Below, piece after piece: positions 1-64,000 of a DNA stretch of 64,000 nt. How positions within the stretch are numbered: position 1 is the stretch's first letter; the number at the start of each line of letters is the position of its first letter. A program made the position numbers and the translations under genes. The notes below the pieces were generated by a model. That model searched no databases. It was given only the letters and a program-made list of their open reading frames with translations, and was not told where the DNA came from. The DNA is taken from contig CALVIY010000001.1 of NCBI GenBank assembly GCA_944331955.1, forward strand, positions 22,013-86,012, written 5' to 3'. Source of the DNA: an uncultured Bacilli bacterium (GTDB taxonomy: Bacteria; Bacillota_I; Bacilli_A; RF39; UBA660).

Positions 1-1
1 G

Positions 2-934
2 GGATTAATAAATATATATGAATATCAGGAGAGTTTTAGAGGAGCAAGTTCATGGACAGGATATTTAAATAATGGACTATATTGGTATACTTTAACATCC
101 ACGTATCTTAGCCCCGCTGTAAATGGTAATCGTTTTGTATCAAATAATGGTTCCGTTTATGTCACTCCAAACGATAGTAATAATCAATTTATCAGACCGT
201 CCTTAAACTTAAAGCCTAATATTAAAATAGTAAGCGGAAATGGTACAATTGATAATCCTTATAGACTTGAAGGAGATAATGATACTAATCTATCCGGAAC
301 ATTATTAAATACCAGATATAGTGGAGAATACATCCGCTTTGGAAACGAAGAGAACAATCTGTATAGAATAGTAAGTCATGAAAATGAAATAGGAACTAAA
401 ATAACTAGTGCAGAACCTTTGAAAGAAAATAGAGAGTTTAAGATATTAAATTTTGATGATAATGGTAATTCAAATTATTCTAGTACTAATACTATAGGAA
501 CATTTCTAAATGGAGAATATTTAACCAACTATGTAGGTAGTGATTATGTTAATATGATAGAAGATAATACTACGTGGTATCTTGGCACAGTTGGAAGAGG
601 TATAAATTATAAATTAGCAAAATATGTAGATACAACTGGTAATACATTAATATCAAGTATAACAACTGCAAAAGTAGGATTACTAAGGTATGGCGAGTTA
701 ATGTCGGGGCAGTTTGATAAGTATAACAATAATAGAAGTTATTGGACTTTAACAAAATCAGATGATTTAACCATTAGGTATGTTGGTAATGATGGAAATT
801 CTAATCAAGTATCTCCTTCTCCCAAAGTTAGTGTTTATAGCATTCGTCCATCCTTAAATTTAAAATCTAATGTCGTAATAACTGGTGGTATAGGAACTAA
901 AAATAATCCGTTCACTATAAAACTTGCTGATTAA
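2..934 (+). CDS. Secreted/surface protein, C-terminal part (5' end lies left of the window); paralog of 48956..50860 with DUF6273-like modules
   Basis: Frame 2 is open from nt 2 (GLINIYEYQESFRGASSWTGYLNN...) and is in frame with the tracked ORF 419..934, so the TTG at 419 is internal. It is colinear with roughly the C-terminal half of the 48956..50860 product (LEGDNDTNLSGTLL, LYRIVSHEN, TIGxFLNGEYLTNYV, TTWYLGTVGRG, AKVGLLR, IRPSLNLK..GT.NNPF). Confidence 0.8.
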   Translation, partial: GLINIYEYQESFRGASSWTGYLNNGLYWYTLTSTYLSPAVNGNRFVSNNGSVYVTPNDSNNQFIRPSLNLKPNIKIVSGNGTIDNPYRLEGDNDTNLSGTLLNTRYSGEYIRFGNEENNLYRIVSHENEIGTKITSAEPLKENREFKILNFDDNGNSNYSSTNTIGTFLNGEYLTNYVGSDYVNMIEDNTTWYLGTVGRGINYKLAKYVDTTGNTLISSITTAKVGLLRYGELMSGQFDKYNNNRSYWTLTKSDDLTIRYVGNDGNSNQVSPSPKVSVYSIRPSLNLKSNVVITGGIGTKNNPFTIKLAD

Positions 935-951
935 TTATTATGCATTTTAAA

Positions 952-985
952 AAGATATAGTAAAAAGTAAACTATATCTTTTTTT
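952..985 (+). terminator. Rho-independent terminator
   Basis: Stem AAGATATAG (952-960) pairs with CTATATCTT (972-980), followed by a T run. Confidence 0.7.
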
Positions 986-1010
986 AGCACTCATACTTGA
1001 CAATTGCCAA
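984..1010 (+). promoter_or_regulatory. CIRCE-like (HrcA operator-like) inverted repeat overlapping the htpG -35
   Basis: TTAGCACTC (984-992), N9, AATTGCCAA (1002-1010). The left arm matches the CIRCE consensus TTAGCACTC-N9-GAGTGCTAA perfectly; the right arm matches 6/9. Confidence 0.4.
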
Positions 1011-1025
1011 ACTCGGTGTTATTCT
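997..1025 (+). promoter_or_regulatory. Sigma-A type promoter for htpG
   Basis: TTGACA (997-1002), 17-nt spacer, TATTCT (1020-1025). Confidence 0.5.
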
Positions 1026-1058
1026 ACTTTATGTAAATAAGAAAGAAGAGTGATTATT

Positions 1059-2936
1059 TTGAAGAAAAAACAATTTAAAGCTGAATCTAAAAAGCTATTA
1101 GATTTAATGATTAATTCTATTTATACTAATAAGGAGATATTTTTAAGAGAGTTAATCTCTAATGCAAGTGATGCTATTGATAAACTTTATTATGAGTCAC
1201 TTACTAATAAAAATATTAAGATAAAAAAGAAAGATTTAGAGATTAGACTTATACCTGATAAAGATAATCGTACCTTAACTATTGTTGATAATGGTATTGG
1301 TATGACTGATGTTGAACTTGAAAATAACTTAGGTACTATCGCTAAGAGTGGTTCAGAGTTATTCAAAGAGAAAATGTCTGATGATAAAAATATGGCTATT
1401 ATTGGACAGTTTGGTGTAGGATTTTACTCTAGTTTTATGGTAAGTGATGAAGTAGAAGTTATTAGTAAGGCCTATAATAGTGATAAAGCATATCGTTGGG
1501 TATCAAGAGGTGCTGATGGATACTCTATTGAAGAAGTAGACTATGAAAATATCGGTACAAAAATTATTCTTCACTTAAAAGAGAATAATGAAGATAATAA
1601 TTATGATGAATATCTAGAAGATTATACTATTGAAAGATTAGTTAAGAAATATTCTGATTATATAACTTATCCAATTAAGATGGAAGTAGAGACTACTACT
1701 AAGAAGGATGATAAAGAAGAAAAAAAGGTTGAAGATAAAACCTTAAATAGTATGGTTCCAATTTGGAAGAAAGGGAAGAGTAGTGTAAAAGATGAAGATT
1801 ATAATTCATTTTATACAGATAAATTCTATGACTATGAAGCTCCTTTAAAAGTAATACGTAGTGAAGTAGAAGGAAGATGTTCATATACAGCTCTTTTATT
1901 TATACCAAGTCATGCTCCATATAATTATTATTCTAAAGATTATGAGAAAGGACTTGAACTTTACTCTAAAGGTGTTCTAATCATGGATAAATGTTCTCTT
2001 CTTTTACCTGATTACTTTAGTTTTGTTAAAGGTATAGTTGATAGTGAAGATGTGTCTTTAAATATATCAAGAGAAACTTTACAAGATGATTATCAAATTA
2101 AAACTATCGCTAAGAGTCTTGAATCTAAAATAAAAAAAGAACTTGAGAAGATGCTTAAAAACGATAGAGAAAATTATGAGAAGTTCTTTAAAGACTTTGG
2201 AATGCAACTAAAAGTAGGTATTTATGAGTCTTACGGTATGGCTAAAGAAACTTTACAAGACTTATTACTTTTCTATTCATCTAAAGAGAAAAAGATGGTT
2301 ACACTTCAAGAATATGTTTCTAATATGAATGATGATGATAAGACAATTTACTATGCTTGTGGAGAGACTATTGATAAGATAGATTTATTACCTCAAGTTG
2401 AAAGTGCCAAAGAAAAGGGTATAGATATTTTATATTTAACTGACTATTTAGATGAATTTGTCTTTAAAGTAATGATGAACTATGAAGAGAAAAACTTTGT
2501 TAATGTAGCAAGTAGTGATGCTAACTTTGAAAGTGAAGAAGAAAAGAATGAGTTAAATAAAGTTAACGAAGAATATAAAGATATGTTTATTAAAATGCAT
2601 GATGCCTTAAATAACGGTGTTAATGAAGTAGAGTTTACTCATCGTTTAAAGAATCATCCTGTATGTTTAACAAGTAAAGGTGATGTTTCTGTTGAAATGC
2701 AAAAAGTAATGGATGCTATGCCAACAGATACTGGAGTAAAAGCAAGTACTGTAATGGAAATTAATGAAAATCATCCTATTGCAGATAAACTAAAAACTTT
2801 ATATGAAAAGAAAGACTTTGAAACATTAGAAAAATATAGTAAAATTTTATATTCAGAAGCTAGACTTATTGAAGGAATGAGTTTAGATAATCCAACAGAA
2901 ATAAGTAATTTAATTTGTGAATTACTTGCTAAATAA
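1059..2936 (+). CDS. htpG: Molecular chaperone HtpG (Hsp90 family)
   Basis: N-terminal FKAESKKLLDLMINSIYTNKEIFLRELISNASDAIDKL and DNGIGM, GQFGVGFYS motifs; length about 625 aa. The TTG at 1059 sits 8 nt after AGAAAGAAGAG and aligns with typical MxKKxFKAE N-termini; the tracked GTG at 1050 is an alternative start. Confidence 0.93.
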   Translation: MKKKQFKAESKKLLDLMINSIYTNKEIFLRELISNASDAIDKLYYESLTNKNIKIKKKDLEIRLIPDKDNRTLTIVDNGIGMTDVELENNLGTIAKSGSELFKEKMSDDKNMAIIGQFGVGFYSSFMVSDEVEVISKAYNSDKAYRWVSRGADGYSIEEVDYENIGTKIILHLKENNEDNNYDEYLEDYTIERLVKKYSDYITYPIKMEVETTTKKDDKEEKKVEDKTLNSMVPIWKKGKSSVKDEDYNSFYTDKFYDYEAPLKVIRSEVEGRCSYTALLFIPSHAPYNYYSKDYEKGLELYSKGVLIMDKCSLLLPDYFSFVKGIVDSEDVSLNISRETLQDDYQIKTIAKSLESKIKKELEKMLKNDRENYEKFFKDFGMQLKVGIYESYGMAKETLQDLLLFYSSKEKKMVTLQEYVSNMNDDDKTIYYACGETIDKIDLLPQVESAKEKGIDILYLTDYLDEFVFKVMMNYEEKNFVNVASSDANFESEEEKNELNKVNEEYKDMFIKMHDALNNGVNEVEFTHRLKNHPVCLTSKGDVSVEMQKVMDAMPTDTGVKASTVMEINENHPIADKLKTLYEKKDFETLEKYSKILYSEARLIEGMSLDNPTEISNLICELLAK

Positions 2937-2940
2937 AATA

Positions 2941-2978
2941 AAGGATAGGTAATTATTAACATTACTTATCCTTTTTAG
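2941..2978. terminator. Bidirectional hairpin terminator between convergent htpG and the LtaS-family gene
   Basis: AAGGATAGGTAAT (2941-2953) pairs with ATTACTTATCCTT (2961-2973) with one G.T pair. A run upstream, T run downstream. Confidence 0.65.
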
Positions 2979-4530
2979 TATTACATTCTTTGCCAATACA
3001 TTCATCATAATATTTAGATTTTTCTCTTAATCTTTCATCAATATAATCATTACCATATTCTTCTGATAGAGTTTCTTTACAACTAAACAAATTGGTTCCA
3101 AGACCTAACTTTTCTCCATCTATTTCGACACCTAGGGAAGCTAGGGTAGTTGGGTAATAATCAAATGTTGTGAAGTTTCTATTTTTAGTACAATCAGTAT
3201 CTATTGCTGAATTTATGAATACATTATAAACATTTCTTTGATAACTTTCGTCAATATCTTCAAAGGAATAAGTATTCATACTAAGATGATCTCCTGCTAG
3301 GATGATAGTTGTATCTTCATAAAAGTCTTGTTTTTTTATCCAGTTGATGAAGTCATTTAATTTTTCACTTGAACAATCAATTGCTGTTAAGTATGGATCA
3401 TCATAGGTATCTTTACATGAATCATCTCTATATCCATCAGGAAAATGACTATCAACAGTTAACATTGTAAAATTAAATGGTTCATCACTTTTAGATATTT
3501 CTGTTAATTCTTCTTTAGCATAATCAAAAAGTTTTTTATCTTCATAACCCCAAAATACATAATAATCTTCATCAATAATTCCATCATCAATAGCGGTAAA
3601 GTAATCATAAACATTATAATTACCATGGTTCTTAAAATAGTTCCTTCTTCCTCCAAAGGTTAAGTCAGAACCTACCATTATGTACTGTCTATATCCAGCA
3701 TCTTTTAATATATCTCCTATAGAGTATGCTCCTGGTAAGGTAGTTCCTTTTTCATAAGTACTTACATCATCTTGATTAAAAGTAGTTTTTAAAGGAATTC
3801 CAGAAGTATGTGCTACCATACCAGCCATAGTCCAAGAAGTATTATATGCCATATGGGCTCCTCCTACTAAATTATTAGGTGAGAAATTAATGTTTTCTTT
3901 AGCAAGATCTGTTAATTCAGGCATATAATTAATATCATAAGCACCACCGTTTTCCTTGTCCATATAAGTTGTTTCCATTGATTCTAGAAAAATATATATT
4001 AAATTTCTTTTCTTTTTAGGCCATTTTAAATCAACTTCTTTAGGATCAACATAACTAACTTCAAAAAAATTAGATTCTATATAACTGTATTTAATATAGT
4101 TAAATATATATAAATTACTCATTGCATAGTAAATAGAATAACCTATTAAACTAAGAATAAGTATATATTTAACAATGCTATAGAAATTTAATTTAATTTG
4201 TTTGTTCCTAATTCTTATATTTATATATGCTTCTAGATTTCTAAATAGATGTTTTATAATTATAATAATAATTATTATAACAATAGTGATAATTAATGGG
4301 ATTAAAATATTTTTTATAACAAATTCTTTAATTATCTCGTTACTAGCACTTGATACAGAACTAGTTAAAGTAAATAGAATCTGATCAAAATTATCAAATT
4401 GGCAATTAATTAATGTCCAGTTTGTACTGAATATTATAATAAATGCTAAAAATATTAAGATAAAATCTAAGATCCATTTAATTATTTTTATTATCTTTTC
4501 TTTTTTTGGTTTTCTTTTTTTCTTTAGCAT
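2962..4530 (-). CDS. LTA synthase / phosphoglycerol transferase family protein (sulfatase-type ectodomain); possibly the 3' part of a frameshifted gene
   Basis: Three N-terminal TM helices, then a sulfatase-like ectodomain (FLESMETTY, MVAHTSGIP, TVDSHFPDG, ILAGDHLSM). Confidence 0.75.
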   Translation of the reverse strand: MLKKKRKPKKEKIIKIIKWILDFILIFLAFIIIFSTNWTLINCQFDNFDQILFTLTSSVSSASNEIIKEFVIKNILIPLIITIVIIIIIIIIKHLFRNLEAYINIRIRNKQIKLNFYSIVKYILILSLIGYSIYYAMSNLYIFNYIKYSYIESNFFEVSYVDPKEVDLKWPKKKRNLIYIFLESMETTYMDKENGGAYDINYMPELTDLAKENINFSPNNLVGGAHMAYNTSWTMAGMVAHTSGIPLKTTFNQDDVSTYEKGTTLPGAYSIGDILKDAGYRQYIMVGSDLTFGGRRNYFKNHGNYNVYDYFTAIDDGIIDEDYYVFWGYEDKKLFDYAKEELTEISKSDEPFNFTMLTVDSHFPDGYRDDSCKDTYDDPYLTAIDCSSEKLNDFINWIKKQDFYEDTTIILAGDHLSMNTYSFEDIDESYQRNVYNVFINSAIDTDCTKNRNFTTFDYYPTTLASLGVEIDGEKLGLGTNLFSCKETLSEEYGNDYIDERLREKSKYYDECIGKECNTKKDK

Positions 4531-4873
4531 CTTTTACTTCTTTAACTTTCTTTGTATTTTTCTTTTCTTTTAATTCTAGGTTAATATTTATATTAGCATT
4601 TATTACTTTAAATATATAAGGTAAGATAAAGGCAACTATTAAACTTAACCACATATATTTAAGACAAAAGTCATAATTAAAAGTATATTCAGAGTAAGGT
4701 AACATTTTTTCACTACTAAATATATAAATAAAAGTATTCATAATTGTTGTAATTAAAAAAGTATAAAATAAATATTTTAATATTAAATCACTTGTGCTTT
4801 TGTTAGTTTTATCTATTCTTTTTTCTGTAAGAATAGAAATACTAGCAGGCATTAACATACATATAAAAAACAT
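4478..4873 (-). CDS. Membrane protein fragment (3 TM helices, Lys-rich tail); likely the detached N-terminus of the LtaS-family gene
   Basis: Hydrophobic segments then KEKKNTKKVKEVKDAKEKKKTKKRK. It overlaps the downstream ORF by 53 nt in a different frame, across two A7 tracts. Confidence 0.5.
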   Translation of the reverse strand: MFFICMLMPASISILTEKRIDKTNKSTSDLILKYLFYTFLITTIMNTFIYIFSSEKMLPYSEYTFNYDFCLKYMWLSLIVAFILPYIFKVINANININLELKEKKNTKKVKEVKDAKEKKKTKKRKDNKNN

Positions 4874-4930
4874 ACTACCACTTCTTTCTAGATAAGTGTT
4901 ATTATAAATAAAATATAATAAAATGGCAAT

Positions 4931-4964
4931 AAAAAATTATGAATTTTAATTTTCATAATTTTTA
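4931..4964 (-). terminator. Hairpin terminator downstream of pyrH
   Basis: AATTATGAA pairs with TTCATAATT; the stem is flanked by A and T runs and is symmetric. Confidence 0.6.
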
Positions 4965-4972
4965 ATATATAA

Positions 4973-5671
4973 TTATTTTACAATAGAACCGATATCATCA
5001 GTAATAAGAGCTTGCTTTAACATACCAGGTTTATTTATATTAAAGATGATTATAGGAATGGATTCTTCCATACATAGAGTAATTGCTGTTAAGTCCATTA
5101 CTTTTAACTTTTGGTTTAATACTTCATTATATGTTGTTTCCTTAATTAATTTAGCATCTTTATATTTTTTAGGATCTTTATCATAAATACCATCTACATT
5201 AGTTGCTTTTACTAAGATATCGGCATTAAGTTCTGCTGCTCTTAAGGCTGCTGCCGTATCAGTTGAAAAGAAAGGGTTACCTGTTCCACAACCAAAGATA
5301 ACTACACGTCCTTTTTCTAGATGTTTTTCACATTTTTCACGTAGATAGAACTCGGCAACTTTTCGCATTTCAATAGCAGTCTCTACTCTAACTGAAACAT
5401 CTATTTGTCTAAAAGCATCTTGCAAAGCTAGTGCATTCATAGTAGTTGCAAGCATACCAATATAATCAGATGTTTGTCGCTCCATAAAGTCATTCGCTTT
5501 ACCACGCCAGAAGTTTCCTCCTCCTACAACTATGCCAATCGAAAAGCCCATATCAAGGCACTCTTTAACTTCTTTAGCAATTTCTAATACTTTTTCAAAG
5601 TCAATACCATTATCTTTAGAACCACTTAAAGATTCTCCTGATAACTTTAATAAAATTCTTTTTTTATTCAT
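4973..5671 (-). CDS. pyrH: UMP kinase
   Basis: ILLKLSGESL, VVGGGNFWRG, GNPFFSTDTAAALRA, ATNVDGIYDKDP motifs; 232 aa. Confidence 0.92.
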   Translation of the reverse strand: MNKKRILLKLSGESLSGSKDNGIDFEKVLEIAKEVKECLDMGFSIGIVVGGGNFWRGKANDFMERQTSDYIGMLATTMNALALQDAFRQIDVSVRVETAIEMRKVAEFYLREKCEKHLEKGRVVIFGCGTGNPFFSTDTAAALRAAELNADILVKATNVDGIYDKDPKKYKDAKLIKETTYNEVLNQKLKVMDLTAITLCMEESIPIIIFNINKPGMLKQALITDDIGSIVK

Positions 5672-5784
5672 GCTTTCACTTCCTTAATACTAGTATATCA
5701 TGTCGTATTTTTAGTGGCAATTTTTCCTTTAAAAAATAAGTTATCTTTGTTATACTTTAATTATAGCGAAAGGATAGTGATTAA

Positions 5785-8403
5785 ATGAAATATGTTTATG
5801 CCTTTAGTGAAGGTAATAAAGATATGAGAGAATTGTTAGGAGGAAAAGGTGCTAATCTTGCAGAGATGACAAGAATAGGATTACCTGTGCCTCGTGGGTT
5901 TACTGTAACAACTGAAGCTTGTTTAAAATATTATGATGATAATGAAGAGATTAGTGATGATATTAAAGAAGAAATCTTTAAAGAGTTAGCTAATCTTGAA
6001 AAGTTAACTGGTAAGGTTATGGGAGATGATAAAAATCCATTACTTGTATCAGTTAGAAGTGGGGCAAGAAGTTCTATGCCAGGAATGATGGATACAATCC
6101 TTAATCTTGGTATGAATGATGAAGTAGTAGAAACACTTGCAAGACTTACAGATAATAAAAGATTTGCTTATGACTGTTATCGTCGTTTTATTCAAATGTT
6201 TGCAGATGTAGTTATGGGCTTTCCAAAGAGTTCTTTTGAATACTTATTTGAAGATATTAAGAAAGAGAAGAATGTGGAACTTGATACTGATTTAACAGCT
6301 GATGACTTAGTTGAAGTTGTAGATAGATATAAAGAAGAATATAGAAAACATGCTGGTGTTGAGTTCCCACAAGATGCTAAAGTACAGTTGATTGAAGCGG
6401 TTAAAGCTGTCTTTAGAAGTTGGAATAATGATAGAGCGATTACTTATAGACGTCTTAATGATATTCCAGGGGACTGGGGTACTGCTGTTAATGTTCAAGA
6501 GATGGTTTATGGTAATATGGGTGATGACAGTGGTACTGGTGTTGCCTTCACTAGAAATCCTGCTACTGGAGAAGCTAAGTTATATGGAGAATATTTAATT
6601 AATGCACAAGGTGAGGATGTAGTTGCAGGTATTAGAACTCCACAGTCTATTGATACTTTAAAAGAAGTGATGCCAGAATGTTTCAATGAGTTTGTTAAGA
6701 TATGTAAAACGCTAGAAGACCATTATAAAGATATGCAAGATATGGAATTTACTATTGAAAATGGTAAGTTATTTATGCTTCAAACTAGAAGTGGTAAAAG
6801 AACAGCAGAAGCTGCTCTTAGAATTGCTGTAGAACTTGTTAATGAAGGTAAGATAAGTAAAGAAGAAGCTCTTTTAAGAGTAGAGCCTAAACAACTAGAA
6901 CAATTATTACATCCTGCTTTTGATAAAGATGCTTTAAGTAATGCCAAAGTTATATGTAAAGGTTTAGCTGCTTCTCCTGGTGCTGCTACAGGACATCTAT
7001 ATTTTAGTGCCGAAGACGTTATGAAAGCACATGATGAGGGAGTAGAAGATATAATATTAGCAAGAGAAGAAACATCTCCAGAAGATATTGAAGGTATGAA
7101 TATCGCTCGTGGTATTTTAACAGTTAGAGGTGGAATGACTTCCCATGCTGCTGTTGTCGCTCGTGGTATGGGTACTTGTTGTGTATCAGGTTGTGGTGAT
7201 ATTGTAGTTGATGTTAATAAGAAGACACTTACTACTAAAGACGGTAAAGTATTTAAAGAAGGAGACTATATTAGTTTAGATGGTTCAACTGGTAATGTTT
7301 ATGGAGAAGAGATAAAAACAGTTCCTGCATCTATTAGTGGAAACTTTGAGATATTCATGAACTGGGCTGATGATGTTGCAGACCTAGAAGTTAGAACTAA
7401 TGCTGATAATCCTAGGGATGCTAAAGTTGCAAGAGACTTTGGTGCTAAAGGTATTGGACTTTGTCGTACAGAGCATATGTTCTTTGATAGTGAACGTATA
7501 TTTAACTTTAGAAAGATGATTGTTGCTCCAACATTAGAAAAACGTGAAGAAGCATTAGATGCGATTTTACCTTATCAAAAAGATGACTTTAAAGAGTTAT
7601 TTAAAGTAATGGATGGATATGATGTTACAATTAGATTCCTAGATCCACCACTACATGAGTTCTTACCTCATACTGATGATGAGATTAAAGCACTTGCAAA
7701 AGACTTAGAGATGGATTTTGAAGCTTTAAAGAATAAAGTTGAGTCACTAAAAGAATTTAATCCAATGATGGGACATCGTGGATGTCGTCTTGATGTTACT
7801 TATCCTGAGATTGCTGTTATGCAAACAAAAGCTGTTATAAATGCTGCTTTAGAAGTAGAAAAAGAGGGTATTAAAGTAACACCTGAAATTATGATACCTT
7901 TAGTAGGGGATGTTAACGAATTAAAATATGTTAAAAATATAGTAGTTGAAACAGCTGATACTATTATTAAAGATAATAACAGTGACTTAAAATATAAAGT
8001 AGGTACTATGATAGAAATACCAAGAGCTGCTTTACTTGCAGATAAAATTGCAGAAGAAGCAGAGTTCTTTAGTTTTGGTACTAATGATTTAACACAAATG
8101 ACTTATGGATTCTCAAGAGATGATGCTTCTAAATTCTTAAAAGATTACTATGATAAGAAAATTTTTACAAACGATCCTTTCGCAAGCTTAGATACTGTTG
8201 GTGTTGGTAAGTTAGTAAATATGGCTGCTGAACTTGGTAGAAGTACAAGAGGCGATATCAAACTAGGTATCTGTGGAGAACATGGAGGAGATCCTAAGAG
8301 TATAGCTTTCTGTCAAATAGTTGGTCTTGATTATGTTTCTTGTAGTCCATTTAGAGTACCTGTGGCAAGACTTGCTGCTGCAAGGGCTAAATTAGAGAAT
8401 TAA
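5785..8403 (+). CDS. ppdK: Pyruvate, phosphate dikinase
   Basis: 872 aa; GGKGANLAEM, phospho-His region GGMTSHAAVVARGMG, C-terminal GICGEHGGDP. Confidence 0.93.
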   Translation: MKYVYAFSEGNKDMRELLGGKGANLAEMTRIGLPVPRGFTVTTEACLKYYDDNEEISDDIKEEIFKELANLEKLTGKVMGDDKNPLLVSVRSGARSSMPGMMDTILNLGMNDEVVETLARLTDNKRFAYDCYRRFIQMFADVVMGFPKSSFEYLFEDIKKEKNVELDTDLTADDLVEVVDRYKEEYRKHAGVEFPQDAKVQLIEAVKAVFRSWNNDRAITYRRLNDIPGDWGTAVNVQEMVYGNMGDDSGTGVAFTRNPATGEAKLYGEYLINAQGEDVVAGIRTPQSIDTLKEVMPECFNEFVKICKTLEDHYKDMQDMEFTIENGKLFMLQTRSGKRTAEAALRIAVELVNEGKISKEEALLRVEPKQLEQLLHPAFDKDALSNAKVICKGLAASPGAATGHLYFSAEDVMKAHDEGVEDIILAREETSPEDIEGMNIARGILTVRGGMTSHAAVVARGMGTCCVSGCGDIVVDVNKKTLTTKDGKVFKEGDYISLDGSTGNVYGEEIKTVPASISGNFEIFMNWADDVADLEVRTNADNPRDAKVARDFGAKGIGLCRTEHMFFDSERIFNFRKMIVAPTLEKREEALDAILPYQKDDFKELFKVMDGYDVTIRFLDPPLHEFLPHTDDEIKALAKDLEMDFEALKNKVESLKEFNPMMGHRGCRLDVTYPEIAVMQTKAVINAALEVEKEGIKVTPEIMIPLVGDVNELKYVKNIVVETADTIIKDNNSDLKYKVGTMIEIPRAALLADKIAEEAEFFSFGTNDLTQMTYGFSRDDASKFLKDYYDKKIFTNDPFASLDTVGVGKLVNMAAELGRSTRGDIKLGICGEHGGDPKSIAFCQIVGLDYVSCSPFRVPVARLAAARAKLEN

Positions 8404-8405
8404 TT

Positions 8406-8843
8406 ATGTCTTTATACGATAGAATGCTTAATATTGCTAATATAGATAAAGAATCTATTATTAGAAAAGCAATAGAAAATACTAAAAGAGACTTAGATGG
8501 ATTAGATTATGAGAGAATGTGTTTAGTATATAGCAGTTATTTATATGAAAATTTAAAAGAATTATCATGCCTTGCTTATATAATAGATACTAATGATTTA
8601 GGTTTTGACTATGAACATAGATTTATTTTAGTACCAATTGATGATAGTAATTACTATTTAGCAGATTTAACTTATAAGCAGTTTGGTAAAGAAGATGAAG
8701 TACTAAGTAAATTATATAATGATGGTTATGAAAAGATAGATAATGATAAATATAATTACTACTTAAGTAAAGTAACTGGTAGTGATAAAGATATAACAAT
8801 TGACGAAAGTTTATTTAAAGAAACAAAGGGACTTGGTAAATAA
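8406..8843 (+). CDS. Hypothetical protein, translationally coupled to ppdK
   Basis: ATG 2 nt after the ppdK stop; 145 aa; no family recognised. Confidence 0.6.
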   Translation: MSLYDRMLNIANIDKESIIRKAIENTKRDLDGLDYERMCLVYSSYLYENLKELSCLAYIIDTNDLGFDYEHRFILVPIDDSNYYLADLTYKQFGKEDEVLSKLYNDGYEKIDNDKYNYYLSKVTGSDKDITIDESLFKETKGLGK

Positions 8844-8856
8844 TATCAAGTCTTTT
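8830..8856 (+). terminator. Rho-independent terminator (copy A of a duplicated hairpin)
   Basis: GACTTGGT-AAATAAT-ATCAAGTC followed by TTTT. The 5' arm overlaps the last codons of 8406..8843. Confidence 0.7.
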
Positions 8857-8911
8857 AGCTATTATAATGATTATTTATTAAAAATATGAATATAATATGA
8901 ATGTATACTAA

Positions 8912-8940
8912 TTGACATTTATGTCAAAATATAGTATATT
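8912..8940 (+). promoter_or_regulatory. Strong sigma-A promoter driving the antitoxin-RNA/toxin unit
   Basis: TTGACA (8912-8917), 17-nt spacer, TATATT (8935-8940). Confidence 0.65.
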
Positions 8941-8968
8941 ATTGTTACATTTAAGGAATGTAATATGT

Positions 8969-9075
8969 AAATGTTAGCCGCTCTTGGATGGTGCGGGTTA
9001 TAAATTATTCCAATCGTGAAATGTTAACCGCTCTCGGATGGTGCGGGATACAAATTATTCCGATTGAAAATGTTT
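8969..9075 (+). ncRNA. Type III antitoxin RNA (ToxI/antiQ-like): 2.2 tandem repeats of 50 nt
   Basis: Unit AAATGTTARCCGCTCTYGGATGGTGCGGGWTAYAAATTATTCCRATYG at 8969-9018 and 9019-9068, with a partial third copy from 9069. Located between a promoter and a terminator, directly upstream of a ToxN-like gene. Potential pseudoknot (CCGC/GCGG helix; loop TTGGA pairs with TCCAA), with one compensatory change between copies. Confidence 0.7.
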
Positions 9076-9112
9076 GAAAACTTTATTCTTTTGAGTAGAG
9101 TTTTCTTTTTTT
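9076..9112 (+). terminator. Strong intrinsic terminator between the antitoxin repeats and the toxin gene
   Basis: 13-bp stem GAAAACTTTATTC / GAGTAGAGTTTTC with loop TTTT, followed by T7 (9106-9112). Confidence 0.8.
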
Positions 9113-9202
9113 ACGAAAAAACGAACTTTTGTACTTTCAAACATATTTATAATATAGTATATTTTAATTACAGATTATATTTTCATTGGGGGTGTTTATA
9201 AA

Positions 9203-9640
9203 ATGAAGGTTCAAACAGGATATATTTATCATATAAAAGATGAATTTTTTGATAAGATTAATGACAAAGGTTTAATGATAAATCATGAAAATGGGCGTGC
9301 TAGACCTACTTACTTCACGATTAAAGATAAGGATATACTATGGTTTATTCCGTTAAGTAGTAAGGTTTCTAAATATCAACCTATAATAGATAAAAAGGTT
9401 AAAAAATACGGGGATTGTCGTTCTATAATGATAAGAGAAATTGCCAATAAAAAATCAGTTATATTATTACAAAACGCTTTTCCTACATTAGAAAAGTATA
9501 TAGATCATCCACATATAATAAATGGTAAGCCACTTAAAGTAATAGATACATTAAAAGATGAAATAACAAGTAATTTTAATTATTTATTATCATTAAAGAA
9601 ACAAGGAATTAATTTATTTTTTCTGATATTGATAAAATAA
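9203..9640 (+). CDS. Type III toxin-antitoxin system toxin, ToxN/AbiQ family endoribonuclease (3' end possibly frameshifted)
   Basis: 145 aa. YIYHIKDEFFDKIND...RARPTYFTIKD..ILWFIPLSSKVSKY resembles the ToxN/AbiQ N-terminal pattern (FY.I...Y..yL.....RPY.g......y.APLSSpK.KH). SD GGGGGTG lies upstream. The gene is preceded by tandem repeats and a terminator. Confidence 0.72.
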   Translation: MKVQTGYIYHIKDEFFDKINDKGLMINHENGRARPTYFTIKDKDILWFIPLSSKVSKYQPIIDKKVKKYGDCRSIMIREIANKKSVILLQNAFPTLEKYIDHPHIINGKPLKVIDTLKDEITSNFNYLLSLKKQGINLFFLILIK

Positions 9641-9659
9641 AAGAAATGATGCTTGAGGA

Positions 9660-9686
9660 ACTTGATAAATAATGTCAAGTCTTTTT
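9660..9686 (+). terminator. Rho-independent terminator (copy B of the duplicated hairpin)
   Basis: ACTTGAT-AAATAAT-GTCAAGT followed by CTTTTT; about 90% identical to 8830-8856. Confidence 0.7.
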
Positions 9687-9749
9687 ATTTTAGTGTTAAT
9701 GTTTTAATATATATGTTATACTCGTATTGGTATGAAAAGGGGAGTTGTA

Positions 9750-10556
9750 ATGAGTAATTCTAAAGGAAAAAAGTCAAAAAGAAAAAAGTATAGTACAAGA
9801 CTAGAAAAAAATAAAAATATTTATTACAAAAATAGTTCATCTAAACAGATTAATGATAATAATAAGAAGTTAGTTTTAATAATTTTGATAATTAGTATAT
9901 TCTTTAATGCTTTCTTTTTATTAAGAATCTCTAGCCTTAATTCTTCTATTAATACTTTAAATTATACAATTGATGAAGAAAAAGAAGAATATAAAAAGGA
10001 AATAAATGAACTAGAGGAAAGGTATATTAACTATTTGTTTTTGGGAGACTCTATTACTGATTATTATGATTTAGATAAATATTTTGAGGGATTACCTGTT
10101 ATAAACAGTGGTGTGTCTGGTAATACGACTGAAGATATTTTAAAAGATATGAAAAGTAGAGTATATGACTATAATCCATCTAAAGTATTTCTTTTAATTG
10201 GTACAAATGATTTAAATCATGATGTTAGTGTTGAAGAAATTGTCTCTAATATTGAAAAAATAGTTAGTGATATTGATAGTCATGAGAAACAAGCTAAGAT
10301 TTATATAGAAAGTGTTTATCCAGTTAATGATAATATAGATGAAGACATTGTAGATGATAGAGATAATGAAGATATAATGGAGATAAATAGTAAGTTAAAA
10401 GAATATTGTGATAAAAACGATTATACATATATTAATCTTTATGATATTTTACTAGATGATGATGATAATTTTAGTGAAGAATATACTGATGATGGGCTAC
10501 ATCCTAATAGTAGAGGATATGAAGTTATTACTGAAGAATTAAAAAAGTATTTATAA
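9750..10556 (+). CDS. Membrane-anchored SGNH/GDSL hydrolase (esterase or O-acetyl-related)
   Basis: N-terminal TM (LVLIILIISIFFNAFFLL), then FLGDSITD, SGNTT, GTNDL, DGLHPN blocks. The ATG at 9750 has the SD AAGGGGAG; the tracked ATG at 9732 is an alternative. Confidence 0.75.
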   Translation: MSNSKGKKSKRKKYSTRLEKNKNIYYKNSSSKQINDNNKKLVLIILIISIFFNAFFLLRISSLNSSINTLNYTIDEEKEEYKKEINELEERYINYLFLGDSITDYYDLDKYFEGLPVINSGVSGNTTEDILKDMKSRVYDYNPSKVFLLIGTNDLNHDVSVEEIVSNIEKIVSDIDSHEKQAKIYIESVYPVNDNIDEDIVDDRDNEDIMEINSKLKEYCDKNDYTYINLYDILLDDDDNFSEEYTDDGLHPNSRGYEVITEELKKYL

Positions 10557-10609
10557 TTAACTATGATTTTTATAATTTATTTGATAAAATTAAATAGGAA
10601 GGTGATTAT

Positions 10610-11614
10610 ATGAAGTTTTTAATTACAGGAGGAGCAGGATTTATTGGAAGTAACTATTTACATTATGTTACTGATAAATATAAAGATGATTATTTTGTTT
10701 GTTTAGATGCTCTTACTTATGCAGGTAATTATAATAATATTAAAGATTTAGAAGGAAAAGATAATTATAAATTTGTAAAAGGAGATATTACTGATAGAAG
10801 TTTTATAGATAAACTATTTAGTGATGAAAAGTTTGATGTTGTAATTAATTTTGCAGCAGAGTCTCATGTTGATAATTCTATTAAGAATCCTGAGATATTT
10901 TTAACTACTAATATTATTGGTACAGAAATATTAATGGATGCATCGCTTAAATATAATGTTAAAAGATATCATCAGATATCAACTGATGAAGTATATGGAG
11001 ATTTACCTTTAGATAGACCTGATTTACTATTTACAGAAAATACTCCACTTCATACATCTAGTCCATATTCAACTAGTAAAGCTAGTGCAGATTTACTTGT
11101 TATGGCATATTACCGTACTTATGGACTTCCTGTTACTATTAGTAGATGTTCTAATAATTATGGTCCATATCAGTTTCCAGAGAAGTTAATACCACTTACT
11201 ATTATGAAAGCATTAAATAATGAAAAAATTCCTGTTTATGGAACAGGTGAAAATGTAAGAGATTGGATTCATGTTAAAGACCATAATATTGGTGTTGATT
11301 TAATAGTTAGAGAAGGTAAGGTAGGAGAAGTATATAATTTAGGAGGACACTCTGAAAGACATAATATTGATATTGTTAAGACTATTTTAAAACAAATGGG
11401 TAAGAGTGAAGATTTAATAACATTTGTTCCTGATAGAAAAGGTCATGATTTAAGATATGCCATTGATTCAAGTAAAGTAGAAAAAGAATTAGGTTGGGAA
11501 CGTACTTATACTTTTGAAGATGGTATTAAAGAAACTATAGATTGGTACTTAAATAACGAGAGTTGGATTAATGATATAAAAAGTGGTAAGTATAAGGAAG
11601 CTTATAAAAATTAA
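10610..11614 (+). CDS. rfbB: dTDP-glucose 4,6-dehydratase
   Basis: GGAGFIGSN, AAESHVDNS, STDEVYGDL, YSTSKASAD, RCSNNYGPYQFPEKLIP motifs; 334 aa. Confidence 0.92.
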   Translation: MKFLITGGAGFIGSNYLHYVTDKYKDDYFVCLDALTYAGNYNNIKDLEGKDNYKFVKGDITDRSFIDKLFSDEKFDVVINFAAESHVDNSIKNPEIFLTTNIIGTEILMDASLKYNVKRYHQISTDEVYGDLPLDRPDLLFTENTPLHTSSPYSTSKASADLLVMAYYRTYGLPVTISRCSNNYGPYQFPEKLIPLTIMKALNNEKIPVYGTGENVRDWIHVKDHNIGVDLIVREGKVGEVYNLGGHSERHNIDIVKTILKQMGKSEDLITFVPDRKGHDLRYAIDSSKVEKELGWERTYTFEDGIKETIDWYLNNESWINDIKSGKYKEAYKN

Positions 11615-11640
11615 CTTGGCTAGTTTTGTCAAGTTTTTTG
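11613..11640 (+). terminator. Rho-independent terminator (copy C of the hairpin family)
   Basis: AACTTGGCTAGTTTTGTCAAGTT followed by TTTT. Confidence 0.7.
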
Positions 11641-11724
11641 TCTATAATTATAGTTGAAAATTATTAGTTATTTAGTTATTATAGAGATATATTATTGGTA
11701 AAGTTATGTAGTTGGAGGAGTATA

Positions 11725-12684
11725 ATGAAAACAGTTGGTTTTGTAATACCTGTTAAGGAAAATGAAAAAAGAAGAGTTTTATTACCAAAGGATATTAGAA
11801 CTGTAAAAGAAAGAAAAAATGTTTTTTTTGAAAAAGGTTATGGTGAGATATTAGGAATTTCTGATAGCGAGTATGAAAAAGTTGGGTGTAATGTTGTTTC
11901 TTTTGATGAAGTATTAAAGCAAGATATAATTTGTGATCCAAAAGTAGGAGATGCTAATTATTTAGATAGATTAAATGAAAAACAAATTATCTTTGGATGG
12001 GTACATGCTGTTAAAAATAGAGATTTAACAGATTTATTGCTAGATAAAAAAATAACTGCTATTGCTTTTGAAGATATGTTTTATAAAAATAGACATGTTT
12101 TTTATAAAAACAATATTTTAGCAGGAGAAGCTGCTTGTTATAATGCTATTAATTATTTAGGAAAGTTACCAGATGGTTTAAATGCTGCTATTATAGGGAA
12201 TGGTAATACTGCACATGGAGCATATAAAGCATTGGTAAAATTAGGTGTTAATGTGGATATATATACAAGAGATTTAGAAAATCTTTTAAAAGAAAATCTA
12301 AGTAACTATGATTTAATTGTTAATTGTGTTTTATGGGATGTAAAAAGAAAAGATCATATAATTTATTGTGAGGATTTAAAAAGGATGAAGAAGGGTAGTA
12401 TAATAATTGATGTAAGTTGTGATTTAAATGGTGCAATAGAAACTAGTCATCCTACAACACTAGATAATCCTATATATGTTAAAGATAATATTATTCATTA
12501 TGCTGTAGACCATACACCTAGTATTTTTTATCAAACATTTAGTTTAGAATGTTCTACTATTATAGCAGATTATATTAATGATTTAATTGAAGAGAGAAAC
12601 AATGAAGTTTTAGAAAATGCCACTATTATAAAAAATGGAAAAATTTTAGATCAGAAAATAACTGATTATCAAAATAGGAGTTAG
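11725..12684 (+). CDS. Alanine dehydrogenase/PNT-family oxidoreductase, N5-(carboxyethyl)ornithine synthase-like (opine-synthase-like)
   Basis: MKTVGFVIPVKENEKRRVLLPKDI N-terminus and the Rossmann-like stretch AAIIGNGNTAHGA. The ATG at 11725 follows GGAGGAG; the tracked start at 11695 is probably too far upstream. Family call is from memory only. Confidence 0.5.
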   Translation: MKTVGFVIPVKENEKRRVLLPKDIRTVKERKNVFFEKGYGEILGISDSEYEKVGCNVVSFDEVLKQDIICDPKVGDANYLDRLNEKQIIFGWVHAVKNRDLTDLLLDKKITAIAFEDMFYKNRHVFYKNNILAGEAACYNAINYLGKLPDGLNAAIIGNGNTAHGAYKALVKLGVNVDIYTRDLENLLKENLSNYDLIVNCVLWDVKRKDHIIYCEDLKRMKKGSIIIDVSCDLNGAIETSHPTTLDNPIYVKDNIIHYAVDHTPSIFYQTFSLECSTIIADYINDLIEERNNEVLENATIIKNGKILDQKITDYQNRS

Positions 12685-12687
12685 AAT

Positions 12688-13554
12688 ATGAATATTTATG
12701 AAAGTAAGTTAAGGAACTTTATACCTAATAAGACTTTTACTAAACATTATTATTGTGAAATAATGGGAAAAAAATTAAATTTAAAAAATCCTAGAACGTT
12801 TAATGAAAAACTAAATTGGTTAAAACTTTATTATCATAATCCATTGATGTCAAAAGTAGTTGATAAATATGCTGTTAGAAGTTATATTAAAGAAAAGATT
12901 GGGAAACAATATTTAATTCCATTAATAGGTGTATATGATAAGGTTGAAGAAATAGATTTTGATAAATTACCTAATAAATTTGTAATAAAATGTAATCATG
13001 ATAGTGGTAGTTATATTATTTGTGAAGATAAGAGTAAGCTAGATATAAATAAAGTTAAAGAAAAAATAAACTATCATATGTCTAAAAATTATTATTATCA
13101 ATGGAGGGAATGGCCATATAAGAGAGTAAAACCTAAAATACTTATTGAAAAATATATGTATGATAAAACTACTAATAGCTTTGATGATTATAAGTTTATG
13201 TGTTTTGATGGTAAAGTTGATTCTGTTATGGTTTGTACTAATAGAAAAAGTGGACATACTAAGTTTAGATTTTTTGATGAGGATTGGAATTTAAAAAAGT
13301 ATAATAAGGATTCTTTAAATGAAGATTATAATCATCAATATCCTAAGCCTAAACGTATAAAAGAGATGTTTAAAATTGCATCTAAACTATCAGAGGGCTT
13401 TCCTTTTGTTAGAGTTGATTTGTATTATGCTAATAATAAGATATACTTTGGCGAACTAACATTTTTTCCGCAAGCTGGTTTTGATCCTAATATAGTGGAA
13501 GAAGCAGATAAAGCATTAGGAGAAAATATTAAAATTAAGAAAGGATTACATTAG
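12688..13554 (+). CDS. ATP-grasp amidoligase, TupA-like (teichuronopeptide-type)
   Basis: NPRTFNEKLNWLKLYY, DKYAVRSYI, KFVIKCNHDSGS, DYKFMCFDG, FVRVDLYYANNKIYFGELTFFP match the TupA-like ATP-grasp pattern. Confidence 0.7.
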   Translation: MNIYESKLRNFIPNKTFTKHYYCEIMGKKLNLKNPRTFNEKLNWLKLYYHNPLMSKVVDKYAVRSYIKEKIGKQYLIPLIGVYDKVEEIDFDKLPNKFVIKCNHDSGSYIICEDKSKLDINKVKEKINYHMSKNYYYQWREWPYKRVKPKILIEKYMYDKTTNSFDDYKFMCFDGKVDSVMVCTNRKSGHTKFRFFDEDWNLKKYNKDSLNEDYNHQYPKPKRIKEMFKIASKLSEGFPFVRVDLYYANNKIYFGELTFFPQAGFDPNIVEEADKALGENIKIKKGLH

Positions 13555-13656
13555 CATTTCTTATAATATTAATTGAAAAAAGCATTTTAATAGTTTAATT
13601 TATATATAAAGCGAGTTATGAAATATTATAGTAAGGTTAATAAAAATGGTGAAGAT

Positions 13657-14850
13657 ATGGAAAAAATATGTGTTTATACTTGTATTACAGGTAATTATGA
13701 TAATTTAAAGGATGTATTAGTAAAAGAAGATAATGTTGACTATATTTGTTTTACTGATAATAAGTATTTGTCATCTTCAACATGGAAGATTATATATATA
13801 GAAGATAAAACTTTAACAGCGCATTATTTATCTAGAAAAATTAAAATGTTAGGACACCCTTATATTGATGAAAACTATGATTTAAGTATTTGGATAGATG
13901 CATCAATTATATTTAAAAGAAGTGTGAATGAGTTTTTAGGTGATTTTTTTGATATAAAAAATGATTTATTGGCAGCTTGTAAGCATAATTGTAGAAATTC
14001 TATTAAGGAAGAGGCCTTAGAATGTATTAGGCTAGCTAAAGATAATGAAGATATTATAAAAAAACAACTTAAACTATATGAAGAAGAAAAATTTCCTGAT
14101 AATTTAGGTTTATTAGAGATGACTTTAATAATAAAAAGACATAATAATGAGTTAGTGAAAAGAACTATGAAATTGTGGTTTGATATGATTTTAAAATATA
14201 GTAAACGTGATCAGTTAAGTTTTATGTACTGTCTTTATAAAACTAAATTACCATTTAAAATTATTCCTTTAAATGTTTGGGATAATGACTATTTAGAATT
14301 TCAATATCATAATAAAAATAAATTTGATTATACTTATCAAGTGTTTTATAGTAATGATCAAGAATTTAATGAGAAGGATGGTTTTAAAAATAATTATAAG
14401 TGTGATAATGGTAAATATGTAATTGAATTTTCTCCTTCAAAGGATATTAATAAATTAAGAATAGATTTAGCAGATATAGCAGGTGTTGCCTTTACATTTA
14501 ATTCTTTCCAAGGCATTACCAAGAAGGATTTAAAATATGAAGAGTTTTTGTTTTATAATGATTCTTATGTAACTTTTAGTGATGATTCACAGATTATTAT
14601 AAATAAAAAAATTAAAAAAGGTACAAAAATAAAAATTGTATTAGATATAAAAGTTTTGTCTCCTAAAGATTTAATAGATATTTCTAAGTTTTATATAAAT
14701 GAAAATAATGAATTAAAAACAAAAATTGATAATGTTCAATTAAATAATGATGAGTTAAGGAATGAATTATCTAAAATTCTTGATAGTAAATCTTGGAAGA
14801 TATTAGAAAAAATACGTAGTATTATTAATAAATTTAGAAAACTTGGCTAA
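13657..14850 (+). CDS. DUF616-type glycosyltransferase domain protein with a C-terminal extension
   Basis: ICVYTCITGNYDNLKD...DYICFTDN, KRDQLSF motifs. Start at 13657 (MEKICVYT) is preferred; the tracked 13618 remains possible. Confidence 0.65.
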   Translation: MEKICVYTCITGNYDNLKDVLVKEDNVDYICFTDNKYLSSSTWKIIYIEDKTLTAHYLSRKIKMLGHPYIDENYDLSIWIDASIIFKRSVNEFLGDFFDIKNDLLAACKHNCRNSIKEEALECIRLAKDNEDIIKKQLKLYEEEKFPDNLGLLEMTLIIKRHNNELVKRTMKLWFDMILKYSKRDQLSFMYCLYKTKLPFKIIPLNVWDNDYLEFQYHNKNKFDYTYQVFYSNDQEFNEKDGFKNNYKCDNGKYVIEFSPSKDINKLRIDLADIAGVAFTFNSFQGITKKDLKYEEFLFYNDSYVTFSDDSQIIINKKIKKGTKIKIVLDIKVLSPKDLIDISKFYINENNELKTKIDNVQLNNDELRNELSKILDSKSWKILEKIRSIINKFRKLG

Positions 14851-14869
14851 TTTATGTCAAGTTTTTTTT
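14839..14869 (+). terminator. Rho-independent terminator (copy D of the hairpin family)
   Basis: AAACTTGGCTAATTTATGTCAAGTTT followed by a T run. Differs from 11613-11640 by one substitution and one indel. Confidence 0.7.
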
Positions 14870-14960
14870 GTTAGTAAAAAAAATTTAGACTAATTATATT
14901 GTTTATGATATACTTGATATGAATTATTAAGTATCAATAATAGGGTTAGGTGATGTTTGT

Positions 14961-17900
14961 ATGTCTATTAGTTTAGAGATTAAAAATAATAAGAAACTTT
15001 TGGTTGCTTTTTTGAGTTTGCTTTTATTAAGTGTGTTTTCTTTAAAAATAGTTAATGCTAAAAGTGATGATACTAAGATATATATAGATGTTCCTTATAG
15101 TACTCAACAAGTAGATGGTAAATTAAATTATCAAGGTTGGGTAATGAGTGAGTATAAGAATGCGAAAGTAAAAGTTTATGTAGATGGAGAAGAACAAAGT
15201 AATCCAACTAGATATCTAAGAGAAGATGTACTTAGTGCGATAAGTGGATATGGAGGAAGGGCTACTAATAGTAAGCCAGGATTTAAGGGTAGTATTGATG
15301 TAAGTTCTTATCCATTAGGTAGTAGTCATACTTTTAAAGTTGATGTTTTAGTAAATAATGAAGTTGTAGAGTCAATGAGTACTACTTTTAAAATCAGTGC
15401 TCCAAGTACAAAGATAGAAATAGAAAAACCAGTACAAAATCAGTCAGTTAAAACAACTCTTGATATAGATGGTTGGGTAATGAGTGAAGATAGTGGTGCT
15501 AGTGTAGAGATATATGTAGATGGTTCTAAAGTTAGTACGGCATCAAGATATGCAAGAGAAGATGTACTTAGTGCGATAAGTGGATATGGAGGCAGAACAA
15601 CTAATAGTAAGCCAGGATTTAAAACAACTCTTGATATGAGTAAATATACTGATGGTGCTCATAATATAGAGATGAAAGTAATATCATCTGGTGGTAATGT
15701 AATTTCAACATGTAGTAGAGTAGTAAATGTAAAGAAATATGATACTCAGATATATATCGATGTACCTTATAGTACTCAACAAGTAGATGGTAAGTTAAAT
15801 TATCAAGGTTGGGTAATGAGTGAGGCTAAGGATGCGAAAGTAAAAGTTTATGTAGATGGAGAAGAACAAAGTAATCCAACTAGATATCTAAGAGAAGATG
15901 TACTTAGTGCGATAAGTGGATATGGAGGAAGGGCTACTAATAGTAAGCCAGGATTTAAGGGTAGTATTGATGTAAGTTCTTATCCATTAGGTAGTAGTCA
16001 TACTTTTAAAGTAGAGGTTGTAGTAAATAATGAAGTTGTTGAGACAATGAGTACTACTTTTAAAATAGGTACTCCAAGTACAAAGATAGAAATAGATAAA
16101 CCAGTACAAAACCAGTCAGTTAAAACAACTCTTGATATAGAGGGTTGGGTGATGAGTGAAGATAGTGGTGCGAGTGTAGAAATATATGTAGATGGTTCTA
16201 AAGTTAGTACAACAACAAGATATGCAAGAGAAGATGTACTTAGTGCGATAAGTGGATATGGAGGAAGAACAACTAATAGTAAGCCAGGATTTAAAACAAC
16301 TCTTGATGTGAGTAAATATACTGATGGTGCACATAATGTAGAGATGAAAGTAATATCATCTGGTGGTAATGTAATTTCAGCATGTAGTAGAGTAGTAAAT
16401 GTAAAGAAATATGATACTAAGATATATATAGATGTTCCTTATAGTACTCAACAAGTAGATGGTAAATTAAATTATCAAGGTTGGGTAATGAGTGAGTATA
16501 AGAATGCGAAAGTAAAAGTTTATGTAGATGGAGAAGAACAAAGTAATCCAACTAGATATCTAAGAGAAGATGTACTTAGTGCGATAAGTGGATATGGAGG
16601 AAGGGCTACTAATAGTAAGCCAGGATTTAAGGGTAGTATTGATGTAAGTTCTTATCCATTAGGTAGTAGTCATACTTTTAAAGTTGATGTTTTAGTAAAT
16701 AATGAAGTTGTAGAGTCAATGAGTACTACTTTTAAAATCAGTGCTCCAAGTACAAAGATAGAAATAGAAAAACCAGTACAAAATCAGTCAGTTAAAACAA
16801 CTCTTGATATAGATGGTTGGGTAATGAGTGAAGATAGTGGTGCTAGTGTAGAGATATATGTAGATGGTTCTAAAGTTAGTACGGCATCAAGATATGCAAG
16901 AGAAGATGTACTTAGTGCGATAAGTGGATATGGAGGCAGAACAACTAATAGTAAGCCAGGATTTAAAACAACTCTTGATATGAGTAAATATACTGATGGT
17001 GCTCATAATATAGAGATGAAAGTAATATCATCTGGTGGTAATGTAATTTCAACATGTAGTAGAGTAGTAAATGTAAAGAAATATGATACTAAGATAGAAA
17101 TAGACTCGCCAATTAATCAAAGTTTCTTTAAAGAAAATATAGAATATCAAGGTTGGGTAATGAGTGAAGATAGTGGTGCAAGTGTAAAAGTTTATGTAGA
17201 TGATGTTGAACAAAATGCTCCAACAAGATATGTAAGAGAAGATGTACTTAGTGCGATAAGTGGATATGGAGGAAGAACTACTAATAGTAAACCAGGATAC
17301 AAAGGAAGTATTAATTATGAGAATCTTAGTGAAGGTTATCATACTTTAAAAATAGAGGCAATCGCTTCTACAACTGGTGAAGTTATTTCTAGTGTATCTA
17401 CTAAATTCTTCTTAAGAAAATATAATACAAAAATAGAAATAGAAAGTCCGGTTAACAATTCTACTAAAAAAACATCTATTGATATTAAAGGATGGATAAT
17501 GAGTGAAGATAGAGATGGATCTATTGAAATATATATTGATAATGAAAAGATAGATACAATAAGTTTAATAAGAACAAAAAGAGATGATGTTTTAAATTCA
17601 GTTAATGGATATGGAGATAGTTCTACTAATCCAAACCCTGGTTATGAAATGACAATAGATTCTAGTGAAATGAAAGATGGACTTCATAATTATAAAATAG
17701 TTTATGTGTCTAGTGAAAGTTCTGATGTAACAACAAGTGTTAGTTCTAACTTTTATATAAAAAAATATGATGGTATGGTTTATTTAGATGATCCAGTTGG
17801 TACTAACTTTTCATCAAACTTTACCATTAGAGGTTGGGCAATGGCAGAGTGCTCTAATTCTAGATTAGAAGTATATTTAGATAATAACTTACTTAGTGTA

Positions 17901-18722
17901 GAACGAACAGAAAGACAAGATGTAATAGATAGTGTTAAAGACTATGGAACAGCTTTAGAAAATCCTACTCCAGGTTTTATAACTACTCTTGATATCGCAA
18001 ATTATAGCGAAGGTATGCATACTATTACTATAAAGTTATATTCATTTAAGAATGAACTTATAGATAGTTATGAAAAAAGAATTTCTATATCTAAAGGTAG
18101 ATATTTTGGTGTAGATGTATCTGAACATAATGGCTATATTAATTGGTCATATATGCGTAGTGCCGGTATTGATTATGCTTATATAAGAGCGGGAATTAGG
18201 GGTTATACAGAAGGAAAAATAGTTAATGATGATAATGTTTATACTAATCTTGATGGATGTCTTTCTTCTGGAATAAAATGTGGTGTTTACTTCTTTTCTC
18301 AAGCGATAAATTATAGTGAAGGTGTTGAGGAAGCAGATTTTATTATAAATTTATTAGAAAATAGTAATTATCACACAAGAATTTCTTTACCAATTGCTAT
18401 AGATACAGAATGGTCTAATAATAATCATGATGGTCGTGCAGACTTTTTAACTAAACTTCAAAGAACAGAAGCGGTTAAAGGATTTATTGATGAAGTAGCT
18501 GCTAGAAACTATAGACCAATGATATATGCTAGTACTGATTGGTTTAATAATAATTTGGATATGAGTCAATTAGGTAATGCTGATATTTGGGTTGCAGATT
18601 GGCGTGGTTATAATGGTTATCAAGGACCATATCAAGTATGGCAATATGGCGGTGGAGATGGACCTAGTTATGGAGTATCTAGTGAAGGAATAGATTTAAA
18701 TTATTTTTATAAAAAGTACTAA
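14961..18722 (+). CDS. Secreted cell-wall hydrolase: signal peptide, nine tandem ~112-aa beta-rich repeat domains, C-terminal GH25 muramidase
   Basis: Signal peptide LLVAFLSLLLLSVFSLKIVNA. Repeats carry GW.MSE....V.VYVDG.....R..REDVLSAISGYGGR.TNSKPGF. The C-terminus has FGVDVSEHNGYINW...IRAG...AIDTE (GH25-like). Confidence 0.85.
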   Translation: MSISLEIKNNKKLLVAFLSLLLLSVFSLKIVNAKSDDTKIYIDVPYSTQQVDGKLNYQGWVMSEYKNAKVKVYVDGEEQSNPTRYLREDVLSAISGYGGRATNSKPGFKGSIDVSSYPLGSSHTFKVDVLVNNEVVESMSTTFKISAPSTKIEIEKPVQNQSVKTTLDIDGWVMSEDSGASVEIYVDGSKVSTASRYAREDVLSAISGYGGRTTNSKPGFKTTLDMSKYTDGAHNIEMKVISSGGNVISTCSRVVNVKKYDTQIYIDVPYSTQQVDGKLNYQGWVMSEAKDAKVKVYVDGEEQSNPTRYLREDVLSAISGYGGRATNSKPGFKGSIDVSSYPLGSSHTFKVEVVVNNEVVETMSTTFKIGTPSTKIEIDKPVQNQSVKTTLDIEGWVMSEDSGASVEIYVDGSKVSTTTRYAREDVLSAISGYGGRTTNSKPGFKTTLDVSKYTDGAHNVEMKVISSGGNVISACSRVVNVKKYDTKIYIDVPYSTQQVDGKLNYQGWVMSEYKNAKVKVYVDGEEQSNPTRYLREDVLSAISGYGGRATNSKPGFKGSIDVSSYPLGSSHTFKVDVLVNNEVVESMSTTFKISAPSTKIEIEKPVQNQSVKTTLDIDGWVMSEDSGASVEIYVDGSKVSTASRYAREDVLSAISGYGGRTTNSKPGFKTTLDMSKYTDGAHNIEMKVISSGGNVISTCSRVVNVKKYDTKIEIDSPINQSFFKENIEYQGWVMSEDSGASVKVYVDDVEQNAPTRYVREDVLSAISGYGGRTTNSKPGYKGSINYENLSEGYHTLKIEAIASTTGEVISSVSTKFFLRKYNTKIEIESPVNNSTKKTSIDIKGWIMSEDRDGSIEIYIDNEKIDTISLIRTKRDDVLNSVNGYGDSSTNPNPGYEMTIDSSEMKDGLHNYKIVYVSSESSDVTTSVSSNFYIKKYDGMVYLDDPVGTNFSSNFTIRGWAMAECSNSRLEVYLDNNLLSVERTERQDVIDSVKDYGTALENPTPGFITTLDIANYSEGMHTITIKLYSFKNELIDSYEKRISISKGRYFGVDVSEHNGYINWSYMRSAGIDYAYIRAGIRGYTEGKIVNDDNVYTNLDGCLSSGIKCGVYFFSQAINYSEGVEEADFIINLLENSNYHTRISLPIAIDTEWSNNNHDGRADFLTKLQRTEAVKGFIDEVAARNYRPMIYASTDWFNNNLDMSQLGNADIWVADWRGYNGYQGPYQVWQYGGGDGPSYGVSSEGIDLNYFYKKY
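15069..17084 (+). repeat. Three in-frame tandem 672-bp repeats (15069-15740, 15741-16412, 16413-17084)
   Basis: Copies 1 and 3 read as identical over 672 bp. The middle copy differs at scattered positions (for example Y to A, N to D, D to E and L to V changes). Confidence 0.9.
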
Positions 18723-18740
18723 AATTTTAATTTAATAAAG

Positions 18741-18766
18741 CCATTTCTATTTTAGAAATGGTTTTT
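18741..18766 (+). terminator. Rho-independent terminator
   Basis: CCATTTCT-ATTTT-AGAAATGG followed by TTTTT. Confidence 0.75.
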
Positions 18767-18848
18767 ATATGATAGAATATAATTAAGTATTAATGAAAAA
18801 TTTGGTTCGTTATACGAAATGATGTAAGATTAGTAGAAAGGATTAAAT

Positions 18849-20723
18849 ATGGAGTACAATATTGATGAGTATAAAGTAAATGGTAAAAAAATATATATAA
18901 ATGGTTGGGCTCATTTTGATAAGTATAAAATTAAAGTAGTCTCAGGTGAAGAAATAAAAGAAGTAAAAAATTATGAGTCTAGATATGATATAAATAAACT
19001 TTTTCATGAAAAGATTCAAGATAATAACTATGGCTTTAAAGAAGAAATAGAATTTATTAAGCCTATTAAAAATGCTAAAGTTATATTAGAAACAAAGAAT
19101 GAGGAGATTGTACTTTTAGTAGTTAATAATAGTAAGATTTCTAAAACATTAAAAAAAGTTAGAAAAGTATTAGGAAAAATAAAAAGAGGTATTAAGTTCT
19201 TATGGAGAGAGTATCACTTTTTAGTACCACCTACTATGATGAAAAAGTATATTAAAGACTTTTTTGGTAAAAAGGAAAAAGAGAGATTATATGATCCTTC
19301 TATAAATAGTGAATATAATGATTGGTATGAAAATAGATATTCTTTAATGCCTAAAGATAGAAAATTAAATATTTTAACTTTGAGTAATAGAGATAAAGAT
19401 GCCGATATTATTATTAATGATAGTAATTTTGCAAAGAAAATTAAAGATATAAAAGATAAGTATGTATGCTTAATAGATGGAGAAGTAGAGTTTAATTTAA
19501 ATGCAATCTCTAAAGTAGAGGATATTTTAGATGATGATTATGATTTAATATATTTTGATAATGATAGTATAAAAGATAAAAAATATGAAAAACCAATTTT
19601 TAAACCTGATTGGTCTAGAGATACACTTTTAGGGGTAAATTATATAGGTAACTGTTTTATTATAAAAACTGATATTTTAAAGAAGATGAAATTAAAAGAA
19701 TGGAATTGTTATTATATTCTTTTAAACTTAATAAATACGGATGTTAAAATAAAGCATATAAGTGAAATAGTTTATCATGATAAAAATGAAATATGTAACG
19801 AAAAGAACACATTAGAAAAATATTTTAAAGAAAATAAAATAAATGCTAAAGTAGAAAAAAATATGGATGGAGTAACTAATACAGTTATATATAATTTAGA
19901 AACAAAACCTTTAATTTCTATTATTATTCCAACTAAAGATCATGCTGATATTTTAGAAAAATGTTTAAAATCTATTTATGATTTATCTACTTATTCTAAT
20001 TATGAGATTATTGTAATTGATAATAATAGTGAAGAAAAAGAAACTTTTGATCTTTTAAAGAAATATAATAAAAAGAAAAATTTCAGTTATAAGAGAATAG
20101 AATGTGAGTTTAATTATTCCTATTTGAATAATGAAGCGGTTAAACTTGCTAAAGGAGATTATGTTGTACTTTTAAATAATGATATAGAAATAATAACACC
20201 AAATTGGTTAGAATTAATGTTAGGTTATGCTTCTTTAGATCATGTTGGTGTTGTTGGTGCAAAGTTATTATTTCCAGATGATACAATTCAACATGCAGGT
20301 ATTATTATGGGAAAAGGTGGCTTAGCTGGTCATGCACATTATGGAAAGAGTAAAAATTATATTTCTCCTCAGTATGAATTAAAAATACCTTATGATGTTA
20401 GTGCTTGTACTGCAGCCTGTCTTATGGTTTCTAAAGAGAAATTTAATGAAGTTAAAGGGCTAGAAGAAAAGTTAAAAGTTGCTTTCAATGATGTTGATTT
20501 TAACTTAAAATTATTAGATAAAGGATATAATAATATATTTTTACCAAATGTTTTACTTTATCATTATGAATCAAAGTCAAGAGGACTTGATACTACTTCT
20601 GAGAAACAAAAGAGATTTGTGCAAGAATGGGCTTTAGTTGAAGAAAAATGGCAAAAATATATTGAACATGATATGTTTTATAATGATAACTTTAGTAAAA
20701 ATGACGATTATATGTTAAAATAG
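18849..20723 (+). CDS. Glycosyltransferase family 2 (large, with N-terminal extension)
   Basis: ISIIIPTKDHADILEKCLKSI, IIVIDNNS, LLNNDIE, HYESKSRG motifs. Confidence 0.8.
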   Translation: MEYNIDEYKVNGKKIYINGWAHFDKYKIKVVSGEEIKEVKNYESRYDINKLFHEKIQDNNYGFKEEIEFIKPIKNAKVILETKNEEIVLLVVNNSKISKTLKKVRKVLGKIKRGIKFLWREYHFLVPPTMMKKYIKDFFGKKEKERLYDPSINSEYNDWYENRYSLMPKDRKLNILTLSNRDKDADIIINDSNFAKKIKDIKDKYVCLIDGEVEFNLNAISKVEDILDDDYDLIYFDNDSIKDKKYEKPIFKPDWSRDTLLGVNYIGNCFIIKTDILKKMKLKEWNCYYILLNLINTDVKIKHISEIVYHDKNEICNEKNTLEKYFKENKINAKVEKNMDGVTNTVIYNLETKPLISIIIPTKDHADILEKCLKSIYDLSTYSNYEIIVIDNNSEEKETFDLLKKYNKKKNFSYKRIECEFNYSYLNNEAVKLAKGDYVVLLNNDIEIITPNWLELMLGYASLDHVGVVGAKLLFPDDTIQHAGIIMGKGGLAGHAHYGKSKNYISPQYELKIPYDVSACTAACLMVSKEKFNEVKGLEEKLKVAFNDVDFNLKLLDKGYNNIFLPNVLLYHYESKSRGLDTTSEKQKRFVQEWALVEEKWQKYIEHDMFYNDNFSKNDDYMLK

Positions 20724-20738
20724 TGTAGGTGGTGCTTT

Positions 20739-22853
20739 ATGAATAAAGAAAAATTAGATATTTATCAATATGATTTTGACAAAATAGAAGATAATGTAAA
20801 GAAAGTCTCTGTCATTATACCAAATTATAATTATCAAGACTTTATTGTTGAGAGAATAGATTCTGTTCTAAGACAAACTTATCCTATATATGAGTTAATA
20901 ATATTAGATGATAAATCAACTGATGATAGTGTAGAAGTAATAAAAGAAAAAATAAAAACAATTAAAGATGTTAAAGTAAGACTTATTGAAAACAAAGAAA
21001 ATAGTGGTTGTGTATTTAAACAATGGAAAAAAGGAATTAATGAAATAAGTGGTGATTATTTTTGGATTGCAGAAGCGGATGATAGTGCTGATCCAAGATT
21101 CCTTGAAACTGCTATGGAAGCTTTTGGCGATAAAGAAGTTGTTCTTTCATATACTGAATCAGCTAGAATTGATGAGAATAACTATATTACTCATACTAAT
21201 TCGCAGGACTTATATAACATTTACAATACAGATAGATGGGATTTTCCTTATATAAATGAGGGAACAGATGAAATAAAGAATTATTTAAGTGTAACTAATA
21301 CGATTTTAAATGTTTCTAGTGTTGTTTGGAAAAAAGGTGATTATGATAAGTTCTTAGATACTGCTGCTACTTATAAAGTGGCAGGGGATTGGTATATATA
21401 TTATAAAGTTCTTGAGAAGGGAAAAATTGCTTTTAGCAATAAACCATATAATTATTTTAGAAAACATAGTAAATCTGTATCAACAAAAGTAAAAGATGAT
21501 ATTGAATATAAAGAAATTTGTAGTATTCAAGATGATATTGCTAAGAAATATGATTTACCTCTTCCTATTTATAAACATCAAAGAATTAGAAGACATTATA
21601 TGGATCAAAACGTTTCTCCTGATGTTAGAAAGAAAAGAGTTGCTTGGGTAATGCCTCATCCTGGTAAAGGTTCAGGAGGACACAGAACTATTATTCAAAA
21701 TGTAAATGCCTTAATAAAAGCAGGTTATGAATGTGATATTTATGTTGAAGAAGATTATATTACAACTGATGAGATTCTAGAGGAGAAAATTAATGATTAC
21801 TATGGATACTGTGCTGCTAATTCATATGTTGGTATTGTTTTAAGACAAGAATATGATTTATTATTTGCAACAGGATGGACGACAATTGATTTTACTAAGA
21901 ATCTTAATTGTCCTAAAAAAGCTTATTTTATTCAAGATTATGAACCATGGTTTTTACCAATGGGTGATAATTATATAAAAACAGAAAATTCATATCGTTT
22001 GGGATATGCTCCTATTACTATTGGAAAATGGCTTTCTCATAAGATGATTAATGAATTTGGTTTGTCATCACAGTATTTTGATTTCTGTGCGGACTTATCT
22101 GTTTATCATATTGATAAGAATATAAAGAAAGAAAATGCTATTTGTTATATTTTTCAACCAGAAAAGCCTAGAAGATGTGATGAGATAGGACTAAAAGCTT
22201 TAAAGTTAGTTAAAGAGTTAAGACCTGATATTAAAATATATTTATATGGTTCTAATACTAAAAAACAAGTTGATTTTGAAGCGGAAAGGTTAGGTATTAT
22301 TCCTATTGATGAATGTAATAAATTATATAATAAATGTAAAGTGGGATTTTGTATTAGTGCCTCTAATCCTTCAAGAATTCCTTTTGAAATGATGGCTGCA
22401 GGACTTCCTGTTGTAGAAATATATAAAGAAAATAATTTATATGATTTTCCTGAAGGTGGTATTAAATTAGCAGAACCAAATCCTGAAGCGATTGCTACAG
22501 CTTTATTAGAATTAATAGATAATGATAAAGAACTTCAAAAAATGTCTAAAATTGGTAATTCATATATGCAAGATAAACCTCTTGAAAAAGGATTTGAGCA
22601 ATTTGTTGAAGCAGTTAATAATTTGTTTAGTGCTAGTGAGATAAAAAAATTAGATATTAAAGAGTCTTATAAAAAAGAACCAGTTAAAGCAAGTGATGAA
22701 GTAAAAGCTAAGGCGGATACTTTATTTGGAAATATTAATATAGTAGCATCAGGTGGTCCTACAAAGAGAAAATTAAGAAGAATTAAAAGAAGAATTAAAG
22801 ATATTTTAAAAGCTATATGCTATAAAATTATTAACTTGATAGATAGAGTATAG
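20739..22853 (+). CDS. Two-domain glycosyltransferase: N-terminal GT2 and C-terminal GT4/WsaF-like (rhamnosyltransferase-like)
   Basis: VSVIIPNYNYQDFIVERIDSVLRQTY..LIILDDKSTDDS for the GT2 part; WVMPHPGKGSGGHRTIIQNVNALIKAGYECDIY and PSRIPFEMMAAGLPVV for the GT4-like part. Confidence 0.75.
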   Translation: MNKEKLDIYQYDFDKIEDNVKKVSVIIPNYNYQDFIVERIDSVLRQTYPIYELIILDDKSTDDSVEVIKEKIKTIKDVKVRLIENKENSGCVFKQWKKGINEISGDYFWIAEADDSADPRFLETAMEAFGDKEVVLSYTESARIDENNYITHTNSQDLYNIYNTDRWDFPYINEGTDEIKNYLSVTNTILNVSSVVWKKGDYDKFLDTAATYKVAGDWYIYYKVLEKGKIAFSNKPYNYFRKHSKSVSTKVKDDIEYKEICSIQDDIAKKYDLPLPIYKHQRIRRHYMDQNVSPDVRKKRVAWVMPHPGKGSGGHRTIIQNVNALIKAGYECDIYVEEDYITTDEILEEKINDYYGYCAANSYVGIVLRQEYDLLFATGWTTIDFTKNLNCPKKAYFIQDYEPWFLPMGDNYIKTENSYRLGYAPITIGKWLSHKMINEFGLSSQYFDFCADLSVYHIDKNIKKENAICYIFQPEKPRRCDEIGLKALKLVKELRPDIKIYLYGSNTKKQVDFEAERLGIIPIDECNKLYNKCKVGFCISASNPSRIPFEMMAAGLPVVEIYKENNLYDFPEGGIKLAEPNPEAIATALLELIDNDKELQKMSKIGNSYMQDKPLEKGFEQFVEAVNNLFSASEIKKLDIKESYKKEPVKASDEVKAKADTLFGNINIVASGGPTKRKLRRIKRRIKDILKAICYKIINLIDRV

Positions 22854-22863
22854 GAGTGATAAT

Positions 22864-23604
22864 ATGAGGAAGAAAGATAATATTGCTATAAAAGTTGAAA
22901 ATGTTACGAAGCGTTTTAAACTATATTATGATAAACCTAGTACTTTAAAAGAAAGACTAGTATTCTGGAATAAGAAAAAAAGTGAAGAGAGAACTGTTTT
23001 AAAGAACATTAACTTAGATATAAAAAAAGGTGAGACTGTTGCTTTAATTGGAGTTAATGGTAGTGGTAAATCAACATTATTAAAATTAATGACAAAAATT
23101 ATATATCCTACTGAAGGTAAAATTACAGTAAACGGAAAACTTACATCACTACTAGAATTAGGGGCTGGGTTTCATCCTGATTTTACAGGTAGAGAAAATA
23201 TCTATTTCAATGCTTCTATTTTTGGCTTAACAAAAAGTGAAATAGAAAAAAGGGTAGATGATATAATTGAGTTTTCAGAACTTGGAGAATTTATAGATAG
23301 TCCTGTTAGAACTTATTCTTCTGGTATGTATATGAGACTTGCTTTTTCTGTTGCTATTAATGTTGATGCAGAAATACTTTTAATTGATGAGATTCTAGCA
23401 GTAGGAGATCAACATTTTCAAGATAAGTGTTTTGCTAAACTAAGAGAATTAAGAGATAGTGATAAAACTATAGTAATTGTTAGTCATAGTTTAGGTCCAA
23501 TAAGAGATTTATGTAAAAGAGCTGTATGGATTTATGATGGAGAAATTAGAATGGATGGTCCATCTGGCGAGATAATTGATGAATATTTGAAGGTTTGTGG
23601 GTGA
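22864..23604 (+). CDS. Polysaccharide/teichoic-acid export ABC transporter, ATP-binding protein (Wzt/TagH/RgpD-like)
   Basis: Walker A GVNGSGKST, signature YSSGMYMRLAF, Walker B LLIDEILAVGD. Confidence 0.88.
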   Translation: MRKKDNIAIKVENVTKRFKLYYDKPSTLKERLVFWNKKKSEERTVLKNINLDIKKGETVALIGVNGSGKSTLLKLMTKIIYPTEGKITVNGKLTSLLELGAGFHPDFTGRENIYFNASIFGLTKSEIEKRVDDIIEFSELGEFIDSPVRTYSSGMYMRLAFSVAINVDAEILLIDEILAVGDQHFQDKCFAKLRELRDSDKTIVIVSHSLGPIRDLCKRAVWIYDGEIRMDGPSGEIIDEYLKVCG

Positions 23605-23609
23605 TTAAG

Positions 23610-24374
23610 ATGATCAAGAGTTTATATCAATATAGAGAATTACTTAAAAGTAATATTAAAAAAGAGATTAGAGGAAAGTACAAAGGTTCTTTCTTAGGTG
23701 TTTTATGGTCATTTGTAAATCCATTATTAATGACTTTAGTTTATGCGATTGTTTTTCCTTTTATTTTAAGATCTGGTCCTGAACATTATGTAACATATAT
23801 TGTTATTGGAATTTTACCTTGGAACTTCTTTACAACTGTAATATCACAAGGAACATTTACTATATTAGGTAATGCAGGTATTATAAAAAAGGTTTATTTT
23901 CCTAGAGAAATTTTACCAATTTCTGTAGCGACAAGTGGATTAGTTAATTTCTTAATTTCTATTCCAATTATATTCCTATTTTTATTATTTAGTGGAATTG
24001 GTTTTTCATGGTATATCTTATTATTACCATTAGTTATTTTATGTCAGTATATTTTATCGTTAGGAATAATTTTTATTACTAGTGCAATTAATGTGTATAT
24101 AAGAGATGCTGAATATATCATTAACTTTTTTGTACAAATGCTATTTTATGCAACTCCTATTTTATATGAAAGTAGTTTGTTTGGTGATAAAGCTTGGATT
24201 TTAAGTTTAAATCCTATGACAACAATAATCAATTCATATAGAGATATATTATATAGTGGAGTTTTACCTAATATGGGATTGTTATTTTTAGTACTTATTT
24301 TTAGCATTGTACTTTTATTAATTGGAATTGCAGTATTTAGAAAACTAGAAAAAGGGTTCGCTGAAGAAGTATAG
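23610..24374 (+). CDS. ABC-2 type polysaccharide export permease (Wzm/TagG/RgpC-like)
   Basis: Six TM segments; N-terminal YRELLKSNIKKEIRGKYKGSFLGVLWSF motif typical of the family. The ATG at 23610 follows the stop of the ATPase gene. Confidence 0.85.
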   Translation: MIKSLYQYRELLKSNIKKEIRGKYKGSFLGVLWSFVNPLLMTLVYAIVFPFILRSGPEHYVTYIVIGILPWNFFTTVISQGTFTILGNAGIIKKVYFPREILPISVATSGLVNFLISIPIIFLFLLFSGIGFSWYILLLPLVILCQYILSLGIIFITSAINVYIRDAEYIINFFVQMLFYATPILYESSLFGDKAWILSLNPMTTIINSYRDILYSGVLPNMGLLFLVLIFSIVLLLIGIAVFRKLEKGFAEEV

Positions 24375-24419
24375 AAAATATAATAACATTAGAAAATAAA
24401 AGGACATAGAAAGGAATAG

Positions 24420-26546
24420 ATGAGTTTTATGAAGAAATTTTGTATAGAGCTTAAAGATGATTTTTTTACAATAAAAAATACAAAACTATTTAAATTAGGG
24501 TTAATACTTATTTCCTTTATTTTCCCTTTATTAGTAGAAAAATTTTATTATGTTGATGAATCATTTTCTATTATTAGATATGTTATATTTACATTAATAC
24601 TATTATTTTTATCATTTAATCTAATTTTCGATATAAAGAAAATGTGGGATTTTATTTATAGAAAAAGATATTTAATTGGAATTTCTCTTTTTGTAGTAGT
24701 TGTTTTAGGGGGCTTTCACGGATCATCTATATCTATTTTTAATGATAGTATTGAACCAGGTTCAAATGTTAGTTCTTCAGAAACAATTATTGGACGTACT
24801 AGAGAAATAAGAAGTGATGAATGGGATATATCTAGTTTAATGGTATTATCCCAATTAACACCTTTAAATGAATTATCACCAATTAATAAAACTATGATGG
24901 GTGGAATAGGTTCTAATGTGGAACTGTTTCCTAAATTGCCTACAAAATCATTATCTGTTTTATTATCACCAAGATGTTTAGGATTCTTGTTTTTACCAGA
25001 AGATAATGCTTTTTCGTTTTATTGGTTTTTTGAATATTTCTTATTATTCTTTGCGTCTTTTGAGTTCTTAATGCTTGTAACTAAAAAGAAAAAACTTTTA
25101 TCTTTGGTAGGAACTATTGCAATTGTATTTTCTGCTGCTGTTCAGTGGTGGGAGTTTACTAATATTCTTGCTTATGGAATGCTTGCGATAGTGTTTTTTG
25201 ATAAGTTTTTAAATTCCAATAGTTATTTAAAAAAGATTATATTTTCACTTTTGATAGGGTATTGTGGAGTCTTATATATAATGTCTCTTTATCCTGCTTG
25301 GATTGTTCCATTTGGATATTTCTTCCTAGGAATAGTAATATGGCAACTTATAGATAATAAAGGAAAGTACAAATGGAAAGATTTCTTATTACTTGTACCA
25401 ATAGTTTTAATTACCATTGCTAGTATGCTTATTCCAACTATTTTAAATGCTAGTGAAGTTATTGAGCTTATGTCAAACACTGCTTATCCAGGTGGAAGAT
25501 TTTCAACGGGTGCAGAAGATGTAGAAAAATTATTTTATTATCCTGCTTCTTTTGTATTGCCATTTGTTAATAGTACAAATGCCTCAGAGACTGCTCAATT
25601 TTTAAGTTTATATCCACTTACATTAATAATGGGATTATATTATTTTATTAAAAATAGAAAAAAAGGGAAGAAGGATTCTTTAATACCTATATTAATGATT
25701 GTTATTGTTTTCTTAAGTATTTGGAATTATGTAGAAATACCTGATTTTCTTGCAAAGATAACACTTTTATATATGTCAAAACCAGCTAGAACAGTTACAG
25801 CTGTTGGATTTATTTCTTGTATATTAATGATTGTTATTATAGCTAATTATTCTAGAAAAATTGAAGATAAAAAAACAGTTATTAAAGACTTATTACTTGC
25901 TTTAATAGTTTTAATACCAGTGTTATATTTTGTAAAAAAATATTGTTCATTTATTTCAATTCCACTTTTATTAGTAATTGCAGTGCTATATTTTATTATC
26001 TTTTACCTATTTATTAGAAATGATATTAAAGCTAAGAAAATATTATGTATTATTATTGTATTAGTGTCTTTATGTTCAGGAGTTTTGGTTCATCCATTAT
26101 CAAGAACTGTAAATGCTGTTTATGATAAGCCTATCGCCAAAGAAATTCAGAGCATTGTAAAAAAGGATCCTGATGGTTTATGGGTAAGTGAGTTTATTCA
26201 AACGGCTAATTATGTTCATGCAAATGGAGCGAAGACACTTAATTCAACAAATTATTATCCTAATTTTAGTTTATGGAAGAAGATTGATCCTAAAGGTAAA
26301 TATGAGAAGAGATGGAATAGATATTCAACCTTATCTGTTAATATTATAGAAGATAAAACTAATATTAAGTTAGTTGCAGCAGATCATTTGGCTCTTAACT
26401 TAAATAGTGATGATATGTGTAAAATAAATATTGATTACTTATTTACTCCTAGTGATGATAGAGATGAACTTTCAAATGATAAGGTAGAAATTAAAGAAAT
26501 TTATTCTAAAGAAAATATGTATATCTATAAAATAAATTGTAATTAA
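24420..26546 (+). CDS. Large polytopic membrane protein, candidate GT-C fold glycosyltransferase (GacL-like position)
   Basis: 708 aa with more than 12 predicted TM helices and a C-terminal soluble domain, directly upstream of a GacI/GacJ-like pair. Function is inferred from context only. Confidence 0.4.
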   Translation: MSFMKKFCIELKDDFFTIKNTKLFKLGLILISFIFPLLVEKFYYVDESFSIIRYVIFTLILLFLSFNLIFDIKKMWDFIYRKRYLIGISLFVVVVLGGFHGSSISIFNDSIEPGSNVSSSETIIGRTREIRSDEWDISSLMVLSQLTPLNELSPINKTMMGGIGSNVELFPKLPTKSLSVLLSPRCLGFLFLPEDNAFSFYWFFEYFLLFFASFEFLMLVTKKKKLLSLVGTIAIVFSAAVQWWEFTNILAYGMLAIVFFDKFLNSNSYLKKIIFSLLIGYCGVLYIMSLYPAWIVPFGYFFLGIVIWQLIDNKGKYKWKDFLLLVPIVLITIASMLIPTILNASEVIELMSNTAYPGGRFSTGAEDVEKLFYYPASFVLPFVNSTNASETAQFLSLYPLTLIMGLYYFIKNRKKGKKDSLIPILMIVIVFLSIWNYVEIPDFLAKITLLYMSKPARTVTAVGFISCILMIVIIANYSRKIEDKKTVIKDLLLALIVLIPVLYFVKKYCSFISIPLLLVIAVLYFIIFYLFIRNDIKAKKILCIIIVLVSLCSGVLVHPLSRTVNAVYDKPIAKEIQSIVKKDPDGLWVSEFIQTANYVHANGAKTLNSTNYYPNFSLWKKIDPKGKYEKRWNRYSTLSVNIIEDKTNIKLVAADHLALNLNSDDMCKINIDYLFTPSDDRDELSNDKVEIKEIYSKENMYIYKINCN

Positions 26547-26560
26547 TTGGAGTTGATAGA

Positions 26561-27280
26561 ATGAATAAAACTAAAATTTTATTAATTATTCCAGCTTATA
26601 ACGAAGAAGATAATATATTAAAGATAAATAATTCTATAAAAGAGTTTAATAAAAAAAATAAAACTAATTATGATGTTATTGTTATTAATGATGGTTCTAA
26701 AGATAAGACTGGAGAAATTTTAGATAAAGAAAAAATTTCTCATATTGATTTAATACATAATTTGGGGATTGGAGGAGCGGTTCAAACAGGTTATAAATAT
26801 GCTTTTTATAATAATTATGATATAGCTATTCAGTTTGATGGAGATGGACAACATGATATTAACTATGTGTCTAAATTAATAGATCCAATTTTAAAAAATA
26901 AAGCAGATTTTGTTATAGGTAGTCGTTTTATTGATAATATTAGTACTTTTAAGACTTCTTTTAGTAGAAGAATTGGTATTAGGATTATTTCTTCATTTAT
27001 TCATTTGTTTGCTAGAGTTAAAGTCTATGATACTACTAGTGGGTTTAGAGCCTGTAATAAAGAAATAATTAATCTATTTGCTATTTCTTATCCATTAGAG
27101 TATCCTGAACCTATAACAACTGTTGAACTTGTTAAAAGAGGCTATAGAATAAAAGAAGTAGGTGTTAATATGAATGAAAGACAGGGTGGTGTTTCTTCTA
27201 TTCATGCTTGGAAAAATGCCTATTATATGCTTAATGTTTGTTTGTCTATTATAGTTGCTAGTACTAGGAGGTATAAGTAA
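26561..27280 (+). CDS. GT2 polyprenyl-phosphate sugar synthase (GacI/WpsA-like)
   Basis: ILLIIPAYNEEDNI, VINDGSKDKT, QFDGDGQHD motifs; 239 aa with no C-terminal TM. Confidence 0.75.
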   Translation: MNKTKILLIIPAYNEEDNILKINNSIKEFNKKNKTNYDVIVINDGSKDKTGEILDKEKISHIDLIHNLGIGGAVQTGYKYAFYNNYDIAIQFDGDGQHDINYVSKLIDPILKNKADFVIGSRFIDNISTFKTSFSRRIGIRIISSFIHLFARVKVYDTTSGFRACNKEIINLFAISYPLEYPEPITTVELVKRGYRIKEVGVNMNERQGGVSSIHAWKNAYYMLNVCLSIIVASTRRYK

Positions 27281-27624
27281 TGAATGATAAATTAATTATA
27301 ACCGTTATTATTTTTGCTCTTGTTTTATTTTTCTTTGTCTTCCAATTATTAAGAAAAGGAAGAATTCCTGTTAAATATGCATTAGTATGGCTTTTTGCTG
27401 TTATTATCATTTTTATAACTTCAATTATTCCTGATTTAATGGAAAATTTAGCTAAGATGTTAGGGTTTGAACTTTTATCTAATATGGTGTTATGTATATT
27501 TATAACAGTCTTAATATTTGTAACAATTATCTTAACTGTTATGATGGCAGGTCAAAAAAAGAAAACTACACTTTTAATTCAAGAGCTTTCTATCCTTAAA
27601 GCTGAACTAGAAAAGAAAAAATAG
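27280..27624 (+). CDS. DUF2304 small membrane protein (GacJ/WpsB-like partner)
   Basis: 114 aa, three TM helices, LLRKGRIPVKYALVWL motif; start overlaps the GT2 stop. Confidence 0.7.
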   Translation: MNDKLIITVIIFALVLFFFVFQLLRKGRIPVKYALVWLFAVIIIFITSIIPDLMENLAKMLGFELLSNMVLCIFITVLIFVTIILTVMMAGQKKKTTLLIQELSILKAELEKKK

Positions 27625-27642
27625 AGTAAATGAGGTGATGTA

Positions 27643-28920
27643 ATGAAGAGTAATAAAAATAAAGATTTTATTTGGAATCTTTTAGGTTTAACAATCAATT
27701 CATTTAATTCTTTTTTCTTTTTAATTGTTGTAAATAGAATAAATGGTACTGAAAGTGGTGGAGTTTTTACTTATGCTTATTCACTAATCTGTTTATTTTA
27801 TATGATTGGTATTTTCTATACAAGAACATATCAAGTTTCCGATACTTCTAATAAATATACTAATAAAGAGTATATCTGTAGTAGAGCTTTTAGTTGTTTT
27901 ATGATGTTATTAGTAACTATTATTTCATTGTTAATATTTAGATATGATTATTTTAAAACAACTATAATAATATTATTATGTTTATATCGTTTAGTAGAAG
28001 CTTTTGCAGATGTATTTTTAGGTATTTTACAAAAAGAAGGCTTTTTATATAAAGCAGGTTTTTCACTCTTTGTAAAAGGTATGATTGGACTTATAGTATT
28101 TATATTAGTTGATTACTTTACAAAGAATCTAATAATTTCTTGTGTTTCTATTGTTTTAGTAAATATAATAGTATTTTTAATATATGATTTACCTAGTACT
28201 AAAAAATATATAGAAAAGTCATATAAATTAAAAAATGCTTTTGCAATATTAAAGACAAGTTTTCCTGTTTTTATCTTTACATTTTTAAATATATATTTAG
28301 TTAATGCCTCAAAATATATATTAGATATATTTGATAGTGCAAGCATTCAAAATGTATATGGAATTATTTTAATGCCTGGTACTGTTTTAAGTTTATGTGC
28401 TCAATATATTTTAAATCCTTATATTGTTCCATTAACTAATTTATATAAAGATAAAAAGTTTAAAGAATATGATAAATCAATATTTAAAATAATAGCAATA
28501 ATATTTATTTTAGGTATAGCTTGTGAATTTGTAGTTGCAATTATTGGTATACCTTTGTTAAACTTAGTTTATGGAATAGATTTGTCAGCTTATAAGATAG
28601 AATTATTGGTAATTATATTTGGCTCTATTTTTGTAGCTTTAATTGCTGTTATATCATCTGGCTTAACTATTATTAAAAAGAATTATATTCAAGTATATAT
28701 ATATATTGCTAATTGTATTTTAACAACTATAATAGCAGTATTACTTATAAATAAGTTTTCTATAATGGGAGCTTCACTTACGTATGCAATTTCTATGATT
28801 ATACAGTTTTGTAGTTCTTATTTATTTTATAAAAATTATATTAATGGAGGTATAGATAATGAAGGAAGTAATAAGAAGAGTATTAGAAGAGGAAAAAGAA
28901 AATTTAGAGTCGCTATCTAA
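27643..28920 (+). CDS. Wzx-like flippase (MOP superfamily polysaccharide biosynthesis protein)
   Basis: 425 aa with about 12 TM helices. The 3' end overlaps gmhA by 62 nt. Confidence 0.65.
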
Positions 28921-29446
28921 AAATGACTTTGAAGATAAAATTATAGATATGTCTAATATCATAATTAATTCTTTAGAAAATGATGGCAAGATTTTAATTG
29001 CAGGAAATGGTGGTAGTGCTGCTGATGCACAACATTTTGCAGCAGAAATTGTAGGAAGGTTTGTATTAGAAAGAAGTGGTTATCCTGCTATTGCTTTAAC
29101 AACTGATACTTCAATTTTAACTGCTGTTGCAAATGATTATGGTTATGATAAAGTTTTTTCAAGACAAGTAGAGGCTTTAGGAAATAAAAATGATGTTTTT
29201 ATTGGTATTTCTACTAGTGGAAATTCTAAAAATATTATAGAAGCGATTAAGGAAGCTAAAAATAAAGGAATGACTGTTTTAGGGTTAGTAGGTAAAGATG
29301 GGGGACTTATGAAAGAGATTTGTGATGTTTGCTTAGTATTTAACTATAAAGATACTGCTAGAGTTCAAGAGCATCATATTATGTCAATACATATTATTTG
29401 TGAAATAGTAGAAAGAAGTTTAAAAGATTATTATGAAAAACAATAA
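28859..29446 (+). CDS. gmhA: D-sedoheptulose-7-phosphate isomerase
   Basis: SIS domain: [43 protein letters not shown]. Confidence 0.9.
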
Positions 29447-30662
29447 AACTTATATTCCATCTTTATTTAGTAAATTAACTAATTTAACCCAAAAATATTC
29501 TTTATTTAGAAAAATGAAAGCTTTGATGTATTATAGTGATGCAGTATTATCTTTATTTATTAAAAAACCTAAATATAAACATTCCAAAAAAAAGAAAGTC
29601 TTAATAATATATAATTTAGCGTTTGGTGATGGGGTAATTTTTAGATGTTCTCTTATCTATCTTAGAAAAATATATCCTAAAAATAAATATGATATTACTC
29701 TTATCTGTCAAAAGGGTATAGATAAATTATATGATAAGGATGATATTTTTGATAAGATAATTGCTATAGATTGTAATAAGGCTACAGTTAATTTGAAAGA
29801 AAGAATTAAAAATTTTAAGATTATTAGAGAAAATTATTATGATATTATAATTGATCCTGTTGGTATATTTGAATATACTACTAATGTTTTGTATACAAGA
29901 ATTGCTGTTGGTAATAAAAAGATTGGTTATATAGATAATAATTCTAAAGTTTATATTAGTAGAAGAAAGATTAAGAAAATATATAATAGAATTATAGAAC
30001 TTGATAAGAAGGATGTTTCACTTCTTGAGTATTATAATATTTTCTTTAATAAGTTAGCAGGTAAAGAGAATAAAATACCATTAGGATTTCAGAAACTAAA
30101 GACAACTCCTACAAAGTTAGAGCTTCCAAAAGATTATTTTATAATCTTTCCTAGTGCTAGTATTGGACTTAAAAGATGGCCTATTAATCGTTTTGCAGAA
30201 CTAGCAAAAAAAGTTTATCAAAAGACTAATATGACATTAGTATTAGTTGGAACACAAACTGATTTAGAAGCGATAAATGAGTTAGTAGAACAACTTGATA
30301 CTTCTATTCCTTATTTAAACTTAGTATTGAAGACTAGTTTAAATGATTATATAGATATAATTAAGAAAGCAAAGTTAGTTATTACTAATGATACAAGTGC
30401 TTATCATATCGCGGTTATTGAAGAAGTGAACTGTGCTCTTATTGCAGGTGCTTATACTTATGATAGATATGCTTTATATGATTTTCCTAATAAAGAGAAA
30501 TATAAAAGACCATGTGTTATTGTAAAAGATAAAAGTTGTAAAAATTGTAATAATAGATGTCCATATTTAAATAAAGATGATAAAACATGGCCATGTCTTA
30601 ATGAAATTACAGTTAATTATGCTTTTAAAAAGATTGAGAAATTACTTGATGAAAATAATTAA
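29433..30662 (+). CDS. Glycosyltransferase family 9 (heptosyltransferase-like)
   Basis: [37 protein letters not shown] motifs typical of GT9. The C-terminus is Cys-rich ([20 protein letters not shown]). Confidence 0.65.
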
Positions 30663-30685
30663 TATATTTAGAAAGGAAAAGATGT

Positions 30686-32134
30686 ATGGATATAGAAAAA
30701 TTAGAAAAAGTTAAAGATGTTAAGATTTTAGTGTTTGGAGATTATATAGTAGATAAATATATTTTTGGTAGTGTTAAAAGAATTTCTCCTGAGGCTCCTG
30801 TTCCTGTTATTAACTATGAAAAGAGCCAAGTAAAACTTGGAGGAGCAGGGAATGTTATAAATAACTTAATTTCATTAGGGGCTAGTGTTAGAGCTCTTGG
30901 TTGTACTGGATATGATGAAGCAGGTAACTTTATTTATAATACCTTTTTAGATAAAGAAGTTGATACTACTTTTTTTAAACAATATCCAGAGATTAAAACT
31001 ATTCAAAAGATAAGAGTTGTTTCTAAGACTCATCAGTTTATGCGTATTGATGAAGAAGAAGTTAAAGATTTACCTAGTTCATATTATCTTTATTTAAAAG
31101 ATAATATGGCAAACATTTTAGAAGATATTAATGCTATTATTATATCTGATTATGCTAAAGGAGCAGTAAATAAAGAATATGCTAGTTTAATTATTGATAA
31201 TGCTAAGAAAAAAAATATTCCTGTTATAGTTGATCCTAAAGGTAATGACTATAGTAAATATAGAGGTGCTACTTTATGTACACCAAACATGAAAGAGTTT
31301 ATGGAAGCAGTGAAAGTTCCTGTTAAGAGTGAAGAAGATATTCTTAAAGAAGGAGTTAAACTTGCTAAAGCTTTAAATTTAAAATATTTGATTGTTACTA
31401 GATCTGAAAAAGGTTTAAGTCTAATAGAAAACGATACTAAGAAAGATTTTCCTGCTAAAGCAAAAGAAGTTATTGATGTATCTGGAGCAGGAGATACCGT
31501 TATATCAACAATAGGAATATTACAGGCTCTTAATTTTGATATTAGTGATACATGTGTACTTGCTAATTTGGCAGCATCTGTTGTTATTTCTAAGTTTGGT
31601 ACTAGTACTTTGACTATGGATGAATTAATTTCTAAAGAGTTAGATGATACTAATTTTAAATTATTAGATGTTTCTACTATTAAAAACGTTGCAGATGAAT
31701 TAAAACAAAAAGATAAAAAAATAGTTTTTACAAATGGTTGTTTTGATTTATTACATGCAGGACATATTTCATCATTTGAACAAGCGAAAAAAATGGGAGA
31801 TATATTAATAGTTGCAGTTAATAGTGATAAATCTGTTAAAGATAATAAAGGAGATTTAAGACCTATAATATCTGAAAAAGATAGAATAAAAATGCTTTGT
31901 TCTTTAGAAGTTATAGACTATGTTGTTTTAATGGATGATAAGACTCCAGAAAGATTAATTAGTATAATTCAACCAGATATTTGTGTTAAAGGTGATGATT
32001 GGAAAGGTAAAGAGATACCTGAGAAGAAAATTATAGATTCATACGGTGGTGAATTAAAGTTCATTGAACTAAAAAAGAATTTATCTACTACTAAAATTAT
32101 AGAAAGAATTTTAAAAGTATATGAAAAAAAATAA
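30686..32134 (+). CDS. hldE: Bifunctional D-beta-D-heptose 7-phosphate kinase / D-beta-D-heptose 1-phosphate adenylyltransferase
   Basis: N-terminal ILVFGDYIVDKYIFGSVKRISPEAPVPV and GAGDT (PfkB kinase); C-terminal FTNGCFDLLHAGH (cytidylyltransferase fold); 482 aa. Confidence 0.9.
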   Translation: MDIEKLEKVKDVKILVFGDYIVDKYIFGSVKRISPEAPVPVINYEKSQVKLGGAGNVINNLISLGASVRALGCTGYDEAGNFIYNTFLDKEVDTTFFKQYPEIKTIQKIRVVSKTHQFMRIDEEEVKDLPSSYYLYLKDNMANILEDINAIIISDYAKGAVNKEYASLIIDNAKKKNIPVIVDPKGNDYSKYRGATLCTPNMKEFMEAVKVPVKSEEDILKEGVKLAKALNLKYLIVTRSEKGLSLIENDTKKDFPAKAKEVIDVSGAGDTVISTIGILQALNFDISDTCVLANLAASVVISKFGTSTLTMDELISKELDDTNFKLLDVSTIKNVADELKQKDKKIVFTNGCFDLLHAGHISSFEQAKKMGDILIVAVNSDKSVKDNKGDLRPIISEKDRIKMLCSLEVIDYVVLMDDKTPERLISIIQPDICVKGDDWKGKEIPEKKIIDSYGGELKFIELKKNLSTTKIIERILKVYEKK

Positions 32135-32627
32135 AGCAGTGTTTTTAGATAGAGATGGTACTATTAATTATGACTTTGGATATGTTTATGAGAAAGATAA
32201 ATTAAAGTTTTTACCAGGTGTTATTTCATCATTAAAAAGATTAAGTGAAGCTGGTTATCTTTTAATTATTATTACTAACCAATCTGGTATTGGAAGAGGG
32301 TATTTTACATTAGATGAATATAATGAATTTAATAACTATATGCTAAAACAACTAAAAGATAAGGGAGTAAATATTACTAAAGTTTATTATTGTCCTCATA
32401 CTGATTTAGATGGTTGTGATTGTAGAAAGCCTAAATTAGGTTTGTTTTATCAGGCAATAGATGAATATAATATAGATTTAGATAAGTCTTTTGCTATTGG
32501 TGATAATGAAAGAGATCTTGCTATTTGCATGAATTCGCCAATTTGTGGTATACTTCTAAATAAGGATAGTAAAAAGTTTGTTAGTAAAAGAAATCTTAAA
32601 GATGCAACGGACTTTATATTGTCTTGA
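32121..32627 (+). CDS. gmhB: D-glycero-D-manno-heptose 1,7-bisphosphate phosphatase (HAD-IIIA)
   Basis: FLDRDGTIN, ITNQSGIGRGYF, CPH....CDCRKP (zinc motif), GDNERD. Confidence 0.88.
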   Translation: MKKNKAVFLDRDGTINYDFGYVYEKDKLKFLPGVISSLKRLSEAGYLLIIITNQSGIGRGYFTLDEYNEFNNYMLKQLKDKGVNITKVYYCPHTDLDGCDCRKPKLGLFYQAIDEYNIDLDKSFAIGDNERDLAICMNSPICGILLNKDSKKFVSKRNLKDATDFILS

Positions 32628-32651
32628 AATTAAATTTTGGGGGGCAATATT

Positions 32652-33770
32652 ATGAAAGTAAGAGAGTCAAATTATGAATTATTACGAATAATTTCAATGT
32701 TTTTTATTGTACTATGGCATGTTATAATGCATGGTGAAGTTAATTTGAAGACAAGTGGTTCTGTTAGCTTTTTTATGAACTGTGTTTTATTATTATCAAT
32801 ATTCCATGTTAGTGTGTTTATGCTTATAACTGGGTATTATCAAAGTAAATCTACATTTAAATTAAAGAAATTACTTTCTTTAATTTTTGAAATAGCATTT
32901 TATAATTTTGTTATTAATACTTTTCTTTATTTAACTGGTCTTGTAGAGTATTCTAATGTGGAATATTTAAAGAGTATACTATTTTATAACTTTAGTTCTT
33001 TATGGTATATTCAGTGTTATATTATTGTTTATATGTTAAGTCCTTTTTTAAACAAATTTATATCTAGTGCAGATAGGGTAACTTTGAAAAGATTGATTAT
33101 AGTATTATTGTTATGCTTTTCTATTTTTCCATTTTTTTCTGATAGTTTGATGTATGATACTAATGGGTATACTGTTACACATTATATTTTACTTTATTTT
33201 ATTGGAGCATATGTTAGAAAATATAATTTAAATAATGAATTTATGAAGAACTTAAATAAACATCAAAAACAACTGATATATTTTAATATTTTTCTTTTCT
33301 CTTTTATAGCTAATGTTATGTTATATTATTTTGCTCAATATTTAGTTGGACTTGATAGTAATATTTTAAATTCAATAGGAAGTAATCTGATAAACCATAA
33401 ATATTATTATAGTAATCCACTTGTAATTATACAATCTGTTAGTTTATTTATGCTTTTTGGAACATTTAAATTTACTAATAAATTTGTTAATTATATCGCT
33501 TCTTTAGTTTTAGGGGTTTATATTATTCATGAAACGGAAGCTGTTAAAAATAGTATTTATATCTGGACGGGAATTTATGATGGTAATGATATCTTTGGTA
33601 AAGCAATTATTCTTAAGGTTTTGATAGTTGCTATCATTATATTTGTTGCTTGTTTATTAATTGAGATAGTTAGAAGATTAATCTTTAAACTTGTATATAA
33701 AATTAAAGTGGTTAGATATATTGATGGGAAAGTTGTTAATTTTATAGATAATCTTATGAAAATTAATTAG
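32652..33770 (+). CDS. Acyltransferase family 3 (O-acetyltransferase-like) membrane protein
   Basis: ELLRIISMFFIVLWHV N-terminus and about 10 TM helices. The ATG at 32652 lies 8 nt after a GGGGGG tract; the tracked TTG at 32637 is unlikely. Confidence 0.75.
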   Translation: MKVRESNYELLRIISMFFIVLWHVIMHGEVNLKTSGSVSFFMNCVLLLSIFHVSVFMLITGYYQSKSTFKLKKLLSLIFEIAFYNFVINTFLYLTGLVEYSNVEYLKSILFYNFSSLWYIQCYIIVYMLSPFLNKFISSADRVTLKRLIIVLLLCFSIFPFFSDSLMYDTNGYTVTHYILLYFIGAYVRKYNLNNEFMKNLNKHQKQLIYFNIFLFSFIANVMLYYFAQYLVGLDSNILNSIGSNLINHKYYYSNPLVIIQSVSLFMLFGTFKFTNKFVNYIASLVLGVYIIHETEAVKNSIYIWTGIYDGNDIFGKAIILKVLIVAIIIFVACLLIEIVRRLIFKLVYKIKVVRYIDGKVVNFIDNLMKIN

Positions 33771-33826
33771 AGTTTTGGGAAAGGAAGTATATACTAGATT
33801 TTTGAGTAGTGTAGAAAAGTGATATT

Positions 33827-34624
33827 ATGAAGCATGTATTTGTGGTTTTGGCCTATAAAGAGTCAGATAAATTAGAGTCTTGTATTAAATCAGTTTTGAA
33901 TCAGAGTGTTAAGACAAATGTTGTAATTGCTACTTCAACTCCTAATGATTATATAAGTAATATGGCAAAAAAATATAAATTAAAAGTTATTAAGAATAAA
34001 GAATCTAAAGGAATAGGGTATGATTTTGATTTCGCTTCTAATTGTGTTAAAGCAGATTTAGTTACTATCGCTCATCAAGATGATATTTATGAATATAATT
34101 ATGCCGAATCAGTTATTAATGCTTATGATAAGTGTAAAGATTCTATTATAATATTTACTGATTATTTTGAAGTAAAGAATGAAGTTAAGGAAATGACTAA
34201 TTTAAATCTTAAAATTAAGAGAATCTTGTTATTTCCTTTGCGATTTAAAGCTTTAAATAAATATAAATTCTTTAAACGAGGAGCGTTGAGATTTGGATGT
34301 GCAATATGTTGTCCTGCAGTTACGTTTGTTACTAAAAATGTTCCTAAGGATAAGTTTAAAAGTGATATGAAAGCTGATATAGATTGGCTTGCTTGGGAGA
34401 AATTATCAAAACTTAAAGGTAGATTTATTTATATACCAAAAAAATACATGGGTCATAGAATACATGAAGAGTCTACTACTACTGAAATAATAAATGAACA
34501 TACTAGGACTAAAGAAGATTTAGAAATGCTAAAAAAATTTTGGCCAGAGGCTATTGCAAAGTTTATAAATAAGTTTTATGTAAAAGCAGAGATTAATAAT
34601 AATGTAAAAGAGGATAGTAAGTGA
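33827..34624 (+). CDS. Glycosyltransferase family 2-like (GT-A fold)
   Basis: VFVVLAYKESDKLESCIKSVLNQS and AHQDDIY (DxD-like) motifs. Confidence 0.65.
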   Translation: MKHVFVVLAYKESDKLESCIKSVLNQSVKTNVVIATSTPNDYISNMAKKYKLKVIKNKESKGIGYDFDFASNCVKADLVTIAHQDDIYEYNYAESVINAYDKCKDSIIIFTDYFEVKNEVKEMTNLNLKIKRILLFPLRFKALNKYKFFKRGALRFGCAICCPAVTFVTKNVPKDKFKSDMKADIDWLAWEKLSKLKGRFIYIPKKYMGHRIHEESTTTEIINEHTRTKEDLEMLKKFWPEAIAKFINKFYVKAEINNNVKEDSK

Positions 34625-34626
34625 TT

Positions 34627-35064
34627 ATGGATAAATTTGTTAGAAATATGTTAAAAAAGTTTCATATAAAACTTTCAAAAAAACATGAAAATTTACTTAT
34701 TCAGATTTTTAAATTTGCTATCGTCGGTGGAATTGCGACAGTTATTGATTTTGCTTTTCTTTATATATTTAGAGAATTTTGTCATTTTCCAGTACTTGTT
34801 TCTAATACTTTGTCATTTTGTATTTCTGTTATATATAACTATATTGCAAGTGTTAAATGGGTATTTGATGTTAATAAAGAAAAAGATGCCAAGAAACAAT
34901 TTATCATTTTTATAGTATTTAGTGTAATGGGACTTTTACTAAATGATTTAATTATGTGGATTAGTGTAGATTTCTTAAGTATATATTATCTACTTGCTAA
35001 AATAATCGCTACATCTATAGTTATGATATTTAATTTTGTGACTAGGAAAATGTTTTTGGAATAG
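34627..35064 (+). CDS. GtrA-family membrane protein (polyprenyl-phosphate sugar flippase-like)
   Basis: FKFAIVGGIATVIDFAFLYIF, four TM helices, about 145 aa. Confidence 0.75.
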   Translation: MDKFVRNMLKKFHIKLSKKHENLLIQIFKFAIVGGIATVIDFAFLYIFREFCHFPVLVSNTLSFCISVIYNYIASVKWVFDVNKEKDAKKQFIIFIVFSVMGLLLNDLIMWISVDFLSIYYLLAKIIATSIVMIFNFVTRKMFLE

Positions 35065-35078
35065 TATAATTGCTATAA

Positions 35079-35111
35079 TAACTTGTGAAAATTTAGACAA
35101 GTTATTTTTTA
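35079..35111 (+). terminator. Rho-independent terminator
   Basis: TAACTTGT-GAAAATTTAG-ACAAGTTA followed by TTTTTT. Confidence 0.7.
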
Positions 35112-35173
35112 ATTTATAAAAATGTGGTAAAATATAGTTGTTTGTGTAGTATTTATTGAGGAAGGATTTGTTT

Positions 35174-36157
35174 ATGGAAAAAATATTAGTAACTGGCGGA
35201 GCCGGTTTTATTGGTTTTCATTTAACTAAACGATTATTAGATTTAAATTATGAAGTTATGGCAATTGATAATCTTAATGATTATTATGATGTTAAATTAA
35301 AAGAGGAACGTCTTAGAATATTAGAGAAAAACAGTAGTTTTTCTTTCAGAAAGATAGATATATCTAATAAAGGAGAATTAGAAAATATTTTTAAGGAAAA
35401 CAACTTTGATATAGTAATTAATCTAGCTGCTCAAGCCGGTGTTAGATATAGTATAGATCATCCAGATTCTTATATTGTTTCTAATATTATAGGATTTTAC
35501 AATATATTAGAGTGTTGCAGAAATTATCCTGTTAAGCATTTATTGTTTGCATCATCTAGTTCTGTTTATGGTAAAAATAAGAAAGTACCATATTCTACTG
35601 ATGATAAAGTAGATCAACCAGTTAGTTTATATGCAGCGACTAAGAAAAGTGATGAGTTATTAGCTTATGCTTATAGTAATTTATACGATATAAAAGTAAC
35701 CGGCTTAAGATTTTTTACAGTTTATGGTCCTTATGGTAGACCTGATATGGCTTATTTTTCTTTTACTAAAAATATTATAGATGATAAAGAGATAAAAGTA
35801 TTTAATAATGGTGATATGTATCGTGATTTTACTTATATTGATGATATTGTAGAAGGAATAATTGAACTATTAGATAAAGTCCCTTTAAAAGATGAAAATG
35901 GTGTTTCTTATAAAATATATAATATAGGTAATAATCATCCTGTTAAAATTAGTAAGTTTATTGAAATATTAGAAAAAGAAATAGGTAAAGATGCTAAAAA
36001 AGTTTATTTACCTATGCAACCTGGAGATGTTTATCAGACTTATGCTGATATTACAGATTTAACTAAAGAAACAGGATTTGTGCCTAAGACATCTTTAGAA
36101 GAAGGGTTAAGTAAGTTTGTTAAATGGTATAAAGAGTTTTATGGTGGTGATAAATAA
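35174..36157 (+). CDS. NAD-dependent UDP-glucuronate 4-epimerase (CapI/WbnF/LpsL-like)
   Basis: ILVTGGAGFIGFHL, DNLNDYYDVKLK, LAAQAGVRYS, SSSSVYG, LYAATKK, GLRFFTVYGPYGRPDMA, RDFTYIDDIV. The ATG at 35174 is preferred over the tracked TTG at 35156. Confidence 0.85.
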   Translation: MEKILVTGGAGFIGFHLTKRLLDLNYEVMAIDNLNDYYDVKLKEERLRILEKNSSFSFRKIDISNKGELENIFKENNFDIVINLAAQAGVRYSIDHPDSYIVSNIIGFYNILECCRNYPVKHLLFASSSSVYGKNKKVPYSTDDKVDQPVSLYAATKKSDELLAYAYSNLYDIKVTGLRFFTVYGPYGRPDMAYFSFTKNIIDDKEIKVFNNGDMYRDFTYIDDIVEGIIELLDKVPLKDENGVSYKIYNIGNNHPVKISKFIEILEKEIGKDAKKVYLPMQPGDVYQTYADITDLTKETGFVPKTSLEEGLSKFVKWYKEFYGGDK

Positions 36158-37452
36158 TGAAAGTAGTAGTAGCAGGAACTGGTTATGTAGGATTAATTAC
36201 AGGTGTTGTTTTAGCTTATATAGGTAATAAAGTGACTTGTATAGATGTTGATAGTAATAAAATAGATTTACTAAAGAGTGGTAAAAGTCCAATATATGAA
36301 AAAGATTTAGATAAATATTTATCTTTATCTAAAGATAATTTGAATTTTACAACAGATAATAATTGTTATGCTGATAGTGATGTTATTATAATAGGAGTTG
36401 GTACTCCAGAAAGAAAAGATGGTAGTGCTAATTTAGATTATGTATATAATGTTTGTGATAATATTATTAAATATGCATCTAAAGATTTAGTAGTAGTTAT
36501 TAAGTCAACTGTTCCTATTGGTACAAATGATGATATTGAAAAGTATTTTTCTTCTAAAAGAGATGATATTAAAATTACTGTTGCCAGTAATCCAGAGTTT
36601 TTAGCACAAGGAACTGCAATACATGATACTTTATATGCTAGTAGGATTGTTGTGGGAGCAGAAGATGAAAATACCTTTAGTATTATGAGAGAGTTATATG
36701 AACCATTAACTAAAGAACCTTATAATGTTCCTTATCTTGAAATGGACAGAAGAAGTGCTGAGATGGTTAAGTATGCATCAAATGATTTTTTAGCTTTAAA
36801 GATATCATATATCAATGAAATAGCTAATCTATGTAGTAAAGTAGGTGCTAATATTGATGATGTTACTAAGGGAATGAGTTATGATAAAAGAATAGGTTCA
36901 TTATTTTTAAAACCAGGTATAGGTTATGGTGGTAGTTGCTTTCCTAAAGATACTAAAGCTTTACACTGGCTTAGTAAAATAAATGATTGTGAATTAAAAC
37001 TAGTAAAAGATTGTATTGAAATAAATAAAAAACAAAAGTTAGTATTATTTGATAAATTAAGAGAAGATTTTAAGTCTTTAAAAAATCTAAAAGTAACTAT
37101 ATTAGGCTTATCTTTTAAACCTATGACAGATGATTTAAGAGAAGCGCCTTCTCTTGTAAATATAGATATGTTATTAGATTATGATGCTGTTATTACAGTA
37201 TATGATCCTATTGCAACTTCAAAAGTAAAAGCTATTTATGGTGATAAGTTAAATTATGCTAATACTATAGATGATGCGATTAAAGATAGTGATGCAGTGT
37301 TAATAATGACAGAGTGGCAAGAAATAAAAGATTATAATATAGATAACTATTTAAAACATATGAGAAAAGTAAACGTTTATGATGGTAGAAATTGTTATAA
37401 TCCAGTTGTTATGAAAGAAAAAGGAATAAATTATTATTCAATAGGTAGATAA
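36157..37452 (+). CDS. ugd: UDP-glucose 6-dehydrogenase
   Basis: VVVAGTGYVGL, NPEFLAQGTA, GYGGSCFPKD, LGLSFKPMTDDLREAP. Confidence 0.9.
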   Translation: MKVVVAGTGYVGLITGVVLAYIGNKVTCIDVDSNKIDLLKSGKSPIYEKDLDKYLSLSKDNLNFTTDNNCYADSDVIIIGVGTPERKDGSANLDYVYNVCDNIIKYASKDLVVVIKSTVPIGTNDDIEKYFSSKRDDIKITVASNPEFLAQGTAIHDTLYASRIVVGAEDENTFSIMRELYEPLTKEPYNVPYLEMDRRSAEMVKYASNDFLALKISYINEIANLCSKVGANIDDVTKGMSYDKRIGSLFLKPGIGYGGSCFPKDTKALHWLSKINDCELKLVKDCIEINKKQKLVLFDKLREDFKSLKNLKVTILGLSFKPMTDDLREAPSLVNIDMLLDYDAVITVYDPIATSKVKAIYGDKLNYANTIDDAIKDSDAVLIMTEWQEIKDYNIDNYLKHMRKVNVYDGRNCYNPVVMKEKGINYYSIGR

Positions 37453-37481
37453 AATTTTATTAAAGTAAAGGCAGTGATGTT

Positions 37482-38414
37482 ATGGATAAAATATCAATAA
37501 TTGTTCCTTGTTATAATGAAGAGGCTGCTATTCCTCTTTTTTATAGGGAAATTAGTAAAATTATGAATAAGATGAAACAAGTTAAATTTGAGTTGTTATT
37601 TATTAATGATGGATCTAATGATAATACTCTAAAAGAAATAAAAACTCTTGCTAATTCTAAAAAGGAAATTAAATATATTTCTTTTTCTCGTAATTTTGGT
37701 AAAGAAGCGGCTATTTATGCAGGTCTTGAACATAGTACTGGTGATTATGTAACTTTACTTGATGTTGATTTACAGGATCCACCAGAGTTTATTGAAGAAA
37801 TGTATAGAATTATAAAAGAAGAAGATATTGATTGTGTAGGATTGAAAACAGATGAACATAAAGAATATGGTATATTTAGAAGATTTTTTACTAGTTGTTA
37901 TTATAAATTAGTATCTAAATTATCAAAGACTGAAATGGTACCTGGTGCAAGAGATTTTAGGCTTATGACAAGACAAATGGCAGATGCTGTTTTAGAGTTA
38001 AAAGAATATAATCGTTATAGTAAAGGTATTTTTAGTTTTGTAGGTTTTGAAACAAAATGGATAACTTATAAGGTCCCTAAAAGAGTAGCAGGAAGTAGTA
38101 AATGGAGTCTCTTTAAGCTTTTTGTATATGCGATTGATGCTATTGTGGGATTTTCTACAGTACCGCTAACAATTTCTACAATTGTAGGAGTGTTATTTTG
38201 TTTTATTTCTATAGTTGCTATCATTATCATCATTATTAAAACTCTTATCTTTGGTGATCCTGTAGATGGTTGGCCATCACTTGTATGTATTATGTTTTTC
38301 TTAAGTGGTATTCAACTATTTTGTACAGGAATTAGTGGAGCATACTTATCTAAAACATATACTGAAGTAAAAAGACGTCCTATTTATATAATTAAAGAAA
38401 CTAATTATAAATAA
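37482..38414 (+). CDS. GT2 polyprenyl-phosphate glycosyltransferase with two C-terminal TM helices (GtrB/CsbB-like)
   Basis: ISIIVPCYNEE, FINDGSNDNT, SRNFGKEAA, DVDLQDPP, RDFRLM; C-terminal TM pair. Confidence 0.82.
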   Translation: MDKISIIVPCYNEEAAIPLFYREISKIMNKMKQVKFELLFINDGSNDNTLKEIKTLANSKKEIKYISFSRNFGKEAAIYAGLEHSTGDYVTLLDVDLQDPPEFIEEMYRIIKEEDIDCVGLKTDEHKEYGIFRRFFTSCYYKLVSKLSKTEMVPGARDFRLMTRQMADAVLELKEYNRYSKGIFSFVGFETKWITYKVPKRVAGSSKWSLFKLFVYAIDAIVGFSTVPLTISTIVGVLFCFISIVAIIIIIIKTLIFGDPVDGWPSLVCIMFFLSGIQLFCTGISGAYLSKTYTEVKRRPIYIIKETNYK

Positions 38415-38442
38415 AATTGTCAAATTAATGGCAATTTTTTTT
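38414..38442 (+). terminator. Rho-independent terminator
   Basis: AAATTGTC-AAATTAAT-GGCAATTT followed by a T run. Confidence 0.65.
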
Positions 38443-38502
38443 AATTTCTTTTTTATTATCCTTTTATATGATATTATAAAAGTAGTTAGAAAGGTTTAGA
38501 CT

Positions 38503-39759
38503 ATGAAGAAAAATATAATAAAGTTAATAGAATTATTCTTAATACTAAGTCCACTTTTTGATATGTTAACAGCATGCATGATACAAGCTTTAAATATCAA
38601 TTTTACTATTGGAATGGTAGTTAGATTTATAATTATTTTAATATGTGTTTTCTATCTTATATTCATATATAAAGATAAAGATAAGAAATACTTGTTATTA
38701 ATATTAGGTAGTATCTTTATATATCTTCTTATTTTTTTAGTATTAACTATTGTTAATAAAGATATATCTGTCTTATTATATGAAGGACAGAATGCTCTTA
38801 AAACCTTTTATTTACCAATTTTATTACTTAGTTTTTATGCTATTGTTAAAGAGAATAAATCCTTTATTACTAATAAGACTATAGTTACTGTTTATATCAT
38901 TTACCTTTTAGGTATCTTTATTCCTGATATCTTAGGGATAGGTTTTGATAGTTATGCAGTTAGTAAAGAGGGAAGTATTGGTTTTTTTAACACTGCTAAT
39001 GAAATTAGTGCTATTATCTCAATATTAATGCCTTTCTTTTTACTCTATCTTTATAATAAAAAGAACTTTTTCTTAACTATTCTTTTAGTAGGAGTTTTAG
39101 TCTTTGATATTTTAAGTATAGGTACTAAAGGACCACTTTTATCTTTTGTTCTTATACTTGGAGTTATTCTATTTATTTATATAATCTACTTAGCCAAAGA
39201 AAGATTATATAAAGTTCTTTCTATTCTTGTAGTAACATTAATTTTATTTGTATTATTTATAAGCTTTTATTTACCTAGAACTGCTTTTTATAAAAATATA
39301 GAAATACATTTAGACTTTTTAGGTGTTGATAATGTTATGGAAGTGTTTACTGACTATGAGTTATTTGATCACTTTGTCTTTAGTTCAAGACTTAAATTTT
39401 TAGGTAATACCTTTAATAGCTATAAAGATGCTAGTACTTTAGAGAAGATATTTGGTATTGGTTATATAGAAAATTATGGAACTGATGATGCTAGTACTAA
39501 GATGATTGAAATGGATTATTTTGATATTTTATTTAGACATGGTATAGTAGGTTTTGTTATTTATATGGGAGTAGTTATCTATTTCCTTTGTAAAGCCTTT
39601 AAACATACTTATAGATTAAAAGATAATTCTTATAAGATATGTAATTATTTATCACTTTCCTTAATTATATTATTATCACTAATTACAGGTCATGTCTTGT
39701 TAGCACCATCTGTTAGTATTTTTGTCGCACTTATTTTAACTAAGAAAGAGGTGGTATAA
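38503..39759 (+). CDS. O-antigen polymerase/ligase-like (Wzy_C-like) polytopic membrane protein
   Basis: 418 aa, about 10-11 TM helices with a larger loop near aa 270-340. Assigned by topology and context only. Confidence 0.45.
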   Translation: MKKNIIKLIELFLILSPLFDMLTACMIQALNINFTIGMVVRFIIILICVFYLIFIYKDKDKKYLLLILGSIFIYLLIFLVLTIVNKDISVLLYEGQNALKTFYLPILLLSFYAIVKENKSFITNKTIVTVYIIYLLGIFIPDILGIGFDSYAVSKEGSIGFFNTANEISAIISILMPFFLLYLYNKKNFFLTILLVGVLVFDILSIGTKGPLLSFVLILGVILFIYIIYLAKERLYKVLSILVVTLILFVLFISFYLPRTAFYKNIEIHLDFLGVDNVMEVFTDYELFDHFVFSSRLKFLGNTFNSYKDASTLEKIFGIGYIENYGTDDASTKMIEMDYFDILFRHGIVGFVIYMGVVIYFLCKAFKHTYRLKDNSYKICNYLSLSLIILLSLITGHVLLAPSVSIFVALILTKKEVV

Positions 39760-40625
39760 TGAGAAAATTAGTTTTTGTTATTATTAATTATAATGATTAT
39801 AAAACTACGAAAAGACTTCTTGATAATATTAAAGACTATAAAGTAATAGATAAGATTTATGTGGTTGATAATCATTCTACTGATAACTCTTATGAAGAGT
39901 TAAAAAAATTAAATATTAAAAGATATGAAGTAATAGAAACATCTAGTAATAAAGGTTTTGCTTCCGCTTTAAATATAGGTGCTAAAAAAGCGATAGATGA
40001 TTTTTCTAATGTTGATATTATCTTTTCTAACTCTGATATTATTATTAATAGTAATGCTAATTTAGTCGAGTTAAAAAACACTCTAGATGAACGTGATGTT
40101 GGTCTTGTAGGACCAGTTATATTTCAACAGAGAGAGTTAAATAGAGGTTGGAAGTTACCTAGTCCTACTGATGAAATACTTAGTAATTTACCTTTTATAG
40201 GGAAGAGGTTTAGTAAAAAATTATATTATGATGAAGAGCATTATAAAGGTGAGATGAGTGATGTAGAAGTAATATCTTTTTGTTTCTTTTTAATCAAGAG
40301 TGAAGTATTAAAGAAAATGGGCTTTTTTGATGAGAATACTTTTTTATACTATGAAGAAAATATTATGGCAAGTAAACTTAAACATACTAGATATAAAATA
40401 TTAGTTAATAATAATGTTACTATTATTCATGATCATTCTGTTAGTATTGATAAAAGCATTAATCGTATAAATAAATATAAAATACTAAAGCAAAGTCAAA
40501 TGTATTTTGAGACTACTTATAATCATGCTAGTAGTTTAGAGAAATTTCTTTTAAGATTAACAATTAGATTAACACTGATTACTTTATATGTTAGAATATT
40601 TATAAGAGGAGGTTTTAAGAAATGA
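39759..40625 (+). CDS. Glycosyltransferase family 2
   Basis: [40 protein letters not shown] motifs. Confidence 0.78.
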
Positions 40626-41497
40626 AAGGAATTATTTTAGCAGGAGGTAGTGGAACTAGACTTTATCCTTTAACTGAAGTTACAAGTAAACAGTTAATGC
40701 CAATTTATGATAAGCCTATGATTTATTATCCTTTATCAGTATTAATGCAAGCGGAAATTAGAGATATTTTAATAATATCAACTCCTAAAGATTTACCTAG
40801 ATTTATGGAATTATTAGGAGATGGTTCTAAGTTTGGAGTTAATTTTTCTTATAAAGAACAACCTAGTCCAGATGGGCTTGCTCAAGCTTTTATCTTGGGA
40901 AAAGATTTTATTGGAGACGATACATGTTGTATGGTGTTAGGTGATAATATTTTTTATGGACCTAATTTAAAAAATGAATTATTGAAGGCAAAAGAAGATG
41001 CTAGTAAAGGGAATGCTACTGTTTTTGGATATCATGTTCATGATCCAGAACGTTTTGGTATAGTTGAATTTGATAGGGATGGTAAAGTGTTAAGTGTTGA
41101 AGAAAAACCAGATAACCCTAAGAGTAATTATGCTGTAACAGGACTTTACTTCTATGATAATTCTGTAATTGATAAAGCGATGTGTTTAAAGCCATCTAAA
41201 AGAGGAGAATTAGAGATAACAGATTTAAATAAACTTTATTTAAATGAATCTAAATTAAATGTTATTACTTTAAATGAAGGATATGGTTGGTTTGATACAG
41301 GAACCTTTAGAAGTTTATTTGATGCGACTAACTTTGTGGCAACTATCCAAGAACATCAAAATATTACTATTTGTTGCCCTGAAGAGATTGCTTATAAAAA
41401 TGGCTGGTTAAGTAAAGAGAAAGTATTAGAAGCGGCTAAATTAATGAAAAAGAATACTTATGGAAAACATTTAATGGAAATTATAGAGGAGAAGTAA
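40622..41497 (+). CDS. rfbA: Glucose-1-phosphate thymidylyltransferase
   Basis: [67 protein letters not shown]. Confidence 0.93.
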
Positions 41498-41498
41498 G

Positions 41499-42068
41499 AT
41501 GAAGTTAATAGAAACTAATTTATTAGATTGTTATATTTTAGAACCAGATAGATTTGGAGATGAAAGAGGATATTTTTCTCCATATTATATAGAATCTAAT
41601 TTAAAAGAGTTAGGTTTTATGGGAGTAAAACAAGCGAATAGAAGTAAAAGTAGTAAGGGTGTAGTTAGAGGACTTCATTTTCAAGAAGATCCTAAGTGTC
41701 AAGCGAAGATAGTTGAAGTTATTAAAGGTTCTGCTATTGATGTAGTTGTTGATATTAGAAAAAATTCTCTTACTTATGGAAAGTATACAGCAGTTAAATT
41801 AACAGAAGATAATAATAGACAGTTATTTGTACCTCGTGGTTTTGCTCATGGATTTATTTCCTTAGAAGATGATACAATCTTTCAGTATTTAGTTGATAAT
41901 GATTATGCTCCAGATAAAGAAGGAGGAATACTTTGGAATGATCCTGATCTTGGCATAAATTGGGAAGAGATGTTTAAAGATAATGGTATAACTAGTCCTA
42001 TATTATCAGAAAAAGATGGTAAACATCCTAGACTTAGAGATTCTAAAGTGTTATTTGAAAGGAGATAA
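41499..42068 (+). CDS. rfbC: dTDP-4-dehydrorhamnose 3,5-epimerase
   Basis: FGDERGYF, VRGLHFQ, KIVEVIKGSAIDVVVDIR, VPRGFAHGF. Confidence 0.92.
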   Translation: MKLIETNLLDCYILEPDRFGDERGYFSPYYIESNLKELGFMGVKQANRSKSSKGVVRGLHFQEDPKCQAKIVEVIKGSAIDVVVDIRKNSLTYGKYTAVKLTEDNNRQLFVPRGFAHGFISLEDDTIFQYLVDNDYAPDKEGGILWNDPDLGINWEEMFKDNGITSPILSEKDGKHPRLRDSKVLFERR

Positions 42069-42070
42069 CT

Positions 42071-42949
42071 ATGAAATATTTAATTACTGGATATAAAGGA
42101 CAATTAGGTTATGATGTAAAACGTGAGTTATTAAAAAGAGGAGTTAAGGAAGAAGATATTTTTGCTATTGATAAAGAAGAGATGGATATTACTGATAGAG
42201 AAGAGGTAAATAGAGTTGTTAATGACTTTAAACCTGATGTAATATTTCATTGTGCAGCATGGACTGCCGTAGATAAAGCAGAGGATATGCGTGATGCTTG
42301 CTATAATGTTAATGTAGTTGGTACTAAAAACGTTGTAGATGCATCCCTTGAAGTAGGTGCAACTATTATATATATGTCAACAGATTATGTTTTTGATGGT
42401 ACTAAAGAAGGATTATATACTGAAGAAGATAAAGTTAATCCTAAGAGTGTTTATGGTAAGACTAAATTCTTAGGTGAAGAAGAAGTTAGACGTAATCCTA
42501 AACACTTTATTACAAGAATATCTTGGGTATTTGGAATTAATGGTCATAACTTTATTAGAACTATGTTAAAACTAGCAGAGAATCATAGTGAGTTAAATGT
42601 TGTAGATGATCAAATTGGTAGCCCTACTTATACAGTTGATCTTGCTAAAATTTTAGTTGATATGTCTTGTAGTGATAAATTTGGTACTTACAATGTTACT
42701 AATAGTGAGTATTGTAGTTGGGCTGAATTTGCAGAGTATATCTTTGAATCTAATAAAAAATGCGTTAAAGTAAATAAAGTTACAACAGAAGAGTATTTAG
42801 AAATTACTGGTACTAAGCAGGCATATCGTCCTAGAAATTCAAGATTAGATAAATCTAAATTAGAAGAGAACTTTGAGTTATTACCAAGTTGGAAAGATGC
42901 AGTTAATCGTTATAATATAGAGTTACAAAAGGAGAAAGAAAATGCTTGA
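42071..42949 (+). CDS. rfbD: dTDP-4-dehydrorhamnose reductase
   Basis: LITGYKGQLG, HCAAWTAVDKAE, STDYVFDG, YGKTKFLGE, GSPTYTVDLA. Confidence 0.9.
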   Translation: MKYLITGYKGQLGYDVKRELLKRGVKEEDIFAIDKEEMDITDREEVNRVVNDFKPDVIFHCAAWTAVDKAEDMRDACYNVNVVGTKNVVDASLEVGATIIYMSTDYVFDGTKEGLYTEEDKVNPKSVYGKTKFLGEEEVRRNPKHFITRISWVFGINGHNFIRTMLKLAENHSELNVVDDQIGSPTYTVDLAKILVDMSCSDKFGTYNVTNSEYCSWAEFAEYIFESNKKCVKVNKVTTEEYLEITGTKQAYRPRNSRLDKSKLEENFELLPSWKDAVNRYNIELQKEKENA

Positions 42950-43838
42950 AGTTAAACACATTACAAAATATTATGGAAATAATAAGGCAGTTTCTGATCT
43001 TTCTTTTACAGTTAAAGATGGAGAGATATTTGGCTTATTAGGAGAGAATGGGGCAGGAAAAACTACAACCTTTAGAATTATTATGGGTCTAATTGAAGCG
43101 AATAGTGGAGAAGTTTTACTTGATGGTAAGAAAATTGATTATAATTTGACTGATAAAATAGGCTTTGTTACAGAAGAGAGAAGTCTTTTAACTAAACTTA
43201 CAGTATTAGAACAATTAACATTTTATGGAGTATTAAAAGGACTTGATGAGAGAACTATTGAAAAAGATATAGATAAATGGTTAGAGAGGTTTTCCATCGC
43301 TAGTTATAAAAATAGAAAGATTAAAGAACTATCTAAAGGTAATCAACAAAAGATTCAGTTTATTTCTGCAATTATTAATCATCCTAAACTATTAATATTA
43401 GATGAGCCTTTTACAGGACTTGATCCTATTAATGTTAAGATGATGAAAGATGCTATTTATGATTTACAAAAAGAAGGATGTTCTATTATCTTTTCATCAC
43501 ATCAAATGGAATATATAGAAGACTTTTGTGAGAAGTTAGTTATTCTTGTAAAAGGACATCCAGTTGTAAGTGGTGATTTAAAGACTATAAAAGAAGATTT
43601 TGGTATTAAAAATATTATGTTAAGAGGAGATGATTTACCTCTTCTAAAACTTGAGAAAGTTAAAGGGGTAATAAGTGTTTCTAAAGTAAGAGGAGAAATA
43701 GAAGTTAAGATTGAAGATAAGATAGTCGCTCCTAAGATCTTTTCTTTAGTTAAAAACTGTAATATTACTAAGTATGATGTAGTAGAACCAACACTTAATG
43801 AAATCTTTATTGCGAAAGTAGGGGGTATCCATGAATAG
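42942..43838 (+). CDS. ABC transporter ATP-binding protein (NatA/YhaQ-like)
   Basis: Walker A GENGAGKTT, signature LSKGNQQKIQF, Walker B LILDEPFTGLD. Confidence 0.85.
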   Translation: MLEVKHITKYYGNNKAVSDLSFTVKDGEIFGLLGENGAGKTTTFRIIMGLIEANSGEVLLDGKKIDYNLTDKIGFVTEERSLLTKLTVLEQLTFYGVLKGLDERTIEKDIDKWLERFSIASYKNRKIKELSKGNQQKIQFISAIINHPKLLILDEPFTGLDPINVKMMKDAIYDLQKEGCSIIFSSHQMEYIEDFCEKLVILVKGHPVVSGDLKTIKEDFGIKNIMLRGDDLPLLKLEKVKGVISVSKVRGEIEVKIEDKIVAPKIFSLVKNCNITKYDVVEPTLNEIFIAKVGGIHE

Positions 43839-45147
43839 AAAATTTCTTTATTTAACTAAAGTTAGTTTAAGAAAAAAGTTTAAAACTAAATGGTTTGTTA
43901 TTACAAATGTAATACTTGCAGTTGCAATAGTTCTTTTCTTGAATATTAATTCTATAGTATCTTTCTTTGGAGGAGATTTTGATAGTAAGACTAAGATAAT
44001 TGTTGTAGATAATAATACTAATAGTTATAGTCTATTTGAAAAGAATATAGAAAGTTATGCAAGTACAATAAACTCTGATGAAGAAGATGTAAAAGTAACA
44101 GTTAAAAAGAGTGAAAAAGATGTTAAAAAATTAAAAGAAAACCTTGAAGATGATGAGATATTGATAGAATTAAATAGTGATAGTACAGAATACTTGAAGG
44201 CTAAGGTTACTTCTAATGAGAAGATAGATACACTAACTTATCAGGTTTTATCTCAGAGTTTAAATTCTACTAAAACTACTATTGGTATGGCTGTTAATGA
44301 TATAGATGCTGCAACATTAAATAATATATCTAGTCCTGTTACAATAGATAGAGTAGTACTTAATGAAAGTAATAATGTAGATGAGAATATGGGACTTATT
44401 ATGAGTAGTGTTTTTCCAACTATTATATTACCATTCTTTATGTTAACAATGATTTTAATTCAAATGGTAGGAGGGGAAATATGTGAAGAGAAGACAACTC
44501 GTAGTATGGAAATAATTATTTCTAATGTTTCTCCTAAACAACATTTAATGTCTAAAATACTTGCTAGTAATATCTTTGTTATAGTCCAAGGATTACTCTT
44601 AGTAGTTTATGCGTGTTTAGGTTTATTAATAAGTACTAATATGTTAAGTACTGGTATGTCACTACCTAGTGAAGTTACATCTATTTTTGATAGTTTAGTA
44701 GCATCAGGTTTTATAGAGAAATTAATTTATGTTATACCTTTAACCTTAATATTAATAGTTTTATCATTCTTAGCATATTCAATAGTTGCAGGTATCCTTG
44801 CATCAATGACTGTTAATATGGAAGACTTTAGTCAATTACAAACTCCTTTAGTATTTCTTTCTTTAGGAGGATATTACTTGGCGATGATGGCTGGTATGTT
44901 TAATGGTTCACTATTAATTAGAATACTTTCTTATGTACCATTCTTATCATCATTTGTTAGTCCTAGCCTTTATATGATGGGAGAGATAGGGTTAATTGAT
45001 ATAGTTATTTCTATTATAGTACTTGTTATCTTTATCTATTTAATATTACATTTTGGTATTAAAGTATATAAAGTAGGAATCCTTAACTATTCTAATGAAA
45101 AAGTATGGAGTAAATTATTTAAAGCTTTTAAGAGTAAAGATGTGTAA
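43831..45147 (+). CDS. ABC-2 family permease (NatB/YhaP-like)
   Basis: N-terminal TM, large extracytoplasmic loop, then five C-terminal TM helices. The start overlaps the stop of the ATPase gene. Confidence 0.75.
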   Translation: MNRKFLYLTKVSLRKKFKTKWFVITNVILAVAIVLFLNINSIVSFFGGDFDSKTKIIVVDNNTNSYSLFEKNIESYASTINSDEEDVKVTVKKSEKDVKKLKENLEDDEILIELNSDSTEYLKAKVTSNEKIDTLTYQVLSQSLNSTKTTIGMAVNDIDAATLNNISSPVTIDRVVLNESNNVDENMGLIMSSVFPTIILPFFMLTMILIQMVGGEICEEKTTRSMEIIISNVSPKQHLMSKILASNIFVIVQGLLLVVYACLGLLISTNMLSTGMSLPSEVTSIFDSLVASGFIEKLIYVIPLTLILIVLSFLAYSIVAGILASMTVNMEDFSQLQTPLVFLSLGGYYLAMMAGMFNGSLLIRILSYVPFLSSFVSPSLYMMGEIGLIDIVISIIVLVIFIYLILHFGIKVYKVGILNYSNEKVWSKLFKAFKSKDV

Positions 45148-45239
45148 TATTTATCTTGCAATTCTCTAAGTTATAGAACTTCTAATTAGTTATCTTTTAA
45201 AAAGAAGAGATATTATTATAAATATAAGGGGTGATATCA

Positions 45240-45929
45240 ATGGATAATGAAATGTGGTTAATTTGGAAGGATCCTAAAACAAGAAGAAGATATAAAATAG
45301 GAGTTCTTACTTATAATAAGCAGCAGTATATTTTTAAATACGTTAACCCAGAATTAAACGATGCTAGAAAAAATGGTTTTGAATTTTTTCCAGGATTTGA
45401 AGATATTCATAAAGAATATAGTAATAAAGAGTTATTTGCAAACATTGAGACTAGGCTACCTAACCCTGCTAGACCAGATTATCTTGAAATTTTAAATGTC
45501 TATGGATTAGAAAAAGATTCTACAAAATTAGAAATTTTAAGAGCTACTAAAGGTAGATTATTAACAGATAATTATGAGTTTGTTCCAACTTTTGATAAAG
45601 TTAAAGTGCAATTTGATGTTGCAGGTACTAGACATTGTTCTGATGTTAAAAAATGTTTAAAATTAATAAGTGTAAATGATAAATTATTATTAGAATTAGA
45701 ACCTAATAATTTATATGATGAATATGCTATTAAAGTTATTCTTGATAAGAATAATAAATATTATCATTTAGGCTATGTTCCAAGATATTATTCTAAAGAG
45801 TTAACTAAATTATTAAAAGATAATGTAGAGTATTCAGCAATGGTTCAGAGTTTAAATTTTGAAAGTAAAATTAGTGATGAGGATATTAATGTAGTTGTCA
45901 AATTAATTTTCAATGATAATATGAAATAA
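45240..45929 (+). CDS. HIRAN domain protein with an uncharacterised N-terminal domain
   Basis: The C-terminal part (FDVAGTRHCSDV...LELEPNNLYDEYAIKV......LGYVPRYYSKEL) fits the HIRAN pattern. The ATG at 45240 follows AAGGGGTGA. Confidence 0.6.
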   Translation: MDNEMWLIWKDPKTRRRYKIGVLTYNKQQYIFKYVNPELNDARKNGFEFFPGFEDIHKEYSNKELFANIETRLPNPARPDYLEILNVYGLEKDSTKLEILRATKGRLLTDNYEFVPTFDKVKVQFDVAGTRHCSDVKKCLKLISVNDKLLLELEPNNLYDEYAIKVILDKNNKYYHLGYVPRYYSKELTKLLKDNVEYSAMVQSLNFESKISDEDINVVVKLIFNDNMK

Positions 45930-45943
45930 ATTTATATTGTTAG

Positions 45944-45977
45944 CAAAAATGAGGTTATTTAAAAGCTCATTTTTTTG
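45944..45977 (+). terminator. Rho-independent terminator
   Basis: AAAATGAG-GTTATTTAAAAG-CTCATTTT followed by TTT. Confidence 0.7.
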
Positions 45978-46021
45978 AATAATACCTTAGTTATTTCTAT
46001 TATTAATTTTATATACTTTAT

Positions 46022-46111
46022 ATTAAAGGATATAAAGTAGTAATCCTTAACTATTCTAATGAAAATGTATGGGGTAAATTATTTAATGCTGTTAAAAGTA
46101 AAGAAGTGTAA
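46022..46111 (+). pseudogene. Orphan relic of the last ~27 codons of an ABC-2 permease gene (duplicate of 45057..45147)
   Basis: About 90% nt identity to the 3' end of 43831..45147. It encodes YKVVILNYSNENVWGKLFNAVKSKEV* against YKVGILNYSNEKVWSKLFKAFKSKDV*, with no upstream ORF attached. Confidence 0.8.
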
Positions 46112-46124
46112 TTACCATTAAAAA

Positions 46125-46179
46125 AAGTTATTTCGTTTCGACGAAATAACTTGACAAAAATACTATATAAATATAAAAT
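46125..46179 (+). promoter_or_regulatory. 11-bp perfect inverted repeat overlapping a sigma-A promoter
   Basis: AAGTTATTTCG (46125-46135) and CGAAATAACTT (46142-46152). TTGACA (46151-46156), 17-nt spacer, TAAAAT (46174-46179). Confidence 0.5.
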
Positions 46180-46196
46180 AAAAATAGGTGATAAAG

Positions 46197-47390
46197 ATGT
46201 TAAAAAGAGAAGTTTACTTGTCAAGAATTAGAGGATTTTATGATTCTAATTTAGTGAAAATATTGGTAGGAATAAGAAGATGTGGTAAGTCTGTTATTCT
46301 TAATCAGATAGTAGAAGAAATAAAAGATAAAGGTGTTAATGAAAACCATATTATATATGTTAATTTTGAACTTGTAGAATTTGAAGAGTTACAAGACTAT
46401 AAAAAGTTAAATAAATATATTAAAGATAGTATTAAAGATGATAAAATTTATTATGTATTTTTAGATGAGATACAAAGGGTTGAAAAATTTGAGACAGTTG
46501 TAAATTCGCTACGAGCATCTCTTTCTAATATAAGTATATTTATAACTGGTTCTAATAGTAAGCTTTTATCAAAGGAACTTTCTACTGTTTTATCTGGAAG
46601 GTATGTTTTATTTAATATTTATCCTTTAAGTTATAAAGAATTTACGGAACTATCTTCAAAAGATCCTAATAATGAAGAAACATTTTGGAATTTTGTAAAG
46701 TGGGGAGGACTTCCAAATAGGGTTCAGTTTAATGATGAAATCAATATAAAAGATTATCTTCATAGTGTGTTCGATTCTATTATTTTAAGGGATGTAGTAG
46801 AACGACTAGGACTTAAAGATATAGTTTTATTTAATTTGCTATTACAATATGTTGTTGATACAACAGGAAGAGAATTTTCTGCTGATAATGTTATAAATTT
46901 TTTAAAGACTGAAGGAAGAAGTGTTTCTACTGAAACTTTATATAATTATTTAGATGCTCTATGTAAAGCTTTAATAATTAATAAAATTTATAGATATGAC
47001 ATTCATGGTAAGGCAATATTAAAAACTTTAAATAAGTATTATATGACTGATTTAGGAATAGCACAGATAAAGAATAATAACTTTGAAATAAATAAAAGTT
47101 TTGCTATTGAGAATGTTGTATATAACGAATTATTAGAAAGAGGATATGATGTATATATAGGAAAAACTAAAAAAGGAGAGATAGATTTTATTGCTACTAA
47201 AACGGATGAAAAAATGTATATTCAAGTAGCTTACTTTTTAGATAATGATAAAGTAATTGAAAGAGAGTTTGGTGCTTTTGAAGAATTAAGTGATGATGTA
47301 CCTAAGTATGTTCTTTCTTTAGATAAAGAGAATTTGTCAAGGAATGGAATTATACATAAGAATATAATTGAGTGGTTATTAGAAAAATAA
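46197..47390 (+). CDS. AAA_14/DUF4143-family ATPase with a C-terminal PD-(D/E)xK-like module
   Basis: Walker A GIRRCGKS, Walker B VFLDEIQ; C-terminal GEIDFIA...YIQVAY nuclease-like motif. Confidence 0.7.
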   Translation: MLKREVYLSRIRGFYDSNLVKILVGIRRCGKSVILNQIVEEIKDKGVNENHIIYVNFELVEFEELQDYKKLNKYIKDSIKDDKIYYVFLDEIQRVEKFETVVNSLRASLSNISIFITGSNSKLLSKELSTVLSGRYVLFNIYPLSYKEFTELSSKDPNNEETFWNFVKWGGLPNRVQFNDEINIKDYLHSVFDSIILRDVVERLGLKDIVLFNLLLQYVVDTTGREFSADNVINFLKTEGRSVSTETLYNYLDALCKALIINKIYRYDIHGKAILKTLNKYYMTDLGIAQIKNNNFEINKSFAIENVVYNELLERGYDVYIGKTKKGEIDFIATKTDEKMYIQVAYFLDNDKVIEREFGAFEELSDDVPKYVLSLDKENLSRNGIIHKNIIEWLLEK

Positions 47391-47425
47391 AAGGCAATAT
47401 AATGATTATGTATTGTCTTTTTCTT
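47391..47425 (+). terminator. Rho-independent terminator
   Basis: AAGGCAATA / TATTGTCTT stem (one G.T pair), followed by a T-rich stretch. Confidence 0.6.
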
Positions 47426-47475
47426 TATAATTATTTAATTCTGTGATAAACTAATAGTAGAAAGGTAGTTGACTT

Positions 47476-48390
47476 ATGAAGAGGATTGTTATTATAGGTT
47501 GTGGTAATGTAGGATTAGAATATTTAAAGAAACTGTGTATGACTGATATAGCTCTTGATATAAGCTTAATTGATATAGATCTAGAGAAACTTGAAGGTGA
47601 AATTCTTGATTTAGAACAGTCTTTAGTTTATAGAGATAATAATATTAATATAAAATTAGGTGATTATAGTGATTGTAATGATGCAGATATTGTTGTTATA
47701 ACAGCAGGTGTTTCTCAATCTATAAAGAATAGAATGGATGATTTAGAGAAAGCTAATGAGATAGTAGTTGATATTACTAATAAATTAAGAGATACTACTT
47801 TTAATGGTATTATTTTAGTAGCAAGTAATCCAATGGATGTTATTACAGAACTTATCGCTCATTACTTAGATTATCCTTATAATAAAGTAATAGGTACTGG
47901 ATGTATGCTTGATACAGCAAGATTAAAATCATTAATTAGTAAAAAGATTAAAGTAAAAGCAAATGATATAAATATCTATGTATTAGGAGAACATGGTGAT
48001 AGTCAAGTTGTCGCTTGGAGTAATGCTAATATAGGTTTAGAAAACTTAAGTAGGTTTTTATCACTTGATGAGAAAGAAGAACTAGAAGATAATACTCGTC
48101 ATATGGGTGGTACTATTACTAAAAGAAAAGGTTATACTAGTGATGGAGTTGCAGGATGTCTTTTAGAACTTACATTATGTATTCTTAATGATTTAAAGAA
48201 AGTATATTCTATATCTAATTATAATACTAATTATGATGTATATTTATCTACTCCTTGTATTATAGGTAAAAAAGGAATAGAGAGAGTTATTAATATTAAG
48301 TTAACTAGTGAAGAAGAAGAGCAATTAGAAGAGAGTGCTGAAGTAATTAATGAGGCAATTGATAAAATATTGCCAAAAGAGTTATATTAG
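47476..48390 (+). CDS. ldh: L-lactate dehydrogenase family (LDH/MDH)
   Basis: IVIIGCGNVG, VITAG, ASNPMDV, GTGCMLDTARL, GEHGDSQV motifs. Confidence 0.8.
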   Translation: MKRIVIIGCGNVGLEYLKKLCMTDIALDISLIDIDLEKLEGEILDLEQSLVYRDNNINIKLGDYSDCNDADIVVITAGVSQSIKNRMDDLEKANEIVVDITNKLRDTTFNGIILVASNPMDVITELIAHYLDYPYNKVIGTGCMLDTARLKSLISKKIKVKANDINIYVLGEHGDSQVVAWSNANIGLENLSRFLSLDEKEELEDNTRHMGGTITKRKGYTSDGVAGCLLELTLCILNDLKKVYSISNYNTNYDVYLSTPCIIGKKGIERVINIKLTSEEEEQLEESAEVINEAIDKILPKELY

Positions 48391-48400
48391 GAGGTTAGTT

Positions 48401-48754
48401 ATGGTTAATTATTTATTTTTAGTTATTATATTCTTATTTATGGCAATTGAAGTAGTTAGTGCTTATAAGTTTTTTAGATTTAAAAAGATTAAGTTAGGTA
48501 TATTTTCTACATTTTATTTTCTTATTACATTAATACTTACTTTAAGTTATTTTTCTACTAGAAATGTTTTAATAGAAAATGAATTAGAGAGTCTTATAAA
48601 TGGTATTAGCGAATTTAATTTGTTTGCAATATTAGTTATGTTACTTAATATAGGAATGATTGTAATAAGTACAATTAGTTATGTTAAAGTAATGCAATGG
48701 GGTAGATCTAATAAAGTGGAGAAGAAAAAGAAAAAATCTAATAAAAACTTGTAA
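48401..48754 (+). CDS. Small membrane protein (3-4 TM helices, Lys-rich tail)
   Basis: The ATG at 48401 follows AGGAGG. The tracked upstream start at 48350 overlaps ldh and is unlikely. Confidence 0.55.
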   Translation: MVNYLFLVIIFLFMAIEVVSAYKFFRFKKIKLGIFSTFYFLITLILTLSYFSTRNVLIENELESLINGISEFNLFAILVMLLNIGMIVISTISYVKVMQWGRSNKVEKKKKKSNKNL

Positions 48755-48810
48755 TAGATTTATTAGATATGTTATTATATAGATAATAATAGTAGAAAGA
48801 GGGTAAAAAT

Positions 48811-48858
48811 ATGAGAATGCTATGTTTACAACTTGTTACCTGGGGGGGGGCAGTTTAA
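48811..48858 (+). CDS. Candidate 15-codon leader uORF (MRMLCLQLVTWGGAV) containing the G9 tract
   Basis: The SD AAAGAGGG lies 7 nt upstream of the ATG; the G9 tract encodes W-G-G. Not in the ORF track because it is too short. Confidence 0.3.
   Translation: MRMLCLQLVTWGGAV
48842..48850 (+). repeat. Homopolymeric G9 tract
   Basis: TGGGGGGGGGC; the longest G/C run I noticed in this very AT-rich window. Confidence 0.95.
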
Positions 48859-48891
48859 TAGTAGTTTAGTTACTTTCTTTCATTATGACAT

Positions 48892-48922
48892 AAGAGCAGG
48901 ATAATTATATTCTGTTCTTTTT
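48892..48922 (+). terminator. Candidate leader hairpin/attenuator upstream of 48956
   Basis: 12-bp stem 48892-48903 / 48908-48919 (two G.U pairs) with loop ATTA, running into TTTTT. Confidence 0.4.
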
Positions 48923-48955
48923 AATGTTAGAAAAAAATAGTGGAGGAGTAGAAAA

Positions 48956-50860
48956 ATGAAGAAGAAAGAAAATATTATAATAATTGCAATATTAGTTATT
49001 ATGTTACTAGCAATAATAGGAGTAAGTTATGCAGCATTTAGTTTTAGTCAAACAGGTAGTGTTCCTAACAAGATTACAACAGGATCAATTACTATGACTT
49101 ATGAAGAAAGTGATAATACTATCACTTTAGGTAATGCCTTACCTACAACAGATGCGACAGGGACAACAAGATTAAAAGATGGAGAATACTTTGACTTTAC
49201 AGTTAGTAGTGAAATAACAGGAGAAGTTAATATTAATTATGAAATAAGTGCTAAAGAAGTAGGAGAAGGGACAATAGATGGTTCTAATATTAAGTTATAT
49301 TTAACTAGATTAACAGAAGATGGTGAAGAACAATCTTTAATGACACCTGAAGTATATAATGAAGAGACAACATCTAATAAGTTTACAGGTCGCCCTGCAG
49401 GAGAGATGAGTTTATATACTTCAAGCATGAATAGTAGTGAATCTAATGATTATAGACTTAGAATGTATGTAACTGAAGAATACAACCCTCAAGGAGATGG
49501 AGGAAATTTAACCTTTGCAGTAAAAGTAAATGTATATGGAAAAGATAGAGTAGGAGAAGAAGCATCAAAAGTAATTATAGAAAACTTAAATAGTGGAAGT
49601 ACTTATGATGATGGGTATGATACATTCATAACAGGAGAAGATCCTAATAATTATGTCTGGTATAGTGGAAAATTATGGAGAGCGATTAGTGTAAATAATG
49701 AAGAGAAGACAACTAAGTTAGTAACTCAGTGGAATATAAGCACGATTAATTATGATAATGATAGTAATGTTTTTGAAGGAAGTTATATGGAAGACTGGTT
49801 AAATGATACTACTGTAGATGGTTTCTTAGGGAATTTAAGAGAACCTGAAAAATTTATAGTAATGGATGCAAAGTGGAATGCTACATCAAGTGCTGGGGCA
49901 GCAAGGCCTCCTGAAACAACACTTGTAACAAATACAGTAGGACTACTTAACCTTTATGAATATATAACAAGCTGGAAAGGGACTACACCTTCAAAAGGAT
50001 ATTTAAATAATAAATTTAATTGGTGGACCTTAACGCCATATTCACCTGATTATAGTTATGCTATTACTAGCAGTACATCTACTGGGTATGACAGTAAAAG
50101 TTCAAATGGAGTCCGTCCATCAATAAATTTAAAGCCTAATGTCAAAATTGTAGATGGAGATGGTACAAAAGATAATCCATATAAGCTTGAAGGAGATAAT
50201 GATACTAATTTATCAGGGACTTTACTTTCAGGTAGATACAGTGGAGAGTATGTTCGGTTTGGTAATAATGAAAATAGTTTGTATAGAATAGTAAGTCATG
50301 AAAATGGAACTGGAACAAAGATAGCAAGTGCTGAACCATTAAAAGATTTAGGGACATTTAAGAAGTTAGCTTTTGGTAATGCTACAACATTTTCAAGTGA
50401 AAATACTATAGGAGCATTTTTAAATGGAGAGTATCTAACAAATTATGTAGATAGTGCATATAGAGATATGATAGAAGATAGTACAACTTGGTATTTAGGA
50501 ACAGTAGGTAGAGGTGCATCATACAAATTAGCCAAATATACAGATGAAAATGGTAATATATTAACATCAAGTACAGCAGATGCTAAAGTTGGTTTATTAA
50601 GAGGTGGGGAGTTACTGTCAGGACAATTTACCAATGTTGAAGCTAATTATAATACGAATACTCTCCCAATATATTTTACTTTGACACCGTATGGTATTGA
50701 TGATACCGTTGTATGTATTTATACTTGGTTTGGATATAGTAATTCATGTAATGTTACTTCTTTGAAAGCTATACGCCCAACCCTAAATCTAAAACAAAAC
50801 GTAGTAATAACATCTGGTGATGGTACTAAAAATAATCCCTTTAATCTGTCAATTAATTGA
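48956..50860 (+). CDS. Large secreted protein: TasA/camelysin-like (SipW-type) signal peptide, beta-rich N-domain, two DUF6273-like modules
   Basis: N-terminus MKKKENIIIIAILVIMLLAIIGVSYAAFSFSQTG resembles the G.TYAYFSD-type signal. Two ~200-aa modules each end in WWTLTPY/YFTLTPY ... (V/I)RP(S/T)(I/L)NLK.NV.I..GDGTK.NP(Y/F). Confidence 0.75.
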   Translation: MKKKENIIIIAILVIMLLAIIGVSYAAFSFSQTGSVPNKITTGSITMTYEESDNTITLGNALPTTDATGTTRLKDGEYFDFTVSSEITGEVNINYEISAKEVGEGTIDGSNIKLYLTRLTEDGEEQSLMTPEVYNEETTSNKFTGRPAGEMSLYTSSMNSSESNDYRLRMYVTEEYNPQGDGGNLTFAVKVNVYGKDRVGEEASKVIIENLNSGSTYDDGYDTFITGEDPNNYVWYSGKLWRAISVNNEEKTTKLVTQWNISTINYDNDSNVFEGSYMEDWLNDTTVDGFLGNLREPEKFIVMDAKWNATSSAGAARPPETTLVTNTVGLLNLYEYITSWKGTTPSKGYLNNKFNWWTLTPYSPDYSYAITSSTSTGYDSKSSNGVRPSINLKPNVKIVDGDGTKDNPYKLEGDNDTNLSGTLLSGRYSGEYVRFGNNENSLYRIVSHENGTGTKIASAEPLKDLGTFKKLAFGNATTFSSENTIGAFLNGEYLTNYVDSAYRDMIEDSTTWYLGTVGRGASYKLAKYTDENGNILTSSTADAKVGLLRGGELLSGQFTNVEANYNTNTLPIYFTLTPYGIDDTVVCIYTWFGYSNSCNVTSLKAIRPTLNLKQNVVITSGDGTKNNPFNLSIN

Positions 50861-50871
50861 TACAAAATAAA

Positions 50872-50903
50872 GAAAGTGAGAAACTATTTATTCTCACTTT
50901 TTA
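50872..50903. terminator. Bidirectional terminator between convergent genes
   Basis: GAAAGTGAGAA / TTCTCACTTTT stem flanked by A and T runs. Confidence 0.75.
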
Positions 50904-52238
50904 TAATATTTCATCATCATTTGTTTTTTCTTCAACGTTTATAATTTGGGGTTCTACTTTATTTTCTTCTTCTAATTGTTCTTCTTTTTTAATATCTTCT
51001 TCATATTTAATGCCTCTTATCTTACAATAGATATCTAAATCATCATCAACATCAATAATTTTATATATCTCATCAAAAGAAGTAGAGCCATCTAATACTT
51101 TTAAAAGACCATCTTGTAACATTGTAATAACATCTGATTTATATACTAATTTATTTAAATCATCTTTTTCTAGAGATTCTTCATTTAAAGCATTTCTAAT
51201 CTCATCATTAATCATTAATACTTCTTGAATAGCAATACGTCCATGATAACCGTTATTACACTTATCACAACCTTCAGGATTAGCATTATATATTTCATCA
51301 ACATCTTTATCTAAAGCCATCTTAAAGACCTTTTTTTGATATGGTGTAGTCTTTTCTTTAATACGACAGTGAGGACATATCATTTTAGCAAGCTTTTGTG
51401 AAATAATACCAGATAGGGCACTAGATAATAAATATCTTTCAACGTTCATATCTAGTAATCTTTCAATAGTACTTAAAGAGTTATTAGTATGGATTGTAGA
51501 TAATACTAAGTGACCAGTTATAGATGCTCTAACTGCTATTTTTGCTGTTTCACTATCACGAATTTCTCCTATTAGAATAACATTGGGATCTTGTCTTAAA
51601 ATAGATCTTAAAACAGTTGCAAAGTCTAGTCCTATTTCACTATTAACTTGAACTTGGTTTAATCCTTCTAGATTCATTTCTATTGGATCTTCTACTGTTA
51701 TAATATTAGTTTCTTTCTTATTTAAAACTTGTAAGATAGAGTAAACTGTTGTACTTTTACCAGAACCAGTCGCACCAGTTATTAGAATAATACCATTAGG
51801 TTCAGCGATCATCTTCTTTAACTTTTTAAAATTATCTTCGTTAAAACCAAGAGAGCCTATTCCTTCTAAACTCCTTGAATAATCAAGAATACGGATAACA
51901 CATTTTTCTCCTTCATTTGTAGGTAGAGTAGAAACACGTGTTTCTAAATTAATGCCTTTAATATTTCCTTTAATAGAACCATCTTGTGGTAATCTACTTT
52001 CAGTAATATTCATATTAGCGATAAGTTTAATTCTAGTAATTAAATTTCTTTCATATATTTTAGGTATTTCTGTATAATCTTGTAAATCTCCATCTATTCT
52101 AATTCTAACCATTAAAGAATTTTCTCTTGGATCAAAGTGAATATCACTAGCACCTGCTTTTGAAGCATTGGCAATAATATCATCTACAACATTAACAATA
52201 GGTGTTTTTGTCATATCATACGTTACCAAAAGTATCAA
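50901..52238 (-). CDS. Type II/IV secretion-family ATPase (PilB/GspE/ComGA-like)
   Basis: DIHFDP, Walker A GATGSGKST, Asp box ITVEDPIE, Walker B ILIGEIRD, His box TGHLVLSTIH, tetracysteine CPHC...CDKC. The true start is probably the TTG at 52229 or the ATG at 52214. Confidence 0.85.
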   Translation of the reverse strand: MILLVTYDMTKTPIVNVVDDIIANASKAGASDIHFDPRENSLMVRIRIDGDLQDYTEIPKIYERNLITRIKLIANMNITESRLPQDGSIKGNIKGINLETRVSTLPTNEGEKCVIRILDYSRSLEGIGSLGFNEDNFKKLKKMIAEPNGIILITGATGSGKSTTVYSILQVLNKKETNIITVEDPIEMNLEGLNQVQVNSEIGLDFATVLRSILRQDPNVILIGEIRDSETAKIAVRASITGHLVLSTIHTNNSLSTIERLLDMNVERYLLSSALSGIISQKLAKMICPHCRIKEKTTPYQKKVFKMALDKDVDEIYNANPEGCDKCNNGYHGRIAIQEVLMINDEIRNALNEESLEKDDLNKLVYKSDVITMLQDGLLKVLDGSTSFDEIYKIIDVDDDLDIYCKIRGIKYEEDIKKEEQLEEENKVEPQIINVEEKTNDDEIL

Positions 52239-52316
52239 CCCCTTTACTTTATTCCATTCTTTTACTATAATATATTATATAGTAAGAATAACTTAATTAC
52301 AAGAGGGAGTATAAAA

Positions 52317-52859
52317 ATGAAAGATAAAAAAGTGTTAAATAGAAAAGGTTTTATGTTAGTAGAAACATTAATAGTTGGTGTTTTTATTATGGGAATTTTT
52401 TCTTTACTTTATACTAATTTCTTTCCTCTTATTGGAGAATATGAAAGATATAAGAACTATGATACAGTAGAAGCTACTTATATTGTTCATTGGGCTAGAA
52501 TGATAGCCTTAAAAGGACTTACTGAATCTAGTTATACATCTGCTAGAAGTAAAGGTTATGTTGATATAAGTGATTGTTCTATATATACAAATAATGATTG
52601 GCAAATGTATTGTGAATCTTTTAAGGTTTCTAATAATGTAGAAAAGATATATTTAACAACATATTCAACTACTAAGTTTAAAAACTATATTAAAGATAAT
52701 AGTGCTTTTTCTAGAAGATTTAGAGAATATATTTCTTATTTACCTACTTATAGTAAAAATACTAGTAAAACTCCTGCTAATGGATACTACAGAGTAATTA
52801 TTGAGTATGTTTCTAATAATGATTATAAATATGGAAATATAGAGTTATTTAGAGGTTAG
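52317..52859 (+). CDS. Prepilin-type (class III signal peptide) pilin/pseudopilin
   Basis: NRKG/FMLVETLIVGVFIMGIF: Gly at -1, Glu at +5, hydrophobic helix. Confidence 0.75.
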   Translation: MKDKKVLNRKGFMLVETLIVGVFIMGIFSLLYTNFFPLIGEYERYKNYDTVEATYIVHWARMIALKGLTESSYTSARSKGYVDISDCSIYTNNDWQMYCESFKVSNNVEKIYLTTYSTTKFKNYIKDNSAFSRRFREYISYLPTYSKNTSKTPANGYYRVIIEYVSNNDYKYGNIELFRG

Positions 52860-52867
52860 GTGATCTT

Positions 52868-53374
52868 ATGAATTTAAATAGAAAAGGTATTACATCAGTA
52901 GAGTTATTAGTTAGTTTTATTATTATTTCTACTATTGTTGTTAGTATGTATAATTTAATATTAAATTATCGTAATAGAGAACAGATAGAAGAGATTAATA
53001 ATGAAGTAATCGCTTATAGTAATAATCTTCAAGAAATTATTCAAACTGATTTAATTCAAGGACATTTAGTTGATGTTACTAATGTTAGTAGTACTTTACG
53101 TTCTGCTACTTTATCATTTGATAATCCTAGTAGTTATAAAACTAGTATTAGTATTAGTCCAAGCAGTGGAGTTATTAGTTATGGTAGAAGTGGTGATACT
53201 ATTAGATATGAAATACCTAATATACCTGATTTAACTTTATCTGATGAGTCTAAAATAGAATATTTAGCAGGTAGTAATGGTTATTTAAAGATTACTATTA
53301 TTTTAAATCATCCTAATTTTCCTAATGGGACATATTCTTTTATGATAAATGCTCCTGTTAATTATATATATTAA
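52868..53374 (+). CDS. Prepilin-type pilin/pseudopilin
   Basis: NRKG/ITSVELLVSFIIISTIVV: Gly at -1, Glu at +5. Confidence 0.7.
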   Translation: MNLNRKGITSVELLVSFIIISTIVVSMYNLILNYRNREQIEEINNEVIAYSNNLQEIIQTDLIQGHLVDVTNVSSTLRSATLSFDNPSSYKTSISISPSSGVISYGRSGDTIRYEIPNIPDLTLSDESKIEYLAGSNGYLKITIILNHPNFPNGTYSFMINAPVNYIY

Positions 53375-54282
53375 AATGTAATATATAATAGGAGTGCTAT
53401 AGAAGTTTGTAAGACTCTACCTAGAAGAAAATATTTATATTCGATATTTTCTTCTTTTATATTATTAATTACTTGTAAGTGAACTGAGAAACCTCCAAAT
53501 GTTATAAATGTTAAGACAATTAAGCCTCTTATATAGTTATTAGTACTAATTGTTGGTACTAGACTAATACCACTTGTCATATCTAGAATGCCTGTTATTA
53601 TTGTTTCATAAAAAGGATTTAATGATAGAAAGGTAGTTAGTAATTTACTAAAGAACATAAAGAAAGTAATACTTCCTAGCATAAATAATAATAGTTTAAT
53701 AGCATCATTTATCGCTTTAGGTAAGGCTTCTAAAAAGGTATTGTTATTAGATATATTTATTTTTTTAGTTGTTATTATTTCTTTAGGTTTTAGAATTATT
53801 CCAAGAATTAGATTAGCGATAATTTGAATAATTAATATTTTATAAGCAAGGGATATGCTATTTAAAATAGTTCCACATGTTCCTAATATAAATAGGGGAT
53901 TAGCGAAATGCGTAAAGGTTAAAAGATAGTTAGCAGTATCTTTATCAATAATTTTGTTTTTTAGACTTTCTTTTATATATTTAGAACCACTAGGAAAACC
54001 TGATATAATACTAACTAAAATAATAAAAGAACTATTGCCTTCCACATGAAATAATCTTTTAAAAAGAGGGTTTAGTTTATTACTTATTTTAGGGGCTATA
54101 CCTAATTCTAAAAGAAGAGATGCTAGGACAAAGAAGGGAAATATAGAAGGGAATAATTTATTTTTAAAAATATTTATACTTAAAATTCCACTTTCTACAA
54201 TTAAAGTGGGATTAATAAAAATACCTAAGTATAAAAATAGTATTATGAGTACTGCTAATAATTCTTGATATTTTCTTTTCAT
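53371..54282 (-). CDS. YlbJ-like / nucleoside-recognition-type integral membrane protein
   Basis: Polytopic; KLFPSIFPFFVLASLLLELGI motif; adjacent and divergent to a ylbL-like gene, consistent with ylbJ-ylbL proximity in Bacillus. Confidence 0.5.
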   Translation of the reverse strand: MKRKYQELLAVLIILFLYLGIFINPTLIVESGILSINIFKNKLFPSIFPFFVLASLLLELGIAPKISNKLNPLFKRLFHVEGNSSFIILVSIISGFPSGSKYIKESLKNKIIDKDTANYLLTFTHFANPLFILGTCGTILNSISLAYKILIIQIIANLILGIILKPKEIITTKKINISNNNTFLEALPKAINDAIKLLLFMLGSITFFMFFSKLLTTFLSLNPFYETIITGILDMTSGISLVPTISTNNYIRGLIVLTFITFGGFSVHLQVINNIKEENIEYKYFLLGRVLQTSIALLLYITF

Positions 54283-54327
54283 AAAATTACCTTCTTTTGG
54301 TATAATGTAATAGTAAGGTGTGATGAT

Positions 54328-55350
54328 ATGTTTAATAAATTTTATTTAAGATTTAAAAAATTTATGAAAGATTATTATAAAACTATTATTTTACTAATAG
54401 TTTGTTATTTTGTATTTACTTTTCCATTGCCATATTATATTTATGCAGGGGGAGGGACTATTAATATTAATGATAGAGTAGTAATTGATAATGATAATAG
54501 TAATAGTAAAGGGTCTTTAAACTTTGCTTATGTAAAAGAATTAGAGGGTAATGTGGCATCTTTTATATTAGGTAATATTATTCCAGGATATGATATAGAA
54601 AAACAAGAGGATGTAGAGTTAAATGAAGATGAGACTAGTGAAGATATTATGTTTAGGAATAGAATGTATTTAGAAAATGCTAATCAGACTGCCATTATGC
54701 TAGCGTATAACAAAGCAGGTAAAGAGATAAGTATAAGTCGCAAGCATTTTTATGTTATTTATGTTGAAGAAAAAGAAGAGGATGGGCTAAGAGTAGGTGA
54801 TGAATTAGTAAAAGTTAATGATAAAGAGATTGATAGTGTAGAGGATTATACTAATGAAATACAAAATTATGAAGTTGGAGATAAAATTAAAGTAACAGTT
54901 ATTAGAAATGATAAAGAGGTTGATGTAACAGCGACTGTTAAAAAGGGAGAAGATTATAAGGTAACAGGGGTTTCTGTTAGTACTATTTATGAATATAAGA
55001 CTAATCCTAAGGTTGAACTTAAGTTTAAAGATAGTGAGGGTGGTCCTAGTGGAGGTTTAATGTTAACACTTGCTATTTATGATAAATTAACTGATTGTGA
55101 TTTAACTAATGGTTTAAAAATAGTTGGAACTGGTACTATAAGTAGTGATGGTACTGTTGGGGAAATCGGTGGTGTTAAATATAAGTTAAATGGTGCGGTA
55201 AAAGATAAGGCAGACTTGTTTTTAGTGCCTAAAGGAGATAATTATAAAGAAGCATTAAAAGAAAAAGAGAAGAACGATTATGATATTGAAATTAAGGCAA
55301 TAGGAACATTTGATGAGGCAGTATCTTATCTAGAAAGTTTAGAGTCTTAA
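54328..55350 (+). CDS. PDZ-domain Lon-like S16 serine protease (YlbL/SepM family)
   Basis: N-terminal TM, PDZ (GLRVGDELVKVNDKEI), Lon-C motifs GPSGGLMLTLAIYD and GTGTISSDGTVGEIGGVKYK. The ATG at 54328 follows AAGGTG. Confidence 0.78.
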   Translation: MFNKFYLRFKKFMKDYYKTIILLIVCYFVFTFPLPYYIYAGGGTININDRVVIDNDNSNSKGSLNFAYVKELEGNVASFILGNIIPGYDIEKQEDVELNEDETSEDIMFRNRMYLENANQTAIMLAYNKAGKEISISRKHFYVIYVEEKEEDGLRVGDELVKVNDKEIDSVEDYTNEIQNYEVGDKIKVTVIRNDKEVDVTATVKKGEDYKVTGVSVSTIYEYKTNPKVELKFKDSEGGPSGGLMLTLAIYDKLTDCDLTNGLKIVGTGTISSDGTVGEIGGVKYKLNGAVKDKADLFLVPKGDNYKEALKEKEKNDYDIEIKAIGTFDEAVSYLESLES

Positions 55351-55356
55351 AAAAAG

Positions 55357-55432
55357 TCACGGAATAAAATTACAAAATCTCACGGAATAGATTCCTTAAA
55401 AAGTGTTCAATAAAAGCCTTAAAAAATGTTCA
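55357..55432 (+). promoter_or_regulatory. Two pairs of direct repeats, each spaced 23 bp
   Basis: TCACGGAATA at 55357 and 55380; CCTTAAAAA(G/A)TGTTCA at 55394 and 55417. Confidence 0.35.
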
Positions 55433-55487
55433 TTTAACTTGATAAATAGTTAAAACTATGGTAAGTTAATAGCAGGAGGAATAAATT

Positions 55488-56768
55488 ATGAGCTTAAGAG
55501 AAAAAGATTATAAAGAAAGATTAATAGATAAGAAAATAGACCGTTATCTAGAAACTTTTGGAGCGATTTTAATTGAAGGACCTAAATGGTGTGGTAAGAC
55601 TTGGACTGCTTTAAATCATGCAGAAAGTGCATCTTACGTTACCGAAACTTCTACTAAAAGACTTGCTTTAATAAATCCTAAAAATATTTTTTCAGATGAA
55701 AGACCTCAATTAATAGATGAATGGCAAATTGTCCCTTCTATTTGGGATTCGGTAAGACATGAGTGTGATAGGGGAAAAGGGCCAGGTAATTTTATTTTAA
55801 CTGGTTCTACAACATTAAAAAAAGAAATTCAAGGAAAACAGGTGTATCATTCTGGAGCAGGGAGAATTGCGAGACTTAAAATGGAAACAATGAGTCTTTT
55901 TGAATCAGGAGATTCAAGTGGTATTGTTTCTATAACCGATATGTTTGAAAATAAAAATATTAACAAGAATACTGGGGAAGTAAAAATTAGAGAACTTGCT
56001 AGTCTCTTGATAAGGGGAGGATGGCCAGAAAGCTTAAAGGTGAAGAAAGAAAATTATCCATTAATACCAAAGAGTTATATTGAGTCGATATTAAATGTAG
56101 AATTAGATGAAGAAGATAAAGTAAGAGATAAAAATAAAATGAATATGTTATTAAAATCTTTAGCAAGAAATGAATCTACAATAGTAAGTAATAAAACTCT
56201 TATAAAAGATATTGAAGAATATGAGACTGGTAATGATATATTATCTAGTAGAACTACACTTTTGGATTATTTAGACTTTCTTGAAAGGCTACATTTAATA
56301 AAAAATCAAGAGTCATATAGTTTAAATTATCGTTCTCCTGAAAGAGTAGGTAAATCAGTAAAAAGACATTTTGTTGATCCTTCTTTAGCTTGTTCCCTTT
56401 TAAATCTTACTGAAGATAAATTAATGAAGGATTTAAATACATTTGGTTTTCTTTTTGAAGCTCTTGTAGAAAGAGACTTAAGAATTTATATGGATTATTT
56501 AGATGGTAAAATATATCATTTTAGAGATAATGTTAGTGGCTTAGAAGTAGATACAATACTAGAGTTTGAAGATGGAGAATATGCTGCAGTTGAAATAAAA
56601 CTAGGGTATAATGAAGTAGATGATGCAATTAAAAATTTAAAAGAGTTTTATAATAATATGATAAAAAAACCTAAATTTATGTGTGTTATAGTTGGAGTTT
56701 TAGAAGCTGCTTATAAAGATCCTGATACCTCTATTTATGTAGTACCAATAACAGCTTTAAAACCATAA
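55488..56768 (+). CDS. AAA/DUF4143-family ATPase with a C-terminal PD-(D/E)xK-like module (second copy in the window)
   Basis: Walker A GPKWCGKT, Walker B LIDEWQ; C-terminal LEVDTIL...AAVEIKLG nuclease-like motif. Confidence 0.7.
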   Translation: MSLREKDYKERLIDKKIDRYLETFGAILIEGPKWCGKTWTALNHAESASYVTETSTKRLALINPKNIFSDERPQLIDEWQIVPSIWDSVRHECDRGKGPGNFILTGSTTLKKEIQGKQVYHSGAGRIARLKMETMSLFESGDSSGIVSITDMFENKNINKNTGEVKIRELASLLIRGGWPESLKVKKENYPLIPKSYIESILNVELDEEDKVRDKNKMNMLLKSLARNESTIVSNKTLIKDIEEYETGNDILSSRTTLLDYLDFLERLHLIKNQESYSLNYRSPERVGKSVKRHFVDPSLACSLLNLTEDKLMKDLNTFGFLFEALVERDLRIYMDYLDGKIYHFRDNVSGLEVDTILEFEDGEYAAVEIKLGYNEVDDAIKNLKEFYNNMIKKPKFMCVIVGVLEAAYKDPDTSIYVVPITALKP

Positions 56769-56772
56769 GAAA

Positions 56773-56803
56773 AAGAGATAAGTTTGTTTGCTTATCTCTT
56801 TAT
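56773..56803. terminator. Bidirectional terminator between convergent genes
   Basis: AAGAGATAAG-TTTGTTTG-CTTATCTCTT perfect 10-bp stem. Confidence 0.75.
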
Positions 56804-58821
56804 TCATCGGGTTGTTCTGGTTCTTCTACTATATCATTGTCTTCTGGAGGAACAACTGGTTCTGTAGGATCAACAGGTACTTCAGGTTCTGTTGGTACTT
56901 CATCTGGTTCTTCAGGTTCAGTGTTCGATGTTGGTGGTTTAGTAGTTGTAGTATTATTGCTACTATCATCTTCAGGTTCAGTAGAACTAGTTCCACCTGA
57001 TAATGTTAATACAACGCTACCACTTATTAAATCTATTCTCTTATTAGCAGGAAGACTTTGACTAACTACATATCCACTGTTTCCTTTAAATGTAACTCTT
57101 ATTCCATGAGCATTTGCATAACTTTCTGCTTGACTCATACTATCTCCAGTAAAGTCAGGTAATAAATCATAGGTAAATGCTGTTTTGTAAGGCCCTGTTC
57201 CTGTTACAGTTTTCTCATAATCTTCATCATTGATAGAGAAGGAGAACTCTTTAATCATGTCAGGCTCTTTCTCACCAAGATTTATTTTCATTGCATTTAT
57301 AATATCATCACGACTCTTAGTATTAGGAACATAATCCCATAAAACTAATCTACTTCTCTCATCATATATCATTTGACCAGTACCATCTAAATATAATTGT
57401 TCAATATTAATAAGATCAGCATCATCTTTTTGTAAAGAATTATTCATAATATCTTTTGCAATATCATAGAAAGATAATATTTGTTGTTCTGTAAAGTTAG
57501 TATCAAGATTATTTGTAACAGTATTTAATACATCCATAACTTGATTAATACTTTTCATATCTTTAACTTTATTTAATATTCCTTGAATAACTAATTGTTG
57601 ATTTAGTCCTCTATCTAAGTCTCCTCCAGTTAGTTGTTTTCTATTTCTTGCAAGTACTAAAGCTTGTTCTCCATTTAGAGTTTGAACTCCTGCATTTATA
57701 CAAACTTCTCCTTCACGATTAGAGTTATCTGTACATAAGTCTTGAGGAACTTCAACAGTAATACCACCTAATGTATCTACTAAACTAACTAATCCTTTAA
57801 AATTAATCTTAGCATAATAATCAATAGTAACATCAAAATAATTTTCAATAGTATCCATCATACAATCAGTACCGTATGCTGCAGCATGTGTTATTTTATT
57901 TTCAGGTGTACCACTCCAACAAGCGATTGGCACATAACTATCTCTTGGAATACTTAACATTGTAGCATTTAAAGTATTAGGATTAAAAGTAACTAATATT
58001 AGACTATCACCATTTGCTACAGTGTTTTTAGATAAACCTTCTTCAGCAGAGTCAACTCCCATTAAAAGAATTGTAAATGGATCTGTTACAGATTTACCAG
58101 CAGATGAACTTCTACTACTATTACTAGCTTTTTTCATTTCTTTTTCTTGAGTTAGAATAACTTTTGTATCATCAGTAATATTTTGATATGTTTCTATACT
58201 AGTAAACATTGAAGGATAATCAGTTGGAACAAAGATTGAATCAACTTCACCATCATATAAATCTGCCATAGCTGAAAAATAATCATCATATTCAACTATT
58301 TCATTTTCATCTTTTAACTTATTTTCATCAATAACTTCATTTGGAATAATGTTTCCTTCTGGAGATGTTTCATCAGAAAGTATTCCTATTTTATTATCTT
58401 TTAAATCTTTAACGTCTTCTATTTCACTACTACTTGGTACAATTAAACTACTAGAGTAGGTAACAGTATCTCTATTAATACTAGAGATAGTTCCATAAGT
58501 ATACATTATTAAACCACTTATGGCACAGTTTATAATTAGATAAAGTATTAAAAAGAATGTTAATAATCTAGCTTTTTTCTCTTTATTACGTCTTTTAGAT
58601 CTAACTTTAAAAATAATTATTATATCTAATATTACGAATATACCAATTATTATATATCTAATTACTTCTTCTATCGGTCCTAATAATAGGATATTATAGA
58701 TAGCGAAAAGGTTAGATATTATAACAATAAGACTCAGTATTAAAAGCCAAAGACGGCATTTTTTCTTCTTTTCTTTTTTTTCTTTATTCTCTTTATTCTT
58801 TCTCATTAATTTACCCTCCAT
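56800..58821 (-). CDS. LCP (LytR-CpsA-Psr) family wall-polymer ligase with a PASTA-like domain and an acidic Pro/Thr/Glu-rich tail
   Basis: N-terminal TM helices, ILLMGVDS, LSIPRDSYV, NKITHAAAYG, RNRKQL..GDLDRG. The C-terminus has GIRVTFKGNSGYVVSQS and then TEPE/PEEP-rich sequence. Confidence 0.82.
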   Translation of the reverse strand: MEGKLMRKNKENKEKKEKKKKCRLWLLILSLIVIISNLFAIYNILLLGPIEEVIRYIIIGIFVILDIIIIFKVRSKRRNKEKKARLLTFFLILYLIINCAISGLIMYTYGTISSINRDTVTYSSSLIVPSSSEIEDVKDLKDNKIGILSDETSPEGNIIPNEVIDENKLKDENEIVEYDDYFSAMADLYDGEVDSIFVPTDYPSMFTSIETYQNITDDTKVILTQEKEMKKASNSSRSSSAGKSVTDPFTILLMGVDSAEEGLSKNTVANGDSLILVTFNPNTLNATMLSIPRDSYVPIACWSGTPENKITHAAAYGTDCMMDTIENYFDVTIDYYAKINFKGLVSLVDTLGGITVEVPQDLCTDNSNREGEVCINAGVQTLNGEQALVLARNRKQLTGGDLDRGLNQQLVIQGILNKVKDMKSINQVMDVLNTVTNNLDTNFTEQQILSFYDIAKDIMNNSLQKDDADLINIEQLYLDGTGQMIYDERSRLVLWDYVPNTKSRDDIINAMKINLGEKEPDMIKEFSFSINDEDYEKTVTGTGPYKTAFTYDLLPDFTGDSMSQAESYANAHGIRVTFKGNSGYVVSQSLPANKRIDLISGSVVLTLSGGTSSTEPEDDSSNNTTTTKPPTSNTEPEEPDEVPTEPEVPVDPTEPVVPPEDNDIVEEPEQPDE

Positions 58822-59108
58822 GTCTAAAACATAAAACTATACCCTATAATTATAGACTATATTTAACTCTATTTCAACTCTCGTCTTTTTGTTTGTATTG
58901 TAAAGTTTACGTTTTATCATTTCTTTTTTCAGTAATTTGTCTTCTTTTCTGTTATAATGTAACTAGTGTATGAAGATATTGTTTTATAGATATGCTCTAT
59001 AAATAGTATATCTTATATGTTTGATAGTATTATTAATAATAATTTTCTTAATAGTATTACATAATAAAAATAATGATGATTATAACAAGAAAGATTAGGA
59101 GTGTAACT

Positions 59109-59747
59109 ATGGGAGTAAAACATAAAAATAGACATTTAGGAATTATGATATTAGTGGGATTTTTATTAATAATTGGAGGGATTATTTCTTATATAGTTAT
59201 TAATTATAATAATGATCAAGCGGAAGTTAAAAGACGAATGGAAGAGGTTAGAAGTTCTTATAAAACATTTAGGAGTGATGTTAGTTCTTTTAATAGTATT
59301 AGAGATAATATTTATACAGAAATAATGGAAAAAGATATTTATTATCAAACTTTAAAAGATAATGATACCAAGTTTAAAGAATTATATAAAAGTTATAGTG
59401 ATAGTTTAGAGAAAATAGATGAAGATTATAAGAAAATAGAATCTAGTTGTATTAATGTTTTACATCCTGATGCAGATGTTAATAATAAGTGTGAAGCGAT
59501 TGTTTCAGGATATGAAGAAGTTGTTAATACTTATATTAGTGATGTTAATAGTTATAATAGTTTAATTGCATCTTATAATAAATGGTTAAGTGATAATAAT
59601 AGTAGTGATTCTAAGTTAGAAGAGATAATATTAGATAGAGATTATTTAGATATAAATGGTGATAGAGAGTATAATGGTAAGAAAGATATAGAAACAGAGA
59701 TAAGTAGTGATAATTTAGAAAGTACTGGAGTTGAACCTGATGAGTAA
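59109..59747 (+). CDS. Membrane-anchored coiled-coil protein, function unknown
   Basis: A single TM (LGIMILVGFLLIIGGIISYIVI) then a helical, charged domain. The ATG at 59109 follows AGGAG. Confidence 0.6.
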   Translation: MGVKHKNRHLGIMILVGFLLIIGGIISYIVINYNNDQAEVKRRMEEVRSSYKTFRSDVSSFNSIRDNIYTEIMEKDIYYQTLKDNDTKFKELYKSYSDSLEKIDEDYKKIESSCINVLHPDADVNNKCEAIVSGYEEVVNTYISDVNSYNSLIASYNKWLSDNNSSDSKLEEIILDRDYLDINGDREYNGKKDIETEISSDNLESTGVEPDE

Positions 59748-60825
59748 GAAAGATTTAGATAAGACAATTTTGATGCCTAGTATTCTTGATGAGATAAAAA
59801 AAGAAAAAAGAAAAGAGAAGAAGATAATTACAAAAATTATAATTGCTATTTTTATAATAGGAAGTTCTTTTTCTTTATTTCTTTTTTATGGACCAATAGA
59901 TGGTTTTCGTAATTTTTGGATAACTTCAGCGATGACTTCTATGTCTCATCAATACCTTGCTAGATGGTTTTATAATGATGATGTTATTAATGAAGTACTT
60001 GCTAATAATCATATAATTGAAGTAGATGAGAATACTAATCCTGATTTAATTAATTTTAAAGATTATGATACTGATAAAAAGATATATGAAAATGAATATG
60101 AGAAAGAGATTTTAACAAAAGATCCTGGTAATGACTTATATAAAGTTATTGAAGTTAGTGGTAGTGGTTATCAGGGGTATTTAGTAGCGATATATGATCC
60201 ATCAAGGGTTTCAATTGCGACAACTAATTACTTAGGTAAAAGGGGAGAAGCGATTACAACGGTTGCAAAGAGGGAAAATGCTGTTATTGCAATGAATGCT
60301 GGTGGCTTTTATGATCCTGATTGGAATAGTAATGGGGCGCTACCTCATGGTACTGTTATTAAAAATGGTGAGATTGTAAGTGATTATGATGATGCTGCTA
60401 TGGGTGGAGGTTTCGTTGGATTTACTAAAGATGATAAACTAGTACTTGGTAAAATGACTAAAGAAGAAGCGCTTGAAATGGGAATGAGAGATGCTGTTGA
60501 GTTTGGGCCTTTCTTAATAGTTAATGGAAAGAGTAGTTTTGTTAAAGGTAATGGTGGTTGGGGTATTGCACCTCGTACTGCTATTGGTCAAAGAGAAGAT
60601 GGTATAGTCTTATTCTTAGTAATTAATGGGCGTCTTGCCACATCTATTGGTGCAGATATGGGGGACTTAACTGAGATAATGGAAAACTATGGTGCTGTTA
60701 ATGCTGCTAATATGGATGGTGGAAGTTCTAGTGCTTTAGTTATAAATAATGAAATTATTAATACACCAGTTGCAGGTGGTGACAATGGTCTTAGAGATAT
60801 ACCAACATTTTGGATAGTTAAGTAA
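59740..60825 (+). CDS. Phosphodiester glycosidase family protein (NAGPA/DUF2233-like), membrane-anchored
   Basis: AMNAGGFYD, GPFLIVNGK, PRTAIGQ, ANMDGGSSSAL motifs. Confidence 0.7.
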   Translation: MSKKDLDKTILMPSILDEIKKEKRKEKKIITKIIIAIFIIGSSFSLFLFYGPIDGFRNFWITSAMTSMSHQYLARWFYNDDVINEVLANNHIIEVDENTNPDLINFKDYDTDKKIYENEYEKEILTKDPGNDLYKVIEVSGSGYQGYLVAIYDPSRVSIATTNYLGKRGEAITTVAKRENAVIAMNAGGFYDPDWNSNGALPHGTVIKNGEIVSDYDDAAMGGGFVGFTKDDKLVLGKMTKEEALEMGMRDAVEFGPFLIVNGKSSFVKGNGGWGIAPRTAIGQREDGIVLFLVINGRLATSIGADMGDLTEIMENYGAVNAANMDGGSSSALVINNEIINTPVAGGDNGLRDIPTFWIVK

Positions 60826-60840
60826 ATTAACTATTTTCTT

Positions 60841-60928
60841 GCAAGGATGGCGGAATAGGTAGACGCGCTACTTTGAGGGGGTAGTAGTTTATAAAACTGT
60901 GGGAGTTCGAGTCTCCTTCCTTGCACCA
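60841..60928 (+). tRNA. tRNA-Leu (anticodon GAG), class II, CCA encoded
   Basis: Acceptor GCAAGGA/TCCTTGC; anticodon stem CTACT/GGTAG with loop TTGAGGG; long variable arm AGTTT-ATA-AAACT; T arm GGGAG-TTCGAGT-CTCCT; 3' ACCA. Confidence 0.88.
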
Positions 60929-61068
60929 ATTTATAACCTAAATAAAGAACATTAGTGTCTTGGGTGTTTTGGCAAAAATAATATTATACATTTGTAAAAA
61001 TATATGTTAATATATACATAAAAATGAAATGAACATAATGTTATCTGTAAATTCAGGAGATGATGATA

Positions 61069-61611
61069 ATGGATGATATTTCAAGAAAAATTAAAAAAAT
61101 TGATGAGAAGGATATAGATAATGATTGCATTGCTTTTTTAGATAGAATTATAGAAGATTATAAAGTATTTGATGATATGTTAAAATCAGTTACAACTAAT
61201 ACCAGAAATAATTCTTTTAGTAATGATTCAGATAAATTTGTATCTGATTGTTTAAGCCTTATAGAATATATTAAAAGCTGTATTGAAAATGAAAAATTTT
61301 CTATTTTGTATATGATACGTCAAGGAAATGTTATTGAATATGGCCAAAAAAATCATGGTGTAAAAATAGATAAATATATTATTAATATGATAAGTGATAA
61401 CAACTTAATATTAATATATAAATTATTACAGAGAGAATTTTCATCGCAATTTTGTGATGGGTATAAGCATACCTTCGGTATAGGATATTCTTTAAATCCA
61501 ACTATTGGTGATAATGTAGTAATAGATGTTGATAGTGATAATGTTAATGATAGGAATTGGTTTTATGAGGAATCTCATAAAGAACAAAAAAGTAAAATGT
61601 CCAAAAAATAA
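61069..61611 (+). CDS. Hypothetical protein
   Basis: About 180 aa with no recognised motifs. The third ATG (61069) has the best spacing from AGGAG. Confidence 0.5.
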   Translation: MDDISRKIKKIDEKDIDNDCIAFLDRIIEDYKVFDDMLKSVTTNTRNNSFSNDSDKFVSDCLSLIEYIKSCIENEKFSILYMIRQGNVIEYGQKNHGVKIDKYIINMISDNNLILIYKLLQREFSSQFCDGYKHTFGIGYSLNPTIGDNVVIDVDSDNVNDRNWFYEESHKEQKSKMSKK

Positions 61612-61696
61612 AAAGTTAATCAACTTACTGTATGATTTTACCAGCTATAGTGTAATTACAAGTGAATGACGATGGTGTATCTTTCGATGCCATCTA

Positions 61697-61728
61697 AGCA
61701 AGTTAGGCGTTTCTAGCTTGCTTTTTTG
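61697..61728 (+). terminator. Rho-independent terminator
   Basis: AAGCAAG / CTTGCTT stem followed by TTTT. Confidence 0.6.
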
Positions 61729-61802
61729 AACTTTCTATTTGAAAATAAAAAAGTAATATATTAACTGGTTATTATATGGTAAAATAATATTAAAGTTTTG
61801 AT

Positions 61803-61826
61803 ATTCTTCAGACGCGTCTGAAGAAT
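61803..61826. promoter_or_regulatory. Perfect 24-bp palindrome with a GC core, directly upstream of the RBS of 61843
   Basis: ATTCTTCAGACG|CGTCTGAAGAAT. Confidence 0.5.
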
Positions 61827-61842
61827 TTAGAAAGGAGCAATT

Positions 61843-62850
61843 ATGTTAGAAAAAAATAATTCACTTGTCTTAGAAATTAGTGCTATGGTAAATGAAGTAA
61901 AATCAAATTTAGCAAAAGAAATTAATAAATCAATAACTTATGTATATTGGAATATAGGAAGAATTATTGTTAAACATGAAAACGAAGATAATAATCGATT
62001 AGAGTATGGTAAAGAAGTTTTAAAAGAATTATCTAAAGAATTAACAAAACTTCTAGGTAAAGGCTATTCACTTACTAATTTAACCTATATGAGATGGTTT
62101 TATAACGTATATCCTGATTATGGTATGGTAAACGAATCATTAAGTTGGTCACATTATGTTGAACTAATAACAATTAAAGATGATGCAAAAAGAAACTTTT
62201 ATGAAAAAGAATGTATTAATTCTAATTGGTCTGTTAGAGAATTACAAAGACAATTAGATACATCTTTATTTGAAAGATTGCTTCTTTCAGATGGAAAAAA
62301 TAACAAGGAAAAAGTGTTAGAACTATCAAAAAAAGGTCAAGTGGTAAATAATCCAAGTGATATTATAAAAGAACCTTATGTTTTTGAATTTCTTGGGATA
62401 AAAGAACCTAAACCACTTTTAGAAAAAGATTTAGAATATAAATTAATTAGACATATAGAAGATTTTTTACTTGAGTTAGGCAAAGGTTTTATGTTTGTTG
62501 GAAGTCAACAAAGAATAACGCTTAACAATACTGATTATTATGTTGATATGGTATTTTATAATAAGTTTCTTAAATCTTATGTTTTAATTGATTTAAAAAT
62601 GAATAAATTAAAAGCAGAAAATTTAGGACAAATGAATATGTATCTAAATTATTATGAAAAAGTAGTAAATAGTGAGGATGATGGAAAACCAATAGGTATT
62701 ATATTATGTGCCGAAAAAGATAAAGTTGCTTTAGAATATGCTTTAGGTGGTTTATCTAATAATATTTTTGCGTCAACTTATACTTATTATATTCCTAATA
62801 AAGAACAATTAATTAGGGAAGTTGAAAAGGTTTTAAAAGAAAATGAGTAA
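61843..62850 (+). CDS. YhcG/DUF1016-family PD-(D/E)xK nuclease-fold protein
   Basis: YWNIGRII, YGKEVLKELSKEL, LSWSHY, WSVRELQRQL, EKDLEYKLIRHIEDFLLELGKGFMFVGSQQRI, YYVDMVFYN, VLIDLKMNKL, GQMNMYLNYY. Confidence 0.85.
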   Translation: MLEKNNSLVLEISAMVNEVKSNLAKEINKSITYVYWNIGRIIVKHENEDNNRLEYGKEVLKELSKELTKLLGKGYSLTNLTYMRWFYNVYPDYGMVNESLSWSHYVELITIKDDAKRNFYEKECINSNWSVRELQRQLDTSLFERLLLSDGKNNKEKVLELSKKGQVVNNPSDIIKEPYVFEFLGIKEPKPLLEKDLEYKLIRHIEDFLLELGKGFMFVGSQQRITLNNTDYYVDMVFYNKFLKSYVLIDLKMNKLKAENLGQMNMYLNYYEKVVNSEDDGKPIGIILCAEKDKVALEYALGGLSNNIFASTYTYYIPNKEQLIREVEKVLKENE

Positions 62851-62934
62851 AATTTGTAATAATATTATGTTAATTTTAAATTTTTTAGTTACCGAAAAGT
62901 TGCTGAAAAGTGGTCGGATGGATGAAAAATAAAT

Positions 62935-63010
62935 TTTACAAAAGCGTTTATTTTTGGTATAATTTGCTAGTGAGCACTGGAAAGGACTAAGGTCTTCCAG
63001 TCTTTTTTTT
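62935..63010 (+). ncRNA. Candidate ~40-nt transcription unit: extended -10 promoter immediately followed by an intrinsic terminator
   Basis: TTTACA (62935-62940), 17-nt spacer with TG, TATAAT (62958-62963). Then hairpin ACTGGAA (62976-62982) / TTCCAGT (62995-63001) followed by T8 (63003-63010). Confidence 0.35.
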
Positions 63011-63025
63011 GTTAATTTTTTCCAA

Positions 63026-63059
63026 TTGACTAAAACCACTTTCCACGAATAAATGTTCG
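63026..63059 (+). promoter_or_regulatory. Promoter with an overlapping LexA (Cheo-box-like) site for the Y-family polymerase gene
   Basis: TTGACT (63026-63031), 17-nt spacer, ATAAAT (63049-63054). CGAATAAATGTTCG (63046-63059) matches CGAAC-N4-GTTCG with one mismatch. Confidence 0.55.
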
Positions 63060-63084
63060 TGATAAAATAATGGTGGTGAGTTAA

Positions 63085-64000
63085 ATGGAAAAGGTATATA
63101 GTTGTATTGATTTAAAGAGTTTTTATGCATCTGTTGAATGTGTAGAAAGAGGACTTAATCCTTTAAAAACTAATCTTGTTGTTGCCGATAAATCTAGAAC
63201 AGAGAAGACAATATGTTTAGCAGTAAGCCCTTCATTAAAACAGTATGGTATAGGTGGAAGAGCAAGACTTTTTGAAGTGTTAAGTAAAGTTAAAGAGATA
63301 AATAAGATAAGAAGAAAAGATAATGGTTATAAAAAGTTTACAGGTAAATCTGTTAATGATGATATTTTAAAGAAAGATAAGACTAAAGAATTAGATTTAA
63401 TCATCGCTCCTCCTAGAATGGCTCATTATATTGATTATTCTGCTAATATTTATAACATCTATTTAAAATACATTGCTAAAGAAGATATATTTGTTTATTC
63501 TATTGATGAAGTCTTTATTGATATAACTAATTACTTAAAATACTATAACTTATCTCCTAAAGACTTAATTACAAAAATAATTAAAGATGTTTATGATACT
63601 ACTGGTATTACGGCGACAGGGGGAATTGGTACTAACTTATTTCTTGCTAAAGTTGCTATGGATGTAGTTGCAAAACATACTACACCCAATGAGTTTGGAG
63701 TAAGAATTGCAGAACTTAATGAAATGTCTTATAAAAAAAAATTATGGAATCATGTGCCTATTACAGATATTTGGAGAGTAGGTAGGGGTATTTCTAAAAG
63801 ACTAGAGAAGTATGGTATTTATACAATGGGTGATATTGCAAGATGTTCTATTAATAATGAAGATTTACTATATAAACTATTTGGTGTTAATGCTGAACTT
63901 TTAATAGACCATGCTTGGGGATGGGAACCTTGTACAATAGAATCTATAAAAAACTATAAACCATTTGCCAAAAGTGTAAGTAGTGGTCAGGTTTTACAAT
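63085..64000 (+). CDS. Y-family (UmuC/DinB-like) translesion DNA polymerase, 3' end beyond the window
   Basis: SD GGTGGTGAG; MEKVYSCIDLKSFYASVECVERGLNPLKTNLVVAD, SIDEVFIDIT, GGIGTNLFLAKVAMD, ITDIWRVGRG motifs. Open to the window edge and absent from the ORF track. Confidence 0.85.
   Translation, partial: MEKVYSCIDLKSFYASVECVERGLNPLKTNLVVADKSRTEKTICLAVSPSLKQYGIGGRARLFEVLSKVKEINKIRRKDNGYKKFTGKSVNDDILKKDKTKELDLIIAPPRMAHYIDYSANIYNIYLKYIAKEDIFVYSIDEVFIDITNYLKYYNLSPKDLITKIIKDVYDTTGITATGGIGTNLFLAKVAMDVVAKHTTPNEFGVRIAELNEMSYKKKLWNHVPITDIWRVGRGISKRLEKYGIYTMGDIARCSINNEDLLYKLFGVNAELLIDHAWGWEPCTIESIKNYKPFAKSVSSGQVLQ

Follow-up and report, generated by a model that had tools for sequence, protein, structure and literature searches.

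ToxI, the antitoxin RNA of the type III toxin–antitoxin system ToxIN, is made of 34–36-nt units in 2.9–5.5 copies, which fold into triplex-stabilised pseudoknots, and the toxin–antitoxin complex is a heterohexamer. To our knowledge, phage defence has been demonstrated for ToxIN and AbiQ, not for CptIN. The described system closest to the locus analysed here is CptIN of Eubacterium rectale. The toxin CptN processes its own antitoxin, leaving a 2',3'-cyclic phosphate, and assembles with this RNA, which relieves toxicity, into a 2:2 complex (PMC4627078, PMC3401426). The E. rectale antitoxin (CptI_Er; AAGUUUACCACUGACCGAUAUGUGGUAUAUAAAUGGUCGGGUUGA, as read from the primer in Table 2 of PMC4627078) is cut after its final GA (Rao et al. 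2015, PMC4627078). Loop L2 forms an extended A-minor twist with a kink nucleotide, and A29U or deletion of U30 in L2 of CptI_Er abolishes antitoxicity (PMC4627078). E. rectale cptIN stabilised a plasmid, and cptIN of E. rectale and R. torques gave no protection in E. coli against six coliphages (EOP 0.7–1.1; PMC3401426). Published repeat lengths are 31–62 nt for toxIN, 40–48 nt for cptIN (33 loci) and 39–57 nt for tenpIN (Blower et al. 2012, Table 2, PMC3401426). Reported cptI repeats are nearly identical, and non-identical repeats are reported for TenpIN (PMC12283969).

Here, we describe a locus in a 64-kb stretch of DNA (the window). We read it as a chromosomal CptIN cassette that is very probably still active, perhaps with an attenuated toxin. 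Among the related loci are the 80 closest, which come from a genome scan of species-level genomes of uncultured gut Bacilli and have 65–100% toxin identity.

Layout of the cassette and the CptI array

The elements by which Blower et al. 2012 recognise toxin–antitoxin systems of type III are all present: a promoter, tandem repeats (8969–9075), a terminator and an ORF (Table 1). This is the layout, position by position, that had been proposed from the sequence alone.

Table 1 Features of the cptIN locus, in positions of the window
Feature	Position	Strand	Basis
Left copy of ~30-bp duplicated host segment: end of the upstream 145-aa ORF (last codons GLGK*) with its terminator hairpin	8827..8856	+	direct repeat D1
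Sigma-70-type promoter, -35 TTGACA (8912-8917), 17-nt spacer, -10 TATATT (8935-8940)	8912..8940	+	11/12 match
5' leader hairpin UUACAUU-UAAGG-AAUGUAA, transcript start	8945..8963	+	MFE fold
CptI unit a, 50 nt; S1 8978-8981/8993-8996, S2 8984-8988/9009-9013	8970..9019	+	covariance model, 73.4 bits, E 3e-19
CptI unit b, ~49 nt; S1 9028-9031/9043-9046, S2 9034-9038/9059-9063	9020..9068	+	covariance model, 68.5 bits, E 9e-18
Third-unit stub AAUGUUU	9069..9075	+	sequence
Intrinsic terminator separating antitoxin from toxin, stem of 13 pairs, loop 4, U7	9076..9112	+	terminator scan and MFE fold
Weak second promoter-like site TTCAAA-16-TATATT (putative)	9136..9163	+	9/12 match
Ribosome-binding site TGGGGGTG	9187..9194	+	sequence
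cptN toxin gene, frameshift-truncated allele, 145 aa	9203..9640	+	NCBIfam NF047359, 4RMO, 156-aa homologues
Frameshift site TTTTTTC, against TTTTTTCC or TTTTTCCC in intact close relatives, one base lost	9617..9623	+	comparison with relatives
Out-of-frame remnant of the ancestral C-terminal coding region (-DIDKIKEMMLEELDK*)	9623..9672	+	frame-corrected homology
Right copy of the duplicated segment, hairpin ACTTGA...TCAAGT and T-run	9656..9685	+	direct repeat D1 (given as 9656-9714)

The promoter is the top-scoring promoter-like site across 8300–10000. In this AT-rich interval, promoter-like sites are no more numerous than in shuffled sequence, and the match alone therefore proves little. The weight of the site comes from its conservation among relatives rather than from its score: TTGAC(A/T)...ATAGTATATT is found at an equal distance from the first unit in the majority of 65 listed leaders of related loci, as judged by eye. 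When each sequence is folded on its own, 53 of the 59 distinct leaders from related loci form a hairpin at the leader position, and its stems vary among relatives (GCAUU/AAUGC, GCACU/AGUGU, GUACU/AGUAC), which suggests a conserved 5' stabiliser or folding insulator. For the leader region of related loci, RNAalifold found no consensus structure on a MAFFT alignment that is itself poor. The terminator hairpin (9076–9105), with G–C in 3 pairs only, is the sole terminator-like site in 8300–10000, where 0.2 are expected.

The -10 block of the main promoter is duplicated (8928–8949 versus 9151–9172, 86%; direct repeat D3). The weak promoter-like site between the terminator and cptN could drive the toxin independently of the antitoxin. 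This site lies within ~55 nt of extra sequence found only in loci with a ~230-nt distance from array to ATG. In addition, a 13-nt inverted repeat (92% complementary) is present between 9067–9079, at the third-unit stub and terminator foot, and 9135–9147, 3' of the terminator; the duplication of the -10 block may have produced it as a by-product.

The array consists of two 50-nt units and a 7-nt stub, giving 2.1 copies, in keeping with the about 2–3 tandem repeats of CptIN. Its direct repeat (8969–9014/9019–9064; 46 nt, 89% identity, spacing 50) is the sole tandem repeat in the full window that reaches 30 nt within a distance of 150 nt. TRF at default-like scoring did not report the 50-nt repeat, which was recovered by a direct-repeat search and a custom scan. 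The unit borders are placed by analogy with the E. rectale CptI cleavage site GA^AAG. Cleavage at GA^AAUG would yield units 8970–9019 and 9020–~9068, and the stub would supply the 3' processing junction of unit b. The AAAUG noted earlier at the repeat boundaries is found at 8969, 9019 and 9068 (AAATG in the DNA), and the junction ...GAAAATGTTTGAAAAC recurs in the related loci inspected.

Each unit contains two helices. In unit a, S1 is the CCGC/GCGG helix and S2 the TTGGA/TCCAA helix that the sequence-only reading had pointed out, and the compensatory change that it had cited in S2, from T8985/A9012 to C9035/G9062, can be read directly from the sequence. Covariation over 111 distinct units from related loci bears out the folded pseudoknot. 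Over both helices, 97.1% of cells are standard pairs, compared with 24–55% in controls with slid 3' partners. Both sides change in six of the nine pairs: every one of the five in S2, and the outer one of S1, which is U–A in 69 units and C–G in 42, with no mismatches. The pairing gives strong support to an H-type pseudoknot fold of the CptI unit. Loop L2 of unit a (8997–9008) is A/U-rich and contains UAUAAAU, a motif whose A's are invariant over the 111-unit alignment; unit b has C where the kink U is expected. The positions of CptI_Er at which mutation destroyed antitoxicity correspond to this motif. A covariance model built from the aligned units matches just units a and b in the window (73 and 69 bits). 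An Rfam scan of 8700–9900 at E≤10 gave chance-level matches only, the best being Yfr10 on the terminator (E 0.55).

Conservation of the array upstream of homologous toxins, which the sequence-only reading had proposed to look for, is found: about 70 of the 80 loci carry a two-unit array, and in most of the remainder the upstream sequence is too short. The period in these 80 loci is 48–51 nt, most commonly 50. The two units are not duplicates of one another. The nearest relative in another locus is a first unit for 70 of 71 first units and a second unit for 68 of 71 second units. When the two units of one array are compared, 42% of the positions in S2 and 51% of those in the 3' tail differ, but only 5–11% of loop positions do, and S2 differs between them in 56 of 62 distinct arrays. 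Units a and b are non-identical, and each is orthologous across species. Because its paired units are non-identical, the gut-Bacilli clade departs from the published picture of cptI (PMC12283969).

A unit of 50 nt had been taken as unusually long and as a sign of a distinct subfamily. This does not hold, as 50 nt is only 2 nt above the cptIN range of 2012 (40–48 nt) and lies inside a continuous CptIN range of 46–51 nt. Toxins 42–62% identical to an intact orthologue of the toxin (P0005) have units of 48–50 nt, and CptN relatives on IMG/VR viral contigs (26–46% identity) have units of 46–49 nt with the AAAUGUU junction kept. These contigs are the better sample of the distant family, as the other distant CptN representatives looked up mostly had short upstream flanks. 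On these lengths, the CptIN family is continuous from 45 nt (E. rectale) to 51 nt, with the present cassette and its clade at the upper end.

Some relatives contain further repeats. Complete cptI modules lacking a toxin (promoter, 2–4 units and terminator) are present at L068:1010–1190, L048:960–1215 and L059:1060–1215, directly upstream of full cptIN cassettes with units of another sequence class. Each may be an orphan antitoxin or a leftover from the loss of a toxin; as cptI-only modules, they may serve as anti-addiction elements. At L077:1080–1150, a 22-nt tandem repeat (GATATTGATTTGATATAGGTTT, at least six copies) lies just upstream of a cptIN promoter.

Toxin family and the frameshift in cptN

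The 145-aa ORF matches the NCBIfam equivalog model NF047359, 'type III toxin-antitoxin system CptIN family toxin', with 144.1 bits (cut-off 90, E 2.7e-42), and this CptIN model is the only one matched in NCBIfam. CptN of E. rectale (PDB 4RMO, 4rmo_A) is the only significant solved structure (E 1.2e-16). The AlphaFold (AF2) model of P0005, which is about 92% identical to the 145-aa toxin over the common 140 residues, has a pLDDT of 94.4 and shows the CptN fold, a twisted antiparallel sheet with surrounding helices. When the model is compared with the PDB, 4RMO is the best match (TM 0.85, rmsd 2.4 Å), ahead of AbiQ (4glk, 0.71) and ToxN_Bt (4ato, 0.67). The active-site motif IPLSSK aligns with IPLSSR of CptN_Er, giving Ser-Ser-Lys versus the triad Ser-Ser/Thr-Arg. 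Of the residues that specify adenine in CptN_Er, Ser85 is kept in the pairwise alignment, Asp81 is replaced by Asn and Tyr104 by His. The changes at Asp81 and Tyr104 and from Arg to Lys are conservative. The cassette is a member of the described CptIN family.

The sequence-only reading had labelled the cassette ToxIN/AbiQ-like, with a long repeat that would suggest a distinct subfamily, and a likely abortive-infection or phage-defence module. The label holds for the fold superfamily: gene order and fold are alike, and AbiQ is the second-best structure. It fails for the family, where the CptIN model and the CptN structure match far better and refute it. The Pfam search it had suggested, which includes ToxN_toxin, returned no family for the ORF at E≤1; AbiQ and ToxN structures lie below CptN in TM; and the repeat length falls within the continuous CptIN range. 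With regard to phage defence, a PADLOC scan of the ORF gave 0 matches and no fitting defence-system model, and the cptIN loci studied earlier did not protect against coliphages or abort their infection (PMC3401426). We consider a ToxIN/AbiQ system extremely improbable.

The ORF ends early by a frameshift, which had escaped the first reading of the sequence. Intact relatives have TTTTTTCCTGAT (L025) or TTTTTCCCTGAT (L030), and the allele here has TTTTTTCTGAT, with one base missing at 9622/9623. The deletion shortens the toxin from 156 to 145 aa: residues 1–140 are CptN, and residues 141–145 (LILIK) are out of frame. The ancestral reading frame runs on to TAA at 9670–9672, and homologues of 90–92% identity are 156 aa long and span the frame-corrected translation end to end. 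The lost segment corresponds to a terminal helix, predicted with confidence at residues 143–155 of the P0005 model and conserved across the family alignment. Judging from the model, the toxin could be inactive or changed in function after loss of this helix.

At least six metagenome contigs, drawn from several samples, code for the identical 145-aa protein, and these contigs represent two diverged lineages with different downstream genes. The frameshift is therefore not an assembly error.

The shortened gene shows a pattern of constraint. Between the ORF and that of the frameshifted locus L007, 15 nt differ, all of them synonymous (~82 synonymous and 353 non-synonymous sites); L007 was retrieved by exact protein identity, which biases this comparison towards zero amino-acid changes. 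This bias does not affect L025, L027 and L029, which come from the genome scan: in the first 140 codons, the intact L025 differs by 22 nt and 0 aa, and L027 and L029 differ by 23–24 nt and 2 aa. Since the differences are nearly all synonymous, also in the unbiased comparisons, the truncated toxin gene is subject to purifying selection, and a dead pseudogene is unlikely. The array is constrained as well: it differs from that of L007 at 2 of 107 nt. The stretch that follows the new stop has 7 changes in 32 nt and the spacer roughly 14 in 90 nt (by eye), so that the array has diverged about ten times less than the adjacent non-coding DNA.

These data bear on the reading that the cassette is decaying, with a pseudogene left after the frameshift killed the toxin and an array that survives for lack of time. 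The removal of the C-terminal helix agrees with it, as do the relic (half a unit and a terminator, without toxin) in L103 and the empty site in L102 described below, and several cptIN loci are reported to have shortened toxins (Blower 2012, PMC3401426). It is, however, contradicted by the exclusively synonymous substitutions between the two frameshifted lineages, by the tenfold lower divergence of the array, and by the occurrence of the truncated allele in several samples and with two different downstream genes. Decay is therefore improbable.

A further reading holds that -1 slippage on the U6 run (UUU UUU C) still makes the full-length toxin, the frameshift then being a two-isoform form of regulation. 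A -1 slip on the T6 run at 9617–9622 would restore the ancestral frame exactly (...LFFSDIDKIKEMMLEELDK), and the 30 nt after the run are identical in both frameshifted lineages. However, the absence of change in these 30 nt is not significant, and in the last 20 nt of the old frame the lineages differ by 7 changes, several of them non-synonymous. Moreover, the heptamer is A UUU UUU rather than the canonical X XXY YYZ, and no stimulatory structure was found. We regard slippage as highly improbable.

Insertion site and genomic neighbourhood

The cassette lies between a 145-aa gene adjoining pyruvate phosphate dikinase (PPDK) and a GDSL lipase gene. It is an insertion, with a ~30-bp duplication of the 3' end of the neighbouring gene on its flanks. 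The right copy of the duplicated segment provides the ancestral toxin gene with its stop codon and terminator, and the intact toxins of relatives end in the duplicated host codons LGK* and use the host terminator. In L102, which has an empty site, PPDK, the 145-aa gene and the lipase gene follow in succession with a single copy of the segment. L103 has a relic at 1990–2080, a site equivalent to 8860–9700, where a cptI unit is reduced to its 3' half and stub and terminator are retained; promoter and toxin are absent, and an epimerase gene follows directly.

The gene after the cassette varies. It is the GDSL lipase gene here (and in L102, which lacks the cassette) and encodes a 566-aa protein in L007 and L009; there is none in L013. 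Thus, L013 has an intact cassette without the lipase gene, and L007 a frameshifted cassette with a different downstream gene. Because relatives show empty, relic and intact states, the site is variable, and the locus is a small variable region in which the cassette has been acquired and has decayed in some relatives. A cassette with a ~89% identical toxin is present in an unrelated gene context, suggesting that the cassette moves between sites. Distant CptN homologues are found on 15 plasmids and 55 IMG/VR contigs; a search of GenBank phage genomes found none.

The upstream 145-aa ORF (8406–8843) directly follows PPDK in the related loci examined, with or without a cassette, and has no family in Pfam or NCBIfam scans. 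Its relatives at 46–47% identity are on contigs on which PPDK was not detected nearby. As a candidate part of the cassette it was rejected, since it stays beside PPDK in L102 and L103, which have no cassette, and since another cassette sits in a different gene context.

Proposed working and comparison with known type III systems

In the proposed working of the cassette, a constitutive promoter would transcribe the leader hairpin and two ~50-nt CptI units, each of which takes the form of an H-type pseudoknot whose S1 has 4 bp and S2 5 bp and whose A/U-rich loop is conserved. The terminator would stop the majority of transcripts, and read-through would yield the cptN message, leaving a surplus of RNA antitoxin. 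Homology with E. rectale CptIN predicts that the endoribonuclease CptN cuts the precursor at each GA^AAUG junction and remains bound to the freed pseudoknots as an inactive protein–RNA ring. Once the antitoxin supply stops, free CptN would cleave cellular RNA, leading to growth arrest. In the lineage of this locus, a 1-nt deletion has removed the C-terminal helix of the toxin, the shortened protein and the array being kept by selection.

Because the shortened protein and the RNA array are conserved by selection, the cassette is most likely active. Some points weigh against this reading. CptN of this clade shares only about 31% identity with the single CptN that has been characterised; the truncation takes a confidently predicted, family-conserved helix; and the relic in L103, at the equivalent site, indicates that such cassettes do decay.

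A more tentative joint reading, which we consider possible but doubtful, is that units a and b are distinct conserved pseudoknots, differing mainly in S2, that the toxin without its C-terminal helix is kept under selection, and that the orphan cptI modules are anti-addiction elements. If the distinctness of a and b is true, it would imply either an obligatory asymmetric CptN2:CptIa:CptIb complex or selection against mispairing of neighbouring units. The truncated toxin under selection may be an attenuated or re-purposed nuclease.

There is little that is new in kind in the cassette, as a curated NCBI model already recognises the toxin and the architecture is that of a textbook type III toxin–antitoxin system. 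Its use lies in a well-supported covariation model for the CptI antitoxin RNA, for which there is no matching Rfam family. CptIN is abundant in uncultured gut Bacilli, and the non-identical units, the truncated but conserved toxin, the orphan arrays and the empty and relic sites provide natural variants for the co-evolution of antitoxin array and toxin.

Compared with ToxIN (P. atrosepticum, B. thuringiensis) and AbiQ/antiQ, the cassette has the type III logic in common: a repeat RNA that is processed by the toxin and inhibits it, an endoribonuclease of the same fold superfamily, and a terminator that sets the RNA:protein ratio. The toxin family differs, as shown by the TM of 0.67–0.71, compared with 0.85 for CptN, and by the missing Pfam ToxN_toxin match. 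TenpIN is alike in being a type III system with long repeats (39–57 nt) in about 2 copies. Its toxin belongs to another family, with no relation at the sequence level and only the CptIN model matched in NCBIfam.

The resemblance to CptIN of E. rectale is closest. The order of promoter, about 2 tandem repeats, terminator and toxin is alike, and the toxins are homologous (about 31% identity, TM 0.85), with a PLSS(R/K)xxKY active-site motif in common. The antitoxins are likewise H-type pseudoknots in which L1 is short and L2 is long and A/U-rich, with UAUAAAU inside it. The dimensions differ: the unit is 50 nt here and 45 nt in E. rectale, with a 5' tail of 8 versus 6 nt, an S1 of 4 versus 5 bp, an L1 of 2 versus 1–2 nt, a 5-bp S2, an S2–S1 loop of 4 versus 3 nt and an L2 of 12 versus 9 nt. 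The unit junction is GA AAUG(UU) here and GA^AAG(UUU) in E. rectale. The toxin here has Asn and His at the positions of Asp81 and Tyr104 of CptN_Er and, unlike E. rectale CptN, is truncated before its C-terminal helix, and the array is composed of non-identical units that are orthologous across species.

Follow-up and report, generated by a model that had tools for sequence, protein, structure and literature searches.

The closest described counterpart of the leader examined here is found in Streptococcus gallolyticus, where the pil1 and pil3 loci carry GCAGA repeats within a leader peptide gene (Danne et al. 2014, PLoS Pathog, PMC3894217). When the leader peptide is short, its end lies 39 bp before a terminator hairpin and expression is low; when the repeats are out of frame, the stop falls within or after the hairpin and expression is high (PMC3894217). 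The mechanism has been confirmed by ATG, stop and terminator mutants (PMC3894217). A full-text literature search found pil1/pil3 as the one experimentally proven system with such logic, and literature searches found neither a poly-G nor a multigene-family version of this type of switch. The logic itself is known; the proposed poly-G, multigene-family version of it is new.

The locus of this study belongs to an uncultured Bacilli bacterium and was read in a window of 64,000 nt, which is the whole stretch of DNA analysed. The initial annotation of this window had proposed that a run of nine G's, located in a short upstream open reading frame (uORF) before a hairpin and a gene for a large secreted protein, is a phase-variation switch. 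The observation was confirmed, and the interpretation as a switch is supported at the level of a family of related leaders. We regard it as likely that the locus represents a single copy of a phase-variable leader-peptide attenuator that is dispersed through the genome. The leader, the gene behind it, and a second gene of the family at the edge of the window are laid out as follows.

1 to 934, forward strand: 3' part of the gene for a 645-aa paralogue, whose own leader lies just outside the window (C1:20857-20985 in genome coordinates).
48749 to 48778, forward strand: predicted sigma-70-type promoter (9 of 12 matches, TG present), with -35 TTGTAA at 48749-48754, an 18-nt spacer and an extended -10, TGtTATTAT, at 48770-48778.
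48795 to 48806, forward strand: Shine-Dalgarno sequence (SD) of the leader ORF, GAAAGAGGGTAA, which doubles as the 5' strand of a putative long-range helix, P1.
48811 to 48858, forward strand: leader ORF (uORF) of 15 codons with its ATG at 48811, in the short G9 register, encoding MRMLCLQLVTWGGAV followed by a stop.
48842 to 48850, forward strand: G9 homopolymer, the presumed slippage-prone switch, read as TGG GGG GGG G.
48856 to 48864, forward strand: triple in-frame stop of the G9/G6/G12 register (TAA at 48856, TAG at 48859, TAG at 48862).
48867 to 48869, forward strand: TAG that closes the second short register (G10/G7), leaving 22 nt to the hairpin.
48870 to 48881, forward strand: anti-SD box TTACTTTCTTTC, the putative 3' strand of P1, which would be translated in the long register only.
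48892 to 48922, forward strand: intrinsic-terminator-like hairpin followed by five T's (48918-48922), a sequence prediction.
48902 to 48904, forward strand: TAA that ends the long (G8/G11) register where the 5' arm of the terminator meets its loop.
48942 to 48948, forward strand: SD of the regulated gene, GGAGGAG.
48956 to 50860, forward strand: regulated gene, encoding a 634-aa secreted or surface protein.

Direct reading confirmed the coordinates of the initial annotation for the G9 tract and its uORF with SD and ATG, for the end of the G9 frame at 48856-48858, upstream of the 12-bp hairpin and T run, and for the frame that, with one G fewer, stays open to the TAA inside the hairpin. The G10 stop, which it had placed near 48866, is the TAG at 48867-48869. 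Transcription is expected to start near 48785. The terminator-like stem pairs 48892-48903 with 48908-48919 (12 pairs) around a 4-nt loop at 48904-48907; such a site is unique in the interval 48300-49100, with 0.0 expected in shuffles. The position of the tract bears on a first alternative, in which the tract would tune promoter activity through the spacing of promoter elements. Poly-G upstream of surface-protein genes is known to work in this manner: the poly-G upstream of Treponema pallidum tpr and the poly-C in Bordetella fim promoters tune promoter activity. Here, however, about 64 nt separate the tract from the predicted -10 hexamer upstream of it; the tract sits inside a uORF with its own SD and is found neither between -35 and -10 nor at the transcription start. 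Promoter tuning is thus a highly improbable explanation for this locus.

The case for a leader-peptide attenuator rests largely on the family. The assembly searched (1.505 Mb, 95 contigs, 27.65% GC) has a bimodal distribution of G/C run lengths, with 32 runs of 6, 4 of 7, 4 of 8, 26 of 9, and 4 of 10, while by our own estimate the chance expectation for runs of length 9 is about 0.05. This agrees with the earlier remark that a G9 run is exceptional in so AT-rich a genome. A profile search (nhmmer) revealed 36 full copies of the leader cassette, one truncated copy, which is located on contig C60 and ends exactly at the tract, and one divergent prophage variant. By flank alignment, 33 of the 38 runs of at least 7 lie within full cassettes and 2 of the 38 in partial or variant copies; the other three are one run within a coding sequence and two runs on contigs that were mis-binned. 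The last two, a G9 on C87 and a G7 on C94, are in foreign DNA (contigs of 44% and 66% GC) and were placed outside the system.

The anatomy seen in the window recurs in the other copies. In its 5' part the cassette consists of a promoter, the SD GAAAGAAGGT, an ATG, a variable mini-ORF head, the sequence TGTTTACAAnnnGTTACCT and the G tract (6-11); the tract is followed by CAGTTTA(A/G)TAGTA, a spacer, the anti-SD box, the terminator hairpin with its T run, an RBS and the gene. The promoter of most sister copies, TTGAAA-17-TATGATAATAT, is better conserved than the one in the window and is found at the same position, the SD is GAAAGAAGGT in nearly all copies, and the ATG is likewise conserved. The leader peptide tail (C/R)LQxVTWGGAV, ending at the stop, is common to about 50 copies. 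An exact-pattern scan of GTDB species representatives matched 57 stretches, in MAGs labelled as uncultured Tenericutes, uncultured Bacilli, uncultured bacterium, and Candidatus Onthousia excrementipullorum, and a scan of metagenome contigs added 5 extra loci. Among the 40 relatives searched, the cassette is present in 9 of the 24 genomes of this genus (own genome counted) and in 0 of the 16 genomes from other genera.

In several respects the family resembles the poly-G/C contingency loci of Campylobacter jejuni, Neisseria, Haemophilus, and Helicobacter: an AT-rich genome is strongly enriched in tracts of about 8-11 G, each genome has some 30 loci, the loci are linked to surface structures, and G9 is the commonest length. 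The tracts of contingency loci are located in the regulated coding sequence or in promoters, whereas every tract of the cassette family is placed in a leader mini-ORF distinct from the regulated gene and, unlike them, would act via a terminator.

Most of the cassettes precede related genes. Of the 36 full copies, 35 sit before genes for paralogous secreted proteins that are 450-650 aa long, one of which is interrupted by the end of its contig. The 634-aa protein of the window combines an N-terminal signal ending in GVSYAAFSFS (SipW/TasA-like) with a DUF6273 module. Across the paralogues the signal anchor ends in SYAAF (18 proteins), SYAMF (14), SYAYF (2), or SYAIL (1), and the C-terminal modules are mosaic, comprising DUF6273, DUF285/LRR, and unknown modules. 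We take the signal motif to resemble the SipW-dependent signal of TasA and camelysin. Since NCBIfam gave no match for the signal or the N-terminal domain, the SipW-type signal was judged from the motif and from a SipW-type signal peptidase encoded in the genome (96 bits against a cut-off of 52). Clustered at 90% identity, the protein family of public metagenomes falls into more than 5,377 groups, none of them named, and exact-protein look-ups returned no match on record. An AlphaFold2 model of the 634-aa protein, built on a 30-sequence alignment, had a mean pLDDT of 38.9 and was unusable.

The frame geometry of the leader is conserved as well. Registers were read in 81 copies from 15 genomes, 35 of them from the own genome and 46 from 14 related MAGs; the hairpin was placed by folding in 79 of these, and all distances relative to the hairpin rest on those 79. 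In the G9/G6/G12 register the stop is found 5 nt past the tract in 81 of 81 copies, and the distance from this end to the hairpin is 33-45 nt (median 38). The second register stops at +16 to +18 past the tract in 76 of the 79 copies measured, typically 22-27 nt before the hairpin. The third, long register is open for 46-61 nt in all copies, and in 79 of 79 it reaches 5 or 10 nt into the hairpin before its stop, which falls in the 5' arm or at the edge of the loop. Insertions and deletions respect this arrangement: a 9-nt spacer insertion keeps the frame, and in a class with a 2-nt-shorter spacer the long register passes from G8/G11 to G10/G7 while the phase past the indel is unchanged. Under a shuffle null, the long frame stays open with a probability of 0.20-0.39 in each spacer class and of about 0.006 in the four classes jointly, a modest level of support because the classes share sequence.

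Tract lengths across the 81 copies range from 6 to 11, and G9 is found in 60 of them. Four cassettes of the assembly are in the long register, namely C1:20895 (G8), C13:24482 (G8), C7:11299, and C47:4373, and the remaining tract-bearing cassettes are in short registers. The first of the four is the leader of the 645-aa paralogue at the edge of the window, and its G8 is the predicted ON register. One further copy, C8:13564-13713, appears to be locked: its homopolymer is interrupted (TGTGGGGGC), its leader ORF is fixed in the long frame, and the ORF crosses the entire hairpin to a stop just past the T run. The gene behind it encodes a 461-aa coiled-coil protein of cytoplasmic type without a signal peptide. 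The locked copy fits the notion that the long frame stands for expression.

These features allow a close comparison with pil1/pil3. The cassette has a leader ORF with an SD and a start codon, and in all but the locked copy a tract of G6-G11 lies inside this ORF; a predicted terminator precedes the gene, the majority stop lies 33-45 nt upstream of it, beyond the 28 nt taken as the minimum for this class of switch, and another register ends within the hairpin. As in pil1/pil3, the elements follow one another as a promoter, an SD, a short leader ORF with a slippage-prone repeat, an intrinsic terminator (predicted in the cassette), and genes for surface structures. In pil1/pil3 about 39 nt lie between the end of the short register and the hairpin, and in the cassette 33-45 nt; in both, an out-of-frame register stops within the hairpin, and occlusion of the terminator by the ribosome is the mechanism proposed. 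The target of pil1/pil3 is an immunogenic surface structure, to which the predicted surface proteins behind the cassette are likened. The two systems also differ in several points and share no sequence homology. The cassette repeat is a G homopolymer (6-11) rather than 13-22 GCAGA units; only one of its two out-of-frame registers is long, so that three different states arise; its OFF register is closed by three consecutive stops; and a conserved SD:anti-SD helix of 10-17 bp is predicted to enclose its leader ORF. The genome holds 36 copies where S. gallolyticus has two, and the targets are mosaic proteins with a SipW signal instead of sortase pili.

On this basis, the following mechanism is proposed. 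The promoter would drive a leader of about 140 nt, and a ribosome would load at the strong SD and translate the mini-ORF containing the G tract. With G9, and also with G6 or G12, it would be released at the triple stop 5 nt past the tract, 33-45 nt short of the hairpin, so that transcription would terminate and the gene would be OFF. With G10 or G7 the stop about 16 nt past the tract, 22-27 nt before the hairpin, would probably leave the gene OFF or leaky. With G8 or G11 the frame would be open across the anti-SD box and end 5-10 nt into the hairpin, and the leading ribosome would physically block the hairpin behind the RNA polymerase and turn the surface-protein gene ON. Slipped-strand mispairing of the G run at replication would carry a lineage from one register to another; the 35 paralogous genes would switch independently of one another, and most would stay OFF. 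The anatomy of the leader and its conservation, the geometry of the frames, and the tract differences between samples at sister loci are observations; termination, occlusion of the hairpin by the ribosome, the identity of the ON register, and the switching rate are inferences. The proposal of the initial annotation that the length of the tract sets how far ribosomes advance along the leader, and through this whether the terminator forms, gains support from the conserved registers, from the pil1/pil3 geometry, and from tract polymorphism at sister loci.

Folding of the leader indicates how the ribosome might act. The SD region is predicted to pair with the anti-SD box in both the MFE fold and the consensus fold, with a duplex energy of -14.2 kcal/mol and a helix of 17 bp in the own copy and 10 bp in the consensus. 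The consensus helix is kept in 229 of the 230 cells of the consensus-fold analysis, in which changes are one-sided and pair-preserving only and double compensatory changes were not found; the helix is plausible. It would probably shut the leader ORF once the first, polymerase-coupled ribosome has passed. The own terminator hairpin has a predicted energy of -12.3 kcal/mol in the survey of the 79 copies and of -14.1 kcal/mol in the analysis of competing pairings, and the predicted terminators of the 79 copies range from -7.3 to -16 kcal/mol; the terminator stems of sister copies differ in sequence with compensating changes. A trp-like antiterminator was considered and rejected, as the anti-SD segment pairs with the 5' arm of the terminator at only -4.1 kcal/mol, against -14.1 kcal/mol for the terminator. 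Pairing of the G tract is weak as well, at -8.6 kcal/mol with the anti-SD box and -9.4 kcal/mol with the 3' arm of the terminator. Because no credible antiterminator pairing was found, direct occlusion by the ribosome is favored over a classical refold. Thus, the attenuator idea of the initial annotation holds in that the position of the ribosome would decide the fate of the terminator, but the alternative antiterminator RNA structure is absent. The attenuation at the E. coli trp, his and related leaders is similar in that there is a leader peptide and that read-through depends on where the ribosome stands with respect to an intrinsic terminator. In contrast to the trp/his leaders, the cassette has neither regulatory codons for a sensed amino acid nor an alternative antiterminator helix, and its input would be a heritable change in DNA length, whereas theirs is tRNA charging.

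The same structural data bear on a second alternative, namely that the leader is mainly a structured cis-regulatory RNA (riboswitch-like or protein-bound) or a block of homology for recombination between the mosaic surface-protein genes, in which the tract and the mini-ORF are incidental. More conservation than the frame logic needs is seen in TGTTTACAAnnnGTTACCT, which precedes the tract, and in the SD:anti-SD helix, and the leader RNA folds better than its own shuffles (z = -3.87). Also in line with this alternative are the genes behind the leaders, which are mosaic in their N- and C-terminal modules, a recombinant leader in one sample (L090), and an element with an integrase-like ORF that cuts one leader exactly at the tract. 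However, a search of Rfam 15 over 46000-52000 gave no match with E up to 1, and no helix showed double compensatory changes. The hairpin that encloses the tract in the MFE fold of the own copy was rejected as a family feature, since it uses a variable codon and the consensus fold has no equivalent multi-pair helix. Moreover, this alternative leaves the SD and ATG, the triple stop, the in-frame indels, and the stop-in-hairpin rule unexplained. We therefore consider it quite improbable and retain the leader-peptide attenuator as the preferred reading.

The variability of the tract between samples was investigated by fetching orthologous loci through exact protein identity and comparing the assembly consensus. 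The five loci compared are given below; some of the assemblies have 3-6x coverage, at which a homopolymer miscall in the consensus tract length is possible.

Own locus: G9 here; G9 in 10 further contigs, which represent at least 9 samples and three leader or gene alleles.
C13:24482: G8 here; G8 in one other sample.
C5 locus: G9 here; G9 in one other sample.
ylbF-like/cotE locus: G10 here; G9 in three samples and G8 in a fourth.
Fifth locus: G10 here; G9 in six samples.

The comparison of tract length across strains that had been suggested for the locus in the window thus gave a divided answer: the tract varies at 2 of the 5 orthologous loci, but the own locus has G9 in 11 of 11 assemblies. At the ylbF-like/cotE locus, the change from G10 to G9 is the sole difference over 3,150 aligned nt, and the sample with G8 also has 10 SNPs. 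L012 and L025, which come from two different MAGs, have identical flanks with tracts of G9 and G11, and in one relative the tract is interrupted (GGGGGGAGG). Polymorphism of the tract between samples is therefore an observed property of two sister loci. As judged from these consensus sequences, the tract is the most mutable site of the compared regions, and its consensus is usually G9. For the own locus, with G9 and a predicted OFF state in all 11 assemblies, switching is inferred from the sister loci.

The genome encodes MutS and MutL. Missing mismatch repair was considered as the cause of tract instability and is rejected for this reason. Campylobacter lacks mismatch repair genes, and because MutS and MutL are present here, slippage should be less free than in that genus; the instability would be of the Neisseria kind as opposed to that of the repair-deficient Campylobacter.

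The prevalence of G9 allows a third explanation, in which the switch operates at the RNA level on a fixed G9. Slippage of RNA polymerase, or a +1 shift of the ribosome on GGG GGG, would carry some ribosomes into the long frame and yield a low, perhaps physiologically tuned expression without any change in the DNA. The strong predominance of G9 among the 81 copies, the constant G9 of the own locus, and the presence of mismatch repair genes are in line with this, and it is possible that the dominance of G9 reflects a selected fixed length. Codon usage points in the same direction: GGG is a rare codon, at 6.7% of those for Gly and 3.85 per 1000, tRNA-Gly(UCC) is the only tRNA-Gly found, in a MAG that is incomplete, and from the sequence a peptidyl-tRNA-Gly that slips by +1 on G GGG GGG G would re-pair perfectly. 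Against it, G8, G9, and G10 occur as DNA differences between samples, some of them in otherwise identical DNA, the paralogues range from G6 to G11, and the A-site codon past the tract, GCA, is neither hungry nor a stop. As the main explanation RNA-level slippage is unlikely; it is compatible with slippage of the DNA and may add leakiness to the attenuator that we prefer.

A divergent copy of the leader extends the picture beyond the surface-protein genes. In the same genome, a prophage leader (C4:12232-12341) shares the 5' half of the cassette (ATGTTTACAATATGTTAC...G8; nhmmer E = 3e-5) and is built alike, with a hairpin behind a mini-ORF that contains a G tract; the part 3' of its tract is unrelated to the cassette, and its targets are phage tail proteins. 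This can be developed into a broader view, in which the cassettes form a genome-wide "phasome" that exceeds 36 independent pil1-like copies through graded output, RNA pairing in trans, and sharing with the prophage. The three registers may correspond to OFF, leaky, and ON. The terminated OFF leader may be an abundant RNA of about 140 nt that carries the 12-nt anti-SD box; this box may be complementary to the SD of all sister leaders, so that pairing in trans would damp the loading of their uORFs and may bias the cell to a few expressed paralogues at once. The leader module may also have been exchanged with the resident prophage, where it would vary tail adhesins, and one device would then underlie both the surface variation of the host and the receptor-binding variation of the phage. 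We regard this broader view, taken as a whole, as rather unlikely.

In sum, the locus is interpreted as one member of a family of phase-variable leader-peptide attenuators in Candidatus Onthousia-like Bacilli. If this is correct, the uncultured, small-genome bacterium of the chicken gut analysed here would devote about 4-5% of its DNA to 35 genes for surface proteins. A heritable random switch would control each of them separately and most would be silent at any time, which would amount to antigenic or adhesive variation on the scale of Campylobacter or Mycoplasma. For metagenomics, the tracts would explain recurrent contig breaks and would offer a read-level marker of population heterogeneity. 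A mechanism that has so far been proven once, in two pilus operons of S. gallolyticus, would become a general and modular solution of Gram-positive gut bacteria, available as a compact three-state part of about 140 nt.

Outside the present assembly, one locus from another sample (L090) carries the poly-G leader upstream of a 649-aa orthologue of the gene on contig C33 of this genome. The two genes are identical, whereas the 5' half of the leader is different (…GTTAACT, G9, CAGTTTAATAG… at L090). This combination of an identical gene and a partly different leader indicates that leaders recombine between paralogues. The surroundings of the regulated gene in the window and of several other leader copies are listed below.

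Loci adjoining regulated genes or carrying unusual leader copies
Window 50901-53374, directly 3' of the regulated gene: a T2SS/T4P-type ATPase (minus strand) and two small proteins
Contig C1:20269-20847, a short way 5' of the window: an ORF of 192 aa with a SipW-like signal (LSYAAFRF)
Contig C8:13564-13713, not in the window: a leader with an interrupted G tract (TGTGGGGGC), here called the 'locked' copy
Contig C60:4341-4402 and downstream, also not in the window: a truncated leader that breaks off precisely where its G9 tract ends on the 3' side
Contig C4:12232-12341, outside the window: a divergent leader in a prophage (nhmmer search with the leader profile, E = 3e-5)

The ATPase gene 3' of the regulated gene matches T2SSE (E = 3e-120), and both small proteins have prepilin-like N-termini (KGFMLVETL and RKGITSVELL); the region resembles a set of genes for a type IV pilus or a competence-like system. 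The 192-aa ORF has the same signal as the regulated proteins and consists of the N-terminal domain only. It is followed by a G8 leader and then a 645-aa paralogue, with no obvious promoter between the ORF and the leader. In tandem arrangements of this kind, the leader would serve as an intergenic attenuator.

The leader ORF of the locked copy is permanently in the long frame and extends across the entire terminator, with its stop codon just 3' of the T run. The gene behind it encodes a 461-aa coiled-coil protein without a signal peptide.

Contigs in other metagenome assemblies (L073, L076, L080 and L097) often break off either within the leader or directly at its G tract, as expected if assembly graphs are interrupted by a repeat with 36 copies or by heterogeneity of the tract. 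Contigs C87 (44% GC) and C94 (66% GC) are foreign DNA that was wrongly binned into the MAG. A G9 run on C87 sits between a perfect TTGACA-17-TATAAT promoter and the RBS of an unrelated gene; C94 has a second mutL-like match.

Beyond the cut in the C60 copy, the sequence is unrelated to the cassette and encodes an ORF whose N-terminus, judged by eye, resembles the SAM-like domain of tyrosine recombinases/integrases; the G tract may have been the insertion site of a mobile element. The prophage leader on C4 has its 5' half in common with the cassette (ATGTTTACAATATGTTAC, then G8), its hairpin differs from that of the cassette, and phage genes lie downstream. This prophage copy suggests that the switch has been exchanged between host and phage.
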